Part shown: positions 1 through 64,000 of the stretch, piece by piece
How positions within the stretch are numbered: position 1 is the first letter of the stretch
Layout of the letters: the number at the start of each line of letters is the position of its first letter
NCBI GenBank assembly: GCA_964352385.1
Contig: CAYGRU010000004.1
Location: forward strand, 27,926 to 91,925
Origin: an uncultured Candidatus Planktophila sp.
GTDB lineage: Bacteria > Pseudomonadota > Alphaproteobacteria > Rhodobacterales > Rhodobacteraceae
DNA length: 64,000 bases
Direction of reading: 5' to 3'
Notes under the pieces: generated by a model
The model's input: the letters and a program-made list of their open reading frames with translations, nothing else
The model's database searches: none
What the model was told of the DNA's origin: nothing
Position numbers and translations under genes: made by a program

Positions 1-662
1 TTCTCGCCATAGCGCATGGTCTGGCGCAGCGTTCCGACGACGGCGCGGCGGCGCGGGGCCTCATCACCGATGGCCGTGGCCATCCAGTTCGATACCGCCG
101 CGTCATAGGCGGCGGTCCGGGCATAGGCGGTCTGCGCAAGGCGTTTGCGAAAGGACAGCGACGGGCCGCCCGCCGCCATCTCCACCAGCACGGCGCTGTA
201 ATCCTCGGCATCGACCACGACGCTGACAAAGGCGTGGTTCTTGGCCGCCGCGCGGATCATCGCCGGGCCGCCGATGTCGATATTCTCGACGCAATCGTCA
301 TATCCGGCACCCGCTGCGACGGTCGCCTCGAACGGGTAAAGATTGACGACCAGCAGGTCGATCGGCGCGATCCGGTGTTCTTCCATCGACGCCAGATGCC
401 CGGCATTGTCGCGCAGTGCCAGCAGGCCACCATGGACGCGGGGATGCAGTGTCTTGACCCGACCATCCATCATTTCGGGAAATCCGGTCAGCTCGGACAC
501 GTCGCGCACCGGCAGGCCTGCATCGCGGATCGCCTTCGCCGTGCCACCGGTGGAGATCAGATCGACACCCTTGTCAGCCAGCGCCGCCGCAAATTCGATC
601 AACCCGGTCTTGTCGGATACGGAAAGCAGGGCGCGCCGGATGGTGATCCGCTGGTCGGTCAT
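1..662 (-). CDS. purH: bifunctional AICAR transformylase / IMP cyclohydrolase PurH, N-terminal part (gene runs off left edge)
   Basis: Hand translation of minus strand from ATG (rc of 660-662, GAGGAG RBS upstream) gives [79 protein letters not shown]..., the conserved PurH N-terminus. Not in ORF track because no stop lies inside the window. Confidence 0.9.
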
Positions 663-714
663 GGAGGTCTCCTCGTCAGGGCCGGATGTCCCGGCGGTCG
701 GCCCACCCCCCGGA

Positions 715-2406
715 TCAGGAGGGGCGGTCAGCCTCCGCACGGCGGAAGGCCCATTTCACCTGTCCCCTGTAATCGGTCGCGACGGCCCTGACCACAATCT
801 GTTTTGTCGCGCGGGGCGAGATCCGCTTTTCGTCTAGATAGACACTGTCCTCGATCCGCAGATCGCCGCCAAGTTGCCGCATGACCCAAAGGTCACCGGA
901 GGGCGGTTTCAGCCGCACCGCGCCGCCCGCGAGGAAGATATCCGCCTCCACATCCGGGTGCAGGTGAAAGCGGATGGTGAAGGGCACGCCCATCCGGTTT
1001 TCGATTGCGGCAGCCTGTGCGAAGGCGGCGGATGGCCCCGGCCCCTCGGCGATCACCCGGTCGTCGCCGCGCAGATCGCCCCCATCCGCCGAAAGCGAGA
1101 TGCGGCGATGATGCACGAGGCCATGCGTGCGCAGCCAGCCATCATGCGATGCGATCAGGCGCACGCCGCTCGCATCTTCCTCGCGCACGCAGGAGATGTT
1201 TTCGGCCCCGCGCACAAGCTGGTTCGACTGGTTGAACCGGGCGGAGGAAACATTGTCGATGGTCAGGCCGCTATGCGCTGCTGTCGCCCGCGATGCCAGT
1301 TGCCATTCATCGCCGAACCGCGCACCCGCACCGCAATTCACCACCACCGGATAAGACCCGATGGAGGCCTCGAAACAGAACGCGCTGGCATGGGCGGATG
1401 TCGCGGCATGGCCGCTGGCGCGGGTTCCGGCATCGAAGAACACGGTCGTGCGCGCGGTGCCGAGGCGGTGATAGCCCATCGTTTCATATATCCGCGCTGT
1501 GGGGCGTTCACCCCAAGCGGCCAGCGCGCGGTCGATCCGCTCCGGGTCGCCGCCGCCGCCGCCATGAAACCGGGTCAGCGTGCCATCGCCCAGCCGCAGG
1601 GCGCGGATCGCGGCGGCGAGCCGTGCCAGCGCGTCGACATGGGCGGGGGCGGGGGTCAGCCCCGCATCCTCCAGCGATTTCTTCGCCCAGACGAGGATCG
1701 CGAAGATCTCGACCAGATGTTCGGGGTTGCGCGACGGGATGCCGCCGTCGCCTGCAATGCTCCGCTCCGCCTCACGGCCCAGTGCGGTGATCCCGGTGTG
1801 AATGGTCTTGCCGCCCGATCCCTCGATGGCCAGCCCGGCATAGATCAGGCCCGCAGCGGCCTGAAACCGGGGCAATCCTTCGGGTGCCGACGCCCAGCGT
1901 TTGTGGAGGAACCGGGTCTGCCGCCCGATGGCGCGGAAAAAGGCGCGCGACCGTTCCGGCCCGGCCCCGTTCAGCAATGTGGGCGCGTGGCAGATCCAGC
2001 GGGTCAGCCGCCGCCCCGTGATATCGGGCCGCCATCCGGGGCCGGAGCCGCCGCCATAACGCGCCACCCAGTCATGCAGCCAGCCGGTCAGCGCTTTGCG
2101 CGTGGCGGGGTCGGATGTGGCGACCAGATCGTCGAGCCAGTCGAAACCATGCAGCGCATCCTCCCAGGTTGCGGTCGGCGCGACCTGATCGAACGGGTTC
2201 TGCCCCGGTGCCTCCACCATCGCGCCACCGAACAGGAACACGCCCGATGCAAGCCGCCGCGCCGCGGCGGCATTGCCGGTCCACAGCGGCTCTGGGCTGG
2301 TGACGACGGCCAGCGGTGCCGGGCCGAACCGTGACAGGCGCGCAAAAAGACGATCACCCCGTGAGGGGCGCGTCACTGCGGCAGCAGGGCGCGATCTTGG
2401 TTTCAT
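715..2406 (-). CDS. heparinase II/III family protein
   Basis: 563-aa ORF. The HGFDWLDDL...[14 protein letters not shown] region resembles alphaproteobacterial heparinase II/III-like proteins that commonly sit next to purH. The plus-strand ORFs over it are Arg/Pro-rich shadows. Confidence 0.6.
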
Positions 2407-2481
2407 CTGGTCCGCTCGATAACCGTGTTTCCGGTTTTGCGCACAGCTTACGCCCGGTGCGGCCCGCTGTCACGCCTTGCC

Positions 2482-3765
2482 TTAGGTCCTTTTCAGGCGC
2501 GCGGCAAAGAACCCGTCCATACCGCCCCGGTCGCCCCAGTTATGCGGCAGGGTCCGCAGATCGCCCAATGACGAGACGAGGCGGCCATCGCTGACGGAAT
2601 CGCGGTGGATCGGGTCGCGCACTGCGTCGCCATTCTGTTCGAGGAAGGCGTCGATCTGGCCCTCCCCCTCCGCCTTGGTCAGCGAACAGACGCAATAGAT
2701 CAGCGTGCCGCCGGGTTTCAGCATCCGCCAGGACCGTTCCAGCAGCCTGCGCTGCAAGGTCAGCCGCGCGGCGACGCCTGCCTCGTCGCGCAGATGAGGC
2801 AGTTCGGGATGGCGGCGCACGGTGCCGGTGGCCGAACAGGGCGCATCGAGCAGGATCAGATCGAACGGCTCCGGTGCCTGCCAGTCGAGCGCATCGGCGA
2901 CCACCAGATGTGCCTTCAGCCCGGTCCGGTCGAGATTCATCTGCACGGTTTCCAGCCGTGCCTCCGACACGTCGAGCGCGGTCACGTCCCAGCCCGCTGC
3001 GGCAAGCTGCATCGTCTTGCCACCCGGTGCCGCGCAAATGTCGAGCGCGCGGCGCGCATCTGGCCCACCGCCCGGCCCGGCCAGCCGCGCCGGGATCGCC
3101 GCCGCCGCATCCTGCACCCACCAGTCGCCCTCGTCATAGCCGGGCATCCCGGACAGGCGGCCCGCACGTTCGATGCGGATCGTGCCATTCGGCAGGGCGA
3201 CACCGCCGAGCCGGTCAGCCCAATCCGCCGCATCGCCGGATTTCAGCGTGAGGTCGAGCGATGGCGGCGCCATATGCGCGGCCATGATCTTTTTCGCCGT
3301 CTCGACGCCCCAGTCGCGGATGATCCCCTTGCGGAACCAGCTTGGCGTTGCTGCATGGGGGATGTCGAGTTCGGCCCAGATCGCCGGTCCCTCCGCCGCC
3401 ACCTTGCGCAGCACAGCATTGGTCAGGCTGGCCATCTTGGCCGTCTTGCGGCGCGATTTTGCGATGGTCACGGCACTGTCAACGACGCCATAAGGGGCCT
3501 CTCCCAGCGCCAGAATCTCGGTTGCGCCAAGGCGCAGCACCGCCTCGATCGGCCCTTTCACCGATCGCTGCATGAACCGCGCGAGCACGATATCCACTGG
3601 CCCGCGCCAGCGCATCACGGCACGGGCGAGTGACAGGGCGCGCGCGCGTTCCTCGCCGATCAGGCCGAAGGGCAGGCCGGCCTCGTCGATCATCGCGCCG
3701 TCTTCCTCCACCGCGTGGATCAGTTTCAGCGCGGCGTGGCGGGCGGCGGTCGGGTCAATAGTCAT
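2482..3765 (-). CDS. rsmB: 16S rRNA (cytosine967-C5)-methyltransferase RsmB/Sun family
   Basis: DICAAPGGKT SAM-binding motif and DAPCSATGTVRRHPE catalytic Cys motif. The longest ORF starts at GTG 3801; I prefer ATG 3765 (MTIDPTAARH...), which avoids overlap with htpX. Confidence 0.8.
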   Translation of the reverse strand: MTIDPTAARHAALKLIHAVEEDGAMIDEAGLPFGLIGEERARALSLARAVMRWRGPVDIVLARFMQRSVKGPIEAVLRLGATEILALGEAPYGVVDSAVTIAKSRRKTAKMASLTNAVLRKVAAEGPAIWAELDIPHAATPSWFRKGIIRDWGVETAKKIMAAHMAPPSLDLTLKSGDAADWADRLGGVALPNGTIRIERAGRLSGMPGYDEGDWWVQDAAAAIPARLAGPGGGPDARRALDICAAPGGKTMQLAAAGWDVTALDVSEARLETVQMNLDRTGLKAHLVVADALDWQAPEPFDLILLDAPCSATGTVRRHPELPHLRDEAGVAARLTLQRRLLERSWRMLKPGGTLIYCVCSLTKAEGEGQIDAFLEQNGDAVRDPIHRDSVSDGRLVSSLGDLRTLPHNWGDRGGMDGFFAARLKRT

Positions 3766-3775
3766 CGGTTCGGGA

Positions 3776-4648
3776 TCAGCCCCACGGGTTGGTCTGCGCA
3801 CGCTGCGGGGACAGGGCGCGTCCCGCCATCTCCTCCAGCGCCGCGATGCGGTTTTCGGGGTTCGGATGGGTGGAGAACAACTTGTCCGCCCCCTGTCCGG
3901 TCAACGGGTTCACGATGAACATATGGGCGGAGGCGGGGTTCCGCTCGGCGCTCGCCATCTCGATCCGCCCGGCAGAGGCGGAAATCTTGCGCAGCGCCGC
4001 CGCAAGCCAGAGCGGGTTTTCGCAAATCTCCGCCCCCATCCGGTCAGCCGCATATTCGCGGGTGCGCGAAATCGTCATCTGCACGAGGCTGGCCGCCAGC
4101 GGCGCGAGGATCATCACCGCAAGCGCGCCGATGAATCCGCCCGCCCCCCGGTTGCCCCGGAAGAACAGCGCGAATTGCGACAGAAATCCGATGGCCCCGG
4201 CGATGGTGGCGCAGATCGTCATGATGAGCGTGTCGCGGTTCTTGATATGCGCCAGTTCATGCGCCATCACGCCGGCCAGTTCTTCCTTCGTCAGCATCCG
4301 CATCAGGCCGGTTGTCGCCGCGACCGCCGCATTTTCGGGATTGCGCCCGGTGGCGAAGGCGTTGGGCTGTTCGGAATGGATGATATAGATTTTCGGCGTC
4401 GGCAGGCCCGCATTCCGCGACAGGCGGTCGACCATGTCATAAAGATCATGCGCGCTGGCGCGGGTCACGGGTTCGGCATTGTGCATCCGCAGGGCCATCT
4501 TGTCGGAATTCCAGAAGGCCCAGCCGTTCATGCCCAGCGCAAAGACGAAGGCCAGCGCCGCGCCACCGGCACCGCCCAGCAGGTAACCGGCGCCCAGAAA
4601 CAGCGCCGTCATTGCAGCCAAAAGGATCGCTGTCTTTGCGTAGTTCAT
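3776..4648 (-). CDS. htpX: zinc metalloprotease HtpX
   Basis: [27 protein letters not shown]-terminus, [10 protein letters not shown] zinc motif (HExxH), four hydrophobic segments, 290 aa. Confidence 0.9.
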
Positions 4649-4689
4649 CGCCTATATCCTATTCGAGGACTGACAAGAGGACAGGATAT

Positions 4690-4878
4690 ATGGCCGACAC
4701 ACCCCGGGATAAAGAGCAAGCGATTGCCGCAGCCGCCGCCCGCGCGATGGCGGAGGCGGAGGCGCGCCGGAAAACCGCCAAGGACCTTGAATTGCCGAAG
4801 GAGGTTGGAGGCCGTGACGGGCTGGAGCCGACGCGGTTCGGCGACTGGGAAAAGGACGGGATCATTTCCGACTTCTGA
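4690..4878 (+). CDS. DUF1674 domain-containing small protein
   Basis: MADTPRDKEQ...ELPKEVGGRDGLEPTRFGDWEKDGIISDF. The C-terminal GG..G.EPTR.GDWE..G...DF signature is typical of DUF1674 (SDHAF4-like). ATG at 4690 lies inside the 4612 ORF. Confidence 0.7.
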   Translation: MADTPRDKEQAIAAAAARAMAEAEARRKTAKDLELPKEVGGRDGLEPTRFGDWEKDGIISDF

Positions 4879-5198
4879 CGCGTTCGCGCCGTCCGCTCAA
4901 CCCGAATGCGACTTTTTGCACTTTCGGATTGTCCGCACTGCCCCGACGTAATGAGGCATATCTGGATGAATTCGAAAGGAAACGCGCATGAACCTCATCG
5001 TTGCCCAATCGTTGATGCCAGTCTCCCGTCGGCTCAACCGTGCCCCGCGCTTGGGCTATCTGCCCACGCTTTCGCTGTTTCGCTGGGTCAGTTGGCGGCG
5101 GCGCTGAACGGGGCACGGGTCTGAGCCTGCATCGGGCTGGCCCCGCCGAAAAAGACTGATACTGTTCCCCCGATCATTTTCGCAGGGGGAGCCGTGAC

Positions 5199-5741
5199 AT
5201 GGCCGCGAGCCGCAAGACCGTCAAAGACTACATCCGCACGATCCCGGACTTTCCCCATGCGGGGATCATGTTTCGGGATGTCACGACGCTGTTCGCTGAC
5301 GCGCGGGGCTTTCGCATGGCCATTGACCTGTTGTTGCACCCCTATGCGGGGGAACGGATCGACCGCGTGGTGGGGCTGGAGGCACGGGGATTCATCCTCG
5401 GCGGCGCGGTGGCGCATCAGCTCTCGGTCGGTTTCACCCCGATCCGCAAGAAGGGCAAGCTACCCGCTAGGACCATCGAACAGTCTTACGTTCTGGAATA
5501 TGGCGAGGCGGTGGTGGAGATCCACGACGATGCCATCCAGCCCGGCGAAAAGGTGCTGCTGGTCGATGACCTGCTCGCGACCGGTGGCACGGCGGAGGCG
5601 GGCGTGAAGCTGATCGAACGCCTCGGCGGAGAGGTCGTGGCCTGTTCGTTCGTGATCGACCTGCCGGAACTGGGCGGGCGGAAGCGGCTTGAGGCGATGG
5701 GGCTGGTTGTGGATGCGTTGTGTGAGTTTGAGGGGGCGTAA
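5199..5741 (+). CDS. apt: adenine phosphoribosyltransferase
   Basis: [20 protein letters not shown] and [20 protein letters not shown]-binding motif, 180 aa, AGGGGGA RBS. Confidence 0.92.
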
Positions 5742-5828
5742 CGCTGCTACTCCCCTACAGCCCGGCACTAGAGCTGGAGCGTTTCACGCATGCATTGGCT
5801 CAGGAAACGTCTGGAGAGGAACAGCCTC

Positions 5829-7499
5829 TCAATTCCCCTCCAGCAGCCGCCGCGCAATCACCTGCGCCTGAATCTCAGCCGCCCCTTCGAAGATGTTCAG
5901 AATCCGCGCGTCGCACAGAACCCGGCTGATCGGATATTCCAGCGCAAAGCCGTTCCCGCCGTGAATCTGCAAGCCGTTATCGGCGTTCGACCACGCAATC
6001 CGGGCGGCGAGCAGTTTCGCCATCCCCGCCTCCAGATCGCAGCGCCGGTCCGCGTCTTTTTCGCGGGCGGAGAAATAGGTGATCTGGCGGGCGATCATGA
6101 TTTCCACCGCCATGATGGCCAGCTTGCCATAGACGCGCGGGAAGGCGGCCAGCGGTTTGCCGAACTGCTTGCGGTCCAGCGCGTATTGCAGGGCGTATTC
6201 CATCGCGGATTGCGCCACGCCGACGGCGCGGGCGGCGGTCTGGATGCGGGCGCTTTCGAAGGTCTGCATAAGCTGTTTGAAGCCTTTGCCCTCTTCCCCG
6301 CCCAGCAGGTTTTCCGCCTTTACCTTGAAGCCGTCGAAGCCGATTTCGTATTCCTTCATCCCGCGATAGCCGAGCACCTCTATCTCGCCGCCGGACATGC
6401 CTTCGGCGGGGAAGGGGTTGTCATCGGTGCCGCGCGGTTTTTCTGCGAGGAACATCGACAGGCCACGATAATCGTCGGTGCCCGCATCGGTCCGCGCCAG
6501 CAGGGTCATCACATCGGCGCGGGCGCCGTGGGTGATCCATGTCTTGTTGCCGGTGACGGTGTATTCGTCGCCGTCCTTCACCGCGCGGGTGCGCAAGCTG
6601 CCGAGGTCGGAGCCGGTATTGGGCTCGGTGAAAACGGCGGTCGGCAGAATTTCGGCGCTGGCGAGTTTCGGCAGCCAGTATTGCTTTTGCGCCTCGGTCC
6701 CGCCGCAGAGGATCAGTTCCGCCGCAATCTCCGACCGGGTGCCGAGCGAGCCGACACCGATATAGCCACGCGACAATTCCTCCGACACGACGCACATCGC
6801 CATCTTGTCCATGCCGAATCCGCCATATTCTTCGGGGATCGTCAGGCCGAAGACGCCGAGTTCCGCCATCTCCGTGATGATTTCCAGCGGGATCAATTCG
6901 TCCTTCAGGTGCCATTCATGGGCGAAGGGCAGAACCTTGTCGTCGGCAAAGCGGCGGAATTGTTCGCGCACCATCTCGAATTCTTCGTCGAGCCCGGTCG
7001 CGCCGTAGGACGCCGCGCCCTGCCGATCAATCATCAGACCGACCAGCGCCTTGCGGGCGGCATCGGTGTTGCCGAGCGCGATCAGGCTGTCGATTTCGGG
7101 GGTGCTCAGCATCGCAGGATCGACGCCGATATCGGTCAGGCGGGCGATTTCCCCTTGGCTCATGATAAGGCCACCGCGCAACTGCGCGAGGTATTCCCCG
7201 GCACCGATCTGAAGGATCAGCGCCTCCATATCCCCGAACTTGCCTTCGGCGGACAAGCGTTCTGCCCAGCCGGACATCTGCCGCAGACATTCCACATAGG
7301 TGGCGATCCAGCTCAGGGCATGGGCGGCGTGCTGCTCCGCCTCCAGCGCCGCATTGGAAATCCGCGCACCGGTCGCGACCTTCGCGCGCAGATTGGCGCG
7401 ACCTTCCTCCAGCGCCGCCTCGATCACCGGCAAGGCGGCGTGCAGCAACGCGGGCACATCGAGCGCGGCCGTCGGTTCCGTCAGGGCGGACTGGTTCAT
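5829..7499 (-). CDS. acyl-CoA dehydrogenase family protein (long form, 556 aa)
   Basis: Central and C-terminal ACAD motifs (TEPNTGSDLGSL, GNKTWITHG, IHGGNGFALEYPISRVLCDARILNIFEGAAEIQ) with an N-terminal extension. Confidence 0.85.
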   Translation of the reverse strand: MNQSALTEPTAALDVPALLHAALPVIEAALEEGRANLRAKVATGARISNAALEAEQHAAHALSWIATYVECLRQMSGWAERLSAEGKFGDMEALILQIGAGEYLAQLRGGLIMSQGEIARLTDIGVDPAMLSTPEIDSLIALGNTDAARKALVGLMIDRQGAASYGATGLDEEFEMVREQFRRFADDKVLPFAHEWHLKDELIPLEIITEMAELGVFGLTIPEEYGGFGMDKMAMCVVSEELSRGYIGVGSLGTRSEIAAELILCGGTEAQKQYWLPKLASAEILPTAVFTEPNTGSDLGSLRTRAVKDGDEYTVTGNKTWITHGARADVMTLLARTDAGTDDYRGLSMFLAEKPRGTDDNPFPAEGMSGGEIEVLGYRGMKEYEIGFDGFKVKAENLLGGEEGKGFKQLMQTFESARIQTAARAVGVAQSAMEYALQYALDRKQFGKPLAAFPRVYGKLAIMAVEIMIARQITYFSAREKDADRRCDLEAGMAKLLAARIAWSNADNGLQIHGGNGFALEYPISRVLCDARILNIFEGAAEIQAQVIARRLLEGN

Positions 7500-7656
7500 G
7501 GTGCGGGCCTTTCTTGCGGATCACGATGCTGCATCGCGAAATGGTCTCTTGTGCGATTGCGGGGTAATTATAGTGCCTCTGATGCAGGGTCAACGCACGC
7601 GCAATTATTTAACCAAAAATGTCGCATCCTGATTAGATTATTGCGCACGATTTTCG

Positions 7657-9183
7657 TCAGATGGTGACGGCTGCCCCGTCGCGGCGGTGATCGCCCGCCG
7701 CATCGACAGCGCCTTTTGCATCGCGCGCCACCGCATGGACGCCGCCGAAGAAGAAATTGTCGCCCGGCCAGGCCTGTGCTTCGGGGAAGGCGCGCAGCAG
7801 GTCGGCGCGGTGATCTTCGCGCAGGCGGTCCTCGAAATCGACCTTTGGCTGATCCTTGGGCCGGGCCGGTGCCTCCACATGCAGGCGCGGCGCGGCGATT
7901 GCATGGTCCAGCCGCATGTCACGGTCGATCAGATGCGCCGCCACCAGCGCGAGCGCGGATCGGATGCGGTTGGACCCGCCGGAGCCGAGCATCGCCACCC
8001 GCCCATCCGGCCAGTCAATCGCCATCGGTGCCATCATGGATGACAGCCGCGTATCCGGCACCCATTCGGTGATGTCCGGTCCGACCAGATCCTCCTCACC
8101 CAGCATGTTGTTGGGCATGATGCCGGTGCCGGGCGCGATCAGGCCGCAGCCCTCGCCGTTCGAGAGGGTCAGCGCCGCCCCCATGCCCGTGCTGTCAACG
8201 ACGGAGATATGGGTGGTGCCGCGCGTTGCGGCCTTGCGGTGACCAATATCCTTGCGGAATTGCGCCACGAGGTCGTCGGACAGCAGGCGATCGGTGCTGC
8301 CGAACGGGTCATCGGCGACGCTTGCCGCGATCCGCGCGCGGGTCGTCGCCTCGAAGGCGCGCGCGATGTCGGTCATGCCCGCATCGCGATCCAAGAGACG
8401 GAGCGCAAAGGCGATCAGCGTGCCGCCCATCGCCGGGGCCGGGTTCAGGTGCAGACGTGCCCGCCCACGCGTTGCAACCAGCGGCGCGCGGATCTCCGGC
8501 TGATAGCGACGCAGGTCGAGCGCGGTCAGGTGCCCGCCATCCAGCGTCAGCAGCGCCTGCGCGACCTCGCCCTCATGGATGAACCGGTCGCCTTCGGCGG
8601 CATAGGTTTCCATCACGTCCGAAAGTGCGGGGTTGCGATAGGTCTCACCCGCCTTCAGCAACGCCTCGCCGTTCCCGAAGATGCGCAGCGCGGCGGGCGA
8701 GGCGGTGAAGATCGGGGCCACCACGCCAAGGATCATCGCCTGTATCGGGCTGAGCATCACGCCGTCCCGCGCGGCCCTGATCGCCGGGGCGGCCAGTTCC
8801 GCGAAGGGCATCCGCCCCCTGCGATCATGCGCCATGCGCAGACCGCGCGCGACGCCGGGCACTGCGATGGTCGCCGCACCGATGTGAAAGCGCTGCGTCG
8901 CCTCGCCGAAATCGGCGGAAACCTCACGCAGATCAATTTCGGAATCACGGAGTTTCTTGCGGGGTGTCTGGACGAAGAAATCCAGCAGCGCGGTCTTGCC
9001 GGAGGGATCGCGTGCCATCAGGAACCCGCCGCCGAGCAGGGATGCCAGAACCGGTTCCACCACGCAGGCCATCATCGCCCCGGCGATGGCGGCATCCACC
9101 GCATTGCCCCCGGCGCGCAGCACTTCAGCAGCGGTTTCAGCGGTCAGCTTGTGACCGGCAGCGACGGCGGCGTGTTTCATCAC
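7657..9183 (-). CDS. gamma-glutamyltransferase family protein
   Basis: AVDAAIAGAMMACVVEP N-terminal region and the autoprocessing/nucleophile region TTHISVVDSTGMGAALTLSNGEG. Confidence 0.8.
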   Translation of the reverse strand: MMKHAAVAAGHKLTAETAAEVLRAGGNAVDAAIAGAMMACVVEPVLASLLGGGFLMARDPSGKTALLDFFVQTPRKKLRDSEIDLREVSADFGEATQRFHIGAATIAVPGVARGLRMAHDRRGRMPFAELAAPAIRAARDGVMLSPIQAMILGVVAPIFTASPAALRIFGNGEALLKAGETYRNPALSDVMETYAAEGDRFIHEGEVAQALLTLDGGHLTALDLRRYQPEIRAPLVATRGRARLHLNPAPAMGGTLIAFALRLLDRDAGMTDIARAFEATTRARIAASVADDPFGSTDRLLSDDLVAQFRKDIGHRKAATRGTTHISVVDSTGMGAALTLSNGEGCGLIAPGTGIMPNNMLGEEDLVGPDITEWVPDTRLSSMMAPMAIDWPDGRVAMLGSGGSNRIRSALALVAAHLIDRDMRLDHAIAAPRLHVEAPARPKDQPKVDFEDRLREDHRADLLRAFPEAQAWPGDNFFFGGVHAVARDAKGAVDAAGDHRRDGAAVTI

Positions 9184-9234
9184 CGCCCGCCGATTTGTGA
9201 CAGCAGCGCCCGGAGCCGGGATGCGAAGGCCTGT

Positions 9235-10875
9235 TCAGCGCGCATGCGGCGCAGCGGCCTTCACCTCGTTGGTCACATGCTCCTCGTATTGCGCAAAGTT
9301 CTTGATGAACATGTCGACAAGGCGCTGGGCCTGACGGTCATAGCTGTCGGGCCTGTCCCATGTCCGGCGCGGGTCGAGGATCACATCGGCGACGCCTTCC
9401 ACGGACACCGGCACATCGAAGCCGAAATTCGGGTCCTTGCGGAACTCTGCCTGATTCAGCGATCCGTTCAGGGCTGCGGTCAGCAAGGTGCGTGTCACCC
9501 GGATCGGCATGCGCGACCCGGTGCCGTGCGCGCCGCCGGTCCAGCCGGTATTCACCAGCCAGCAAGTTGACCCATGTTCGGCGATCTTGTCGCGCAGCAG
9601 GGCGCCATACACCTCTGGCCGGCGCGGCATGAACGGCGCGCCGAAGCAGGTGGAGAATGTCGGCGTCGGCTCGGTCACGCCCTTCTCGGTTCCGGCCACT
9701 TTCGAAGTGAAGCCGGACAGGAAATGATACATCGCCTGCGCCGGGGTCAGCCGGGCGATCGGCGGCAGAACACCGAAGGCGTCGCAGGTCAGCATGACGA
9801 CATTCTTGGGGATGCCGCCCCGTGCGGTAGCGGACGCATTGGAGATGTATTCGAGCGGATAGGCGCAGCGCATGTTCTGCGTCAGGCTGTCATCCTCGAA
9901 ATCCAGTTCCTTGGTGATCGGGTCATAGACCATGTTTTCGATCACGGTCGCGAATTTGGTGGTGGTCGCGAAAATCTCCGGCTCCGCCTCGGGCGACAGG
10001 GAAATGGTCTTGGCATAACAGCCGCCTTCGAAATTGAAGGTGCCGGTATCCGACCAGCCATGTTCATCGTCACCGATCAGAATCCGCTCCGGGTCGGCGG
10101 ACAGTGTTGTCTTTCCGGTGCCGGACAGGCCGAAGAACACCGCCGCATCATCGGGATCGCCTGGCGCGTGGTTGGCCGAGCAATGCATCGGCATCACGCC
10201 CTTCGCGGGCAACAGGTAGTTGAGGACGGAAAATACCGATTTCTTGTTCTCGCCGGCATAGGATGTACCGCCGATCAGGATCAGTTTCTGTTCAAAGCTG
10301 ATCGCGATGATCGTCTCGGACCGGCACCCATGCTTTGCGGGGTCTGCCAGAAAGCTGGGGCAGTTCACGACGGTGAATTCGGGGATGAAGGTCGCCAGTT
10401 CTTCAAGATCGGGGCGGCGCAGCAGGTGGCGAATGAACAGGCCGTGCCATGCCAGTTCGGTCACCAGCCGCACGTTGAGGCGATAGGCGGGATCGGCACC
10501 GCCGAACAGGTCCTGCACGAAATATTCACGGCCCGCCATATGGGCGAACATGTCCTTTTTCAGCACCTCGAACGCGGCAGGTGCAAGCGGCGGGTTGTTT
10601 TCCCACCAGATGCTGTCCTTCACAGAAGGTTCGTCAACGACGAACTTGTCCTTCGGGGACCGTCCGGTGTGCTTGCCGGTCGTCGTCAGAAGGACGCCGC
10701 CCTGACCCAGTTCACCTTCACCACGTTCGATTGCCGCCTGCACCAGACCCTCGTTGCGGAGGTTATAGTGAACGGCGGAAAGACCGGAAACGCCGAGGCT
10801 GGCCAAAGGCGCAGCAGGATTGAAAACGCCGGTGCGCTTGTCTGTTTCGGGCTTGTCGATGGTCGTGGTCGCCAT
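9235..10875 (-). CDS. pckA: phosphoenolpyruvate carboxykinase (ATP)
   Basis: [30 protein letters not shown]-loop, IGDDEHGW; 546 aa; sits beside chvIG as in many Alphaproteobacteria. Confidence 0.95.
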
Positions 10876-11161
10876 GAAGGGACGCTCCTCCTGTGTGCGC
10901 GGATGCCGCGCGGTGTGCCTACACCTTGTTATTGTCCCGCCCGCACCTTCAGGCAGGCCTTTTCAGGGCAGGTGATGGTTTATTGCGATTCGGCACCTAC
11001 CCGAAGGTGTAGGCGCTATATCATGCTCGCCAGCGGAGTTAAGCCCCGAATTCTGGGCCACAATGGCGCAGCTTCGCAGAATGCCGGATTGCAGGATGCG
11101 AAGCCCGCTTATAGACAGGGACAGGGACAGAACAAAACGCCACTGCCCGATGGGGGACATT

Positions 11162-11860
11162 ATGGCTGTAATCGCATTGGTAGACGATGACCGCAACATT
11201 CTGACATCCGTTCAGATGGCGCTGGAAAACGAAGGCTATGAGGTGCGCACATATACGGATGGCGCATCGGCCTTGGCCGCGATGAACCAGTCCCCCCCGG
11301 ACATGGCCGTTCTCGACATCAAGATGCCGCGCATGGACGGGATGGAATTGTTGCGCCGCCTGCGCCAGACATCCGACATGCCGGTGATCTTTCTGACCTC
11401 GAAGGATGAGGAGATCGACGAGGTTCTGGGCCTGCGCATGGGGGCGGATGATTATGTCCGCAAACCGTTCTCGCAGCGCCTGCTGATCGAGCGTATCCGC
11501 GCCGTCCTGCGCCGCCGCGAAGCCCAGGATGAAACCGGCGAGCGGGCGGAGGCCGACAAGGTCCTGCAACGCGGCAAGCTGGTGATGGACCCGCTGCGCC
11601 ATGCCTGCACATGGGAGGGCAAGACTGTCGTTCTGACGGTGACCGAATTCCTGATCCTGCATGCGCTGGCCACAAGGCCCGGATTCGTGAAAAGCCGAGA
11701 TCAGCTTATGGACGCCGCCTATGACGATCAGGTCTATGTCGATGACCGCACGATCGACAGTCACATCAAGCGCGTTCGCAAGAAGTTTCGTGCCGTGGCT
11801 GATGATTTCGCCTCAATTGAGACACTCTATGGCGTAGGATATCGTTACAAGGAGGTCTGA
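11162..11860 (+). CDS. chvI: OmpR-family response regulator ChvI
   Basis: [28 protein letters not shown]...[17 protein letters not shown] receiver domain plus winged-helix output. The upstream part of the 11063 ORF is Arg-rich and unlikely to be coding. Confidence 0.9.
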
Positions 11861-11883
11861 AGGCGGGCCTTCGACGAGGGCGC

Positions 11884-13665
11884 ATGAACCTTTCAGAGCC
11901 ACACAAGAAGCGAAAGCGCCGCAAGGATCGCGAAAGCTTTACAGTCGTCCAGGACCTGCTGTTTCAGGCGCGCGACATGCTCGGCCTTGTCACCGAAGAC
12001 CGCCGCCGCAGCCGGGAATCGGCGCGTGGACGCCACCGCCGCATTCGAAACAACATGCGCCGTGGCGGCATATCTGCAACGAATTCCCTGTCGCGCCGGA
12101 TCGTCGCCTTCAACCTGATCGGGCTGGGTCTGCTGGTCGCGGGTGTGCTCTATCTCAACCAGTTCCGATCCGGCCTGATCGAGATGCGGACGCAGAGCCT
12201 CGAGACCCAGGGCGAGATCATTGCCGCTGCCGTCGCGGAGGCGTCGGGGACCGGCCCGAACGGCACCCGGTTCGACCCGGTTCGGGCCAATGTCGTCTTG
12301 CGGCGACTGGTGCAGCCGACCGGGGTGCGGGCACAGATTTTCGACCGCGCCGGGCGGTTGACCGGCGATACGCGATCCCTGCTGCGCGGCGCGGGACAGA
12401 TCGAGACCCTGCCCCTGCCGCCACCTGGCGAGCACCCGAACGAGCCTTTCCTCTCAACCGTCGAGCGATATTATCAGGACGTGCTGGAGTTCTTTACCGG
12501 CAAGCCGCCGATCTATCAGGAAACCCCTCTGACCGGCGTTGCGCAGGATAACGAGGTCTATACCGCGCTGCGCGGCGGCGTCGCGCGGTGGGAGCGGTTG
12601 AATTCCGAGGGTGAATTGATCGTCTCCGTCACCGTGCCGATCCAGCGGTTCAAGGCTGTGCTGGGCGTCCTGATGTTGTCGACCGAGGGCGGTGATATTG
12701 ACGAGATTGTTCGGGCCGAACGTATGGCGATCATCCAGGTGTTTCTGGTCGCACTGACCATTTCGCTGGCGCTCTCGGTCCTGCTGGCGAACACCATCGC
12801 CAAGCCGATTCGCCGGCTGGCGGAGGCAGCGGAGGCCGGCGGCACGGCGGAGGCCCGCCCGATCAACCCGCAGCGCATCCGCTTTCCCGATCTGACGGCG
12901 CGAACCGACGAAATCGGCTATCTCTCGTCCGCCCTGCGGCGGATGACGGAGGCGCTTTATCAACGGATCGACGCGATCGAGAGCTTCGCCGCCGACGTGG
13001 CGCATGAGATCAAGAACCCGCTCACCTCGCTCCGCTCGGCGGTGGAAACCCTGCGGATCGCAAAAACCCCTGACATGCAGGCGCGCCTCCTGGCGGTGAT
13101 CGAAAAAGACATCGGGCGGCTGGACCGGCTGGTCACGGACATCTCCAACGCATCCCGGCTCGACGCTGAGCTGACGCGGGAAGAGATGGAGCGTTTCGAC
13201 ATGATCGAGCTGGTGCAGGCCATTGCCGACATGAACGGCGCACAGGCCGAGGCGCGCAGCGCCAGCATCCGGATCGAGGAGAGCCAGCCGGAATTGCAGG
13301 TGAAGGGCCTTCAGGGCCGGATCGGACAGGTCTTGCAGAACCTCGTCGGCAACGCGCTGTCATTCTCGCCCAAGGGCGGCGAAGTGCGGATCGCAGCCTT
13401 TGCGCGTGCATCCTCCGTCCGCGTGACGGTGGAGGATGACGGGCCGGGAATCCCCGAAGCCAATCTCGGGACGATTTTCGAGCGGTTCTATTCGGAACGG
13501 CCCGATCACGAGGAATTTGGCAATCACTCCGGTCTGGGCCTGTCGATTTCCCGTCAGATCATCGAGGCGCATGGCGGCACGATTTGGGCCGAAAACCGAC
13601 GAGACGTGCCGGGGGCGGACGCAAAACCGAAGGGCGCGCGGTTCGTGTTCGAACTGCCGCTATGA
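11884..13665 (+). CDS. chvG: sensor histidine kinase ChvG/ExoS
   Basis: Two TM segments, HAMP, H-box HEIKNPLTSLRSAVETL, N/G boxes (NLVGNALSFS, DDGPGIP, GLGLSIS); immediately after chvI. Confidence 0.88.
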   Translation: MNLSEPHKKRKRRKDRESFTVVQDLLFQARDMLGLVTEDRRRSRESARGRHRRIRNNMRRGGISATNSLSRRIVAFNLIGLGLLVAGVLYLNQFRSGLIEMRTQSLETQGEIIAAAVAEASGTGPNGTRFDPVRANVVLRRLVQPTGVRAQIFDRAGRLTGDTRSLLRGAGQIETLPLPPPGEHPNEPFLSTVERYYQDVLEFFTGKPPIYQETPLTGVAQDNEVYTALRGGVARWERLNSEGELIVSVTVPIQRFKAVLGVLMLSTEGGDIDEIVRAERMAIIQVFLVALTISLALSVLLANTIAKPIRRLAEAAEAGGTAEARPINPQRIRFPDLTARTDEIGYLSSALRRMTEALYQRIDAIESFAADVAHEIKNPLTSLRSAVETLRIAKTPDMQARLLAVIEKDIGRLDRLVTDISNASRLDAELTREEMERFDMIELVQAIADMNGAQAEARSASIRIEESQPELQVKGLQGRIGQVLQNLVGNALSFSPKGGEVRIAAFARASSVRVTVEDDGPGIPEANLGTIFERFYSERPDHEEFGNHSGLGLSISRQIIEAHGGTIWAENRRDVPGADAKPKGARFVFELPL

Positions 13666-14201
13666 CCATCCCTGGCGATACTGAACAGGAAATACCGCAT
13701 CAGATGACGCTGCATGGCACCGTTGTCGCGCTGGACGGGCGCGGGCTTTTGATCCTTGGCGCATCGGGCGCGGGTAAATCGGCGCTTGCGCTTGATCTGA
13801 TCGCCCTCGGCGCCGGTCTGGTGGCGGACGATCTGGTGCGGCTGACACTCGTCCGTGGCGAGCTTGTGGCGGACCGGCCCGGACAATGGCGACAGGATGC
13901 GCTGATCGAGGCGCGCGGCATCGGCATCCTGTCATTGCCTGCGGCGCGCCCGACCCCGGTGGCGCTGGTGGTCGATCTGGGTCGCGTCACGACCGAACGC
14001 CTTCCCCCGGCGCGTCACTGGTCTGCGCTGGGCAAGGTTCTGCCTATGATCGCGGCACCTGCGACCGGCATCCATCCGGCGGCATTGTTCGCCGCCCTGC
14101 GGTTCGGCGCGCCGCTGGACCCCGACCTTGCCGTAGGCCGCGACCAGCCGCCGCTTGCACATGCGGACATCTGCGACGAAGCTGTGACAGTGGAAAACTG
14201 A
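13662..14201 (+). CDS. hprK: HPr kinase/phosphorylase, short alphaproteobacterial form (C-terminal domain only)
   Basis: ATG overlaps chvG stop (ATGA at 13662-13665). HGTVVALDGRGLLILGASGAGKSALALDLI P-loop, LVADD, IEARGIGI motif. Confidence 0.85.
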   Translation: MTIPGDTEQEIPHQMTLHGTVVALDGRGLLILGASGAGKSALALDLIALGAGLVADDLVRLTLVRGELVADRPGQWRQDALIEARGIGILSLPAARPTPVALVVDLGRVTTERLPPARHWSALGKVLPMIAAPATGIHPAALFAALRFGAPLDPDLAVGRDQPPLAHADICDEAVTVEN

Positions 14202-14227
14202 GTCGCTGTGGTGAATGGGGTCTGTGT

Positions 14228-14632
14228 ATGATCGGAATGGTCATTGTCGCGCATGGCGGGCTGGCGCATGAGCTGCTGGCAGCGACCATCCACGTGGTCG
14301 GCCCGCAAAGCGGCGTCGTTTCCGTCTCGACAGCCCCTGAAGACGATCTTTCGGCCAAGCAGGCAGAGATTTTCGCTGCGATTGATGCTGTCGACAAGGG
14401 CGATGGCGTCATCGTCATCACCGACATGTTCGGTGGCACCCCGTGCAACCTCGCCATCGGTTGTTCCGGTCGGAACGGCGTTGAGGTGATCTATGGCGCA
14501 AACCTGCCCTTGCTAGTGAAACTGGCCAAGTTGCGCGATCGCCCGATGGCAGAGGCGGCGGATCAGGCCATCGAGGCCGGTCGCAAATATATCGACACCG
14601 CATCGCGAATGTTGCGGGCAAAGGCTGTTTGA
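14228..14632 (+). CDS. PTS EIIA component, mannose/fructose family (PTS-Ntr-associated)
   Basis: MIGMVIVAHGGLAHELL (active-site His region) and ITDMFGGTPCN; 134 aa; ATG 14228 lies inside a longer ORF. Confidence 0.85.
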   Translation: MIGMVIVAHGGLAHELLAATIHVVGPQSGVVSVSTAPEDDLSAKQAEIFAAIDAVDKGDGVIVITDMFGGTPCNLAIGCSGRNGVEVIYGANLPLLVKLAKLRDRPMAEAADQAIEAGRKYIDTASRMLRAKAV

Positions 14633-14641
14633 CCCGGCCGT

Positions 14642-14914
14642 ATGCAGCAGAAACGCATATTCGAAATCATGAACGAGCGAGGGCTGCACGCCCGCGCATC
14701 GGCGAAATTCGTCGAGACGGTGGAACGGTTCGATGCGCGCGCTGCGGTGGAACGCGAGGGTATGCGCGTCAGCGGCGATTCCATCATGGGCCTTCTGATG
14801 CTTGCGGCGGCAAAGGGCCAGACCATCGAGGTGGAGACGAGCGGACCGGAAGCAGATGCGCTTCTGGCCGCGCTTGCCGATCTGATCGCGGGCAAGTTCG
14901 GCGAGGGCCGTTAA
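14642..14914 (+). CDS. HPr-family phosphocarrier protein
   Basis: IMNERGLHARASAKFV (His-15 region) and SGDSIMGLLMLAA (Ser-46 region); 90 aa. Confidence 0.9.
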   Translation: MQQKRIFEIMNERGLHARASAKFVETVERFDARAAVEREGMRVSGDSIMGLLMLAAAKGQTIEVETSGPEADALLAALADLIAGKFGEGR

Positions 14915-15483
14915 GGTTTCGCCGCCACCGCATGATGCGGGCAGGTGATCAAGTGGTCGTTCACCATGCCGGTCGCCTGCATGAACGCATAGGCGATGGT
15001 CGGCCCGCAGAACTTGAACCCCTCCGCCTTCAGCGCCTTTGAAAGTCGGGCGCTGACGGGGGTTTCTGCCGGAACCTCCGCCATCGTCGTGAACCGGTTC
15101 TGCACGGGCTGCCCATCAACGAAATCCCAGATGAACGCGGAAAACCCGCCCCTCGATTCAATCTCCAGCCATTTCTGTGCGCCGGTGATCGTCGCCTCGA
15201 TCTTGCCTCTGTGGCGGATGATCCCGGCATCGGCCAGCAGACGGTCCACATCATCGGGCCCGAAACGTGCGACGACCTCCGGCGCGAAACCCTTGAACGC
15301 CTCGCGAAATGCCGGGCGTTTTTTCAGGATGGTGTACCAGGACAATCCGGCCTGAAATGCCTCCAGCATCAGCATTTCGAAAAGGGCACGCGGGTCACGC
15401 TCTGGTCGGCCCCACTCATTGTCATGATAGGCGACATAGAGCGGATCGTCGCCGCACCACGGGCATCTGGCCTTATGTTCCAT
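14911..15483 (-). CDS. tag: DNA-3-methyladenine glycosylase I
   Basis: MEHKARCPWCGDDPLYVAYHDNEWGRPERD...LMLEAFQAGLSW. ATG 15483 preferred over the upstream 15528 start. Confidence 0.9.
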   Translation of the reverse strand: MEHKARCPWCGDDPLYVAYHDNEWGRPERDPRALFEMLMLEAFQAGLSWYTILKKRPAFREAFKGFAPEVVARFGPDDVDRLLADAGIIRHRGKIEATITGAQKWLEIESRGGFSAFIWDFVDGQPVQNRFTTMAEVPAETPVSARLSKALKAEGFKFCGPTIAYAFMQATGMVNDHLITCPHHAVAAKP

Positions 15484-15605
15484 TAACTCTTTCCCTGCGA
15501 ATCTCTGATAGGAACAATAATAGAACATTTGGCGACGAAGCTGAATTGATTCGTTTACAGGTCGCTGCGGACGCGACGTTGAAGCCTTGGAGCGGGGGAG
15601 ACAGG

Positions 15606-16913
15606 ATGGGAAAGATCATGCCGATTTCAGAACATGCCGGTCGGTTTGTCGGGCGGGATGACATGCCGGAGAGGATCTCCGCGTTGCGGGGGCCGGTCGT
15701 CGTTGTCGTCTTGTCCGTTGCAAACCTGAAAGCGGTCAACCGCGTTCATGGTCACGCTGCCGGCGACCGGATGCTGGTGACCCTTCGTGCCCGGATCGGT
15801 GCCGTCTTGCCCCCGGATGCGGTCTTTGCGCGCCTGTCGGGGGGCAAGTTCGTCATCGCGATGCGCGAAGGGGATGCTGTGCCGCTGGCGGGCTTTCCGG
15901 ACGCTGTGGCAGCGCGGCTGCTGTCCGCGATTGGGGACCTCGCTATTCTTGTGCCGGGAAGCATCAGGGCGGGCGAGGTGCAGATCAACGTGGAACTGCG
16001 CATCGGTGCCTGCGCCGCCGGTGCGCGGACGCCCTTGTCGGATGCGGCGGCACTGATGGATGGTGCGCTGGCGGCCCATGATCGGGCGCAGGAAGATCAG
16101 GCGCAGATCCGCCTTTCGCTGCTCGACGATGTGGCGGGTGGGGCCGGTGACATCGGGACTGCGCGCCGGGCCTTGGCGGCGATCCGTGCCGGGCAGGTCA
16201 GCATCGCGTTGCAATCGGTTGTATCCGCCGAAAACCCCGGTCGCATCATGTTCCGCGAGGCGCTGATCCGCATTCCCGGCCCGCAGGGACAACCGCTTGC
16301 CGCGGGTCATTTCATGCCTGTCCTCGCCCGTCTCGACATGACGGAGGCGGCCGATATCGCGGTGCTGCGCCTCGCCTTCGATCATCTGGCCGCTGATCCC
16401 GGACTGCGCCTGTCGGTCAATCTGTCACGAGGCTCGATTGCGCGGGGCGGCTGGGGCGATGTGTTTTCCGACCTCGCCATGCGCGCACCGCGTGCTGCCG
16501 AGCGGCTGATCGTCGAGGTGACCGAGGATGCCGCGCTGTCCGACTGTGCGGCGGCGGCGACGCTGTTCATGCTGATCCGTGCGCAAGGGGCCGCATTGGC
16601 GCTGGATGATTTCGGGGCGGGGCGGACATCCTTCCGGCACCTGCGGGATTTCCGCTTCGACATGGTGAAGATCGACGGGGCCTTCATCACCGGGATCGAC
16701 CAGTCACCCGACAACCGGATGATGGTCTCGGCGCTGACCGCCATCGCGCGGCAGTTCGACATGATGGTGATCGCGGAACATGTCGAAACCGCCGCCGAGG
16801 CGCGCACCCTCGGGCGACTTGGCGTCGACGGGTTTCAGGGTTTTCTGTTCGGTCGTCCCGCGCTTGTCTGGGCGGATGGGTGCACGGTGACCTCGCAGGG
16901 GCTTCAGGCCTGA
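15606..16913 (+). CDS. GGDEF (degenerate) - EAL domain protein, putative c-di-GMP phosphodiesterase
   Basis: Start chosen at MGKIMPISEH. GGDEF position reads RLSGGKFVI (degenerate). EAL domain motifs EVTED, LALDDFGAGRTSF, MVKIDGAFI, AEHVET, GVDGFQGFLFGRP. Confidence 0.8.
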   Translation: MGKIMPISEHAGRFVGRDDMPERISALRGPVVVVVLSVANLKAVNRVHGHAAGDRMLVTLRARIGAVLPPDAVFARLSGGKFVIAMREGDAVPLAGFPDAVAARLLSAIGDLAILVPGSIRAGEVQINVELRIGACAAGARTPLSDAAALMDGALAAHDRAQEDQAQIRLSLLDDVAGGAGDIGTARRALAAIRAGQVSIALQSVVSAENPGRIMFREALIRIPGPQGQPLAAGHFMPVLARLDMTEAADIAVLRLAFDHLAADPGLRLSVNLSRGSIARGGWGDVFSDLAMRAPRAAERLIVEVTEDAALSDCAAAATLFMLIRAQGAALALDDFGAGRTSFRHLRDFRFDMVKIDGAFITGIDQSPDNRMMVSALTAIARQFDMMVIAEHVETAAEARTLGRLGVDGFQGFLFGRPALVWADGCTVTSQGLQA

Positions 16914-16920
16914 CCCCGGA

Positions 16921-17541
16921 TCAGGACTTGCCGGACAGTTTGTTCAGTTGCGCCTGCATGGTTTCAAGCTGGGCCTTCAGCGCATCGAGGTCCTCTGTCC
17001 GGCCTGACGGCTCCGGCTTGTTTTCCGTGGCAGGGGTTTCGCGCAGGGAGTGACCGGTGCCGACCGATTTGAAGGGGGAGAACATCCGCATCGCCTGATC
17101 GAACCATTCCATGTTCTTGCGGGTCATCGCCTCCAGATTCTCGATACCCGAGGCGGCACCGAACATCCGCTTCACCTGAATGCGCATCTCTTCCTGATGG
17201 CGGGTGAACGTCTCCATCGACGCATCGAGATAGCCGGGCACGACGCTTTGCAGCGAATCGCCATAGAGGCTGATGATCTGGCGCAGGAAGTTGGTCGGCA
17301 GCATGGATGCGCCCTTGCCCTCTTCCTCGAAGATGATCTGTGTCAGAACTGAACGGGTGATGTCATCGCCGGTCTTGGCATCGCGAACGATGAAATCCTG
17401 CCCCTCGCGCACCATCTCCGACAGATGCTCCAGCGTCACATAGCTGCTGCGCGCCGTGTTATAGAGGCGGCGGTTCGCGTATTTCTTGATGACGATGGCC
17501 GTGTCACCGTCGGACGATTTGGCTGCGCCGGTCGCCGTCAT
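16921..17541 (-). CDS. phaR: polyhydroxyalkanoate synthesis repressor PhaR
   Basis: IKKYANRRLYNTARSSYVTLEHLSEMVREGQDFIVRDAKTGDDITRSVLTQIIFEEE is the conserved PhaR N-terminal domain. Confidence 0.92.
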   Translation of the reverse strand: MTATGAAKSSDGDTAIVIKKYANRRLYNTARSSYVTLEHLSEMVREGQDFIVRDAKTGDDITRSVLTQIIFEEEGKGASMLPTNFLRQIISLYGDSLQSVVPGYLDASMETFTRHQEEMRIQVKRMFGAASGIENLEAMTRKNMEWFDQAMRMFSPFKSVGTGHSLRETPATENKPEPSGRTEDLDALKAQLETMQAQLNKLSGKS

Positions 17542-17592
17542 CTTGTTTGCTCCCCAAAAGTGCTCAGTTTCTCAGCATATTCCCCCATCGCA

Positions 17593-17603
17593 CTGCACTG
17601 CAA
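17593..17603. promoter_or_regulatory. possible PhaR operator half-palindrome CTGC-ACT-GCAA upstream of phaR
   Basis: About 50 bp upstream of the phaR ATG. Resembles the CTGC-N3-GCAG site I recall being described for Rhodobacter sphaeroides PhaR (one mismatch). Confidence 0.25.
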
Positions 17604-17690
17604 CCTGATTTTGCCGCGCCGCGAGAAACCCCGCCTTGATCGCGCCGTGATCCGCTGCCACAGCGGACAGCGACAGGTCCGATGGACTGA

Positions 17691-17915
17691 ATGATGCCGA
17701 GCTTCTATCTTGCCCCAATGTCCGTGAACCAGGATGCCGTTGAACCGTTGACCGACCTCGCCGATCACGGCGCGGCCAGCGATCCCGCCGTCATGGCTGC
17801 TGCGCGTGCCGAACTGGCCCGCCGGTATCTGGATATGTGGGAGCGACACATGTCAGCGCTGGCACGCACCGGCCCCGATCTTCTGGCGCTGTCCTATCCT
17901 GACGATCTGGACTGA
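17691..17915 (+). CDS. hypothetical small protein upstream of PhaC-like gene
   Basis: 74-aa ORF with host-like codon bias, ending 5 nt before the next gene. No recognisable motif. Confidence 0.35.
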   Translation: MMPSFYLAPMSVNQDAVEPLTDLADHGAASDPAVMAAARAELARRYLDMWERHMSALARTGPDLLALSYPDDLD

Positions 17916-17920
17916 CTTTC

Positions 17921-19213
17921 GTGCGGGTGGCCCGACCCATCGACGAAGATCGGACAGTGCCACCGCACAGGCTCGGCGCGCCGTCGCCGCTGGTCATGCA
18001 CCTCGCCTCCGCCGCCGAACTGTTCGAGACCGGTGCCCGACTGTCGCCGCTCGCCGCGTCCGCCCGATTTCCGTGGGGGGCGGAGCCGACGGCGGAGGAG
18101 GTTGAACTCGCAGCGGCGATGAGCGCCGTATCGACACCGGAAATGGCGGTCGCCTTGCGGATCGAAGCGGCATCGCGGCTGGCACAGATGGCAGCGGGCA
18201 TCCGCCTTTACCAGCACAGCAAACACCAGCGCGATCTGGCGGAGCCGCCGGTGATCTGGCGGCTTGGGTCTGCCCGGCTGTTCGATTACGGCGCTTCGCG
18301 GCCTGACGCGCTGCCGGTTCTGGTCGCGCCGTCGCTGATCAATTCCTATCAGATTCTCGATCTCGACCATGATTGCTCTCTGATGCGGCATCTGGCGGAG
18401 GCCGGGCTTCGGCCCTTGCTGCTGGACTGGGGCAAACCGGGGCAGGAGGAGCAAGGATTTTCGCTGACCGACTACCTGCAGAACCGACTCGTTCCTGCCT
18501 TCGATTTCGTCAGCGTGGCAACAGCCGCCCGGCGGGTGTCGTTGCTCGGCTATTGCATGGGGGGGACGTTGACCGTCGCTTTGGCAGCGCTGCGGCATGA
18601 CCAAGTGGGCCGGATGGCGCTGATGGGCGCGCCGTGGCGGTTTTCGAACATGCGCCCGATGCGCAGCGCGCTCGCCGCGCTTGGGATCAGCGGCGACGAG
18701 GGGCGCTTGGGGCAACAGATCGCAAGCGTCGCATCGGCGTTCGGCACGATCCCGGTCACGGCATTGCAGGCCGTCTTTGCGCAACTCGATCCCGGCCTCG
18801 CGGCGCGAAAGTTCCGCCGCTTCGCTGGCCTTGACCCCGAATCCGATGCCGCGCGGAAATTCGTGCTGCTGGAGGATTGGCTGAACGCAGGCCCGCCCTT
18901 GTCAGGCCCCGCGGCCCATGAGGCGCTGATCGACTGGCATCTGAACGATCTGCCGGGCCGTGGCCTTTGGGTCGTGGACGGCGTGCGCATCCGGCCTGAT
19001 GCGATCACCGTACCGACCCTGATCGTCGCCGCCCGTGCCGACAGTATCACACCGCCGGGGGCGACCGAGGTTCTGGGCGACCTTCTGGCGGATGCGCGCA
19101 TCGTGCGTCCGTCCTCCGGCCATGTCGGAATGGTGGTCAGTCAGGACGCCGCACGGGAAATGTGGGCCCCGTTGACCGCGTTCCTGACCGGAGTCGGGCC
19201 AGATGTTGGATAA
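17921..19213 (+). CDS. alpha/beta-fold hydrolase, PHA synthase (PhaC)-like
   Basis: GTG start. Lipase-box-like LLGYCMGGTL (G-x-C-x-G-G as in PhaC), downstream HVGM His. Divergent from phaR. 430 aa is shorter than class I PhaC. Confidence 0.6.
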   Translation: MRVARPIDEDRTVPPHRLGAPSPLVMHLASAAELFETGARLSPLAASARFPWGAEPTAEEVELAAAMSAVSTPEMAVALRIEAASRLAQMAAGIRLYQHSKHQRDLAEPPVIWRLGSARLFDYGASRPDALPVLVAPSLINSYQILDLDHDCSLMRHLAEAGLRPLLLDWGKPGQEEQGFSLTDYLQNRLVPAFDFVSVATAARRVSLLGYCMGGTLTVALAALRHDQVGRMALMGAPWRFSNMRPMRSALAALGISGDEGRLGQQIASVASAFGTIPVTALQAVFAQLDPGLAARKFRRFAGLDPESDAARKFVLLEDWLNAGPPLSGPAAHEALIDWHLNDLPGRGLWVVDGVRIRPDAITVPTLIVAARADSITPPGATEVLGDLLADARIVRPSSGHVGMVVSQDAAREMWAPLTAFLTGVGPDVG

Positions 19214-19347
19214 ACTGAATTTGCCTGACCGCAAGTGACGCTGCAAGCGGAGCGCGCAAGCCGCCCGTCAGATATGGCGGCGTTTCTTGCAGTGCACAAG
19301 AATTGCGCACTGCGCATCATGTTCCGCGTATCGCATTGGCAGATGCG

Positions 19348-19512
19348 TCAGGAGGCACGGCAATCGGCATTTGCAGGATCTTCGCGGCGAACTGCGCCGC
19401 TGATCTGACGGGCCAGATACTGAAAAGCTGACAAAAACGCCAGCGAACGCAACCGCCGCCCATTCTGAATGCCGTTCTGAATGTCGCGTTCCGAGATCGA
19501 CAAATTTTCCAT
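19348..19512 (-). CDS. hypothetical small protein (54 aa)
   Basis: ATG 19512 preceded by AAGGA RBS (MENLSISERDIQNG...). Divergent from the LysR gene. No family recognised. Confidence 0.3.
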   Translation of the reverse strand: MENLSISERDIQNGIQNGRRLRSLAFLSAFQYLARQISGAVRREDPANADCRAS

Positions 19513-19617
19513 GACCACAGTCCTTTCAGGTCTTCGCGGCATGATTGCCTTGATGGAACAACATCTAGGGATTACCTTGCGCTGCAACAAATCAGTTCTT
19601 CACAAGGTTCAGTCAAG

Positions 19618-20559
19618 ATGGGCTTAACTGATCGCCTGCCCCCGCTGACCGCGCTGCGTGCCTTTGAGGCAGCGGCGCGTCACCTGAGTTTCGCCAAGGC
19701 GGCAGATGAACTCTATGTAACGCCCGCCGCGCTCAGCTATCAGATCAAAAGCCTTGAGACCGATATCGGTGTGCCGCTGTTCCGGCGGCTGAACCGCGCT
19801 GTCGAGTTGACAGAGGCAGGGCGCCTGCTGGCACCGGGCGTGTCGGAGGGGTTCGATGCGCTGAAAGCGGCGGTGCGCAATGTGAACAAGATGCGCGAGG
19901 GGCGCGGTCTGGTGCTGACCGCCGGGCCTGCCTTCACCTCGAAATGGCTCGCGCCCCGGATATTCCGGTTCATCGAGCGGCACCCGGATATCGAGGTGCG
20001 GATCGTCGCATCGTTGAAAAAGCTCGATTTTGACCGCGATGAAGTGGATGCCGCGATCCGGTTCACGCGGCAGGATGATGAACCGGGCTGTTACACCGAA
20101 ACGTTGATCCACGAGTTGATGACACCGATCTGTAGTCCGGCGCTGGCGGCGCAGTTGAAAACGCCGGACGACCTGAAGAACCATTCCTTCATTCACGATG
20201 AATCGCTGTCGATCATGGTCCGCCCCCCCAACTGGGGCGACTGGCTGGAGGCGGCGGGGGTCACCGCGAACTGGCGCAAGGGCCCGAAATTTTCCAACGC
20301 CGATCACGCCTTAGCGGCGGCGGCGGAGGGGGGTGGCGTCGCGCTGGGCCGTCTTTCGCTTGCGGCCAGCGATATCAGGGCGGGCCGTCTGGTCGCGCCG
20401 TTCGACATTGCCATCGACACCGGCGCGCATTTCAATTTCGTCTGTCCGGCCGGGTCGGAAACGCGGCCCGAATATGTCGCGTTGCTGGAATGGCTGCGCG
20501 ATGAACTGGCGGGTGAAAGCGCGCCGGAAGATGGCATGCGGATCGTCAAGCTGGGCTGA
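19618..20559 (+). CDS. LysR-family transcriptional regulator (GcvA-like)
   Basis: LPPLTALRAFEAAARHLSFAKAADELYVTPAALSYQIKSLE HTH; 313 aa. Confidence 0.88.
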   Translation: MGLTDRLPPLTALRAFEAAARHLSFAKAADELYVTPAALSYQIKSLETDIGVPLFRRLNRAVELTEAGRLLAPGVSEGFDALKAAVRNVNKMREGRGLVLTAGPAFTSKWLAPRIFRFIERHPDIEVRIVASLKKLDFDRDEVDAAIRFTRQDDEPGCYTETLIHELMTPICSPALAAQLKTPDDLKNHSFIHDESLSIMVRPPNWGDWLEAAGVTANWRKGPKFSNADHALAAAAEGGGVALGRLSLAASDIRAGRLVAPFDIAIDTGAHFNFVCPAGSETRPEYVALLEWLRDELAGESAPEDGMRIVKLG

Positions 20560-20658
20560 ATTCATCACCATCGCGGCAGGCGCAATTTTCGACCTTCACC
20601 TGATTGCGTTGGCCCGCTATAGGCTGGGCAAATATGCGCTGGCGCGACGGAGACAGAT

Positions 20659-21384
20659 ATGAAGATCGGTGTGTTGCAGGCTGGCCTTTTGCCGGAGGAA
20701 ATGGCGCCCCGGTGGGGCGAATATGACAGCGTGTTCACCCGGTTCCTGACCCAGGCAGACCCGAACCTCGAATTTCAGGGCTGGCGCGTGGTGGAGGGGG
20801 AGTTTCCCGATGCGCCCGATGTCGTCGATGGCTGGATCATTTCAGGCTCCAAGCATGGCGTATACGAAGACCACTTCTGGCTGCCACCGCTGAAGGACTT
20901 CATCCGGGCCTGCGCTGGGGCGCGGGTGCCGATGATCGGCGTCTGTTTTGGCCATCAGGTCATGGCGGAGGCGTTGGGCGGCAAGGCCGTCAAATCGGAA
21001 AAGGGCTGGGGCCTTGGCCCGCATGAATATGTGACCAAGGATCTGCCCGGCTGGATGTCGGATGCACCAGGCAGCATCCGGATCGAGGCAGTGCATCAGG
21101 ATCAGGTCATCGCATTGCCACCGGATGCGACCCCTGTCGCGTCATCGGCGTTCTGCGAGAATGCCGCGCTTCTTTATGGCGACCCGGATCACCCCTATGC
21201 GATGTCGATTCAGCCCCATCCGGAGATGAGCGCGGAATTTGTCGAAGAGCTTATCGCAACCCGGCGCGGCGTGGCCTTTCCTGAGGCATTGAGCGATGCG
21301 GCGCTGGCGCGAAATTCGCTTCCGCTGAACAATGACTGGGCTGCGAAATGGTTTCTGGATTTCCTGAGACTCCACAAGAGCTAA
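20659..21384 (+). CDS. class I glutamine amidotransferase-like protein
   Basis: PMIGVCFGHQVMAEALGG nucleophile elbow, later QPHPE His/Glu motif; 241 aa. Confidence 0.8.
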   Translation: MKIGVLQAGLLPEEMAPRWGEYDSVFTRFLTQADPNLEFQGWRVVEGEFPDAPDVVDGWIISGSKHGVYEDHFWLPPLKDFIRACAGARVPMIGVCFGHQVMAEALGGKAVKSEKGWGLGPHEYVTKDLPGWMSDAPGSIRIEAVHQDQVIALPPDATPVASSAFCENAALLYGDPDHPYAMSIQPHPEMSAEFVEELIATRRGVAFPEALSDAALARNSLPLNNDWAAKWFLDFLRLHKS

Positions 21385-21391
21385 AATTTAG

Positions 21392-21922
<531 letters not shown>

Positions 21923-21954
21923 TGCGCGCGCTGAAACAAGGGGACATTACGACC

Positions 21955-23280
21955 ATGAGTAATCTTATGAAAAGCGCAGGTATCGCAGCCGCGCTCGCCG
22001 CATTTGCCGGTCCGGCATTTGCACAGGACATCAATCCGCCATTGCTTGCCGAGATCGGCTATATTCTGAACTCGTTCATGTTCCTCGTGGCCGGGTTTCT
22101 GGTCATGTTCATGGCCGCCGGGTTCGCCATGCTCGAGGCCGGTCTCGTGCGGACCAAGAACGTTACCATGCAGTTGACGAAGAACGTCGCGTTGTTCGGG
22201 ATTGCCGCGGTCCTCTACTACCTCGTCGGCTATAACCTGATGTATCCGGGTGATGGCTGGACCATCACCAACTATCTCGGCGCGTTTTCGCTGACATCGC
22301 TCGATCCGGTCGGCCTCGCCGATACGGAGCCGGATCTTTCCTATGCGTCGGTCGGGTCTGATTTCTTCTTCCAGTTGATGTTCTGCGCCACCACCGCCTC
22401 CATCGTTTCGGGGACGCTGGCGGAGCGGATCAAGCTCTGGCCCTTCCTTGCCTTCATCGTCGTTCTGACCGGTTTCATCTACCCGATCCAGGCTTCGTGG
22501 AAATGGGGCGGCGGCTGGCTCAACGAAATGGGCTTCCTCGATTTTGCGGGCTCCACCGTCGTTCACTCTGTGGGTGGCTGGGCCGCGCTTGCGGGGGCCC
22601 TGATCCTCGGGCCGCGTATCGGCAAGTACAAGGATGGCCGCGTCAGCCCGATGCCGGGGTCGAACCTGACCCTCGCAACGCTTGGCACGTTCATCCTGAT
22701 GCTCGGCTGGTTCGGCTTCAACGGCGGCTCGCAGCTCTACATGAACTCCGCCGGTAATGTGGCCGATATCAGCCGCATCTTCGCGAACACCAACGCAGCC
22801 GGTGCAGGCGGTGCGATTGCCGCCCTGATCCTGACGCAGGTGATGTTCAAGAAGGTCGACCTGACGATGGTGCTGAACGGCGTTCTCGCCGGTCTCGTGT
22901 CGATCACGGCAGAGCCGCTGACCCCCAGCCTCGGCGCATCCATCCTGATTGGTGCCGTCGGCGGCGTGATCGTGGTCTTCACGGTGCCGCTGCTCGACAA
23001 GCTGAAGATCGACGATGTTGTCGGTGCGATCCCGGTCCACCTGATTGCGGGCATCTGGGGCACCATCGCCGTTGTGTTCACCAATGGCGATGCGAGCATC
23101 ACGACGCAGCTTTTCTCGATCGTTGTTGTCGGCGTGTTCGTGTTCGTTGTGTCGGCGGTCGTATGGGTTGTGTTGAAGGTCGCCATGGGCGGTATCCGCG
23201 TCAGCGAAGAGGTGGAGATCACGGGTCTCGACACCTCCGAGCTGGGCATGGAAGCCTATCCTGAATTCACCAAGGGCTGA
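21955..23280 (+). CDS. amtB: ammonium transporter
   Basis: Signal peptide MSNLMKSAGIAAALAAFAGPAFA, FAGSTVVHSVGGW and VPVHLIAGIWGT twin-His motifs. An alternative ATG at 21922 overlaps the glnK stop. Confidence 0.9.
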   Translation: MSNLMKSAGIAAALAAFAGPAFAQDINPPLLAEIGYILNSFMFLVAGFLVMFMAAGFAMLEAGLVRTKNVTMQLTKNVALFGIAAVLYYLVGYNLMYPGDGWTITNYLGAFSLTSLDPVGLADTEPDLSYASVGSDFFFQLMFCATTASIVSGTLAERIKLWPFLAFIVVLTGFIYPIQASWKWGGGWLNEMGFLDFAGSTVVHSVGGWAALAGALILGPRIGKYKDGRVSPMPGSNLTLATLGTFILMLGWFGFNGGSQLYMNSAGNVADISRIFANTNAAGAGGAIAALILTQVMFKKVDLTMVLNGVLAGLVSITAEPLTPSLGASILIGAVGGVIVVFTVPLLDKLKIDDVVGAIPVHLIAGIWGTIAVVFTNGDASITTQLFSIVVVGVFVFVVSAVVWVVLKVAMGGIRVSEEVEITGLDTSELGMEAYPEFTKG

Positions 23281-23332
23281 CCGGCCCCTGGTTCCACAAA
23301 TCCCCGGGGTGATCTTTGGATTACCTCAACTG

Positions 23333-23360
23333 ACCCGGGCTTCGGCCCGGGTCTTTTTTT
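23333..23360 (+). terminator. rho-independent terminator after amtB
   Basis: ACCCGGGC-TTCG-GCCCGGGT hairpin followed by TTTTTTT. Confidence 0.85.
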
Positions 23361-23375
23361 GTGCGGGCCTAAGCC

Positions 23376-23409
23376 AAAAAGAAAAACCCGGGCCGAAGCC
23401 CGGGCTTTT
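23376..23409 (-). terminator. rho-independent terminator after tRNA-His (minus strand)
   Basis: Plus strand reads AAAAAGAAAAACCCGGGCCGAAGCCCGGGC. On the minus strand this is a GC hairpin followed by a T-run. It is a mirror image of the amtB terminator. Confidence 0.8.
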
Positions 23410-23416
23410 CGAATGA

Positions 23417-23493
23417 TGGTACCGATGCCCCGGCTCGAACGGGGGACCCCTAGATCCACAATCTAGTGCTCTAACCAACTGAGCTACATCGGC
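23417..23493 (-). tRNA. tRNA-His (anticodon GUG), CCA encoded
   Basis: rc = GCCGATG TA GCTC AGTTGGTTA GAGC A CTAGA TTGTGGA TCTAG GGGTC CCCCG TTCGAGC CGGGG CATCGGT A CCA. Folds as a canonical cloverleaf by hand. G1-U72, A73; genomic -1 base is C (no encoded G-1). Confidence 0.93.
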
Positions 23494-23620
23494 GCAGATA
23501 CAGCATGTGCTGTTTCGTGCCGGTGATCTATCCCGCACCTCGCGAATTTGCAAGCGCGCGACGCAGGAGACTTGCACAGCGCCCGCATCCGCGCGATCAG
23601 AAGGAAAAGGAGCATCAGCC

Positions 23621-23884
23621 ATGAGCATCAACAAGCAGACCGAAGAGGCAGCGAACCTCCAGATTGGACCGACCTCGGCCGGCATGGTCCGAATCTATAT
23701 CGAAACCGAGACGAGCCAGATCCCGATGGATTTCGAACCGGAGGAGGCCGAGGAGATCGCGGAGGAACTGCGCGCTGCCGCTGCACAGGCCCGCAGCGCG
23801 GGGCGCGGCGGCAAAGGTGGTGCTGCGAAGACAGGCGGAAAGCCCGCAGCGCGCGGCGCAAAGGGACCCAAAGGCGGTAGGTGA
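23621..23884 (+). CDS. hypothetical small protein with acidic core and Gly/Lys/Arg-rich tail
   Basis: ATG 23621 with AAGGAAAAGGAG RBS. MSINKQTEEAANLQIGPTSAGMVRIYIETETSQIPMDFEPEEAEEIAEELR...GRGGKGGAAKTGGKPAARGAKGPKGGR. Stop overlaps the next gene's start (GTGA). Confidence 0.6.
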   Translation: MSINKQTEEAANLQIGPTSAGMVRIYIETETSQIPMDFEPEEAEEIAEELRAAAAQARSAGRGGKGGAAKTGGKPAARGAKGPKGGR

Positions 23885-25230
23885 GTGGCACCGACGCCTT
23901 GCGCAGACAGCGCGCCGAATTCAGGTGGGACCCGCAGCGCCTGCGTCTGACATGGGCGAACGAAGCGGGGCTTGCCTTCTGGTGCGAAGACAGCCTGATC
24001 GACCTGACAGAGCGGATTTTTGCGCCGGGCGATGAGACCGTGCGCGCCCTTGCAGCGCGACAGGCGGAGATCGCGGAGGGCGGCAGCGGCACCGGGCGGC
24101 TGATCTTTACCCCGCGCGGCGCGCCGATCCTGACGGTGGCCGAATGCAGGATGGTGGAGGGGGGCGGAGAGCGTCTGATGCTCCACGTCTCTCTGACCGA
24201 GATCGACCCGCCCACTGATGCGGTTCTGGCGCGGATGCAGGCCGGGTTCGATGCCGCGCCGCAAGCGATGGCCATCGTCGATGCCGCGGGGGGTGTGCTG
24301 ACCCGAAACGAGGCGGACAGGCGCTGCTTCCCCGATGCCAGCAGCCTGTTTCGGGATCGGTTCATCGACCCGGCGGATGCACAGGCCGCGCTGGCGACGA
24401 CGTTTGCGGATGGCACGTTCAGCCGCAAGGCGCTGTTGCATGTCGGATCGGACGCTGCCGCGTTCCGTATTTCGCTGCGGCGGATGCGCGACCCGGTCAG
24501 TGGAATGGTGTCTGCGATTGCGGAATTCAGCGATCAGACCGACCGCCCGGCGCTGGTTCCCACACCACTGGCAGGGTCGCGGCGTGAATCGGCGGTTGCC
24601 GCGCTGGCGCATGACCTCCGCTCGCCGCTGATGGCGGTTCAGGGCTTTGCCGAGTTTCTGGCGCTGTCGGGCGATGACATGACCGCCGCGCAACGCGCCG
24701 GATATCTGGCCGACATCGGCACCGCCTGCCGCAGGCTTCAGGGCATCATCGACCAGATTATTGAAGGCGCGGCGCAAGGCGCGGCACTTGTCGCACTCGG
24801 CCCGATCCTGAATGCTTCGGCGCGCCTGCATCGGCCACGGGCGGCGGCGCTGGGGGCCAGTCTGATCGTTGTCGATCCCGACCCGGCCCTGACGGTCGAA
24901 GCGGACGCGGAAAGCCTGCATCGCATCCTCGACAACCTGATCGGCAACGCGCTGTCACATGCAGTCGCAGCAGGCGGTACAGTTCGCCTTGCCGCGTGGC
25001 TGGATGGGGCATCAGTCGTGATCGAGGTGAGCGACGATGGCCCCGGAATGGCGGACGCGGCGCTGGCCGCCGCGATGTCGCCCTTCGGCGCGCCGCAGCC
25101 TGTGGGCCGAACGGGTGGCCTCGGCCTGCCTAATTGCAAGGCATTGGCGGAGGCGATGGGCGCGCGGTTCGAAATCGTCACCGCGCCGGAAAAGGGCCTG
25201 TCAGCCCGCGTGATCTTCGGCCCCACCTGA
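23881..25230 (+). CDS. soluble sensor histidine kinase (PAS-like N-terminal region + HisKA/HATPase)
   Basis: H-box ALAHDLRSPLMAVQGFAEFL, N box NLIGNALSHA, G boxes DDGPGM and GGLGLPN. No obvious TM helices. Confidence 0.8.
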   Translation: MSGTDALRRQRAEFRWDPQRLRLTWANEAGLAFWCEDSLIDLTERIFAPGDETVRALAARQAEIAEGGSGTGRLIFTPRGAPILTVAECRMVEGGGERLMLHVSLTEIDPPTDAVLARMQAGFDAAPQAMAIVDAAGGVLTRNEADRRCFPDASSLFRDRFIDPADAQAALATTFADGTFSRKALLHVGSDAAAFRISLRRMRDPVSGMVSAIAEFSDQTDRPALVPTPLAGSRRESAVAALAHDLRSPLMAVQGFAEFLALSGDDMTAAQRAGYLADIGTACRRLQGIIDQIIEGAAQGAALVALGPILNASARLHRPRAAALGASLIVVDPDPALTVEADAESLHRILDNLIGNALSHAVAAGGTVRLAAWLDGASVVIEVSDDGPGMADAALAAAMSPFGAPQPVGRTGGLGLPNCKALAEAMGARFEIVTAPEKGLSARVIFGPT

Positions 25231-25716
25231 ATCGGCTCCCACCGAACCGAACGTGCCGCCCATCATCGCCGCAAGGCCCGGATCGGCGTGGCCCCGTAAC
25301 CGCAGCGCCGCCACACGCCCGATCTTCAGCATCTGTGCCTTGCGCCGTGCGGCGGAAAGCGGGCGATGGATCGCGGGGCGTGCGATTTCCGCCCCGAACC
25401 CGTCAGCGAGGATCAGCCCCTCTTCCTCTGGCAGAACCTCCAGCGGGAAGGTGCCGGGCACCGCGAAAAAGAACCGGTCAGCCCAGTCGAGATATCCGCG
25501 CCATTTCCGGTCGGTCTGGAAATCGGCGAGGGAAGACTTGCACTCCACCACCCAGATCTCGCCATCCCGCGTCAGGGCGGTGATGTCGGTCCGCATACCG
25601 GAGGCGGGGCTGAATTCCGTGACCGGCGCAAGCCCTTCGTCGATCAGAAATCGGCACACCCCACGAGCGATGATCTGACCGGGCGCGAGGGTATCGGATG
25701 CGGGCAAAGTGAACAT
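25201..25716 (-). CDS. MmcB-family DNA repair protein
   Basis: DITALTRDGEIWVVECKSSLADFQTDRKWRGYLDWADRFFFAVP matches the nuclease-like core I recognise from MmcB family proteins. Confidence 0.7.
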   Translation of the reverse strand: MFTLPASDTLAPGQIIARGVCRFLIDEGLAPVTEFSPASGMRTDITALTRDGEIWVVECKSSLADFQTDRKWRGYLDWADRFFFAVPGTFPLEVLPEEEGLILADGFGAEIARPAIHRPLSAARRKAQMLKIGRVAALRLRGHADPGLAAMMGGTFGSVGADSGGAEDHAG

Positions 25717-25756
25717 AGTGTGAACACGATAGCCGGGATTACTGGATTCGAAAGCA

Positions 25757-26206
25757 TTAACCCTTTGCCGCTGGCAGTGCGCCTATGGTTAATCCGCCGA
25801 TGAATCCCTCTTCGAACTGATCGGCCCCTGCGACAGGGCTGACCCAGTCGAGCCTGCTCTTCGTCCAGATTTCGGCTTCGGGCCGAAAGCTGGCCGGATC
25901 GTCCATCGTGCCCGCCTTGACCGAATACCGCGTCACCGCAGGCCAGGGGGAGGTGAAGAGATGCCCGCCGCAATCCGCGCAGAAATAGCGCGCGATGCTG
26001 CGCCCGCTGTCGGCGGTCGCAATCGACCGTGCCGGCTGCCCTTCGACACGGACGGTATCCGCCGCAACGACAATGGCGGCATGAAAGGCCGCTCCGGCAT
26101 AACGCCGGCAATCAGAGCAATGGCAGAGATAGGGTTTGCTTTCTCCCTCGCTGACGGCATAGCGCACCGCGCCGCACAGGCATCCGCCGGTGAATGGTTC
26201 CGACAT
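25757..26206 (-). CDS. GFA family (glutathione-dependent formaldehyde-activating / CENP-V-like) protein
   Basis: GGCLCGAVRY ... CHCSDCRR ... FCADCG zinc-binding Cys pattern. Confidence 0.85.
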   Translation of the reverse strand: MSEPFTGGCLCGAVRYAVSEGESKPYLCHCSDCRRYAGAAFHAAIVVAADTVRVEGQPARSIATADSGRSIARYFCADCGGHLFTSPWPAVTRYSVKAGTMDDPASFRPEAEIWTKSRLDWVSPVAGADQFEEGFIGGLTIGALPAAKG

Positions 26207-26313
26207 GTCGTCCCTCGATTCGATTAAAGGTCATTCCGCGCAAACGGACCTGCATTTTGATGGCTCTGGATTAGATTACGCTGTTTAGTGCGCGAGCAAA
26301 GGGGGGCACGACC

Positions 26314-27390
26314 ATGATCCGGAAAAACCTTATCGCAATGATCCTGGCAGGGATCGCCTATCTGTTGTTCTGGCCGGTTCCCGTCGCGCCCGTCGCCTGG
26401 GACGCGCCGCAGGATGAGGGATATGTCGGTGTCTATGCCGCGAATGAACGCCTCGCGGCGGCGGAGCGGGTGGAGATCATGGGCAACCACGGGCCGGAGG
26501 ATGCGGCGCTCGGCCCTGACGGCGCGCTCTACATCGCCACGGCTGAGGGAAACATCCTGCGCCGAGGGACGGATGGTGCGATGTCGGTCTGGGCCACGAC
26601 CGGCGGTCGCCCCCTGGGAATGGAGGCCGCACCGGGGGGCGGGTTCTATGTCGCCGATGCGTATCGGGGTCTGTTGCTGGTCACGGCGGAAAAGACGACG
26701 GTGCTGGCGGATCGCACATCCACCGGATCGCCCATTCTCTATGCCGATGATCTCGACGTTGCACCGGATGGGGCCGTCTGGTTTTCCGATGCCTCCACCA
26801 AATTCGGAGCGGAGGTGAGCGGTGGCACGTTGGAGGGAAGTTATCTGGAATTGCTGGAACATGGCCGCACCGGACGGTTGCTCCGCTGGGACCCGGCAAC
26901 GGGCGAGGCGGAGGTGAAGCTGACCGGGATCAGCTTTGCCAATGGTGTCGCGATGGGGCCGGACGGGCTGTGGCTCTATTTCATCGAAACCGGCGAATAT
27001 GCCCTGCGCCGCCTCTGGATCGCGGGGCCGCGCACCGGCGAGGTGGAGGCTGTGCTGGAGAACCTTCCCGGCTTTCCCGACAACATCAACCGCGACGCGG
27101 AGGGCGGGTTCCTGATGGGGCTGGTGTCGAAACGCGCGCCCTTGGTCGACATGCTGGCAGGCTGGCCCTTCGTTCGGTCCGTGGTGCAGCGACTGCCCGC
27201 AGCGCTGCGGCCAAAGGCGGTCAGCCACGGTTTCGTAATCCATCTGGATGAAACCGGCACCGTGATGGAGACGTGGCAGGACCCGGCAGGTGTCTATCCC
27301 CTGACGACAGGCGCGGTGCGGGATGCGGATGGCGCGCTCTGGATCACATCGCTGAACGCGACGACGATTGCGCGGCTGGCGAGTCCTTAA
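26314..27390 (+). CDS. strictosidine synthase-like / SMP-30-gluconolactonase-LRE family beta-propeller protein
   Basis: N-terminal TM anchor, GPEDAALGPDG, repeated propeller-like blades, DDLDVAPDGAVWFSD, FPDNINRD. Confidence 0.7.
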   Translation: MIRKNLIAMILAGIAYLLFWPVPVAPVAWDAPQDEGYVGVYAANERLAAAERVEIMGNHGPEDAALGPDGALYIATAEGNILRRGTDGAMSVWATTGGRPLGMEAAPGGGFYVADAYRGLLLVTAEKTTVLADRTSTGSPILYADDLDVAPDGAVWFSDASTKFGAEVSGGTLEGSYLELLEHGRTGRLLRWDPATGEAEVKLTGISFANGVAMGPDGLWLYFIETGEYALRRLWIAGPRTGEVEAVLENLPGFPDNINRDAEGGFLMGLVSKRAPLVDMLAGWPFVRSVVQRLPAALRPKAVSHGFVIHLDETGTVMETWQDPAGVYPLTTGAVRDADGALWITSLNATTIARLASP

Positions 27391-28078
27391 CCATCGTCTT
27401 TGCCCCGAAAAGGCGCGCGAATTGCCGCTCTCCCTCCGGCGAGAATGCGACGACCCGCGTGCCTTCGACCCGACGCGCCCAGCCGCGCTGATACATCCCG
27501 TCGAGCAGCGCAATGCCGAGCGAGCCCGCCAGATGCGTCCGGCGCATTGACCAGTCGAGGCAGGATCGGCAGAGGGGGCGGCGCTTCGCCTCCAGCGCCT
27601 TCAGGTCTATCCCGAAACCTTCGGCGAAATCCCGCCCGGACGGTGTCAGCAGGACATTTTCCTCGTCCCCTTCCACATGCCCGGCGGCGCGGAGGCTGTC
27701 GAACATCCGCACACCCATTTCCCCGGCGAGATGGTTGTAGCACACCCGCGCCCGCCGCAGCGCCGGGTCGCGCGGCCCCTGCCGCGTGCGTATCGCACCG
27801 CGCTTCGACGCGAGGCCCATCAGACCTTCCAGCACCCGGCTGACATCTTCATCGGCGAGCGCGAAATACCGATGGCGGCCCTGTTTTCGCAGGGTCAGCA
27901 AGCCTGCCTCCGCCAGCTTCTTCAGATGCGCCGAGGCCGTCGGCGCGCCGACCCCCGCCTCCGCCGCCAGTTCCGTCGCGGTCAGGGCGCGGCCCGTCAT
28001 CAGCGCGGTGAGCATGTTGGCGCGCGCCGGATCGCCGATCAGCGCAGCAAGGATGGCGATATCCGGGCCTTCTTTCAT
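27344..28078 (-). CDS. ArsR/SmtB-family winged-helix transcriptional regulator with C-terminal extension
   Basis: LAALIGDPARANMLTALMTGRALTATELAAEAGVGAPTASAHLKKLAEAGLLTLRKQGRHRYFAL. Confidence 0.8.
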   Translation of the reverse strand: MKEGPDIAILAALIGDPARANMLTALMTGRALTATELAAEAGVGAPTASAHLKKLAEAGLLTLRKQGRHRYFALADEDVSRVLEGLMGLASKRGAIRTRQGPRDPALRRARVCYNHLAGEMGVRMFDSLRAAGHVEGDEENVLLTPSGRDFAEGFGIDLKALEAKRRPLCRSCLDWSMRRTHLAGSLGIALLDGMYQRGWARRVEGTRVVAFSPEGERQFARLFGAKTMVKDSPAAQSSSRSAM

Positions 28079-28149
28079 GGTTCGACCGTAAGCGAAGTAT
28101 CCGTGTCGCGCAATCGGCTAGACAGAAGGCACAAGAAGGAGCGCACACC

Positions 28150-28479
28150 ATGCTGACATGTTTCATCCGCTATCATATCGACCCGACGAAGAAGGCCCAG
28201 TTCGAGGAATACGCCCGGAACTGGGGGCAGGCGATCCCGCGCTGCGGGGCTGACCTGATCGGCTATTACGCGCCGCATGAGGGGTCATCGACGCTGGCCT
28301 ATGGCGTCTACAATATCGAAAGCCTCGCCGCCTATGAGGCGTACCGCGAACGGTTGCGCGCCGATCCGCTGGGCCGTGCGAATTATGAATTCGCCCAGCG
28401 CGAAGGTTTTCTGCTACGCGAGGACCGCACATTCCTGAAACGCGCCTCCGCGCCACATGCAAAGGATCCCGCGCAATGA
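28150..28479 (+). CDS. NIPSNAP family protein
   Basis: 109 aa. MLTCFIRYHIDPTKKAQFEEYARNWG...YNIESLAAYEAYRERL pattern of a NIPSNAP/dimeric alpha-beta barrel. Confidence 0.65.
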   Translation: MLTCFIRYHIDPTKKAQFEEYARNWGQAIPRCGADLIGYYAPHEGSSTLAYGVYNIESLAAYEAYRERLRADPLGRANYEFAQREGFLLREDRTFLKRASAPHAKDPAQ

Positions 28480-28820
28480 TCGCCGTCATCTTCGAAGTCT
28501 TCCCACATGCCGACAAGCGCGATGCTTACCTCGCGATGGCCGCCGAAATGCGCCCGCTGGTGGAACAGATCGACGGGTTCATTTCGGTGGAACGCTTTGA
28601 AAGCCTGACGACACCGGGCAAGCTGCTGTCTGTCTCCATGTTCCGCGACGAGGCGGCGCTGGACGAATGGCGCGCGCTGACGAAGCACCGCACGGCGCAA
28701 AAGGCGGGCCGCGAGGTGATGTTCGACGATTACCGCCTGCGGGTGGCAAGCGTGATCCGCGATTACGGCATGTTCGAGCGGGCGGAGGCCCCCGCCGACA
28801 GCAAGGCCTTGCATGGATAG
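28476..28820 (+). CDS. antibiotic biosynthesis monooxygenase (ABM) domain protein
   Basis: Overlaps the previous stop (ATGA). MIAVIFEVFP...GFISVERFESL...SMFRDEAALDEWR. Confidence 0.7.
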   Translation: MIAVIFEVFPHADKRDAYLAMAAEMRPLVEQIDGFISVERFESLTTPGKLLSVSMFRDEAALDEWRALTKHRTAQKAGREVMFDDYRLRVASVIRDYGMFERAEAPADSKALHG

Positions 28821-29691
28821 GACCCGCGCGCCGGAATTCGCGCTGCTGGCCTTGCTCGCGCTGCTCTGGGGGTCGTCCTATCTGTTCATCAAGGTCGCAG
28901 TGGCGGAGATTCCGCCGCTGACGCTGATCGCCGCGCGCGCCACGATTGCTGCGCTGATCCTGACGGCGGTGATGTGGGGCAGGGGGCAGACATTTCCGCG
29001 CGACCGCGCAACGCTGGGCGGGCTGTTCATCCAGTCCTTGCTGAATGCGACGCTGGCATGGGTGTTGCTGGCATGGGGGGCGCAGTTCCTCGACAGCAGT
29101 CTTGCCAGCGTCCTGAATTCCACCTCGCCGATCTTCGTCTTCTTCCTGACGCTGATCTTCAGCCGGCATGAGGCGGCAACGCCGATCCGTCTGGCCGGTG
29201 CCGTCATCGGCATCGCCGGGGTGACGCTGATCGTGGGGGTGGAGGCGCTGGATGGTCTCGGCGTGCAGGTCGCAGGGCAACTGGCGGCGCTGGGCGGTGC
29301 GTTCATCTATGGCTGCGCAGCAATCTATGGGCGGCGGTTTTCGCATCTGTCACCGACCGTCACAGCGGCGGCGACAATGATCTGGGCGATGGTGGTGCTG
29401 ATCCCGGCGGCGCTGATCGTTGACCGGCCCTGGGCCCTGCAACCCTCGCCACAGGCGATTGCGGCGACGCTGGCGCTGGGCGTTTTTTCGACCGGTATCG
29501 CGCTGGTGATCTATTTCCGGCTGATCCGCACGCTGGGGTCGATGGGTGCGGCATCGCAGGCCTATCTGCGTGCCGGGGTCGGGGTCCTGCTGGGGGTGGT
29601 GCTGCTGGGCGAGCATATCCCGCCCACAGTCGCGCTGGGATTGGCGGCTTCGATCCTCGGTGTGATGCTGATCAACTGGCGGCGGGCGTGA
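28813..29691 (+). CDS. DMT superfamily (EamA-like) transporter
   Basis: 292 aa, about 10 hydrophobic helices, LLWGSSYLFIKV and duplicated EamA-type halves. Confidence 0.8.
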   Translation: MDRTRAPEFALLALLALLWGSSYLFIKVAVAEIPPLTLIAARATIAALILTAVMWGRGQTFPRDRATLGGLFIQSLLNATLAWVLLAWGAQFLDSSLASVLNSTSPIFVFFLTLIFSRHEAATPIRLAGAVIGIAGVTLIVGVEALDGLGVQVAGQLAALGGAFIYGCAAIYGRRFSHLSPTVTAAATMIWAMVVLIPAALIVDRPWALQPSPQAIAATLALGVFSTGIALVIYFRLIRTLGSMGAASQAYLRAGVGVLLGVVLLGEHIPPTVALGLAASILGVMLINWRRA

Positions 29692-29770
29692 GAGACGCCG
29701 GATGCCGTCGACATAAAGGGGCTGGTGGCCCTAGCATGGATGCACCAGCGCACGGACCAAGGACATCACA

Positions 29771-30172
29771 ATGACCCGAACTCTGAAAGAGAGACTTTTC
29801 GTCCTTGCGGGCCTCAGCAACATCCTCGGGGTGCTGATCTGCTCGAAGCTGTTTACCAATGACGTGATGATGCAGACCCAGCCTGCCGTTATGGGGGCAT
29901 TCGGCCTGGTCATGATCATTGTCTGGGGGCTGGCCTATATCGCCGTCAGCAAGAGCTTTCAGAAACTGCGCTGGCTGATCGGCGTTTTCGTTATTGAGAA
30001 GCTTTGCTACGTCATCGCCTGGCTCATCTTCGCATCGACCCAATCATTGGGGTCGGTCTATGAGGCAAATGTCCTCGCCGGTGTGTTTTTCAGCGTTTAT
30101 GGTTTGAACGATTTCGCATTCATGATCTTCTTCGCCTATATTTTCATCACATCCCCGAAGCGCGTAGCCTGA
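29771..30172 (+). CDS. hypothetical 4-TM membrane protein, compositionally atypical
   Basis: 133-aa ORF with four hydrophobic stretches. One 100-nt hand count gives 52 % GC versus about 62-66 % nearby. Confidence 0.5.
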   Translation: MTRTLKERLFVLAGLSNILGVLICSKLFTNDVMMQTQPAVMGAFGLVMIIVWGLAYIAVSKSFQKLRWLIGVFVIEKLCYVIAWLIFASTQSLGSVYEANVLAGVFFSVYGLNDFAFMIFFAYIFITSPKRVA

Positions 30173-30389
30173 CCATCCTGTGATTGAGGCCATGCGGCCC
30201 ATGAGGCTGTTTTCTGCGTTTCCCTGATCGCTTTCCCCTGCACAAATCCTCCTCACCTTTCCGCAAAACCTGCTGAGACCCGTCCCCCTTCCTGCCCCGC
30301 CTGAACCCGCATCTGGCATCAGGCGCGGCGGTGCGGTGTTGATCCCCCTCTCCCTGTCACAAGGCCCGCATGGCCGCGCCGCCGGAGGG

Positions 30390-31916
30390 ATGCACATGAT
30401 CGCAATCGGGACGGGTTTCGCGCAGAGGCCGCGACAGGTGGAGCGGGTGGCGCTGATCGCTGTCGCGCTGACGGTGCTGGTCGATCACTGGCTGTGGGCC
30501 GATCAACCGGGCGGCGCGCTGGCGATGGTGATGCTGGTGCTGCCGCTGGTCGCGGTGGCATTGCAGGCCGGGCGTCGGCCCGTGCGGCCCCTGATGCTGG
30601 CTGCCGGTCTGGCGCTGATCGCGCCGCTGCCGCTGGCGGAGGCGACATCGCTGTTGTCCTTCACCGTCTCGGCCACTTTCGCAGCGCTTGCGGTATTGTT
30701 CGCCGCCGGTCGCCTGCCGCAAACATGGGGCGGGCTGGCGGCGCGGCTGTTCGGGTTCGCCCTGTCCTTGCCTGCCCGCCTGCCCATCGACCTGTTGCGC
30801 CTCAGGCGGCTTGATCGGCGCGGGGCGGCGCTGGCTGCACCGCAGCGCTGGCGGCAGGTTCGCCTGCTCTTGATGCCCGCTGGGTTGGGCCTTGTTTTCC
30901 TCGGCCTCTTTGCCGAGGCGAACCCGGTGATCGAGGGGGTGCTTCGCGGGTTCGATCCGTTGCGATGGCTGGGCGGGGTGAACGGCTGGCGGCTGGTCTG
31001 GCTTGGTTGTCTCCTGCTCATCATCTGGGGCTTCCTGCGTCCGGGTCATCTGTTCGCCAATACACCTGCCAACAGAGGGTCGCGGCGCGCGCGCCCGCCC
31101 CTGACCGGGGATAGCTTCGGCGCGGCGGCAATCCTGCGCGCCCTGATCCTGTTCAACGCGATCTTCGCGGTGGAGACGGCGCTGGATCTCTGGCTGCTCT
31201 GGGGCGGTGGTGCGCTGCCGGAGGGGATGACATTCGCCGAATACGCGCATCGCGGGACCTATCCCCTGATCGTCACCGCTTTGCTGGCCGCTGCGTTCGT
31301 CTTGATCGCGCTCCGCCCCGGCAGCGCGGCGGCGGAAAGCCGGATCATCCGCGTGCTGGTCTATGTCTGGATCGCGCAGACGATCCTGCTGGTCGGATCG
31401 GCGATCCACCGCACCGACCTTTATGTCGGCGTCTATGGCCTGACCTTTCTGCGGATCGCCGCGTTCATCTGGATGGGCCTTGTTGCGGGTGGGCTGGCGC
31501 TGATCGTCGCGCGCATCGCGCTGCGCCGGACTGCGGACTGGCTGATCGGGGCCAATCTGGTGATGCTGGGCCTTGTGCTGTTCATCGCATGTTTCGTCGA
31601 TTTCACCGCGATGATATCCCATCGCAACATCGACCGGCGCGGCGATGACGGCGCGGCGATGCTGGATATCGAATACATCGTTTCCCTTGGCCCGCACGCG
31701 ATTCCGGCGGTGGACAAGGTGCTGGCGGCGGGCGAAGCGCCCGACACGTATCGCGGCTTTGCCACATGGTTGCGCGACTGGCGCGAGGGTGCTGCCGATG
31801 CGCACCGCGCCGCGATGATCGACTGGCGGGCATGGACCCGGCGCGATCTGGCGCTTTTATCCTATCTCGACGCGCAGCCGAATGCGCCGCATACTCAGCC
31901 AGAGGATCATCCATGA
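30390..31916 (+). CDS. polytopic membrane protein, DUF4173/DUF4153-like
   Basis: About 508 aa from ATG 30390 (MHMIAIG...), many TM helices. Stop overlaps the response-regulator start (ATGA at 31913-31916). Confidence 0.6.
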   Translation: MHMIAIGTGFAQRPRQVERVALIAVALTVLVDHWLWADQPGGALAMVMLVLPLVAVALQAGRRPVRPLMLAAGLALIAPLPLAEATSLLSFTVSATFAALAVLFAAGRLPQTWGGLAARLFGFALSLPARLPIDLLRLRRLDRRGAALAAPQRWRQVRLLLMPAGLGLVFLGLFAEANPVIEGVLRGFDPLRWLGGVNGWRLVWLGCLLLIIWGFLRPGHLFANTPANRGSRRARPPLTGDSFGAAAILRALILFNAIFAVETALDLWLLWGGGALPEGMTFAEYAHRGTYPLIVTALLAAAFVLIALRPGSAAAESRIIRVLVYVWIAQTILLVGSAIHRTDLYVGVYGLTFLRIAAFIWMGLVAGGLALIVARIALRRTADWLIGANLVMLGLVLFIACFVDFTAMISHRNIDRRGDDGAAMLDIEYIVSLGPHAIPAVDKVLAAGEAPDTYRGFATWLRDWREGAADAHRAAMIDWRAWTRRDLALLSYLDAQPNAPHTQPEDHP

Positions 31917-32602
31917 CCAAGACCGTTCTGATCGCCGACGACGACCCGCATATCCGCGAGGTGATCCGCTTTGCCCTGTCGAAAGAGGGGCTGCACGTGG
32001 TCGAGGCCGCTGACGGGGCGGAGGCGCTGGCGAAATTCGCCGATGCCGTGCCCGACCTGATCGTGCTCGATGTCGGGATGCCGGAGGCGGACGGGCTGGA
32101 TGTCTGCCGCGAAATCCGCAAGACGCACCAGACCCCGATCCTGTTCCTGTCGGCCCGCGACGAGGAGATCGACCGTATTCTCGGCCTCGAAATCGGCGGC
32201 GACGATTATGTCGGCAAACCGTTCTCGCCGCGCGAATTGACGGCGCGGGTGAAGGCGATCCTGAAACGGGCCGACCCCGCGCCGGTGCCGGACGAGGTGC
32301 TGCGCCACGGCGCGCTGACCATCAACCCCGGCCCGCATGAGGCGGCGTTCAACGATGTGCCGTTGAAGCTGACGCCACTGGAATTTTCGATCCTTGCCGC
32401 GCTGATCCGCAAGAAGGACCGCGTCGTTGCCCGCGATGACCTGTCGGCGGCGGCGTACAAGCTGAATGTCCACGTGTCGTCCCGCACCATCGACAGCCAT
32501 GTGCGCAATATTCGGCAAAAGCTGACCGATGCCGGGTCCGGCCCCGCCATCGAAACCGTCCACGGGGTCGGCTTTCGCATCGGGGCCTGCCTGCCGGAAT
32601 GA
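31913..32602 (+). CDS. OmpR-family response regulator
   Basis: MTKTVLIADDDPHIREVIRFAL...VLDVGMPEADGLDVCREIR receiver domain plus winged helix (VHGVGFRI). Confidence 0.9.
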   Translation: MTKTVLIADDDPHIREVIRFALSKEGLHVVEAADGAEALAKFADAVPDLIVLDVGMPEADGLDVCREIRKTHQTPILFLSARDEEIDRILGLEIGGDDYVGKPFSPRELTARVKAILKRADPAPVPDEVLRHGALTINPGPHEAAFNDVPLKLTPLEFSILAALIRKKDRVVARDDLSAAAYKLNVHVSSRTIDSHVRNIRQKLTDAGSGPAIETVHGVGFRIGACLPE

Positions 32603-34164
32603 CCCAGCGGCGGCGCAGATTCCGGCTCTCCATCCGCGCTGCCGTCCTCTTGATGCTGCTGATCGCGGTGCTGACGCCGATGATCGGGCTGTTCTTCTTT
32701 CGCGTTTTCGAAAACCAGTTGATCCGCAAGACGGAGGCGGAACTGATCGGCCAGAGCGCCGCACTGGCCGCGATCTATCGGCGCGATATAGAACAGGCGA
32801 AGATTCCTGCCAGCGATCTGGGCGCGGTCGCGCCGCGCGATGTTCAGGCCGGATACCGCGTCGCGTTCTCGCCCTTTGGTGCTTCGCTCGATCTGGCGCG
32901 CGACCCGGTGCTGCCGCCGCGCCCGATCCCGCGCGATGCGCCGCCGCTGGACCCGGCTTACGGTGCGCTCGGCATCGCGCTGGAGCCGGTGATCGAGGAA
33001 ACCCGGCGGCGCACGCTGGCCGGTCTGCAACTGCTCGACCCGAAGGGCACCGTTCTGACCGGGTCCGAGGTTGGTCGCTCGCTCGCCCATGTTCCCGAGG
33101 TTGCGGAGGCGCTGGAGGGGCGGCTGGCGCGGCAGCTTCGCACCCGCCTGCGCGCCCGCCCCGCGCCGTTCATCTATTACCTGACCAAGGGCGCGAGCCT
33201 CCGCATCTTCATCGCCTTTCCGGTGATCGTGCAGGGGCGTGTCGCCGGGGTTGTCTATGCCTCGCGAACCCCCGCGCATGTGATGCAGGTCGCCTGGGCG
33301 GAACGGCGGAGCCTCGCGCTGGCCGCCGCTGCCACGCTGATCGCGATGATGTTGATCGGCCTGATCGCCGCGCGTGCCGTGACCGGCCCGATCCGCGCTC
33401 TGACCGCCCGCACCCGCGCCATCGCCGCCGGGGACCGTGACGCGATGCGCCCGCTGGAGCGGTCGGGGACGCGCGAGATCGAGGAATTGTCGGACATGTT
33501 CCTGCGCACCTCGCGCAAGCTGCACGACCGATCCGCGCAGGTCGCCGCCTTCGCCGCCCATGTCAGCCACGAGCTGAAATCACCCCTGACCGCGATTCAG
33601 GGCGCGGCTGAACTGATCCGCGATGCCGAGGACCAGATGACAGCGGCGGAGCGGCGCGGGTTTCTGGGCAATATCGTGGCGGATGCGGAGCGGATGACGG
33701 CGCTGGTGCGCCGCCTGCTCGACCTCGCGCGGGCGGAGACGGAGCAGGCCAGCGGCAGCACGACCATCGCCGCTGCCATCGCCGCAGTCGCCGCCGATGT
33801 CACCATCCCGCTGACGATCACCCTGACGGGCGACGGCACGGCGCAGATCGCCCGCGACCGCCTCGCGGCGATCTTGACGATGCTGGCAGACAACGCCGCC
33901 CGCCACGGCGCGACCCGGCTGGCCATCACGGCGACCGCGGCGGCGGGCCGGACCCTTTTGCGGATCGAGGATGACGGCGAAGGCATCTCCGCTGCCAACC
34001 GCGCGAAGGTGTTCGAGCCCTTCTTCACCACCCGCCGCGCCAGTGGCGGCACCGGCATGGGCCTGTCCATCGCCCGCGCGATGCTGGAGGCGCATGACGG
34101 CACGATCCGGCTGGGAGAGGGCGGCAACGGAGCGGTGTTCGAGGTGGAACTGCCGGTGGGGTGA
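32599..34164 (+). CDS. sensor histidine kinase (TM-periplasmic-TM-HAMP-HisKA-HATPase)
   Basis: Overlaps the RR stop. H-box HVSHELKSPLTAIQGAAELI, DDGEGIS, GGTGMGLSIA. Confidence 0.88.
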   Translation: MTQRRRRFRLSIRAAVLLMLLIAVLTPMIGLFFFRVFENQLIRKTEAELIGQSAALAAIYRRDIEQAKIPASDLGAVAPRDVQAGYRVAFSPFGASLDLARDPVLPPRPIPRDAPPLDPAYGALGIALEPVIEETRRRTLAGLQLLDPKGTVLTGSEVGRSLAHVPEVAEALEGRLARQLRTRLRARPAPFIYYLTKGASLRIFIAFPVIVQGRVAGVVYASRTPAHVMQVAWAERRSLALAAAATLIAMMLIGLIAARAVTGPIRALTARTRAIAAGDRDAMRPLERSGTREIEELSDMFLRTSRKLHDRSAQVAAFAAHVSHELKSPLTAIQGAAELIRDAEDQMTAAERRGFLGNIVADAERMTALVRRLLDLARAETEQASGSTTIAAAIAAVAADVTIPLTITLTGDGTAQIARDRLAAILTMLADNAARHGATRLAITATAAAGRTLLRIEDDGEGISAANRAKVFEPFFTTRRASGGTGMGLSIARAMLEAHDGTIRLGEGGNGAVFEVELPVG

Positions 34165-34216
34165 GGGGGCGATTCTGCTTTTTCCCGCGCACTGACCAGA
34201 CCGCCGCCGCCTGACC

Positions 34217-35629
34217 TTACCCCGTCCACGGGCCGTGATGGCCGCTGCCGTCACGGTCCACCCGTTCAAACCCGTGGTGGCCGAAGAAATCGCGCTGAAT
34301 CTGGATCAGGTTCGCGGTGCCCCGTGCCGTGCGGTAGCTGTCGAAATAGCTCAGCGCCGATGACAGGGCTGGCACCGCGATGCCGTGGGTGGCGGCGGCT
34401 GCCACGACGCGGCGCAGCCCGCCTTCATGGCGGCGCATCAGGTCGGCAAAGAAGGGCGTCGCCATCAGGTTCAATTCCGGCATGTCGGCAAGGGCGCGGG
34501 CGATATCGTCGAGCAGGACGGACCGGATGATGCACCCGGCCCGCCAGACGCGGGCAATCGCCGCGAAATCCAGCCCCCACGCATATTCGGCGGAGGCCGC
34601 CTTGAAGACCTCAAATCCCTGCGCATAGGCGGCGATCTTGCCCGCGATCAGCGCGCTTTCCAGCAGGGCAAAGCCCTCCGCCCCCAAGGCGTCACCGATC
34701 GGTGTCGGGCCGGGGCCGAACAGCGCCTCCATCTTCTGCCGCTCGGTCTTGCGGGCGGACAGGCCGCGCGCGCCGACTGCCGCCTCCATCGCCGGGGCGG
34801 GGGCGGACAGGTGCAGTGCCTCCACCGCCGACCAGCGACCGGTGCCCTTCTGACCGGCACGATCCTGAATCACGTCGATCAGCGGCTGCCCGGTGTCGGT
34901 ATCGGTGACCGCTAGCGTCTGGCCTGTAATCTCGATCAGGAAGGATGCCAGCGGTCCCTCGTTCCAGGCGGTGAACTGCGCGGCCATCGCGGGAGCCGTC
35001 ATGCCCATCCCGTCGCGCATCACGCCATAAACCTCGGCGATCATCTGCATGTCGGCATATTCGATGCCGTTATGGATGGTCTTGACGAAATGTCCCGCGC
35101 CGTCCGGCCCGAACCAGTCGCAACAGGGCACGCCATCATGGCTGGCCGAGATCGCCTTCAGCGGACCCTCGACGCGCGACCAGAGCGCGGGGGAGCCGCC
35201 TGCCATGATCGCCGGGCCGTTGCGCGCACCCTCCGCCCCGCCGGACACACCGAGACCGAGAAAGGCGAATCCCTCCGCCTCCAGCGCCGCAGTGCGGCGC
35301 CTCGTGTCGTGAAAATTGGCGTTTCCGGCGTCGATCAGGAGATCGCCTTTCGACAGGAGCGGGCGGTATTCGTCGATGATCCGATCGACCAGCGGCCCGG
35401 CGGGGACAAGCAGGATGATCGGGCGCGGCGCGGCGATGCTCGCGATCAGAACCTCCGGCGTCTCGCAGATCTCGATGGCGCCGGTCATGCCCTCCGCCTG
35501 CCCGGCGCAGGCGGTCATCTTGTCGAAATCACGATCATGAATCGCGACGGTAAATCCTTTCGACGCCAGATTCAGCGACAGCGCCGCCCCCATGACGCCC
35601 ACACCAATCAGCCCGATATCTGCCGCCAT
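34217..35629 (-). CDS. gnd: NADP-dependent 6-phosphogluconate dehydrogenase (decarboxylating)
   Basis: MAADIGLIGVGVMGAALSLNLASKGF Rossmann start, GAGHFVKTIHNGIEYADMQ, DRAGQKGTGRW. ATG 35629 chosen inside the longer ORF. Confidence 0.92.
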   Translation of the reverse strand: MAADIGLIGVGVMGAALSLNLASKGFTVAIHDRDFDKMTACAGQAEGMTGAIEICETPEVLIASIAAPRPIILLVPAGPLVDRIIDEYRPLLSKGDLLIDAGNANFHDTRRRTAALEAEGFAFLGLGVSGGAEGARNGPAIMAGGSPALWSRVEGPLKAISASHDGVPCCDWFGPDGAGHFVKTIHNGIEYADMQMIAEVYGVMRDGMGMTAPAMAAQFTAWNEGPLASFLIEITGQTLAVTDTDTGQPLIDVIQDRAGQKGTGRWSAVEALHLSAPAPAMEAAVGARGLSARKTERQKMEALFGPGPTPIGDALGAEGFALLESALIAGKIAAYAQGFEVFKAASAEYAWGLDFAAIARVWRAGCIIRSVLLDDIARALADMPELNLMATPFFADLMRRHEGGLRRVVAAAATHGIAVPALSSALSYFDSYRTARGTANLIQIQRDFFGHHGFERVDRDGSGHHGPWTG

Positions 35630-35923
35630 GACCTGTCCCCGGAATGCGATCATCTGTTTTGCCTGACTTTTCAGCAGAAAATGCGATTTGGAAAGGGGCA
35701 CCTGCCGTGATCGTCTGTTTTCGACAGGGGGAGTTCGGTTCCAGACGGTCGGCGCAATCTGACGCCACCATTATGGGCGCGCGCGGACAGCGATGGCGTC
35801 GCTGTGCATTCCTGCCGGAATGATGCGCGGCCGGACGTGAGACCGGTCAAAATCCTGAACGCCCGGATGAGTTTATTCCGGGCCCCTTGCTGGCAAACCC
35901 GGAGCAACCAGAAGGGGAGCATC

Positions 35924-37144
35924 ATGCTCGACACAACGACCCGCCCGGGGCATCTCCGGTTTCCGAACGGCGAAAAGGCCCCTGCGATTTTCTCTGCCGC
36001 GGAATACGAACGCAGGCTCGCCGCGCTTCGGCGGATCATGGCGCAGCACGACCTTGATGCGGTTGTGCTGACATCCATGCACGGCATCCATTATCACAGC
36101 GGTTTCCTCTATTGCAGTTTTGGCCGCCCCTATGCGCTGGTGGTCGATGCAGATCGCGCCACCACTGTTTCTGCAATGATCGACGCGGGCCAACCGGGCC
36201 GGCGGAGCCACGGGGAAAACCTCGTCTATACCGATTGGCGGCGTGACAATTTCCAGAACGCCGTTGCGTCGCTGACCGGGGCCGCACGGCGGATCGGGAT
36301 CGAGGGCGATCACCTGACCCTCGCGGCCCACAAGGCGTTGGCGTCCGCCCATCCACAAGCAACGCTGATCGACATCGCACCCGACACGATGCGCGCGCGC
36401 ATGATCAAATCACCGGAGGAAATTGCCCTGATCCGCGAAGGCGCGCGCATCGCCGATCTGGGCGGCGAGGCGATCCGCGCCGCCATCCGCCCCGGAGCGC
36501 GCGAAATCGACGTTGCAATGGCAGGGCGCAACGCGATGGAGCAGGAAATCGCCCGCGCCCATCCAGATACCGAATTGCGCGACAACTGGGTCTGGTTTCA
36601 ATCGGGCCTCAACACCGACGGTGCCCATAACCCGGTCACGACGAGGGTGCTGGAGCAAGGCGATATCCTCAGCCTCAACACCTTCCCGATGATCGCCGGC
36701 TACTACACCGCGCTTGAACGCACCCTGTTCCTCGGCGAGCCTGACCCGGCCTCGCTGAAGATATGGGAGGCGAATGTCGGCGCGCATGAATTGGGGATCC
36801 GCCTGATCCGGCCCGGCGCGAAATGCTCCGACATCTGTGCGGAGATCAACGAGTTTTTCGCGGCGCGGAACCTTCTGCAATTCCGCAGCTTTGGCTACGG
36901 CCATTCCTTCGGGGTGCTGAGCCATTACTATGGCCGCGAGGCAGGGCTGGAACTGCGCGAGGATATCGACACCGTGCTCGCGCCCGGCATGGTGATCTCG
37001 ATGGAGCCGATGCTGACCGTGCCTCAGGGGCAACCGGGCGCGGGCGGATACCGTGAGCATGACATTCTGGTCATCGGTGAAGACGGCGCCGAAAACATCA
37101 CCGGCTTCCCCTATGGACCGGAGGCGAACATCATCGCCATGTGA
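35924..37144 (+). CDS. creatinase (creatine amidinohydrolase)
   Basis: Near-colinear similarity by eye to Pseudomonas putida creatinase as I remember it: FLYCSFGRPYALVV, WFQSGLNTDGAHNPVTTR, FPMIAGYYTALERTLFL, FGYGHSFGVLSHYYGREAGLELREDIDTVL, GAGGYREHDILV. GAAGGGGA RBS before ATG 35924. Confidence 0.9.
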   Translation: MLDTTTRPGHLRFPNGEKAPAIFSAAEYERRLAALRRIMAQHDLDAVVLTSMHGIHYHSGFLYCSFGRPYALVVDADRATTVSAMIDAGQPGRRSHGENLVYTDWRRDNFQNAVASLTGAARRIGIEGDHLTLAAHKALASAHPQATLIDIAPDTMRARMIKSPEEIALIREGARIADLGGEAIRAAIRPGAREIDVAMAGRNAMEQEIARAHPDTELRDNWVWFQSGLNTDGAHNPVTTRVLEQGDILSLNTFPMIAGYYTALERTLFLGEPDPASLKIWEANVGAHELGIRLIRPGAKCSDICAEINEFFAARNLLQFRSFGYGHSFGVLSHYYGREAGLELREDIDTVLAPGMVISMEPMLTVPQGQPGAGGYREHDILVIGEDGAENITGFPYGPEANIIAM

Positions 37145-37152
37145 ATGCAAAA

Positions 37153-37182
37153 GGGGCGGGCACCGCGATCAGTGCCCGCCCC
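37153..37182. terminator. bidirectional hairpin between convergent creatinase and ispB
   Basis: GGGGCGGGCAC-cgcgatca-GTGCCCGCCCC, an 11-bp perfect stem flanked by A-rich (left) and A/T-rich (right) sequence. Confidence 0.7.
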
Positions 37183-37237
37183 ATAAAGTCCACTTCCCCC
37201 AAATATCCAGACGCAATGGCCCGCGCGGGGCGCAGAG

Positions 37238-38233
37238 TCAGTGTGCCCGTGCGACCACGAATTCCACGATGTCCACCAGCGCCGCCTTCACGTCACTGTC
37301 GGGAAACGCATCCAGCGCCGCAACAGCCGTTGCGCCCCATTCGCGGGCGCGCAGGCTGGTGCGGCTCAACGCATCATGGGCGGTGAAATAGGCCAGCGCC
37401 TGTTCCAGATCGCCGTCTTTCTGATCGTGATCCTCGATCACCCGTTCCCAGAACGCGGCCTCGTCGCCGTCGCTTTCGGCGACGCAGATCAGCACCGGCA
37501 GGGTGGCTTTCCCCTCGCGGAAATCGTCCCCGACATTCTTGCCCATCTTTGCCGATGACCCGCCATAATCCAACACGTCATCGACCAACTGGAACGCGAT
37601 GCCGAGCGCGTCGCCATAATCGCGCAGCGCCTTCACCTGATGTTCGGGTGCTTCGGCGACCACGCCGCCGACCTCCGCCGCCGCTGCGAACAGTTCCGCT
37701 GTCTTGCCCCGGATCACCTGAAAATATCGCGCCTCACCGCCGGAAAGATCGTTCTGCGCGGTCAGTTGCAGCACCTCGCCCTCGGCGATGACGGCGGAGG
37801 CCCCGGCGAGGATGTCGAGCACGCGCAGGCTGCCGGTTTCCACCATCAACTGAAAGGATCGGGCGAAAAGGTAATCGCCGACCAGCACGCTTTGCTGGTT
37901 GCCGAACAGGATATTGGCCGTCGGGCGGCCACGCCGCTGGCCGCTTTCATCGACCACATCGTCATGCAGCAGGGTCGCGGTGTGGATGAACTCCACCGCC
38001 GCTGCCAGCCGGATCTGATGGTCGCCGCCATAGCCGCACATCTTTGCCGCCGCGAGGGTCAGGACAGGGCGCAGGCGCTTGCCGCCCGCCTCGATCAGGT
38101 GCGCCGACAACTCGGGGATGCGCGGCGCGTGTTCCGATGCCATCCGTTCCCGTATCGTGGTGTTCACCGCCGCCATTTCAGGTGCAACCAGTGCGGACAG
38201 GCGGGTAAAGGCATCGGCTTCGGGATCAGACAA
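37238..38233 (-). CDS. ispB: polyprenyl (octaprenyl/decaprenyl) diphosphate synthase
   Basis: GGKRLRPVLTLAAA, FIHTATLLHDDVVDES (first DDxxD), FQLVDDVLDY (second DDxxD). No in-frame ATG near the expected N-terminus; TTG at 38233 with GAGAGG RBS proposed. The rest of the 646-aa ORF overlaps real plus-strand genes. Confidence 0.85.
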   Translation of the reverse strand: MSDPEADAFTRLSALVAPEMAAVNTTIRERMASEHAPRIPELSAHLIEAGGKRLRPVLTLAAAKMCGYGGDHQIRLAAAVEFIHTATLLHDDVVDESGQRRGRPTANILFGNQQSVLVGDYLFARSFQLMVETGSLRVLDILAGASAVIAEGEVLQLTAQNDLSGGEARYFQVIRGKTAELFAAAAEVGGVVAEAPEHQVKALRDYGDALGIAFQLVDDVLDYGGSSAKMGKNVGDDFREGKATLPVLICVAESDGDEAAFWERVIEDHDQKDGDLEQALAYFTAHDALSRTSLRAREWGATAVAALDAFPDSDVKAALVDIVEFVVARAH

Positions 38234-38297
38234 AACGCACCTCTCATCGGCGTGCCCTCTCGACCTTTCGGGCGGACAATGCCTATGGTTCGCAGAT

Positions 38298-38513
38298 ATG
38301 GAAGAGCTGCTGAAAACCAACGATCCCACGATCATCAGTTTCGCCACCGCCCTCCTCGGCGCGGAGGATATAGACTGCTTCGTATTCGACGTCCACACGA
38401 GTGTCCTCGAAGGATCGCTGGGCATCCTGCCGCGACGTCTGATGGTGTCGCGCGCGAATGCGTTCATGGCCCGTGCCATCCTGCGCGACAATGATATCTC
38501 GCTCAGCTCGTGA
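38298..38513 (+). CDS. DUF2007 domain-containing protein (putative signal-transducing, P-II-like fold)
   Basis: MEELLKTNDPTIISFATALLGAEDIDCFVFDVHTSVLEGSLGILPRRLMV..., 71 aa. Confidence 0.6.
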   Translation: MEELLKTNDPTIISFATALLGAEDIDCFVFDVHTSVLEGSLGILPRRLMVSRANAFMARAILRDNDISLSS

Positions 38514-39250
38514 CCTGTGCCGATGATGACCTGACAGAGGATGCGTTGCTTGGCGGGCGGGTGCGCCTGATGCAGCCGAGGCGCGGCTATCGCGCCGCGA
38601 CCGACCCGGTTCTGCTGGCGGCGGCGGTGGCGGCGCAGCCCGGTCAGGCGGTGCTCGACATCGGGTGCGGCGCGGGTGCTGTCGCGGCCTGCCTTTCGGC
38701 ACGGGTGCCGGGGCTGGTTCTGCATGGGCTGGAGGTGCAGGCGGATTATGCAGCGCTCGCCCGCCGCAACCTGCCGCAGATGGAGGTGTGGGAGGGTGAC
38801 CTCATCAGCCCGCCTGCCGAGCTGAAGGGCATTGCCTTTGACTGGGTCATCACCAACCCGCCGTTCTTTGACGAGGCCGATGCGCGTTCCCCCGATCCGG
38901 GCCGCGATACCGCGCGGCGCGAGACGGTATCGGCACAGGACTGGGTCGCGGCCAGCCTGCGCCGGGTCCGGTCCGGGGGCCGCATCGCGATCATTCATCT
39001 GGTCGAACGCCTGCCGGAGGTGATCGTCGGGCTGTCCGGTGCGGGCGACATCGCGATCCTTCCGTTGCAGCCGCGCGCTATGAAGCCTGCGAAACGCATG
39101 ATCGTCACGGCGCGCAAGGGGGCGAGGGGACCCCTGCGCCTGTTGCCGCCGTTGATCCTGCATGATGGTCCCGCGCATGTCGCGGATGGCGATGATTTCA
39201 GCGACGCCGCACAGGCCATCTTGCGCGACGGGGCGGCGCTTCCCACGTGA
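38510..39250 (+). CDS. SAM-dependent methyltransferase, tRNA(m6A37) YfiC/TrmN6-like
   Basis: GTG overlapping the previous stop. VLDIGCGAGAVAACL SAM motif and ITNPPFF (NPPF/Y N6-adenine motif). Confidence 0.75.
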   Translation: MTCADDDLTEDALLGGRVRLMQPRRGYRAATDPVLLAAAVAAQPGQAVLDIGCGAGAVAACLSARVPGLVLHGLEVQADYAALARRNLPQMEVWEGDLISPPAELKGIAFDWVITNPPFFDEADARSPDPGRDTARRETVSAQDWVAASLRRVRSGGRIAIIHLVERLPEVIVGLSGAGDIAILPLQPRAMKPAKRMIVTARKGARGPLRLLPPLILHDGPAHVADGDDFSDAAQAILRDGAALPT

Positions 39251-39364
39251 TTATTGCAGCGTTAACGCGTCCTGCAGAAACATTTGCAAAGATTTGATGA
39301 CAGGTCGATCCGGTAGTGCTCTACTTTCTGTCACTAAATCAAAACGCACAAATGGAGGTGTCCA

Positions 39365-39544
39365 ATGAGCCTGTCTTCCCACCTGGTGGAGCTTCGCAGA
39401 AAACACGCCGCCCTCGAACAGACCATCGAGAAAGAGGTCCGCAGCCCCGGTGCCAGCGACCTCGGCATTGCTGAATTGAAAAAGGAAAAACTGCGCCTCA
39501 AGGACGAGATAGCGCGACTTTCCAACTCGGACACGCTGCACTAG
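39365..39544 (+). CDS. DUF465 (YdcH-like) small protein, 59 aa
   Basis: Hand translated: MSLSSHLVELRRKHAALEQTIEKEVRSPGASDLGIAELKKEKLRLKDEIARLSNSDTLH. GGAGG RBS, followed by a terminator. Below the ORF-track length cut-off. Confidence 0.75.
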   Translation: MSLSSHLVELRRKHAALEQTIEKEVRSPGASDLGIAELKKEKLRLKDEIARLSNSDTLH

Positions 39545-39567
39545 ATCGAAAGACATGCACGGATGAC

Positions 39568-39599
39568 AGGCGGGGCGCACGAGCGACCCGCCTTTTTTG
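39568..39599 (+). terminator. rho-independent terminator after DUF465 gene
   Basis: AGGCGGG-gcgcacgagcga-CCCGCCT followed by TTTTTG. Confidence 0.75.
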
Positions 39600-39758
39600 T
39601 GCCCGTTGTTCGGCCCCGATGGTGCCGCACCAATTTCGGTTCACGCCGGTCCCCCTGCCCGATTCGATTTCGCGAAATCCACGCAGCACGGCGCGTTCCT
39701 TTCATCCGCCGCCATGTCTGCCGGTCGAAGATGTGCAGTTCGGCACGGATCGCGCCGT

Positions 39759-40913
39759 TCAGGTCAGCAGTGCCGCAATGATCGCATTCAGAACAGGGCG
39801 GCCCTGCGCGGTGGCGGCCAGCCTGTCGCCCTCGACGCGGATTATGCCATCGGCGATCAGATCGGCGACCTTCGCCTGATTCAGGGGCGTGCCCGACAGG
39901 CGGAGGTGGCGTGACAGGCTCATCCCCTCTGCCAGCCGCAGCGACATCAGGGCGTATTCGTCGCCCGCCGCGCCTTCCGGCAATGCCTCCGCGCTGATGC
40001 CGCGCCCGGTCTCTGCCGCTGCCAGCCATGCGGCGGGGTCGCGGGCGGTTTCGGTGGCCATGCGTATGCCGTCCATGATGATCCGGCCATGCGCGCCGGG
40101 GCCGACTCCGGCATAATCGCCGCCGCGCCAATAGATCAGGTTGTGGCGGCTTTCGCTGCCGGGGCGGGCGTGGTTCGACACCTCATAGGCGGGCAGACCC
40201 GCAGCGGCGGTGATGGCTTGCGTCACTTCATACATCTCTGCCGCGCGGTCATCGGTCGGCAGGCCGCGCAAGCCGCCACGGGCGTGAAGTTCGGCAAAGC
40301 GGGTGCCCTGTTCGATGGTCAGTTGATACAGTGACAGGTGGTCGATGGCCATTGCCAGCGCCTCCTGCAACTCCGCCTCCCATGCTGCGACGGTCTGGTC
40401 CTGCCGCGCATAGATCAGATCGAACGATACCCGGCGGAACTGCGCCTGCGCGATGTCGAATGCGACGCGCGCCTCGGCGGAGCTGTGCATCCGGCCCAGC
40501 CGTTTCAGGTCGGCATCGTTCAGCGCCTGCGCGCCCATCGACACGCGGTTGACCCCGGCAGCGGCATACCCGGCAAAGCGCGCCGCTTCGATGGAGGTCG
40601 GGTTCGCCTCCAGCGTGATTTCTGCATCGGGGGCAAGACCCCAGAGCTGGTCTATGGCCTCGATGACCGCCGCGACGGTTTCGGCGGGCATCAGCGACGG
40701 GGTGCCGCCGCCAAAGAACACGGTGTCAGCGGTCACTGCCCCGGTCATCGCCCGCGCCGCGCCGAGTTCCGCCACCAGCGCGGCGCGCCAGCGGGGATGG
40801 TCCACCTCGCGGCTGACATGCGAGTTGAAATCGCAATAGGGACACTTGGCGAGGCAGAAGGGCCAGTGGACATAGACGCCGAAACCGGCGGTGGAGGGGG
40901 CAAGGTCGGTCAT
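39759..40913 (-). CDS. hemW: radical SAM family heme chaperone HemW (HemN-like)
   Basis: MTDLAPSTAGFGVYVHWPFCLAKCPYCDFNSHV (CxxxCxxC). ATG 40913 lies inside the 480-aa ORF. Confidence 0.88.
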   Translation of the reverse strand: MTDLAPSTAGFGVYVHWPFCLAKCPYCDFNSHVSREVDHPRWRAALVAELGAARAMTGAVTADTVFFGGGTPSLMPAETVAAVIEAIDQLWGLAPDAEITLEANPTSIEAARFAGYAAAGVNRVSMGAQALNDADLKRLGRMHSSAEARVAFDIAQAQFRRVSFDLIYARQDQTVAAWEAELQEALAMAIDHLSLYQLTIEQGTRFAELHARGGLRGLPTDDRAAEMYEVTQAITAAAGLPAYEVSNHARPGSESRHNLIYWRGGDYAGVGPGAHGRIIMDGIRMATETARDPAAWLAAAETGRGISAEALPEGAAGDEYALMSLRLAEGMSLSRHLRLSGTPLNQAKVADLIADGIIRVEGDRLAATAQGRPVLNAIIAALLT

Positions 40914-41341
40914 GGCGGCGCCGGTATCATGCGGCGCGGGTTTTGGCGATGGGGGATGGTGGATGTGATTGGAGATGCATCCGGCCCCGAAGAGCGGCCT
41001 TCCAGTGGAAGGACGCCGGGGCCTGTCGGCTGACGCGCAAGCGGAGGCCGAGGGAGTATCCACGAAGGACATTGGCACAAGATCGAGCCGTGGTTGTCGC
41101 GGCGAGCGCGGTAACGCGGTCGCCGGGGGGCGACGACCGCGGCTCGATCTGACGCGTGTCAGATTGACCGGGCAGGTCACTGCTGTCGGGCGCCCGATCA
41201 CAGTGCGGAGGGCGCAACGATTTCAAATGTGATCGCGTGATGCGAAGGCGTAGCGCTGAGTCTGCGCAAGACCCGACACCGCAAGAAGCGGGTGGCATCG
41301 GGGTGCGGTCTTCGCCATCTTCAAATGCAAGGAGACACGCG

Positions 41342-42187
41342 ATGAACCACCAAGCCACAACCAGCCCGTTCCATTATGACCTGATCGCCGAGGCGATCCG
41401 GCTGATCGAGGCGGAGGCCCCTGCCCAGCCATCGCTGGATGCCATCGCCGCCAAGATGGGGTTTTCGCCGACGCATTTTCAGCGGATGTTTTCCGAATGG
41501 GTCGGCGTGTCGCCGAAACGGTATCTGCAATACCTGACGCTGGATCACGCCAAGCGCCTGTTGGCGGAGCGGTTCACAGTGCTCGACACCACATTGGAGA
41601 CCGGACTGTCCTCGCCGGGTCGCCTGCATGACCTGTTCGTGCGGTGGGAGGCGATGAGCCCCGGTGATTATGCTGCTGGCGGCGCGGGCCTGATCATCAA
41701 CTGGGGCTGGTTCGACGGGCCGTTCGGCGAGGCCATCGCGATGGGCACGACGCGCGGCCTGTGCGGGATGGGCTTTGTCGGCGAAATGGATCGCGCGGCG
41801 GCGTTCGACGACCTGCGCCGCCGCTGGCCGAATGCCGAATACCGTGAAAACCCCGTCGCCATCGCGCCCTGGGTGGATGCGGCCTTCGGGCAGGGCGGCG
41901 AGGCGCGGCTTTGCCTGATCGGCGCACCGTTCCAGATCAAGGTGTGGGAGGCTTTGCTGACCATCCCGACCGGCCATGTGACCACCTATTCCGAAATCGC
42001 AAAGGTCGTCGGCAACCCGAAAGCCGTGCGCGCGGTCGGAACGGCAGTCGGGCGCAACCCGGTGTCATGGCTGATCCCCTGCCACCGCGCCTTGCGGAAA
42101 TCAGGCGGCCTCGGTGGCTATCATTGGGGCCTGCCGGTCAAACGGGCGATGCTGGCCTATGAATCGGCGCGGCTGGAGGCGTCGTGA
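41342..42187 (+). CDS. bifunctional AraC-type HTH / methylated-DNA--protein-cysteine methyltransferase (Ada-like)
   Basis: AraC HTH (MGFSPTHFQRMFSEWVGVSPKRYL) plus C-terminal Ogt domain with the IPCHRAL active site. Confidence 0.85.
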   Translation: MNHQATTSPFHYDLIAEAIRLIEAEAPAQPSLDAIAAKMGFSPTHFQRMFSEWVGVSPKRYLQYLTLDHAKRLLAERFTVLDTTLETGLSSPGRLHDLFVRWEAMSPGDYAAGGAGLIINWGWFDGPFGEAIAMGTTRGLCGMGFVGEMDRAAAFDDLRRRWPNAEYRENPVAIAPWVDAAFGQGGEARLCLIGAPFQIKVWEALLTIPTGHVTTYSEIAKVVGNPKAVRAVGTAVGRNPVSWLIPCHRALRKSGGLGGYHWGLPVKRAMLAYESARLEAS

Positions 42188-42189
42188 CC

Positions 42190-43119
42190 CTAGAAATGGA
42201 TCGCGACATCGAACATCGCGCGCCACTGGAACAGTGAATTCGGCCCCTCATTCACATTGTATTCGAAGGCCGCGCCGATGATCGCATTGTCGAGCGCGCG
42301 CCAGCGCAACCCGGCTGCGAGGGTGATCGTATCCTCCGGGTCGGAGGAGCCGAGATCGGCCACGTCGAACCCTGTCAGCCGGGAGCCGGGGATCTGATCG
42401 CCGCCATCATAGGGCAGGAAGATATTCGCCTCGACCAGCGGATAAAGACCCGGCAGCACCTCGTAGCTGACATGGGCGGAAGCATAGGCGAAGGAGCTCA
42501 GCTCGGATGACAGGCCTTGCTGGAGGCCGATATTCCCCTGCACCTGCACGTCACCGATGATCTTCATCCCGGATGCAAAGGCGTGAACATAACCTGCGCC
42601 ATTGCCCGAAAGTTCCAGCGCGCCGACATTCAGGTTGCCGGTCGGCGGTGTATAGCGCAGGCCGAGCGTCACGATTTCGCCCGCCGAAGGGTCGTAGTGA
42701 ACCGCATATTTCGCGCCGATGGCGAGATCGGCAAAGCCTTGGCTGTCAGGAAGCACCGCGTCGAAATTTGCGAAAGCATAACCATCGGTGGTCGCCAGCA
42801 GGCCGAACCTGTCCGTCACCGCGACCCGGATCTGGGCGGCCACAACGTCGATGCTGCCGCCGCCGGTGACAAAATCGCCGGGGATGTTCTGGTGAAAGTA
42901 GATCGGGCGAAGCTCTGTCGTGATGAGCGGTGTTTCGTTGAAGATCGGGTTCGTGATCGGCGGGACATACCGGCTGAAGCCACCCTCGCCGAGCGACCCT
43001 TGAATATTCAGGCGATCCCCCGCCTCGGCCATGCCTGCGATCAGTGTCGTTCCGATCAGAAGTGCCGCGAAAGTTGCGGGCGCGGGCAGTGCCCGGCGCA
43101 GTAAGGTGATGGATGTCAT
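42190..43119 (-). CDS. outer-membrane beta-barrel protein (MetA-pathway/phenol-degradation-like transporter family?)
   Basis: Signal peptide MTSITLLRRALPAPATFAALLIGTTLIAGMAEA, alternating beta-strand pattern, C-terminal ...DVAIHF aromatic terminus. Confidence 0.6.
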   Translation of the reverse strand: MTSITLLRRALPAPATFAALLIGTTLIAGMAEAGDRLNIQGSLGEGGFSRYVPPITNPIFNETPLITTELRPIYFHQNIPGDFVTGGGSIDVVAAQIRVAVTDRFGLLATTDGYAFANFDAVLPDSQGFADLAIGAKYAVHYDPSAGEIVTLGLRYTPPTGNLNVGALELSGNGAGYVHAFASGMKIIGDVQVQGNIGLQQGLSSELSSFAYASAHVSYEVLPGLYPLVEANIFLPYDGGDQIPGSRLTGFDVADLGSSDPEDTITLAAGLRWRALDNAIIGAAFEYNVNEGPNSLFQWRAMFDVAIHF

Positions 43120-43301
43120 GATGCCCCAGATTTTCAGATCACTAGATGCGGGAAACTGGGCTGTTCCTGATGGCACTGCCTTGATCTCGATCAACTTGTC
43201 GGGCGATGCGGTCCCGTGCGCGGCTTTTGAACCAGCATTCACCGGGCCGAAAACGGAAACGGCCCCGGATCGCTCCGGGGCCGTCCCTGATGTTCAGAGG
43301 A

Positions 43302-45077
43302 TCAGTGGTTGTGGCGCGGCACCGTGTGGCGCACTTTCTGGTACTTGATTGCAAGATCGATGCAGCCACCCTGGGCAAGCTGGGTGACATGGCTGCGGGC
43401 CATTTCCTGCCACGGCGTCTGGCTTTCGGGCGGGATCAGCGGCCCGGCCTTCTTGCGCTCTTCCCACTCCGCCGCGTCGACCAATGCGTTGCAGGTGCCG
43501 TTGTTGAGGTCGATCCGCACCATGTCGCCGGTTTTCAGGAAGGCGAGGCCGCCGCCTGCCGCCGCTTCGGGTGAGGCGTTCAGGATCGACGGGCTGTCTG
43601 CGGTGCCGGACTGGCGGCCATCGCCGATGGTCGGCAGTGATGTGATGCCGCGTTTCAGCAGCGCATCTGGCGGCTGCATGTTCACGACTTCCGCCGACCC
43701 GGGCCAGCCGATGGGGCCAGCGCCGCGCACAACCAGCACGCAATGTTCATCGATGTTCAGGTCGGGATCGTTGATGCGGTCGTGGTAATCCTCCGACCCC
43801 TCGAACACGATGGCGCGGACATCGAACATGCCTTCCTTGCCCTTTTCGCTGAGATACCGGTCGCGGAATTCCTTCGAGATGACCGAGGTTTTCATGATCG
43901 CGGTATCGAACAGGTTGCCGGTCATCACGACGAACCCGGCCTTTTCCGAAATCGGCGCAGCATAGGGGCGGATCATCTCGCGGTCTTTCGATTCGCGCCC
44001 TTCGACGTTCTTCAGCATGGTGTCGCCGGTCACGGTCATGACATCGTGCAGATGCCCCGCCTGGGCCAGTTCCCACATGATCGCGGGCACGCCGCCCGCG
44101 CGGAAGAACCGCTCGCCCAGATATTTGCCCGCGGGCTGCATGTTCAGCAGCAGCGGAATGTCATGGCCGTGGATCTGCCAGTCGGAGGGGACGAGTTCGA
44201 CCCCCAGATGGTTCGCGATGGCATGGAGGTGCGGCTGCGCGTTGGTCGACCCACCGATGGCGGAGTTGACCGCGATGGCATTCAGGAACGCCTCGCGGGT
44301 CATCACGTCGGATGGTTTCAGGTCCTCATAGGCCATGTCGACAATGCGCTTGCCGGTGACATAGGCCATGCCCATCCGCTCGCGATAGGGGGCAGGGATG
44401 GCGGAGCAGCCGGTCAGCGACATGCCGAGCGCCTCCGCCAGCGCGTTCATCGTGCTGGCGGTGCCCATCGTGTTGCAATGGCCGAGCGATGGCGCGGACC
44501 CGGCGGCGCCGATCAGGAATTCCTCCTCGGTGATCTTGCCCGCGCCGAGTTCGCGCCGCATCTTCCAGATCGCGGTGCCGGAGCCGACAAGATCGTCCCC
44601 CTCCATCCAGCCATTCAGCATGGGGCCGCCGGACAGCACGATCGCCGGAATGTCGACCGTCGCCGCCGCCATCAACAGGGCAGGGGTGGTCTTGTCGCAG
44701 CCGGTCGTCAGGACGACGGCGTCAATCGGATAGCCGTGCAGCAGTTCCACCAGCCCGAGATAGGCAAGGTTGCGGTCGAGCGCGGCAGTGGGCCGCTTGC
44801 CGGTTTCCTGGATCGGATGCACCGGAAATTCCATCGGAATCCCGCCCGCCTCGCGGATGCCGTCGCGCAGGCGCGGTGAAAGATGCTGATGGATTTTGTT
44901 ACACGGTGACAGGTCGGACCCGGTCTGCGCGATCCCGATCACCGGCTTGCCGGAGCGGAGTTCTTCATAGGTGAACGCATTGTTGCAATAGCGTTCGATA
45001 TACAGCGCCACCATGTCGGTGCGATGGCGGCTGTTGAACCACTCGGCAGAGCGGAAAGTCTTGGGTTCGCGTATCAT
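43302..45077 (-). CDS. IlvD/Edd family sugar-acid dehydratase
   Basis: GGAGGA RBS before ATG 45077. PVIGIAQTGSDLSPCN, TTGCDKTTPA, HCNTMGTASTMN Fe-S cluster Cys motifs. Confidence 0.88.
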   Translation of the reverse strand: MIREPKTFRSAEWFNSRHRTDMVALYIERYCNNAFTYEELRSGKPVIGIAQTGSDLSPCNKIHQHLSPRLRDGIREAGGIPMEFPVHPIQETGKRPTAALDRNLAYLGLVELLHGYPIDAVVLTTGCDKTTPALLMAAATVDIPAIVLSGGPMLNGWMEGDDLVGSGTAIWKMRRELGAGKITEEEFLIGAAGSAPSLGHCNTMGTASTMNALAEALGMSLTGCSAIPAPYRERMGMAYVTGKRIVDMAYEDLKPSDVMTREAFLNAIAVNSAIGGSTNAQPHLHAIANHLGVELVPSDWQIHGHDIPLLLNMQPAGKYLGERFFRAGGVPAIMWELAQAGHLHDVMTVTGDTMLKNVEGRESKDREMIRPYAAPISEKAGFVVMTGNLFDTAIMKTSVISKEFRDRYLSEKGKEGMFDVRAIVFEGSEDYHDRINDPDLNIDEHCVLVVRGAGPIGWPGSAEVVNMQPPDALLKRGITSLPTIGDGRQSGTADSPSILNASPEAAAGGGLAFLKTGDMVRIDLNNGTCNALVDAAEWEERKKAGPLIPPESQTPWQEMARSHVTQLAQGGCIDLAIKYQKVRHTVPRHNH

Positions 45078-45206
45078 TAGGTTTCCTCCGGCGCGCATCT
45101 TGGGCGTCTCAGGGGGAACCTAAACCGTTTCGCTCAACGATTGCAGCAACTTTATCGGGGCGGTCCTGAAAAGGTTCCACCCCGTCAGAAAGGCGGCTGT
45201 TGCGCC

Positions 45207-45494
45207 TCAGAGAAGGGTCTGCAACTGCATGGCAACGCTCATGTCGCCCTTGACCTTGATCTTGCCGGTCAGGAAGGCGGTCATCGGGTTCAGCTTGCCA
45301 TTCACCAGTTTTTCGAGGTTCTTGCGCGACAGGGTGATGGTGCAGTCCGCCTCCATATCCTCGCGCGTCACTTCCCGCTTGTTGATGACAACCACGCCGT
45401 CCTCGCCGCAGTCGAATTTCATCACGCGGTCGAAATCGGAAGCGGCGACCTTGTCGCGCATTTCCTGTGGAATTTCGTCGTTCGGAGTGCTCAT
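45207..45494 (-). CDS. SCP2 sterol-binding domain protein
   Basis: MSTPNDEIPQEMRDK...TLSRKNLEKLVNGKLNPMTAFLTGKIKVKGDMSVAMQLQTLL (classic SCP2 C-terminal motif). ATG overlaps the dctM stop (TGATG). Confidence 0.8.
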   Translation of the reverse strand: MSTPNDEIPQEMRDKVAASDFDRVMKFDCGEDGVVVINKREVTREDMEADCTITLSRKNLEKLVNGKLNPMTAFLTGKIKVKGDMSVAMQLQTLL

Positions 45495-46846
45495 CAGAAA
45501 AGATACCTCACAAGCCACAGCGATATCGCCGGGAATGAAACGAGGATAACCACGCGGACAAGATCGCTCAAGACAAAGGGTGCGACGCCCTTGTAGGTTT
45601 CCGAAATCGGCACGTCCTTCGCCATCGACGAGATGATGAAAAGGTTCATGCCCACCGGCGGCGTGATCAGGCCGACCTCGACCACGATCAGCGCCAGAAT
45701 GCCGAACCAGATCGCGGTTTCCTCAGCCGTCATGCCGAAATCGAGGCCCTCGATGATCGGAAAGAAGATCGGGATCGTCAGCAGGATCATCGACAGGCTG
45801 TCCATCACGCAGCCGAACACCAGATACAGCAGCAACATGCAGATCAGGATCGTGTAGGGGCCAAAGCCCTGCGTCGTCACCCATTCGGCAAGCCCTTGCG
45901 GTGTCTGCGTCAGCGCGAGGAAGGAATTGAAGATCTGCGCGCCGAACACGATGAAAAAGATCATGGCGGTGGTGGATGCGGTGGTCAGGATGCAGTCGAT
46001 GAAGGATCGAAGGTTCAGCCCGCCGGTGAACACGCCATAGATGCCCGCAAGAACGGCACCGACCGCCGCGCCCTCTGTCGGGGTGAACAGGGCCTGCTGA
46101 CCGGCCTGCGCCCAGTTGCTGTCCCCCGCGATGCCCCACATGACGAGGCCGAAGATGAACACCACCGGCCACACGCCCGCGAGGGCGCGAAACCGTTCGG
46201 CAAACCCCTTGCGCGGCAGGCTCGTCGCCTCATCCGGTCGGAAATAGACATAGATCGAGACGGTCAGGATATACCCAAGCGCGGCGAGGATGCCGGGGAT
46301 CAATGCCGCCATGAACATCTTGGCGATGTTCTGTTCCGTCAGAATGGCATAGATGACGAGGATCACCGAGGGCGGGATGAGGATGCCGAGCGTGCCGCCC
46401 GCTGCCAGAACCCCGGTCGCCAATCGGCCGGAATAGCCATAGCGTTGCATTTCGGGCAGCGCGACCTGACCCATCGTGGACGCGGTCGCCAGCGATGACC
46501 CGCAGACCGCGCCGAACCCGGCGCAGGCCCCGACCGATGCCATCGCCACCCCGCCCCGAAGATGCCCCATCCAGTCGGCGGCAGCGCGAAACAGGCTCTG
46601 GCTCATCCCCGATTTGGTGGCGAACTGCCCCATCAGCAGGAACAGCGGCACGATGGACAGCGAATAGGACGAAAACGTCTCGTATGTGACCGACTTCATC
46701 TGCGCCATCATCATGTTTGGCCGCCCGAGGATGACCCAGATGCCGATGAAACCCGTCAGGAACAGGGCAACACCAATCGGCATACGCAGAAAGATCAGCA
46801 GCAGCATCAGTCCGAAGCCGACCAGCGAAAGCGTGAAACCGTCCAT
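45494..46846 (-). CDS. dctM: TRAP transporter large permease subunit
   Basis: MDGFTLSLVGFGLMLLLIFLRMPIGVALFL..., about 450 aa, 12+ TM. The upstream 118 codons of the listed ORF are a shadow overlapping dctQ. Confidence 0.9.
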   Translation of the reverse strand: MDGFTLSLVGFGLMLLLIFLRMPIGVALFLTGFIGIWVILGRPNMMMAQMKSVTYETFSSYSLSIVPLFLLMGQFATKSGMSQSLFRAAADWMGHLRGGVAMASVGACAGFGAVCGSSLATASTMGQVALPEMQRYGYSGRLATGVLAAGGTLGILIPPSVILVIYAILTEQNIAKMFMAALIPGILAALGYILTVSIYVYFRPDEATSLPRKGFAERFRALAGVWPVVFIFGLVMWGIAGDSNWAQAGQQALFTPTEGAAVGAVLAGIYGVFTGGLNLRSFIDCILTTASTTAMIFFIVFGAQIFNSFLALTQTPQGLAEWVTTQGFGPYTILICMLLLYLVFGCVMDSLSMILLTIPIFFPIIEGLDFGMTAEETAIWFGILALIVVEVGLITPPVGMNLFIISSMAKDVPISETYKGVAPFVLSDLVRVVILVSFPAISLWLVRYLF

Positions 46847-47400
46847 CAATGCGCCCCTGCCCCGTGGTGCGGTTGCCCGCTGATCGTCTCGTTCACGCCG
46901 CGCCAGACTGTGTAGAGTGCTACGATGGCGAACAGCACAGCGCCCACCAGCGACAGCGCATAGCCATACCAGACCGGCATGGCGAGGATGAACGTCTCCT
47001 CGCCATAGGCCAGCTTGTCGCGCATCCCGTCGTAAAGCCGCCACGCAATCAGGATGGCAGCCACTGTCAGCGCGACATCGCCAAGCAGCGCGAAGATCGC
47101 CTGCGCGCGCGGGCGAAACTGGTTCACGAGAATATCGACGGACACATGGCCGCGCTTGATCTGGCACCAGGGCAGAAAGCTGAACACGGCGATGGCGCAT
47201 CCGGTCTGCACCAGTTCGAAATCGCCGGGCACCGGGCCAAGGCCCGCCCAGATCAGTGCCCGCCCGAGGATCGACGCCACCGTCATCAGGGCCATCGCGG
47301 CAAGCACGACGCCGCCACAGAGCGCCAGCCAGCGGGCCAGCGTTTCAAGAAACGCGCCTGTCGCCGCCTCGGCAACCGGTGCGATGCCCCGTTCAGCCAT
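46846..47400 (-). CDS. dctQ: TRAP transporter small permease subunit
   Basis: 184 aa, 4 TM. Stop overlaps the dctM start (ATGA). Confidence 0.85.
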   Translation of the reverse strand: MAERGIAPVAEAATGAFLETLARWLALCGGVVLAAMALMTVASILGRALIWAGLGPVPGDFELVQTGCAIAVFSFLPWCQIKRGHVSVDILVNQFRPRAQAIFALLGDVALTVAAILIAWRLYDGMRDKLAYGEETFILAMPVWYGYALSLVGAVLFAIVALYTVWRGVNETISGQPHHGAGAH

Positions 47401-47500
47401 ACGAACCTCCCCTACCTGTCGGGTCTGCTTCTAGAAGCCGCTGCCTGCGAATCCAAGTCAAACAGGGCGTTTTCCACCATTGCCTTTACAGACATGGAAG

Positions 47501-47528
47501 CGGGGCGCGATCTGCGGATCGCGCCCCG
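47501..47528 (-). other. 12-bp perfect stem-loop between dctP and dctQ (intra-operon attenuator/stabiliser)
   Basis: CGGGGCGCGATC-tgcg-GATCGCGCCCCG, 25 nt downstream of the dctP stop. Confidence 0.6.
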
Positions 47529-47552
47529 TCCAACCGTTCAGCGCTGTGCGGA

Positions 47553-48590
47553 TTATTCTTCCGCGCCGGCGTATTTTTCCACCAGTGCCTTTGCATCGGC
47601 AAGCATCTCGGCACCCTTCGGAGTCGCCTCGACCCATGCTGCGACCAGCGGTGCGGCCTTTTCCTTCCAGCGGGCCGTTTCGGCGGCATCGAGAACGACA
47701 ATTTCGTTATCGGTCGCGATGATGATTTCGTGCATCGCTGCATCGCCTTCATCCATTGCGCGGCCAGCCCAGGCGGAGGTTTCGATCCCCGAATTGGCGT
47801 CGATCACAGCCTTGATGTCGTCGGGCAGCGCATTGTAGCTGTCCTTGTTCATCGCCCAGACGAAGAACGTGTTGTAGAGGCTGCGATTGCCGGAAAAATA
47901 GGTGTGGCTGTCGGCCAGTTCATGCACCTTCAGCGGCACGGTGACCTCTTCCGGGATCACACCGCCATCGACGACACCTTTCGACAGGGCCTCGGGGAAG
48001 GCGGGAACCGGCATGCCGACGGGGGTCGCCCCCATGCTTTCCAGCAGCGTGTTCGCGGCGCGCGACGGGCCGCGCAGCTTGAGGCCGTTCATGTCTTCCA
48101 TCTTCTGAATGGCGGCACCCTTCTTGTGGATCACGCCCGGCCCGTGCACGTGAACCGCGATCAGGTGCACGTCCTTCAGGTCTTCCGCAGAATATTTCTG
48201 GGTCAGTTCCCACGCCGCGCGCGACGTTGCCTCGGCAGAGGTCGCGGAGATGAAGGGTTGCTCCAGCGTTTCGGTGGTCGGGAAGCGGCCCGGTGTATAG
48301 GCGGGCAGGGCCCAGCCGCAATCAATCACGCCATCCTTGATCTGGTCGAACAGCGCGGGCGGCGTGCCGCCAAGCTGCATACCCGGATAAAGTTCGATTT
48401 TCAGCTTGCCGCCGGATTCCTCCTCCACCTTCTTGATCCAGGGTTCCATGAACCGCGATGGCACCGAAGCTTTCGGTGAAAGGAAATGCTGGCAGCGCAG
48501 GGTGACGTCCTGCGCCGAGGCGGTCGTTGCGCCCCAGATGCCGGATGTGGCGACCGCCGCGACGAGCGCGGATTTGATGAACGGATTCAT
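47553..48590 (-). CDS. dctP: TRAP transporter substrate-binding protein
   Basis: Signal peptide MNPFIKSALVAAVATSGIWGATTASA; DctP-type fold length (345 aa); first gene of the dctPQM operon. Confidence 0.88.
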   Translation of the reverse strand: MNPFIKSALVAAVATSGIWGATTASAQDVTLRCQHFLSPKASVPSRFMEPWIKKVEEESGGKLKIELYPGMQLGGTPPALFDQIKDGVIDCGWALPAYTPGRFPTTETLEQPFISATSAEATSRAAWELTQKYSAEDLKDVHLIAVHVHGPGVIHKKGAAIQKMEDMNGLKLRGPSRAANTLLESMGATPVGMPVPAFPEALSKGVVDGGVIPEEVTVPLKVHELADSHTYFSGNRSLYNTFFVWAMNKDSYNALPDDIKAVIDANSGIETSAWAGRAMDEGDAAMHEIIIATDNEIVVLDAAETARWKEKAAPLVAAWVEATPKGAEMLADAKALVEKYAGAEE

Positions 48591-48739
48591 GTGACCTCCC
48601 AGTCAGATTTTTCTGATCGCATTGTGTTGTGCAGCCTTGCGATCCAGTGGCAGAGTTTGATGGTTTATTTGACCAATGCAAGCACTTGACCCCCGAACCG
48701 GACTGCGCAAGCGTTGTTTTCAACTTGGGGGAGACCGCC

Positions 48740-49441
48740 ATGCGTGTGAAGGCCGCGATTTTCGATGTATTCGGCACGGTCGTCGATTGGCGTACCGGGG
48801 TCGCGACCGTCATGATGCGGGCCTTTGCGTCGAAGGGTCTGATCCATGATCCCGCTGCTTTCGCGGATGACTGGCGGGCGGAATATCAGCCCGCGATGGC
48901 GCGAATCCGGTCAGGCAATCGGGGCTATGTCCCGCTGGACGACCTTCACCGCGAAAATCTGGATATCGTTCTGGCGGCGCGGGGGCTGGGCGATGCGTTC
49001 AGCACATCCGAGCGTGATGCGATCAACCACGCATGGGAAAAGCTGCCGCCGTGGCCGGACAGTTTTGCAGGGCTGACCGCGATCCGCAATCACATGCCGA
49101 TCGCGACCTGTTCCAATGGCTCCATCGCCCTGATGACGGCGCTGGCGCGGTTTGGTGGTCTGCCTTGGGATTGCATTCTGGGGGCTGAGATTGCGCAGGG
49201 CTACAAGCCTGATCCGAAGGTCTATCTGGCGTCCTGCGCGGCGCTGCGGCTCGCCCCGTTCGAGGTGGTGATGGTCGCGGCGCATAACGACGATCTGGCG
49301 GCGGCCCGCGATGCCGGGTTGCGCACCGCGTTCATCCCCCGCCCCGACGAAAAGGGGCCTGGGCTGGGCGAGACGAAGGCGATATCCGACTGGGATTTCG
49401 TCGCTGCCGACCTTCAGGCACTGGCACCGATGCTGTCCTGA
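48740..49441 (+). CDS. haloacid dehalogenase type II (HAD superfamily)
   Basis: MRVKAAIFDVFGTVVDW (DxFGT nucleophile motif), ATCSNGS, YKPDPKVY, AAHNDDLAAA. Confidence 0.8.
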   Translation: MRVKAAIFDVFGTVVDWRTGVATVMMRAFASKGLIHDPAAFADDWRAEYQPAMARIRSGNRGYVPLDDLHRENLDIVLAARGLGDAFSTSERDAINHAWEKLPPWPDSFAGLTAIRNHMPIATCSNGSIALMTALARFGGLPWDCILGAEIAQGYKPDPKVYLASCAALRLAPFEVVMVAAHNDDLAAARDAGLRTAFIPRPDEKGPGLGETKAISDWDFVAADLQALAPMLS

Positions 49442-50538
49442 GCGTCCGCCAGCGCGGCAGGCAAGGCGGCCTCGAACGCGTCAAGGTCGGCGTCCGTTCC
49501 GGCGCTGACGCGGATGCAGCGGTTTTGGGGGGCCACGAAGGGCATTCGCACGAAGATGCCGCGCGCGATCAGCCCATCCAGCACCGCCTTGGCGAAGGTG
49601 CCATCACGTCCGCAATCAATCGTCACGAAATTGGTGGCAGAGGGCAGCGGTTTCAGGCCGTTCGCGACCGCGATCCGGCTGATCCTTTCGCGGGCATCGG
49701 CAACGGCGCGGGTCACATAGGGCAGCCAGTCGGCATCGGCCAGCGACGCGAGCGCCCCGGCCTGCGCGACACGGTTCACGCCGAAATGGTTGCGCACCTT
49801 GTTGAAGGCGGTGGCAAGATCCGCATGGGCAATCGCATAGGCCACCCGCGCCCCGGCCATGCCATAGGATTTGGAAAAGGTGCGAAACCGGATCACGCGC
49901 CGGTCTTCGGGGTCGATCAATGGCGCGGTGCCATCGGGCGCGAAGTCGACATAGGCCTCGTCGAGGCACAGCAATGCGCCGGGCGGCACGGCCTCGATCA
50001 AATCCTGCATCTGGGCGGCGGGCCACCAGCCACCCATCGGATTGTCGGGATTGGCAAAGTATATCAGCCGCGCCTGTTCGGCCCTGGCAAGGGCGATCAG
50101 GGTTTCGGGGTCTTCCCGGTCATCGACATAAGGCGTTGTGACAAGCCGCCCGCCATATCCGGCAACGTGGAAGTTGAAGGTGGGATAAGCGCCCAGCGAC
50201 GTCGCGACGGTCACGCCGGGTTCCACGAACATCCGGTTGATATAGCCGAACATGCCGTCAATCCCCTCGCCGACGACGATGTTGTCGGGGCCGACACCAT
50301 GTTTGACCGCGAGCGCATGGCGCAGATCGTGGTTTTCCGGGTCGCCATATTTCCAGATTTCCGCCGCTGCCGCCGTCATTGCGGCGATGGCTTTCGGCGA
50401 GGGGCCGAACACGCTTTCATTCGCGCCGAGCCGGGCGGCGAAGACCGCGCCGCGCGCCCGCTCTTGCGTCTCTGGCCCGACGAAGGGAACGGTCGAGGGC
50501 AGGCTTTCCACCAGCGGGGTGTAATTGGGTCTGGTCAA
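49414..50538 (-). CDS. histidinol-phosphate aminotransferase family (class II PLP aminotransferase)
   Basis: LGANESVFGPSP, NPDNPMG, RTFSKSYGMAGARVAY (PLP Lys). Proposed TTG start overlaps the upstream stop (TTGA at 50535-50538), GGGAG RBS. Confidence 0.75.
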   Translation of the reverse strand: MTRPNYTPLVESLPSTVPFVGPETQERARGAVFAARLGANESVFGPSPKAIAAMTAAAAEIWKYGDPENHDLRHALAVKHGVGPDNIVVGEGIDGMFGYINRMFVEPGVTVATSLGAYPTFNFHVAGYGGRLVTTPYVDDREDPETLIALARAEQARLIYFANPDNPMGGWWPAAQMQDLIEAVPPGALLCLDEAYVDFAPDGTAPLIDPEDRRVIRFRTFSKSYGMAGARVAYAIAHADLATAFNKVRNHFGVNRVAQAGALASLADADWLPYVTRAVADARERISRIAVANGLKPLPSATNFVTIDCGRDGTFAKAVLDGLIARGIFVRMPFVAPQNRCIRVSAGTDADLDAFEAALPAALADAQDSIGASA

Positions 50539-51560
50539 GGGAGGCTCCCGTCTGGATGGTTGTGAGGCTGGTCCATGCCTCCGGCGGGGATATTTGAAGA
50601 AGAGAAGGGCGCGCGCAAGAGGCCTTCGCTGCATGCCCAGCGCGCCATATCCATCAGACCCGTCGCAAGGTCGATCCGGGGCGTTGGCAGGCCGGGCGGG
50701 TGCGGCAGGTCGGGGTCGGCGGACCAGTCCGGGTGCAGGATTTCGCGTGCCTTGCCTTTGGTGACCATCCCCGCGCCGCCGGTGATGCGGTTCAAGATGC
50801 TGCCTGCCGCGCCGAGCGCTCGCAAGGCGGGCGCGGGCAGGCGCAGCGGGCGCGGGGTATGGCCGAGCACCCGTGAGGCAGTCACTGTCAATTCGCGCCA
50901 AGTGTAACCGTCGCGGCGCTGGTCGGTCAGCTCCGTGATCATGCCGGAGGGGCCAGCACCAATCTGGCTCACGATCGCCGCCGCCGCGTCGCGCGCGTCG
51001 ATCATGGCGACCCGCGCCGCCGGTGCGTTCAGCATCACCTGAAATGGCCCATTGGCGAGTTTCAAGACCTTGAGGCTTTCGGTGTCATAAGCGCCATAGA
51101 TGGCAGCGGGGCGCAGGACCCGCCAGCGCGATCCGGCATCTGCTGCGTTCTTCAAGGCCAGTTCGGCGGCATGTTTCGAATGCGCATAGTCCGACAACAG
51201 GGGTGCGCGCGCGGCCATCGAGGAGACGAGCGTGAAATCCGCCCCTGGCGCGGCTTTGCGCCATGCCGCCGCGATGGCGGCGGTGCCGCCGACATTCGTG
51301 CGGATGAAGGTCGCGCGGTCGGGTGCGGTCACTGCGCCCGCAAGATGCAGGATCGCATCCGCGCCCGTGCACAAAGCCTCCAGCGCCGGGCTGTCGGCGA
51401 TGCCGCCGGGGATCAGTGCGATGGGGATGTCAGCCAGTTCGGGCAGATCGGGCGCGCTGCGCGTCAGCATCCTGACCTGCCATCCGGCATCGTGCAGGGC
51501 GCGGATCAGGTGGCGACCCAGAAAGCCGGTTCCGCCGGTCAGGGCGGCGATGCGCGTCAT
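50535..51560 (-). CDS. NAD(P)-dependent epimerase/dehydratase (extended SDR) family protein
   Basis: MTRIAALTGGTGFLGRHLIRAL (TGxxGxxG), catalytic YAHSK (YxxxK). ATG overlaps the upstream stop (ATGA). Confidence 0.8.
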   Translation of the reverse strand: MTRIAALTGGTGFLGRHLIRALHDAGWQVRMLTRSAPDLPELADIPIALIPGGIADSPALEALCTGADAILHLAGAVTAPDRATFIRTNVGGTAAIAAAWRKAAPGADFTLVSSMAARAPLLSDYAHSKHAAELALKNAADAGSRWRVLRPAAIYGAYDTESLKVLKLANGPFQVMLNAPAARVAMIDARDAAAAIVSQIGAGPSGMITELTDQRRDGYTWRELTVTASRVLGHTPRPLRLPAPALRALGAAGSILNRITGGAGMVTKGKAREILHPDWSADPDLPHPPGLPTPRIDLATGLMDMARWACSEGLLRAPFSSSNIPAGGMDQPHNHPDGSLP

Positions 51561-53329
51561 GTCGCCAGAGGGACAGGCCGCAATGCGGGGTCGAACTGCC
51601 CGTCGAGATACATCAGGCGGGCCTTGGCGCGGCTGAGCTTGCCGGAGGATGTGCGCGGCAGCTCGCCATTTTTCGCCAGCACCACCCGTGCCTCCACCCC
51701 GTGTGCGGTGCGCGCGATGGCGTGCACGTCCTCGCGAAACCCGGCGCGATCTTCGGCATCGCGCAGGCGACATTCGGCGACGATCACGACCTCTTCCTCG
51801 ATCCGCGCGCCGCTGTCGTCAGGGGTGACTGCGAACGCCGCGACGCCGCCCTCGCGCACGTGATCGACCTTGCGTTCCACCGTCCATTCGATGTCTTGCG
51901 GCCAGAGGTTGCGGCCATTGACGATCATCAGGTCCTTGGCGCGCCCGGTGATGACCACCTGCCCGCCGCGCAGAAACCCGAGATCGCCGGTATCGAGCCA
52001 GCCATCGCTGAGATGGTCCGCCGTGGCCTGCGGGTCGCCATAATATTCGCGCATCAGGCTCGGTCCGGCGGCGAAGATGCGCCCGACCTGCCCTTCCGCA
52101 AGCGCCGCGCCGGACGGGCCGCGGATTTCGATCCGGTGGCCGGGCAGGGCAGGGCCGCAATAGGCGAAATCACGGGCTGCACGACCATCGTTGGGGCCGA
52201 CGGCGCGTGCCTCCATCTCCCGCTCCAGCGCGTCGAGATCCAGCCGTTCGGTCACAAGGCCCTGACCGATGGGCGCAAAGGCGAGCGCGAGCGTCGTCTC
52301 TGCCATGCCATAGCTTGGGGTGAAGGCACCGGCGCGGAACCCCGCCTCGGCGAAGGTTTCGGCAAAGGCTTTGATGATCGGTGCCTTGATCATGTCGCCG
52401 CCGATCCCGGCGATGCGCCATGTCGACAGGTCCATCCGATCAGGCGCCTTGCCGCGCGTGCGCCGCTGCACGAGGTCATACCCGAAGGATGGCGCATAGG
52501 TGACGGTGGCGCGGTTGCGGTCGATCAGTTCCAGCCACAACAGCGGGCGGCGCACGAAATCCTTGGTGGACAGCAGGTCGGCAGAGAACTGATTCGCGAT
52601 CGGCGACAGAAAGCAGCCGACCAGCCCCATGTCGTGATAGAGCGGCAACCAGCTGACCCCCCGGTCCCCTGCCGCGAAATGCAGCCCATGTGCCGAGATC
52701 GCCGCAAGGTTCGCCATCATCGCACGATGCGTCACCGCCACGCCCTTCGGCGACCCGGTGGTGCCGGACGAGAATTGAAGATAGGCGAGCGCATCTGGGT
52801 CGGATGCGGGCAGGGGGATCGGCCCCGATGCCTCCGGCAGCGCTGCGAGGCGGCCGCAGAACGAAAGGTCGACACCGGTCATCGCCTCGCGCACCCAGGA
52901 TTCGTATTCCGCCGGGGCAAAAACAGCGCGGGCACCGGCGACGGCGACGATGCGCCGAAGCTGGTCATTATAAGCCTCCCGCGCGCCAAAGGCGACGGGC
53001 AGGGGCAGCGGCGCGGGCACCAGGCCGGCCAGCAACGCGCCGCAGAAGGCGCGCGCGAAATCCGGCTCCGTCTCGGCGACGATGGCGACCCGGTCGCCGG
53101 GGTTCAGCCCGGCAGCGCGCAGCCGTATCGCAACCGCACCGGCATCGGCGCGCAGCCGTGCATAGGTCAGCGTCTCCGTCACCTCGCCGCGTGCGTTGTA
53201 GAACGTGAATCCCGAATGGCCGGTCGCGGCATAGTTCATCGCCTCCACAAATGTTGTGAAGTCGGCGGGGCGGAAGGGCACCCCGCTGTCCGTCGGCGCG
53301 GCAGTTTCAAGATCAGTCTTCAGCGTCAT
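51557..53329 (-). CDS. fatty acyl-AMP ligase / AMP-dependent synthetase
   Basis: LQFSSGTTGSPKGV (A3 core), YGMAETT, GWLDTGDLG, GRAKDLMIVNGRN, PRTSSGKLSR (A10). The FAAL-type N-terminus (FTTFVEAMNYAA...) resembles FadD32-like ligases. Confidence 0.8.
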   Translation of the reverse strand: MTLKTDLETAAPTDSGVPFRPADFTTFVEAMNYAATGHSGFTFYNARGEVTETLTYARLRADAGAVAIRLRAAGLNPGDRVAIVAETEPDFARAFCGALLAGLVPAPLPLPVAFGAREAYNDQLRRIVAVAGARAVFAPAEYESWVREAMTGVDLSFCGRLAALPEASGPIPLPASDPDALAYLQFSSGTTGSPKGVAVTHRAMMANLAAISAHGLHFAAGDRGVSWLPLYHDMGLVGCFLSPIANQFSADLLSTKDFVRRPLLWLELIDRNRATVTYAPSFGYDLVQRRTRGKAPDRMDLSTWRIAGIGGDMIKAPIIKAFAETFAEAGFRAGAFTPSYGMAETTLALAFAPIGQGLVTERLDLDALEREMEARAVGPNDGRAARDFAYCGPALPGHRIEIRGPSGAALAEGQVGRIFAAGPSLMREYYGDPQATADHLSDGWLDTGDLGFLRGGQVVITGRAKDLMIVNGRNLWPQDIEWTVERKVDHVREGGVAAFAVTPDDSGARIEEEVVIVAECRLRDAEDRAGFREDVHAIARTAHGVEARVVLAKNGELPRTSSGKLSRAKARLMYLDGQFDPALRPVPLAT

Positions 53330-53546
53330 GACACTCTTATGGCTGGCGCGCACGGGTCGCGGCACACGAACTCGCGTTGGCGTCTAGCACTTTCATACCG
53401 GGGGCGGAACCCCCGGCGGATGCACACAATATGTCAGGTTCCGGCATGTGATGGTCGCTCGCGAAAAAGGCGGATTGATCTTTGCCGCGAAACTGTGCGC
53501 TGTCTGCCGACCGCAGGCAGGACACGCAGTCAGGGGAGCCAGTGAG

Positions 53547-55061
53547 ATGAGCCGTCCGAATATCCTAATCATCATGGTGGACCAGTTGAACGGCACGCTG
53601 TTCCCCGATGGCCCGGCGGACTGGCTCCATGCGCCGCATCTGAAGGCGCTGGCGGCGCGGTCGACCCGGTTTCAGAACGCCTATACCGCCTCGCCGCTCT
53701 GCGCGCCCGGTCGGGCCAGCTTCATGTCAGGCCAGTTGCCGTCGCGCACGCGGGTCTATGACAACGCCGCCGAATTCGCATCCGACATCCCGACCTATGC
53801 GCATCATCTGCGCCGCGCGGGGTATTACACCTGCCTGTCGGGCAAGATGCATTTCGTCGGGCCGGATCAGTTGCACGGGTTCGAGGAGCGGCTGACCACC
53901 GATGTCTATCCCGCCGATTTCGGCTGGACGCCGGATTACCGCAAGCCGGGCGAGCGGATCGACTGGTGGTATCACAACATGGGGTCGGTCACAGGCGCGG
54001 GGGTGGCGGAGATCACCAACCAGCTTGAATTCGATGACGAGGTGGCGGCCCATGCGGTGCAGAAGATCTATCAGCTTTCGCGCGGGCTGGAGGATCGGCC
54101 CTGGTCGCTGACCGTCAGCTTCACCCACCCGCATGACCCCTATGTGGCGCGGCGGAAATACTGGGACCTCTATGAGGATTGCGCGCATCTGGAGCCGACC
54201 GAGGCCCCCTATGCGTTTGAGGATTACGACGCCCATTCGCAGCGGATCATGCTGGCCAACGACTACACCGCCTTCGACATCACGCCCGACGATGTGCGCC
54301 GGTCGCGCCGCGCCTATTTCGCCAATATCTCCTATCTCGATGACAAGATCGGCGAGATCCTGCGGGTGCTGGCGGAGACGCGGCAGGTGGACAATACCAT
54401 CGTCGCCTTCGTGTCGGATCATGGCGACATGCTTGGGCAGAAGGGGCTGTGGTTCAAGATGAACTTCTATGACGGCTCCGCCCGCGTGCCGCTGATGATC
54501 GCCGCGCCGCAGATGAAGCCGGGGCTGGTGACCGCGCCGGTGTCCACCATCGACATGGCCCCGACGCTGGCCGATCTGGCCGGGGTGTCGATGGCGGAGG
54601 TGATGCCCTGGACCGATGGCGAAAGCCTTGTGCCACTGGGGCAGGGCGGGGCGCGGACCGCGCCCGTGGCGATGGAATACGCGGCGGAGGCATCGCAGGC
54701 CCCGCTGGTATCGCTGCGTTATGGCAAGTGGAAATACAACCGCTGCGCGCTGGACCCGGACCAGTTGTTCGACATGGAGGCGGACCCGCTGGAGGTCCGC
54801 AATCTGGCCGCCGACCCGGCGCATCAGGGGACGGTCACATCGCTGCGGGCCAAATCCGAGGCGCGATGGGACCTTGCGAAGTTCGACGCTGAAGTGCGCG
54901 AAAGCCAGGCGCGCCGCTGGGTGGTGTACGAGGCGCTGCGCAAGGGCGGCTATTACCCGTGGGATTTCCAGCCGCTGCAGAAGGCATCGGAGCGGTATAT
55001 GCGGAACCACATGGATTTGAACGTGCTGGAGGAGAGCAAGCGGTTTCCGAGGGGGGAGTGA
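53547..55061 (+). CDS. betC: choline-sulfatase
   Basis: Near-colinear by eye with Sinorhizobium meliloti BetC as I remember it: PNILIIMVDQLNG, SPLCAPGRASF (formylglycine C-x-P-x-R), FEERLTTDVYPADFGWTPDYRKPGERIDWWYH, native C-terminus ...ESKRFPRGE. Confidence 0.93.
   Translation: MSRPNILIIMVDQLNGTLFPDGPADWLHAPHLKALAARSTRFQNAYTASPLCAPGRASFMSGQLPSRTRVYDNAAEFASDIPTYAHHLRRAGYYTCLSGKMHFVGPDQLHGFEERLTTDVYPADFGWTPDYRKPGERIDWWYHNMGSVTGAGVAEITNQLEFDDEVAAHAVQKIYQLSRGLEDRPWSLTVSFTHPHDPYVARRKYWDLYEDCAHLEPTEAPYAFEDYDAHSQRIMLANDYTAFDITPDDVRRSRRAYFANISYLDDKIGEILRVLAETRQVDNTIVAFVSDHGDMLGQKGLWFKMNFYDGSARVPLMIAAPQMKPGLVTAPVSTIDMAPTLADLAGVSMAEVMPWTDGESLVPLGQGGARTAPVAMEYAAEASQAPLVSLRYGKWKYNRCALDPDQLFDMEADPLEVRNLAADPAHQGTVTSLRAKSEARWDLAKFDAEVRESQARRWVVYEALRKGGYYPWDFQPLQKASERYMRNHMDLNVLEESKRFPRGE
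55049..55059. repeat. left arm of 11-bp inverted repeat GAGGGGGGAGT flanking the low-GC islet
   Basis: Overlaps the last betC codons and stop. Its reverse complement ACTCCCCCCTC occurs at 57133-57143. Confidence 0.6.
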
Positions 55062-55213
55062 GAGGGGAGATATAGATTTGAAGAGGCGGATCAGAGACTG
55101 CGTTTGCTTGAGATGGTTTTGGCGGGAAGCCGTCATTCGCTGGGCAAGCTGATTAGCGGTGGTAATGTGCAAGGAAGTTGACACGCTCCTAATCGGCTAA
55201 AGTGGTGCACTGG

Positions 55214-55837
55214 CTATTTTGAGTAAGGTGCAAGCCTCAAGCGTTCATCAATTTTGTATGCCATCTCATACATCAGATCATATACTGCATCTTCAAACCC
55301 TCTATAATAAGCAATCTCTGCAATGAGATCCCGCTTTCCATGCGCGATATTATTGCGCCTGGTGACTAATGTAGAAATCTTTAATCGATGCGTATTTATT
55401 GCGTCCAGCGTAATATCCGCCTTTTCAAGGAGATCCTCAAGAACGTTGGGCCAAAGGTTAGATTTTGTATCAACTTCCGGAAAGTCTGGGCTGGGATTGT
55501 AGAACGCGACTTGGAATTTTTCTAGCTCGCTAAGAAGTGGCTCCGCCTGAAGGCTGCGCAATGTCTTTAGCTTTTTTTCCAAAGCGAATAGGCGTGTCTT
55601 AACTGGGAGTGAACCGCAATTATCAACTGCCAACTTAGCGTAATCATAAAATACCGTGAGCGCAGTTTTCGAGAATCCCTCGTAGTGAGCGTATAGAATA
55701 GCCCATGAAACCCTCAATAAAACAGATTTTTGACTGTCACTTACATCCGCCCTTGACAAAAGGAGTTTCAAAGAGCCGAGCTCCATCTCACGCCAGTTTA
55801 GGTCGTCTGTTATGATATCAAGGGGTGATAGAGTCAC
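55214..55837 (-). CDS. HEPN-domain protein (predicted RNase; resembles the MAE_28990/RiboL-PSP-type HEPN proteins associated with DUF262)
   Basis: All-helical 207-213 aa ORF with TLVTRRNNIAHGKRD, i.e. the R-N-x-x-x-H HEPN motif (codons at 55340-55357). Preferred start is GTG 55837 (AGGA 8 nt upstream); alternatives are TTG 55855 and ATG 55786. Overlaps the 3' end of the DUF262 gene. Confidence 0.75.
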   Translation of the reverse strand: MTLSPLDIITDDLNWREMELGSLKLLLSRADVSDSQKSVLLRVSWAILYAHYEGFSKTALTVFYDYAKLAVDNCGSLPVKTRLFALEKKLKTLRSLQAEPLLSELEKFQVAFYNPSPDFPEVDTKSNLWPNVLEDLLEKADITLDAINTHRLKISTLVTRRNNIAHGKRDLIAEIAYYRGFEDAVYDLMYEMAYKIDERLRLAPYSK

Positions 55838-56930
55838 AGAGATAATCCTGCACAACTTGGATTCTTGAATTCAATTTCGGGATTGTGTTTGCACCTGGTC
55901 CAGTTGCGTTTTTGAAATCACTACTTTCAAACGCACTCACTAACCGCGAAATAAGAATATCTTTTTCCACAGCCTCTAATTTATCGTACTGTTCTACGAA
56001 CGCCACGCAAACCGCTTCATAATAGGCAGGCGCTAAACGACCAGTTGCTTCCCCATGTGTGTTGAACCGGGTGAATGCTTGATCGCCAAGTTTTTCGGAT
56101 ATGATCCGAAAGGTTTTATTGAAAAGTGCTTCCATGCTTTCGTGATCGAAAGCGTGATCTTCGAACAGGACGCCCTCCATATAACCATCAAGCCACTCTT
56201 CGATGTTTCCCTTGAACATGTCCCGGAAATTGACCAACGCGAAGAATCGAAGCACTAGTTCCTCATCTGCACGCTGCTCTTTCATACTGTCGGGAAGGCG
56301 AGCAGTCGCCAAAACAAAAGGCGGAAACTGTGCGAGTTTTTGGAGAAGTTCGTAGAATTTTGCCCCACCATCGATCATTCGCGATGAACAGTTACGTATC
56401 TCTTGAGCGGAAAGCAGTGAGCCACCTGTGTTGAGTCGCTTAAACAATTCATATTTTACAAATGCGTCACCAGATTTATTGATGATTGTAGCTCGGATAG
56501 GTGTTCTTTTTATTTTTAGGCGCGTCACGGTATCAATAGTGTTTAAAGTCTTTCCGTTCAATTCTTTGATGAAATCACATCCCTCAAGAACCAATTCGGG
56601 CTGGTCTATCGCTTCATGGTCCAAAAATTGAAGAACAGAACTCGTTCTTTGTAGGCCGTCAATGAGTTCAAGAATTCCTTTATCATTTTCAATAAGAAAT
56701 ATGGGGGGGATCGGAAGTCCCATTACTATCGACTCTATTAGTCGCGAGCGTTGCTCATTACTCCATCTAAAGAGCCGTTGATATTCTGGGCGTATAACGA
56801 TTTCTTTATCTCGGTGAAGATTAAGGAGTTCGCCAAAAGAAAAATCCACCGCCGTCGTGCGTATTTGGCGATCATGAGCATTCGATTCCGTATCATTCAC
56901 GAGCGAAAAATCTCCAAAAATCCCTAGCAA
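55818..56930 (-). CDS. DUF262 domain protein (ParB/sulfiredoxin-fold, GmrSD N-terminal-like) without fused DUF1524/HNH nuclease
   Basis: IRPEYQRLFRWSNEQRSRLIESIVMGLPIPPIFL and LIDGLQRT (variant of DGQQR, codons 56646-56660). The C-terminal about 230 aa are helical with no H-N-H-type motif. Only non-ATG starts are available (TTG 56930 or GTG 56900). Confidence 0.8.
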   Translation of the reverse strand: MLGIFGDFSLVNDTESNAHDRQIRTTAVDFSFGELLNLHRDKEIVIRPEYQRLFRWSNEQRSRLIESIVMGLPIPPIFLIENDKGILELIDGLQRTSSVLQFLDHEAIDQPELVLEGCDFIKELNGKTLNTIDTVTRLKIKRTPIRATIINKSGDAFVKYELFKRLNTGGSLLSAQEIRNCSSRMIDGGAKFYELLQKLAQFPPFVLATARLPDSMKEQRADEELVLRFFALVNFRDMFKGNIEEWLDGYMEGVLFEDHAFDHESMEALFNKTFRIISEKLGDQAFTRFNTHGEATGRLAPAYYEAVCVAFVEQYDKLEAVEKDILISRLVSAFESSDFKNATGPGANTIPKLNSRIQVVQDYLCDSITP

Positions 56931-57132
56931 GGCTACCCAATTTGTGACCAGAAGCGCAACTGATTAGTTGAACCTCTACACCAGGCATCCCGAGTGCGTT
57001 GACGCGATAGTCGGGAATCCTGTTATAGAGTGCCCTTCTCAATCATTTATTTGGTCCTGATATTGCGTCAAAGTTATCGCTGAATCGCAGGAACAACAAG
57101 TATAATCAAGCTTAGCTTTTAGTCGATAGGGG

Positions 57133-57143
57133 ACTCCCCCCTC
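57133..57143. repeat. right arm of 11-bp inverted repeat (ACTCCCCCCTC)
   Basis: Reverse complement of 55049-55059. Overlaps the betI stop codon (57142-57144). Confidence 0.6.
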
Positions 57144-57711
57144 ACACCAACACCCCCACAACCCGCCGCGCCTCTGCCCGCACCACCTCCGCGTCAACCA
57201 CCCCTCCCTGCGCCGCAGCCAGCCACACCCCATCCATATAGGCCTGCAAGACCGCCCGCGCGGTTTCACGCCGCTCCTCCGGCAGCAGCGCCCTCAACTC
57301 CGCCCGAAAATGGCTCGTCACCCGTGCCAGATTGATGCGGTGGAGCCTTGCGAGGCGGTCCGAGTAGGGGGCGTTGGCCCAGAACTGCATCCAGACATTG
57401 CATTGCGCGGCGGTGAACAGGCGGTCGTCGAAATTCGCCTCCACCACCGCGAACAGCCGGTCCCTCGGGGTTTTCGCGGCGCGATACCGGTCGCGCATCG
57501 CGGCGCGCAGCAGGGTCAGCAGGTGGCGCATCGTCGCCTCCAGCAACCTCTCCTTCGATCCGAAGTAATAGGTGATGCTGGCGGTGGAGGCGCCGGCCTC
57601 CACCGCGATTTCGGCCATCGTCACAGCGGCATAGCCGCGCTTGTGGATCGCCGATATGGTGGCGGCGATCAGTTCTTCATGCCGGATATCGCGAATGCGT
57701 TTGCGGGTCAT
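57142..57711 (-). CDS. betI: TetR-family choline-responsive repressor BetI
   Basis: MTRKRIRDIRHEELIAATISAIHKRGYAAVTMAEIAVEAGASTASITYYFGSKERLLEATMRHL, NFDD...VWMQFWA...RLHRIN parallels E. coli BetI as I remember it (NFDE...AWLAFWA...RLQQV). Located in the bet locus. Confidence 0.78.
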   Translation of the reverse strand: MTRKRIRDIRHEELIAATISAIHKRGYAAVTMAEIAVEAGASTASITYYFGSKERLLEATMRHLLTLLRAAMRDRYRAAKTPRDRLFAVVEANFDDRLFTAAQCNVWMQFWANAPYSDRLARLHRINLARVTSHFRAELRALLPEERRETARAVLQAYMDGVWLAAAQGGVVDAEVVRAEARRVVGVLV

Positions 57712-57771
57712 GGGCGGCGGTTTCCTCTGCCGCAAACATGGCATTGCTGAATGCAAAAATCAAAACTTGTA

Positions 57772-57798
57772 TGACGATACAGGATTTTCCTGTCGTCA
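57772..57798. promoter_or_regulatory. imperfect palindrome in betI / transporter divergent promoter region (candidate operator)
   Basis: TGACGATACAGGA-TTT-TCCTGTCGTCA (arms identical except for a 2-nt bulge), 78 nt upstream of the transporter ATG. Confidence 0.3.
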
Positions 57799-57875
57799 CA
57801 GCGAATTTGTGTTAAGAAAGGGTCACAATCCATAAGGCCGATAGGGCCGTATCTTCCACAACAGGAGGGGAGTGC

Positions 57876-59084
57876 ATGTTAACCTATATTCTTTCAGCAG
57901 GGGTGTTGCTGGCATTCGCGCTGGTGATCTTCTGCGTCGTCAAATGGTGGAATGTCCGCTGCATCGGGGTCACCCCGGTGCCGTTGTTCACCTTCATCGC
58001 GATTCTGTTCACCTCCGGCCTCGACGTGGGGCTGATCATGTTCCCGCTGGGCGAATTCCCGACCTATGCGGATACCGCCGCCGCGCCGGAATACGGGTTC
58101 ACCAACCCGCTGGCCATCGAGTTCGGGTTCTGGGGATTCCTGATCTGGGCATTCTACTTCCTGACCGCGTTCTATTTCTGCGTGATCGAGCCGAAGGTGA
58201 AATTCTTTGACATTCCGGTGGTGAAGATCGTCAACAACATCGTCATCATCGGCACCTGTGCGTTCACCGCCAGCCTGTTCCTGATCTATCTGCCGTTCTA
58301 CATCCCCGAAATCGGCGATGGGGAAAGCATCGTGACGACATTCTATGTGATCGTGTTCGTGGTGATCCTCGCGGCGGCCTATTCGTCGACCGACATCAAG
58401 TATGTGAAGATCCTGTCCATCGGCTCCACCTTCCTGTTCGGGGCGCTGATTGTCGGGCTGTGGATCTATGCAGGCATGGGCATCGGTGAATTCGGCGCAA
58501 CCATCGCGAATGTCGGCGGGTATTTCGCCAACCTTCACAAGTTCGTCCTGCCGATGAACGACTATCACGAATTCTATCTGTTCTGGTGGTTCGCCTGGTC
58601 GATCATGATCGGTCAGTTCACCTCGCGTTTCGTCGGCGGGCTGACGACGCAGCAATTGCTGGCGGCGTTGCTGGTTATCCCGTCCATTCCGCTCGCGATC
58701 TGGTTTTCGGTGCTGTATTTCTATCATTCCAACGGCATCGACACGACCGGCATCATCAATATGGCGATGATCGTGGTGGGCGTGACCTTCGTCATCAACT
58801 CGCTCGACAGTCTGATCCGGCTTTACTCCGACAACCTGTCGATCACGGTCGAGCGGTTCGGCAAGGCGGCCTATGTCGGCGGCAATGTCGCGGTGCTTTT
58901 CGGTCTGACGCTGCTGTTCCAAAGCCAGTGGTTGCAGATTCAGTGGATCGGCGCGGTCGTGGTGGGCATCTACTTCTCGTGCCTCATCTTCATCATCGTG
59001 ACCAAGCGGCGCGAAGTGATGGCGATCAAGGGATCACCTGCGGATCGGGTGCTCGATTTCCACAAGATCGAGACCGTCCATTGA
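57876..59084 (+). CDS. short BCCT-related transporter (putative choline/betaine carrier)
   Basis: 402 aa, about 10-11 TM. FYLFWWFAWSIMIGQFTSRFVGGLT aligns residue-for-residue with the BCCT TM8 signature [34 protein letters not shown] RBS. About 50 % GC in one 100-nt count. Confidence 0.7.
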   Translation: MLTYILSAGVLLAFALVIFCVVKWWNVRCIGVTPVPLFTFIAILFTSGLDVGLIMFPLGEFPTYADTAAAPEYGFTNPLAIEFGFWGFLIWAFYFLTAFYFCVIEPKVKFFDIPVVKIVNNIVIIGTCAFTASLFLIYLPFYIPEIGDGESIVTTFYVIVFVVILAAAYSSTDIKYVKILSIGSTFLFGALIVGLWIYAGMGIGEFGATIANVGGYFANLHKFVLPMNDYHEFYLFWWFAWSIMIGQFTSRFVGGLTTQQLLAALLVIPSIPLAIWFSVLYFYHSNGIDTTGIINMAMIVVGVTFVINSLDSLIRLYSDNLSITVERFGKAAYVGGNVAVLFGLTLLFQSQWLQIQWIGAVVVGIYFSCLIFIIVTKRREVMAIKGSPADRVLDFHKIETVH

Positions 59085-59157
59085 CCGGGGCGTAAGGTTC
59101 CGGAACGTGGGGGCTCCGGCGATGACCGGGGCCCCCGCTGCATACAGGGAATGAAGA

Positions 59158-59802
59158 ATGATCACCGTCTATGGCCGCAGCACGTCGTCGAATGTTCAGA
59201 TCGTCATGTGGGCAATCGGCGAATTGGGGCTGGAATACCAGCGCCACGATATCGGCCATTCGCATGGCGGCAACGACACCCCCGCTTACCTCGCGATGAA
59301 CCCGATGGGGCTGGTGCCGACCATCCGGGACGGCGATCTGGTGATGTGGGAAAGCGGCGCAATCCTGCGCTATCTCGCGGCGCGCTATGGTGACGACCGG
59401 TTCTGGCCGCGCGACCCTGCGATCCGGGGGCCGTTGGATATGTGGGCGGAATGGTGCAAGACCGAATTCGGGCCGACCTTCAACTATCGGGTGTTCGTGC
59501 CGATGGTCCGCGTCGCGCCGTCGCGGCAGGACAAGGCAGCCATCGCCAAGGCCATCGAGGCGACGAAGCCGCTGGCGCGGATGCTGGACCGGCGGATCGG
59601 TGCGGGGCCGTGGCTGGCGGGGGATGATTTCACCTTTGCGGACATCCTGACCGGCAATCTGCTTTATCGCTATTTCGAGCATGATTTCGACAAGACGCGC
59701 ACGCCGAACCTGCGCGCCTATTACGACAGGCTGCGCGGTCGCCCCGCCTATCTGGAACATAATTGCGTGTCATACGAGCCGTTGAGGGTCAGAGACGCAT
59801 GA
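59158..59802 (+). CDS. glutathione S-transferase family protein
   Basis: [27 protein letters not shown]...[27 protein letters not shown] (thioredoxin-like N-domain). Confidence 0.85.
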
Positions 59803-61463
59803 TGCAGGCCGATTATGTGATCGTCGGCTCCGGCTCCGCCGGATCGGCGCTGGCGGCGCGGCTGTCGGAGGATGGCCAGCATTCGGTGCTGGTGCTGGAA
59901 TATGGCGGCACCGATATGGGGCCGTTCATCCAGATGCCCGCCGCGCTGTCCTATCCGATGAACATGAAGCGGTATGATTGGGGCTTTCAGTCGGAGCCGG
60001 AACCGCATCTGGGCGGGCGGCGGCTCGCCTGTCCGCGCGGCAAGGTGATCGGCGGGTCGTCGTCGATCAACGGAATGGTCTATGTGCGCGGCCATGCGTG
60101 CGATTTCGACCATTGGGCGGATCAGGGGGCCGATGGCTGGGCTTATGCCGATGTGCTGCCGTATTTCGAGCGGATGGAAAGCTGGCATTCCGGTGGCCAC
60201 GGCGGCGACGAGGATTGGCGCGGCCTGTCCGGCCCGCTGCATGTAACGCGCGGGCCACGCCGGAACCCGCTGTTTCAGGCATTCGTCGATGCCGGACGGC
60301 AGGCGGGGTTCGAGCTGACCGACGATTACAACGGGGAAAAGCAGGAAGGCTTCGGCCCGATGGAGCAGACCGTATGGCAGGGTCGCCGCTGGTCCGCTGC
60401 CAATGCCTATCTGAAACCGGCACTGAGGCGGCAGAACCTCGATGTCGTCAAATGCTTCGCGCGCCGCGTCGTCATCGAAGAGGGCCGCGCTGTTGGCGTT
60501 GAGGTGGAGCGGGGCGGCAAGATCGAGGTGATCCGTGCCCGGCGCGAGGTGATCCTCGCCGCATCGTCAATCAATTCGCCAAAGCTGTTATTGCTGTCGG
60601 GCATTGGCCCCGGGGCGGAGCTTGCGGCACACGGGATCGACGTTGTCGCGGATCGGGGCGGCGTGGGCCGCAATTTGCAGGATCATCTGGAGCTGTATAT
60701 CCAGCAGGCCTGCATCCAGCCGATCACCCTGTTCAAGCATTGGAACCTGATCTCCAAAGGTCTGATCGGGGCACAATGGCTGTTCACCAAGACCGGACTC
60801 GGCGCATCGAACCAGTTTGAAAGCGCGGCGTTCCTGCGATCCGCGCCCGGTGTCGAATACCCCGACATCCAGTATCATTTCCTGCCGATGGCGGTGCGCT
60901 ATGATGGCAAGGCAGCGGCGGAGGGGCACGGGTTTCAGGCGCATGTCGGGCCGATGCGATCACCCTCGCGCGGGGTGGTCAGATTGCGGAGCGCCGATCC
61001 GAAGGACGACCCGAAGATCGTCTTCAACTACATGTCCGAAGAACAGGACTGGGTCGATTTCCGGCATTGTATCCGCCTGACACGGGCCATTTTCGGGCAG
61101 GCTGCCTTTGACCCCTATCGCGGGGCCGAAATCCAGCCCGGCGCGGATGTGCAGACGGATGACGAACTTGACGGGTTCATCCGCGACCATGCCGAAAGCG
61201 CCTATCACCCTTGCGGCACCGCCCGGATGGGCCGCGTCGACGATCCGCAGGCGGTGGTCGATGCGGAATGCCGGGTGATCGGCGTTGACGGCCTGCGGCT
61301 GGCCGACAGCTCGATCTTTCCGCGCATTACCAATGGCAACCTGAACGCGCCCTCGATTATGGTCGGTGAAAAGGCGGCGGATCACATCCTCGGCAAGACG
61401 CCGTTGCCGCCATCGAACAAGCAGCCCTGGATCAACCCGAGGTGGGAGGTTTCGGACCGGTGA
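59799..61463 (+). CDS. betA: choline dehydrogenase (GMC oxidoreductase)
   Basis: [25 protein letters not shown] motif, [30 protein letters not shown] overlaps the GST stop (ATGA). Confidence 0.9.
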
Positions 61464-62413
61464 TGGTGACCGTTCTGGGTGATGTAGAAGGCAGAGAGGT
61501 CCGCGCCGTGACGATCCGGGGCGGTGACCTTTCAGCGACGATCATGGAATGGGGCTGCGTGATGCAGGACCTGCGGCATCTGTCGGTGGACCGCAACCTG
61601 ATCCTCTCGCACCCCTCGCTCGCGGATTATGTCGCGCAGGGGCGGGAACATGTGGGCGCGATTGCGGGCCGCTGTGCCAATCGCATCCGGGGCGGGCGGT
61701 TTGTGATCGACGGGATCGCCCATGAGGTTGCGCGCAATGTGATGGGGCGTGACACGCTTCATGGTGGGGATCGGGGCTTTGGCCGGTCGCTGTGGCACCT
61801 TGCGGATCACGGCCCCGATCACGCGACCTTCACCATCCGCCAAGCGCACGGGCACGAAGGATTTCCCGGCACCATCGAGGCGACCTGCCAGTATCGGCTG
61901 ACGCAATCGGGGCTGGAGATGGTGATGACCGCGACCACCGACGCGCCGACCATCTGCAATCTGGCGCAGCACAATTATTACAACCTGTCGGGTGCGCCGG
62001 TGATCGACGATCATGTGCTGGCGGTTGCATCGAACCGGCATACGCCGCTGGCGGCGGACATGGCCCCGACCGGCGCAATCTTGCCGAACCGGGGCGCGGT
62101 GGACCTCGCCGGGGGGCGGCGGGTCGGCCCGGATGCCATCGACCTGAATTACATCCTCGCCGATGACCGCCAACCGACGCCGCGCCCCGCTGCGCGGCTG
62201 ACGGCGGGGGATGTCGCGCTGACCGTGGCGACGACCGAACCGGGCCTTCAGGTCTATACCGGCGATCACCTGCCGGGCCGGGCAAGGGCGGGCATTTGTC
62301 TGGAGGCGCAGGTCTGGCCGGACGCCGCCAACCAGCCGCATTTCCCGTCCGCCCTCCTGCGACCGGGGCAGACCTATCGGCAAGTGACGGTGATCGGCAT
62401 CGACCGGGTCTGA
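61463..62413 (+). CDS. aldose 1-epimerase (galactose mutarotase) family protein
   Basis: GRCANRIRGGRFVIDG, TLHGGDRGF, NLAQHNYYNL motifs. ATG overlaps the betA stop (TGATG). Confidence 0.75.
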   Translation: MVTVLGDVEGREVRAVTIRGGDLSATIMEWGCVMQDLRHLSVDRNLILSHPSLADYVAQGREHVGAIAGRCANRIRGGRFVIDGIAHEVARNVMGRDTLHGGDRGFGRSLWHLADHGPDHATFTIRQAHGHEGFPGTIEATCQYRLTQSGLEMVMTATTDAPTICNLAQHNYYNLSGAPVIDDHVLAVASNRHTPLAADMAPTGAILPNRGAVDLAGGRRVGPDAIDLNYILADDRQPTPRPAARLTAGDVALTVATTEPGLQVYTGDHLPGRARAGICLEAQVWPDAANQPHFPSALLRPGQTYRQVTVIGIDRV

Positions 62414-62480
62414 GGGCGCGTTAGGTCTTTCGTAAGTTGATTCGAAACATCCTGATTCTCGTGATGACAAGCGAGGTCTG

Positions 62481-63146
62481 ATGATGGACGGCGTTCTGAT
62501 AACCGGGATTCGCGGCACGCATGATGGTGCCGCGCAGCGCCGGGAGGTGTTCGAGCGAAGCGTTTCCGTGCATCTGGATGCGGCCTTCGGCGACGATATC
62601 CATCCGGTCAATCGGCTTGAACTGGTGCGCGCGCTGGGTGCGGCCTATGCGCAGACGCGGCATGGGTTTGATGCGCGCGTTGTGATCCCGCTGTTCGGGT
62701 TTCGCGCCTATGTGGTGGCGCAGGGCGGTCTCGCCCCGCTGCGGCCGCAGGTGCCGGGGGCGGGCCCGCTGGCGCTGTCGGTGATCGCGGGGCTGGCGCA
62801 TGATGTTCTTGCGGAGTTTTCCCGACGCGAACAGGCGTTGATTGCCGACTGCATCGACCGGACGGAGATTTCGCGACTGCATCCGGTGGACTGGCGACCG
62901 CGATTGTCGCTGCGGTTCTGGCGGCTCTACCTCAACCTGCTTGCCGGACGGGATCGTCGTCAGTCAGCGATCCGCCCGACGCGCGACCGCCGGATGCCGG
63001 TGAATGCGACTTATGGAACGGTCGTGCTGTTCGCCGTCGTCGGGGTGGCGGCCACGGCCGGGCTCTGGTTCCTGTTCGAGATATCTGTGAAATTGACGGA
63101 CGCGCTGACTGATCCGGTGATCTGGAACCTGTTGTTCGCAGGATGA
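62481..63146 (+). CDS. hypothetical protein with C-terminal TM helix
   Basis: 221-aa ORF with host-like composition. The competing minus ORF (62421-62882) is Arg-rich and shadow-like. No family recognised. Confidence 0.45.
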   Translation: MMDGVLITGIRGTHDGAAQRREVFERSVSVHLDAAFGDDIHPVNRLELVRALGAAYAQTRHGFDARVVIPLFGFRAYVVAQGGLAPLRPQVPGAGPLALSVIAGLAHDVLAEFSRREQALIADCIDRTEISRLHPVDWRPRLSLRFWRLYLNLLAGRDRRQSAIRPTRDRRMPVNATYGTVVLFAVVGVAATAGLWFLFEISVKLTDALTDPVIWNLLFAG

Positions 63147-63276
63147 TCCTGGCCTGTGCGCGTCAGTAACAATCGCAGCCCCCGCAGCCTGATCGCTGCG
63201 GGAGCGCGCGCGAAGCGCGATCCCCCGATCATCTTCTCGCTGTGCAAGCGCCGCCGCTTGCCTTACCTCTTGGCAC

Positions 63277-64000
63277 ATGAACATTCGCCATTTGCGCACC
63301 CTGCTGGCAGCGGTCGAACGCGGCTCCTTCGCGGCGGCGGGGGAGGCTGTGGGCGTTTCGCATTCCGCAGTCAGCCTTCAGATCAAGACGCTGGAGGATG
63401 AACTGGGCGTTGTCCTGTTCGACCGCACGAAACGCCCGCCCGCGCCGACGGTGCGGGGCCGGGCGCTGGCGGATCATGCGCGCAAGACGCTGGCGCTGTT
63501 CGATGCCGCGCCTGCCATCGCGACGGGCGAACTGGTGAAGGGCAAGTTGACGGTCGGGGCGGTGCCGACGACGCTGTCCTCTATCCTGCCGCCCGCGTTG
63601 GCCACGCTGCGCGACCACCACCCCGAACTGCGGATCGAGATCCGGTCCGACAGTTCTGCCGGATTGGCGTCGCGGTTGCAGCGGGGGGAACTGGATATCG
63701 CCATCTGCACGCGGCCCGATCCGTCACCCCCCGGCCTGACATGGCACCGGATCGCGACGGAGCCGTTCGTGGTCATCGCACCCGCCCATGCGGCAGGCGA
63801 AACCGATGTCGATCTGCTGGCGGCGCTGCCCTTCATCTGGTTCAACCGCAAGACCTGGGCCGGACGGGGCATCGAGGCACAGATGACGGCGCGCGGCATC
63901 ACGGTCGTATCGGACATGGAAATCGACTCGCTGGATGCGATTGCGTCGATGGTGTCATCCGGTCTTGGTGTGTCCATCGTGCCGGTCTGCAAGGGCGCGC
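63277..64000 (+). CDS. LysR-family transcriptional regulator (runs off right edge)
   Basis: Hand translated MNIRHLRTLLAAVERGSFAAAGEAVGVSHSAVSLQIKTLEDELGVVLFDRT... Open to the end of the window, hence absent from the ORF track. Confidence 0.85.
   Translation, partial: MNIRHLRTLLAAVERGSFAAAGEAVGVSHSAVSLQIKTLEDELGVVLFDRTKRPPAPTVRGRALADHARKTLALFDAAPAIATGELVKGKLTVGAVPTTLSSILPPALATLRDHHPELRIEIRSDSSAGLASRLQRGELDIAICTRPDPSPPGLTWHRIATEPFVVIAPAHAAGETDVDLLAALPFIWFNRKTWAGRGIEAQMTARGITVVSDMEIDSLDAIASMVSSGLGVSIVPVCKGA

Follow-up and report, generated by a model that had tools for sequence, protein, structure and literature searches.

Within the 64,000-nucleotide stretch of DNA analysed here (the window), the genes betC (Sulfatase and Choline_sulf_C in Pfam) and betI (TetR_N and TetR_C_6) are separated by an AT-rich islet that harbors two genes, referred to below as A and B. 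The borders of the islet coincide with the betC stop at 55061 and the betI stop at 57142, between which the GC content falls from about 0.64 outside to 0.445. When followed in segments of 300 nt, GC lies at 0.62-0.72 left of 55061, at 0.39-0.49 inside the islet and at 0.61-0.67 right of 57142, and the interval 55062-57141 as a whole has a GC of 0.445 compared to 0.635 for the window. The dip described by an earlier, sequence-only reading of this DNA is thus real and its borders are sharp, although the value of 38-42 % given there is slightly too low. The features of the locus are listed here, with the strand in parentheses.

55049..55059 (+): GAGGGGGGAGT, left arm of a perfect 11-nt inverted repeat, lying in the last betC codons (P-R-G-E-stop)
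55062..55213 (-): trailer of 152 nt, from the B stop to the betC stop, without recognisable feature
55214..55837 (-): gene B, 207 aa, a MAE_28990/RiboL-PSP-type HEPN protein, the predicted RNase effector
55818..55837 (-): overlap of A and B, read from the sequence, with the A stop at 55820-55818 and the B GTG start at 55837
55818..56900 (-): gene A, 360 aa, a DUF262/ParB-like NTPase domain followed by an all-helical C-terminal (ParBDB-like) domain, predicted sensor
56901..57141 (-): AT-rich leader of 241 nt, with GGAG about 9 nt ahead of the GTG of A
57126..57099 and 57071..57042 (-): two sigma-70-like candidate promoters, both consensus matches only
57133..57143 (+): ACTCCCCCCTC, right arm of the 11-nt repeat, abutting the stop codon of betI (57142-57144)

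The two co-oriented minus-strand reading frames noted at the outset are confirmed as the only genes of the islet, in which no credible extra ORF and no tRNA were found and for which a search of Rfam returned nothing above noise. Antitoxin RNA, a small ORF and a tRNA attachment site were all sought in the leader and trailer and are absent from both, and the islet is, as had been stated, devoid of integrase, transposase, tRNA and methylase genes. The start of A, originally placed at TTG 56930, is moved to GTG 56900 on the basis of the length of its homologues (353-360 aa) and of a 360-aa call on an identical Logan contig, while B begins at GTG 55837 and encodes 207 aa. These starts give the 20-nt overlap between the genes, together with the lengths of leader and trailer listed above. 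The overlap suggests that the translation of B may be coupled to that of A; in related loci the end of A and the start of B are found between -16 and +41 nt apart. Neither the leader nor the trailer displays nucleotide-level conservation with the closest relatives.

The protein encoded by A matches GmrSD_N (DUF262) in Pfam with an E-value of 2.8e-26 over residues 34-181 of the 370-aa ORF, and has no Pfam match to GmrSD_C/DUF1524 (PF07510). Its QRLFRW, DGLQR and FKRLN motifs are invariant. The AF2 model consists of a ParB-like domain and a helical domain, the C-terminal half being all-helical, and the best Foldseek matches are to BrxU (7p9k), SspE (7drs) and ParB/Noc. Across 32 diverse members, this C-terminal half retains neither a conserved His nor a conserved Asp. 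The presence of a cryptic nuclease in A was considered and is rejected on account of the sole GmrSD_N match in Pfam, the helical C-terminal half, the BrxU/SspE/ParB folds and the lack of any such conserved residue, which leaves intact the original description of a DUF262 protein without a DUF1524/HNH nuclease domain. Among the defence profiles of PADLOC, A matches two over their full length, NsnA (1.1e-65 and 220 bits, covering profile positions 40-379 of 385) and PD-T4-2_A (3.2e-39 and 133 bits, covering positions 41-355 of 363).

The protein encoded by B is matched along its full length by HEPN_MAE_28990 (PF18737, 8.8e-50) and also by HEPN_RiboL-PSP (PF18735, 3e-25), such that both of the domain assignments first made, DUF262 for A and HEPN for B, are borne out. 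The R-x4-H motif, R161-N-N-I-A-H166, shows no variation among the homologues of B examined, 27 of them close and 34 diverse. Both this pair of residues, which appeared as R167/H172 in a 213-aa numbering, and the D91/R95 of the DGLQR motif in the 370-aa numbering of A had been correctly singled out, and are invariant across the families. The AF2 model of B is all-helical with a pLDDT of 93. A Foldseek search of this model against the PDB gave no match at E<0.3, and a sequence-profile search of the PDB gave none either, so the HEPN call derives from the Pfam profile and the motif; confirmation by fold failed because solved relatives are absent. The PADLOC Csx1 profile matches B weakly over the motif region (0.0045), and neither A nor B has a model in NCBIfam. 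The family is large: 1,879 clusters (50 % identity) related to B are found at E<=1e-3 among 1.84 billion representatives.

A and B are obligately linked, whichever of the two serves as the starting point, as measured on metagenome and IMG/VR loci, a search of genome contigs with one protein query having yielded one locus. In HEPN-seeded loci with at least about 220 bp of upstream sequence, a gene of the A family lies directly upstream on the same strand in all cases (83/83). Viral loci seeded with A (29-82 % identity) have the HEPN gene directly downstream in 38 of 39 cases and the remaining locus has a PF18735 HEPN, and so the co-occurrence of DUF262 and HEPN genes that had been proposed holds in 83/83 and 39/39 loci. 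NCBI names reflect the same arrangement, with a 'MAE_28990/MAE_18760 family HEPN-like nuclease' adjoining a 'DUF262 domain-containing protein', and PHROG families match A and B alike. The pair is carried as cargo by P2-like prophages of E. coli and Klebsiella, is found in IMG/VR loci (10 + 41) and on plasmids of four genera, and also occurs in chromosomes across phyla; integrases, restriction enzymes and an IS are among its neighbors across loci. This distribution on prophages and plasmids supports the view of a foreign, horizontally mobile pair. The description of the pair as typical of defence islands does not fit the window or most close relatives, in which it is a lone cassette amid unrelated genes, the window copy adjoining genes of the betaine pathway rather than a defence island.

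The low GC of the islet had also been taken as a sign of recent horizontal transfer. The pair is, however, AT-richer than its own flanks in 57/58 loci from many hosts, and copies that have diverged by about 28 % at the nucleotide level all have a GC near 0.45 in hosts of GC 0.6-0.65. Low GC is therefore a standing, family-wide property of the module and does not date its transfer.

Concerning the insertion site, the BetC C-terminus, PRGE followed by the stop, is kept in every relative examined. The nearest relatives (BetC 86-89 %) have another gene order, in which betI, with or without BCCT, lies upstream of betC, and the islet is accordingly situated at a synteny breakpoint and not at a simple conserved intergenic site. 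An islet-free site was sought at the strain level and none was found, the nearest relatives differing in gene order, and exact look-ups of the BetC and BetI sequences gave no match. One other contig, found in Logan, carries the islet and is 100 % identical to the window. The 11-nt inverted repeat that brackets the islet is the sole perfect 11-mer inverted repeat within 54900-57400, and none of 2,000 shuffles had such a repeat at both borders. Bracketing by an inverted repeat is not general among other loci with the cassette, and was rejected as a signature of its insertion. The possibility that the lower-GC BCCT-like gene beside betI forms part of a larger foreign segment was likewise rejected, as relative L142 has the same gene at an equal GC of 0.57, with an amino-acid identity of 73 %.

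The sequence-only reading knew of no experimentally characterised system in which DUF262 and HEPN are split in this way. One such system is PD-T4-2 from E. coli ECOR65, which was described as 'DUF262, HEPN' and validated against T4 (Vassallo et al. 2022, Nat Microbiol, PMC9519451). In the same work, deletion of PD-T4-2 from the native ECOR65 restored T4 plaquing, the system was also validated in K-12, and HHpred assigned PF03235 to 2A and PF18735 together with PF18737 to 2B; reviews place PD-T4-2 under DUF262 and the PF18735 HEPN. Like the islet, PD-T4-2 consists of two adjacent co-oriented genes, with a DUF262 gene lacking DUF1524 first and a small HEPN gene second, and the same three Pfam families (PF03235, PF18735 and PF18737) are involved, the two ORFs together spanning 1,540 bp in PD-T4-2 and 1,687 bp in the islet. 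The association itself was recognised earlier, in that the family table of Anantharaman et al. 2013 (Biol Direct), a computational study, gives the MAE_28990 and RiboL-PSP HEPN families as 'in operon with ParB', which is the gene association of the islet. This entry adds DNA methylase genes, whereas methylases accompany only a distant prophage branch and not the clade of the window. The islet is thus real, but belongs to a widespread pair that was noted in 2013 and that has a validated relative in PD-T4-2 (2022).

The comparison with PD-T4-2 was made through PADLOC profiles, Pfam families and published descriptions, in which A matches PD-T4-2_A and B has no match to PD-T4-2_B at E<=1. The higher score of A on NsnA than on PD-T4-2_A leaves orthology with PD-T4-2 unproven. 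The HEPN protein of PD-T4-2 is remote from the Pfam models (HHpred E of about 1e-8), whereas B is a canonical PF18737 member (8.8e-50). A blastn search of 5,426 complete E. coli genomes with the window pair and three related pairs gave no hit at all or hits to variants in P2 prophages, 1.76-1.88 kb long, the 1,540-bp PD-T4-2 being absent from the results. No publication on the mechanism, trigger or RNA target of PD-T4-2 was found in the searchable literature. A match of the pair to a named system, which would have undone the original claim of novelty, exists to a large extent through PD-T4-2; it stops short of being complete because the PADLOC v2 models see only A and the literature gives no mechanism for PD-T4-2.

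As none of 34 diverse members of the HEPN family matches PD-T4-2_B at E<=1e-3, PADLOC v2 would not call the system, and with the HEPN partner missed family-wide, genome surveys probably under-count it. The practical value of the islet is modest, since it adds one marine Paracoccaceae example to the widespread DUF262-HEPN pair. As a class, DUF262-HEPN represents a reasonable target for mechanistic work on what a DNase-less DUF262 protein senses and which RNAs the HEPN protein cuts, and this interest is independent of the particular copy in the window.

A number of other defence systems share parts of this design. In Menshen (NsnA-NsnB-NsnC; Millman et al. 2022; Li et al. 2025 NAR), NsnA has the ParB-DUF262 plus ParBDB architecture that A resembles, and the sensor-plus-RNase-effector logic proposed for Menshen matches that predicted for the islet. 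Examination of the islet ORFs reveals no NsnB ABC/OLD-type ATPase downstream of A, no NsnC inPIN + effector protein and no third gene; unlike in Menshen, with its NsnB and NsnC, the HEPN gene directly follows the sensor. The type IV restriction proteins GmrSD, BrxU and SspE begin, like A, with a DUF262 NTP-binding domain that contains a DGxQR pocket, after which comes a helical middle domain. Each of them, however, is one chain of 580-770 aa that ends in a DUF1524 His-Me DNase, a domain missing from A, and the predicted effector of the islet is a separate RNase rather than a fused DNase. Finally, PD-lambda-5 ('ParB/HEPN, methyltransferase'; Vassallo et al. 2022), a defence system that has likewise been validated, contains a ParB-fold domain and a putative HEPN region. 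In contrast to the islet, it is formed by one fused ParBc-type protein, in which the signals of DUF262 and HEPN are only weak, and it depends on a D12 methyltransferase as partner.

The islet is probably an anti-phage cassette of the PD-T4-2 type, made up of two genes, complete in itself and acquired by horizontal transfer. A sensor with a separate RNase effector, as the sequence-only reading had envisaged, is a reasonable design for such a cassette. In this design A would act as the nuclease-less DUF262 sensor, combining a ParB-like NTP-binding domain with a predicted DNA-binding ParBDB-like domain as in NsnA and PD-T4-2A, and would form a complex with B in which the HEPN RNase is kept inactive. 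The DUF262/ParBDB module would then recognise some feature of the incoming phage DNA, for example its modified bases or an intermediate of replication or injection, as DUF262 does in GmrSD, BrxU and SspE, and the binding or hydrolysis of NTP would turn the complex on. The HEPN dimer may then cleave RNA, whether tRNA, rRNA or mRNA, bringing translation and phage production to a stop probably at some cost to the infected cell. That a complex forms, what triggers it, which RNA is cut and how the cell fares are all steps that we infer.

The same two genes could be viewed as a toxin-antitoxin or addiction module, with the HEPN protein as constitutive RNase toxin and the DUF262 protein as its antitoxin. 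Such a pair would mainly stabilise its carrier elements, and phage defence would be incidental or absent. HEPN RNases are common as toxins of such modules in the literature, and the strict linkage, the overlapping genes, the small operon, the occurrence of the pair on plasmids and prophages and the lone insert without defence neighbors in the window would all be in keeping with this. A, however, is a 360-aa two-domain protein, predicted to bind both NTP and DNA, with pocket motifs that are invariant over 29-100 % identity, which far exceeds the needs of a neutralising antitoxin; the partner of B is this DUF262 protein, an MNT antitoxin of the HEPN-MNT type or any other known HEPN antitoxin being absent; and PD-T4-2, with the same architecture, protects its native host against T4. 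Such a module therefore appears unlikely. Toxin-antitoxin and phage-defence roles are mutually compatible. A restriction-like role, in which the DUF262 protein would nick or cut DNA with the HEPN protein as an accessory or regulatory component, and which would resemble restriction-modification in the methylase-linked relatives, draws on the entry of Anantharaman et al. 2013, where the partner is termed 'ParB nuclease' and linked DNA methylases are mentioned. N6/N4 DNA methylases account for 15/55 immediate neighbors in the distant prophage branch, a cytosine methyltransferase adjoins the E. coli P2 copies, and DNA is the target of most DUF262 systems known from the literature. In GmrSD, BrxU and SspE, however, it is DUF1524 that cuts, with DUF262 serving as NTPase and sensor; the clade of the window has neither a nearby methylase nor a conserved third gene; and the R-x4-H motif is invariant across the HEPN family, which argues for a catalytic protein and not a scaffold. 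Direct targeting of DNA is accordingly held to be improbable.

It is possible, if doubtful, that the canonical MAE_28990 clade, including the pair of the window, constitutes a system distinct from PD-T4-2. In such a system an NsnA-type (Menshen-like) DNA sensor without NsnB would be coupled directly to a HEPN RNase, with its own trigger and RNA target, and would be missed by current defence-finder models though common in Alphaproteobacteria and prophages. The AT-richness kept in every host and the 11-nt inverted repeat without a nearby recombinase would then hint at an unrecognised way in which minimal defence cassettes move or stay silent. That the islet is instead a non-functional relic, a pair of foreign genes in decay that no longer serve a purpose, is hardly credible. 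The odd location at a synteny breakpoint, the lack of conservation in leader and trailer and the gene call in the window's own record, which shortens A to 301 aa, would fit with decay; yet neither ORF is truncated, the identities to their nearest homologues being 83 % and 77 %, all family-invariant residues are intact, the coupling overlap is kept, and the leader holds promoter-like sites.

The islet is an AT-rich insert that lies between the stop codons of betC and betI. The composition profile confirms the sharp drop in GC that the sequence-only reading had described there, with values of 0.62-0.72 as far as the end of betC, 0.39-0.49 at ~55100-57050, and 0.61-0.67 within betI; the GC content of 55062-57141 is 0.445, against 0.635 for the whole window. 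It had also been noted that this interval holds only two minus-strand ORFs, and indeed no other feature is found: searches of the islet returned no tRNA, no Rfam match above noise, and no further credible ORF. The features of the locus are as follows.

53547-55061, plus strand: betC, choline sulfatase, with Sulfatase and Choline_sulf_C domains
55049-55059: left arm of an inverted repeat, GAGGGGGGAGT, overlapping the betC stop; native betC coding sequence
55214-55837, minus strand: gene B, GTG start at 55837, 207 aa, start set by homologues
55818-56900, minus strand: gene A, GTG start at 56900, 360 aa, from homologues and an identical Logan contig
57133-57143: right arm of the inverted repeat, ACTCCCCCCTC, overlapping the betI stop
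57142-57711, minus strand: betI, BetI-type TetR repressor
57876-59084, plus strand: BCCT-like membrane protein, 402 aa, weak BCCT match (4.7e-08), GC 0.56, well below its neighbours

The start of gene A is placed at GTG 56900 because its homologues are 353-360 aa long and the call on a Logan contig identical to the window is 360 aa; genes A and B thereby overlap by 20 nt. The stored gene call for the window's own contig (P0121) is 301 aa and lacks the first 59 residues of A, including the QRxxxW motif.

The sole Pfam domain of the A protein is GmrSD_N/DUF262 (2.8e-26), and its DUF262 motifs, QRLFRW, DGLQR, and FKRLN, do not vary among 22 close and 32 diverse homologues. The AlphaFold model (pLDDT 78.7) has an N-domain with a ParB-like alpha/beta fold and, after it, a C-domain made up of helices only; its top fold matches in the PDB are BrxU (7p9k), SspE (7drs), and ParB/Noc/sulfiredoxin, with no nuclease fold among them. 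As the C-terminal half of A also contains no conserved His or Asp across the 32 diverse homologues, the possibility that A is a disguised GmrSD is rejected, and the earlier proposal that it has no nuclease domain is borne out. The assignment of B as a HEPN protein likewise holds. In Pfam, B has a full-length match to HEPN_MAE_28990 (8.8e-50) and a further match to HEPN_RiboL-PSP (3e-25), and the R-N-x-I-A-H-G motif is invariant among its homologues. The model of B is all-helical and confident (pLDDT 93). No solved structure matches B significantly by fold or by sequence, so it is the curated profile, together with the motif, that supports the HEPN assignment.

The two families form a tight, widespread module. 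With an alignment of B homologues, 91 loci at 30-77 % identity to B were collected from genomes, metagenomes, and IMG/VR. In all 83 with at least ~220 bp of upstream sequence, an A-family ORF lies upstream on the same strand, ending -16 to +41 nt from the HEPN start; the other eight are at contig ends with no more than 149 bp upstream. Reverse seeding with A gave 41 IMG/VR loci (29-82 % identity), of which 39 retain downstream sequence; a B-family HEPN follows directly in 38, and the ORF in the 39th is a RiboL-PSP-HEPN by Pfam (2e-15). The adjacency that the sequence-only reading had proposed to count is without exception in these 83 and 39 loci. In four metagenome loci (L022, L025, L037, and L054) the upstream match to the DUF262 profile is confined to the C-terminal part despite ample upstream sequence; a frameshift or a divergent N-terminus may explain these copies.

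When 1.84 billion cluster representatives were searched by profile, 1,879 clusters of the B family were found (E<=1e-3), almost all of them stand-alone proteins of 200-230 aa. Hosts include the alphaproteobacteria Sagittula, Sphingobium, Novosphingobium, Afifella, Phaeobacter, Agrobacterium, and Phyllobacterium, as well as Xanthomonas and Syntrophotalea, and the genes are plasmid-borne in Roseomonas, Corynebacterium, Leptospira, and Psychrobacter. P2-like phages of E. coli and Klebsiella also carry the pair. It is rare in E. coli (7/5,426 complete genomes), where it is found in P2 prophages between portal and replication genes, under the RefSeq names 'DUF262 domain-containing protein' and 'MAE_28990/MAE_18760 family HEPN-like nuclease'.

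The association of the two genes was already tabulated in 2013, when the MAE_28990 and RiboL-PSP HEPN families were described computationally as lying in operons with ParB (Anantharaman et al.). The view that this split architecture is new among characterised systems is wrong, since PD-T4-2, found in E. coli ECOR65 by functional selection, was listed as 'DUF262, HEPN' and validated, its deletion in ECOR65 restoring T4 plaquing (Vassallo et al. 2022, PMC9519451). The HHpred table of that paper assigns PD-T4-2A to PF03235 and PD-T4-2B to PF18735 (97.8 %) and PF18737 (96.9 %). Later reviews place the system under both DUF262 and the PF18735 HEPN, with DUF1524 absent, and a 2026 preprint counts it as a HEPN antiviral system; searches of the literature for its mechanism found no paper. 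In PADLOC-DB v2, A has a full-length match to the PD-T4-2_A model (3.2e-39) and a still better one to that of NsnA, from the NsnA-NsnB-NsnC system Menshen (1.1e-65); both models match all 32 diverse A-family members. In contrast, the PD-T4-2_B models of PADLOC-DB v2 match none of 34 diverse members of the B family, nor B itself, and, although the islet shares an NsnA-like sensor with Menshen, NsnB and NsnC are absent, so PADLOC v2 would call neither system here. Compared by profiles and descriptions, the islet and PD-T4-2 share architecture and Pfam families, with homology of the sensors at profile level. The pair is therefore most safely described, from its sequence, as a PD-T4-2-type DUF262 + HEPN system in which orthology of the HEPN partner is unproven. 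Current PADLOC profiles under-detect this class and, with the HEPN partners unmatched, automated defence annotation will miss a common pair.

In GmrSD, BrxU, and SspE, DUF262 is an NTP-binding and NTP-hydrolysing domain that detects a feature of the DNA and licenses the nuclease attached to it, and NsnA has been proposed as the DNA sensor of Menshen. By analogy, A would most likely sense phage DNA and then release or activate the co-translated HEPN RNase B, which would in turn shut down translation. The anatomy, the motifs, and the A-B linkage are direct observations; complex formation, trigger, target, and an abortive outcome are inferred.

A plain toxin-antitoxin pair is a less well supported reading, as is a DNA-cutting, restriction-like system, which would accord with the methylase present in some branches. 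Among 93 immediate-neighbour ORFs of close and moderate relatives there is no conserved third gene, and the pair looks like a free-standing cassette; restriction enzymes, phage structural genes, three integrases, and an IS transposase are among the genes beside it, as are various housekeeping genes. In the distant prophage branch, N6/N4 DNA methylases account for 15 of 55 neighbours and mostly lie directly upstream (IMG/VR contigs L096-L106, L114, and L120), in agreement with the 2013 family description (Anantharaman et al.), and in the E. coli P2-like phage/prophage loci L131 and L145 a convergent cytosine methyltransferase accompanies the pair. Such loci resemble restriction-modification-like variants with three genes; no methylase occurs in the window's clade. 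A dead relic is also less well supported.

The two-gene cassette is real and intact, was acquired horizontally, and belongs to a known, validated architectural class; the window's copy is in no way exceptional.

The host is a Paracoccaceae-like bacterium, whose nearest BetC relatives are in Pikeienuella MAGs (89 % identical). The gene orders of the bet loci are as follows.

Pikeienuella: AMP-ligase(-)/betI(-)/betC(+)/GST/betA
Relative L142: AMP-ligase(-)/betI(-)/BCCT-like(+)/betC(+)/GST/betA
Window: AMP-ligase(-)/betC(+)/[B,A](-)/betI(-)/BCCT-like(+)/GST/betA

In L134-L137, L142, and L143, betI, with or without the BCCT-like gene, is upstream of betC; in the window (51557-61463) it is downstream, as a betI-BCCT block, with the new junction occupied exactly by the foreign islet. 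In the proposed empty-site comparison, the islet is absent from the bet loci of all relatives examined, but gene order differs in every one, placing the islet at a synteny breakpoint. The low GC of the BCCT-like gene was considered as a sign of transfer and rejected as intrinsic: the L142 gene (73 % aa identity) has a GC of 0.57, so betI and the BCCT-like gene are native.

Foreign origin of the islet is well supported. The recency claimed for its transfer is not, because the GC of the pair is below that of its flanks in all but one of 58 loci (L001-L129), by a mean of 12.8 points, with averages of 0.457 against 0.614 for 35 high-GC hosts. At the nucleotide level the islet is ~72 % similar to its closest relatives, as far as the ORF ends, and the AT-richness holds even between copies ~28 % diverged; continual transfer, selection for AT-richness, or silencing could account for it. 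The 11-nt inverted repeat is perfect, exactly brackets the islet, and has no second example in the region; shuffling 2,000 times never placed one at both borders, where it is not expected by chance. It was not seen at other cassette loci and is thus no general insertion feature; it may come from a bidirectional terminator hairpin that was split, or be a scar of rearrangement or recombination.
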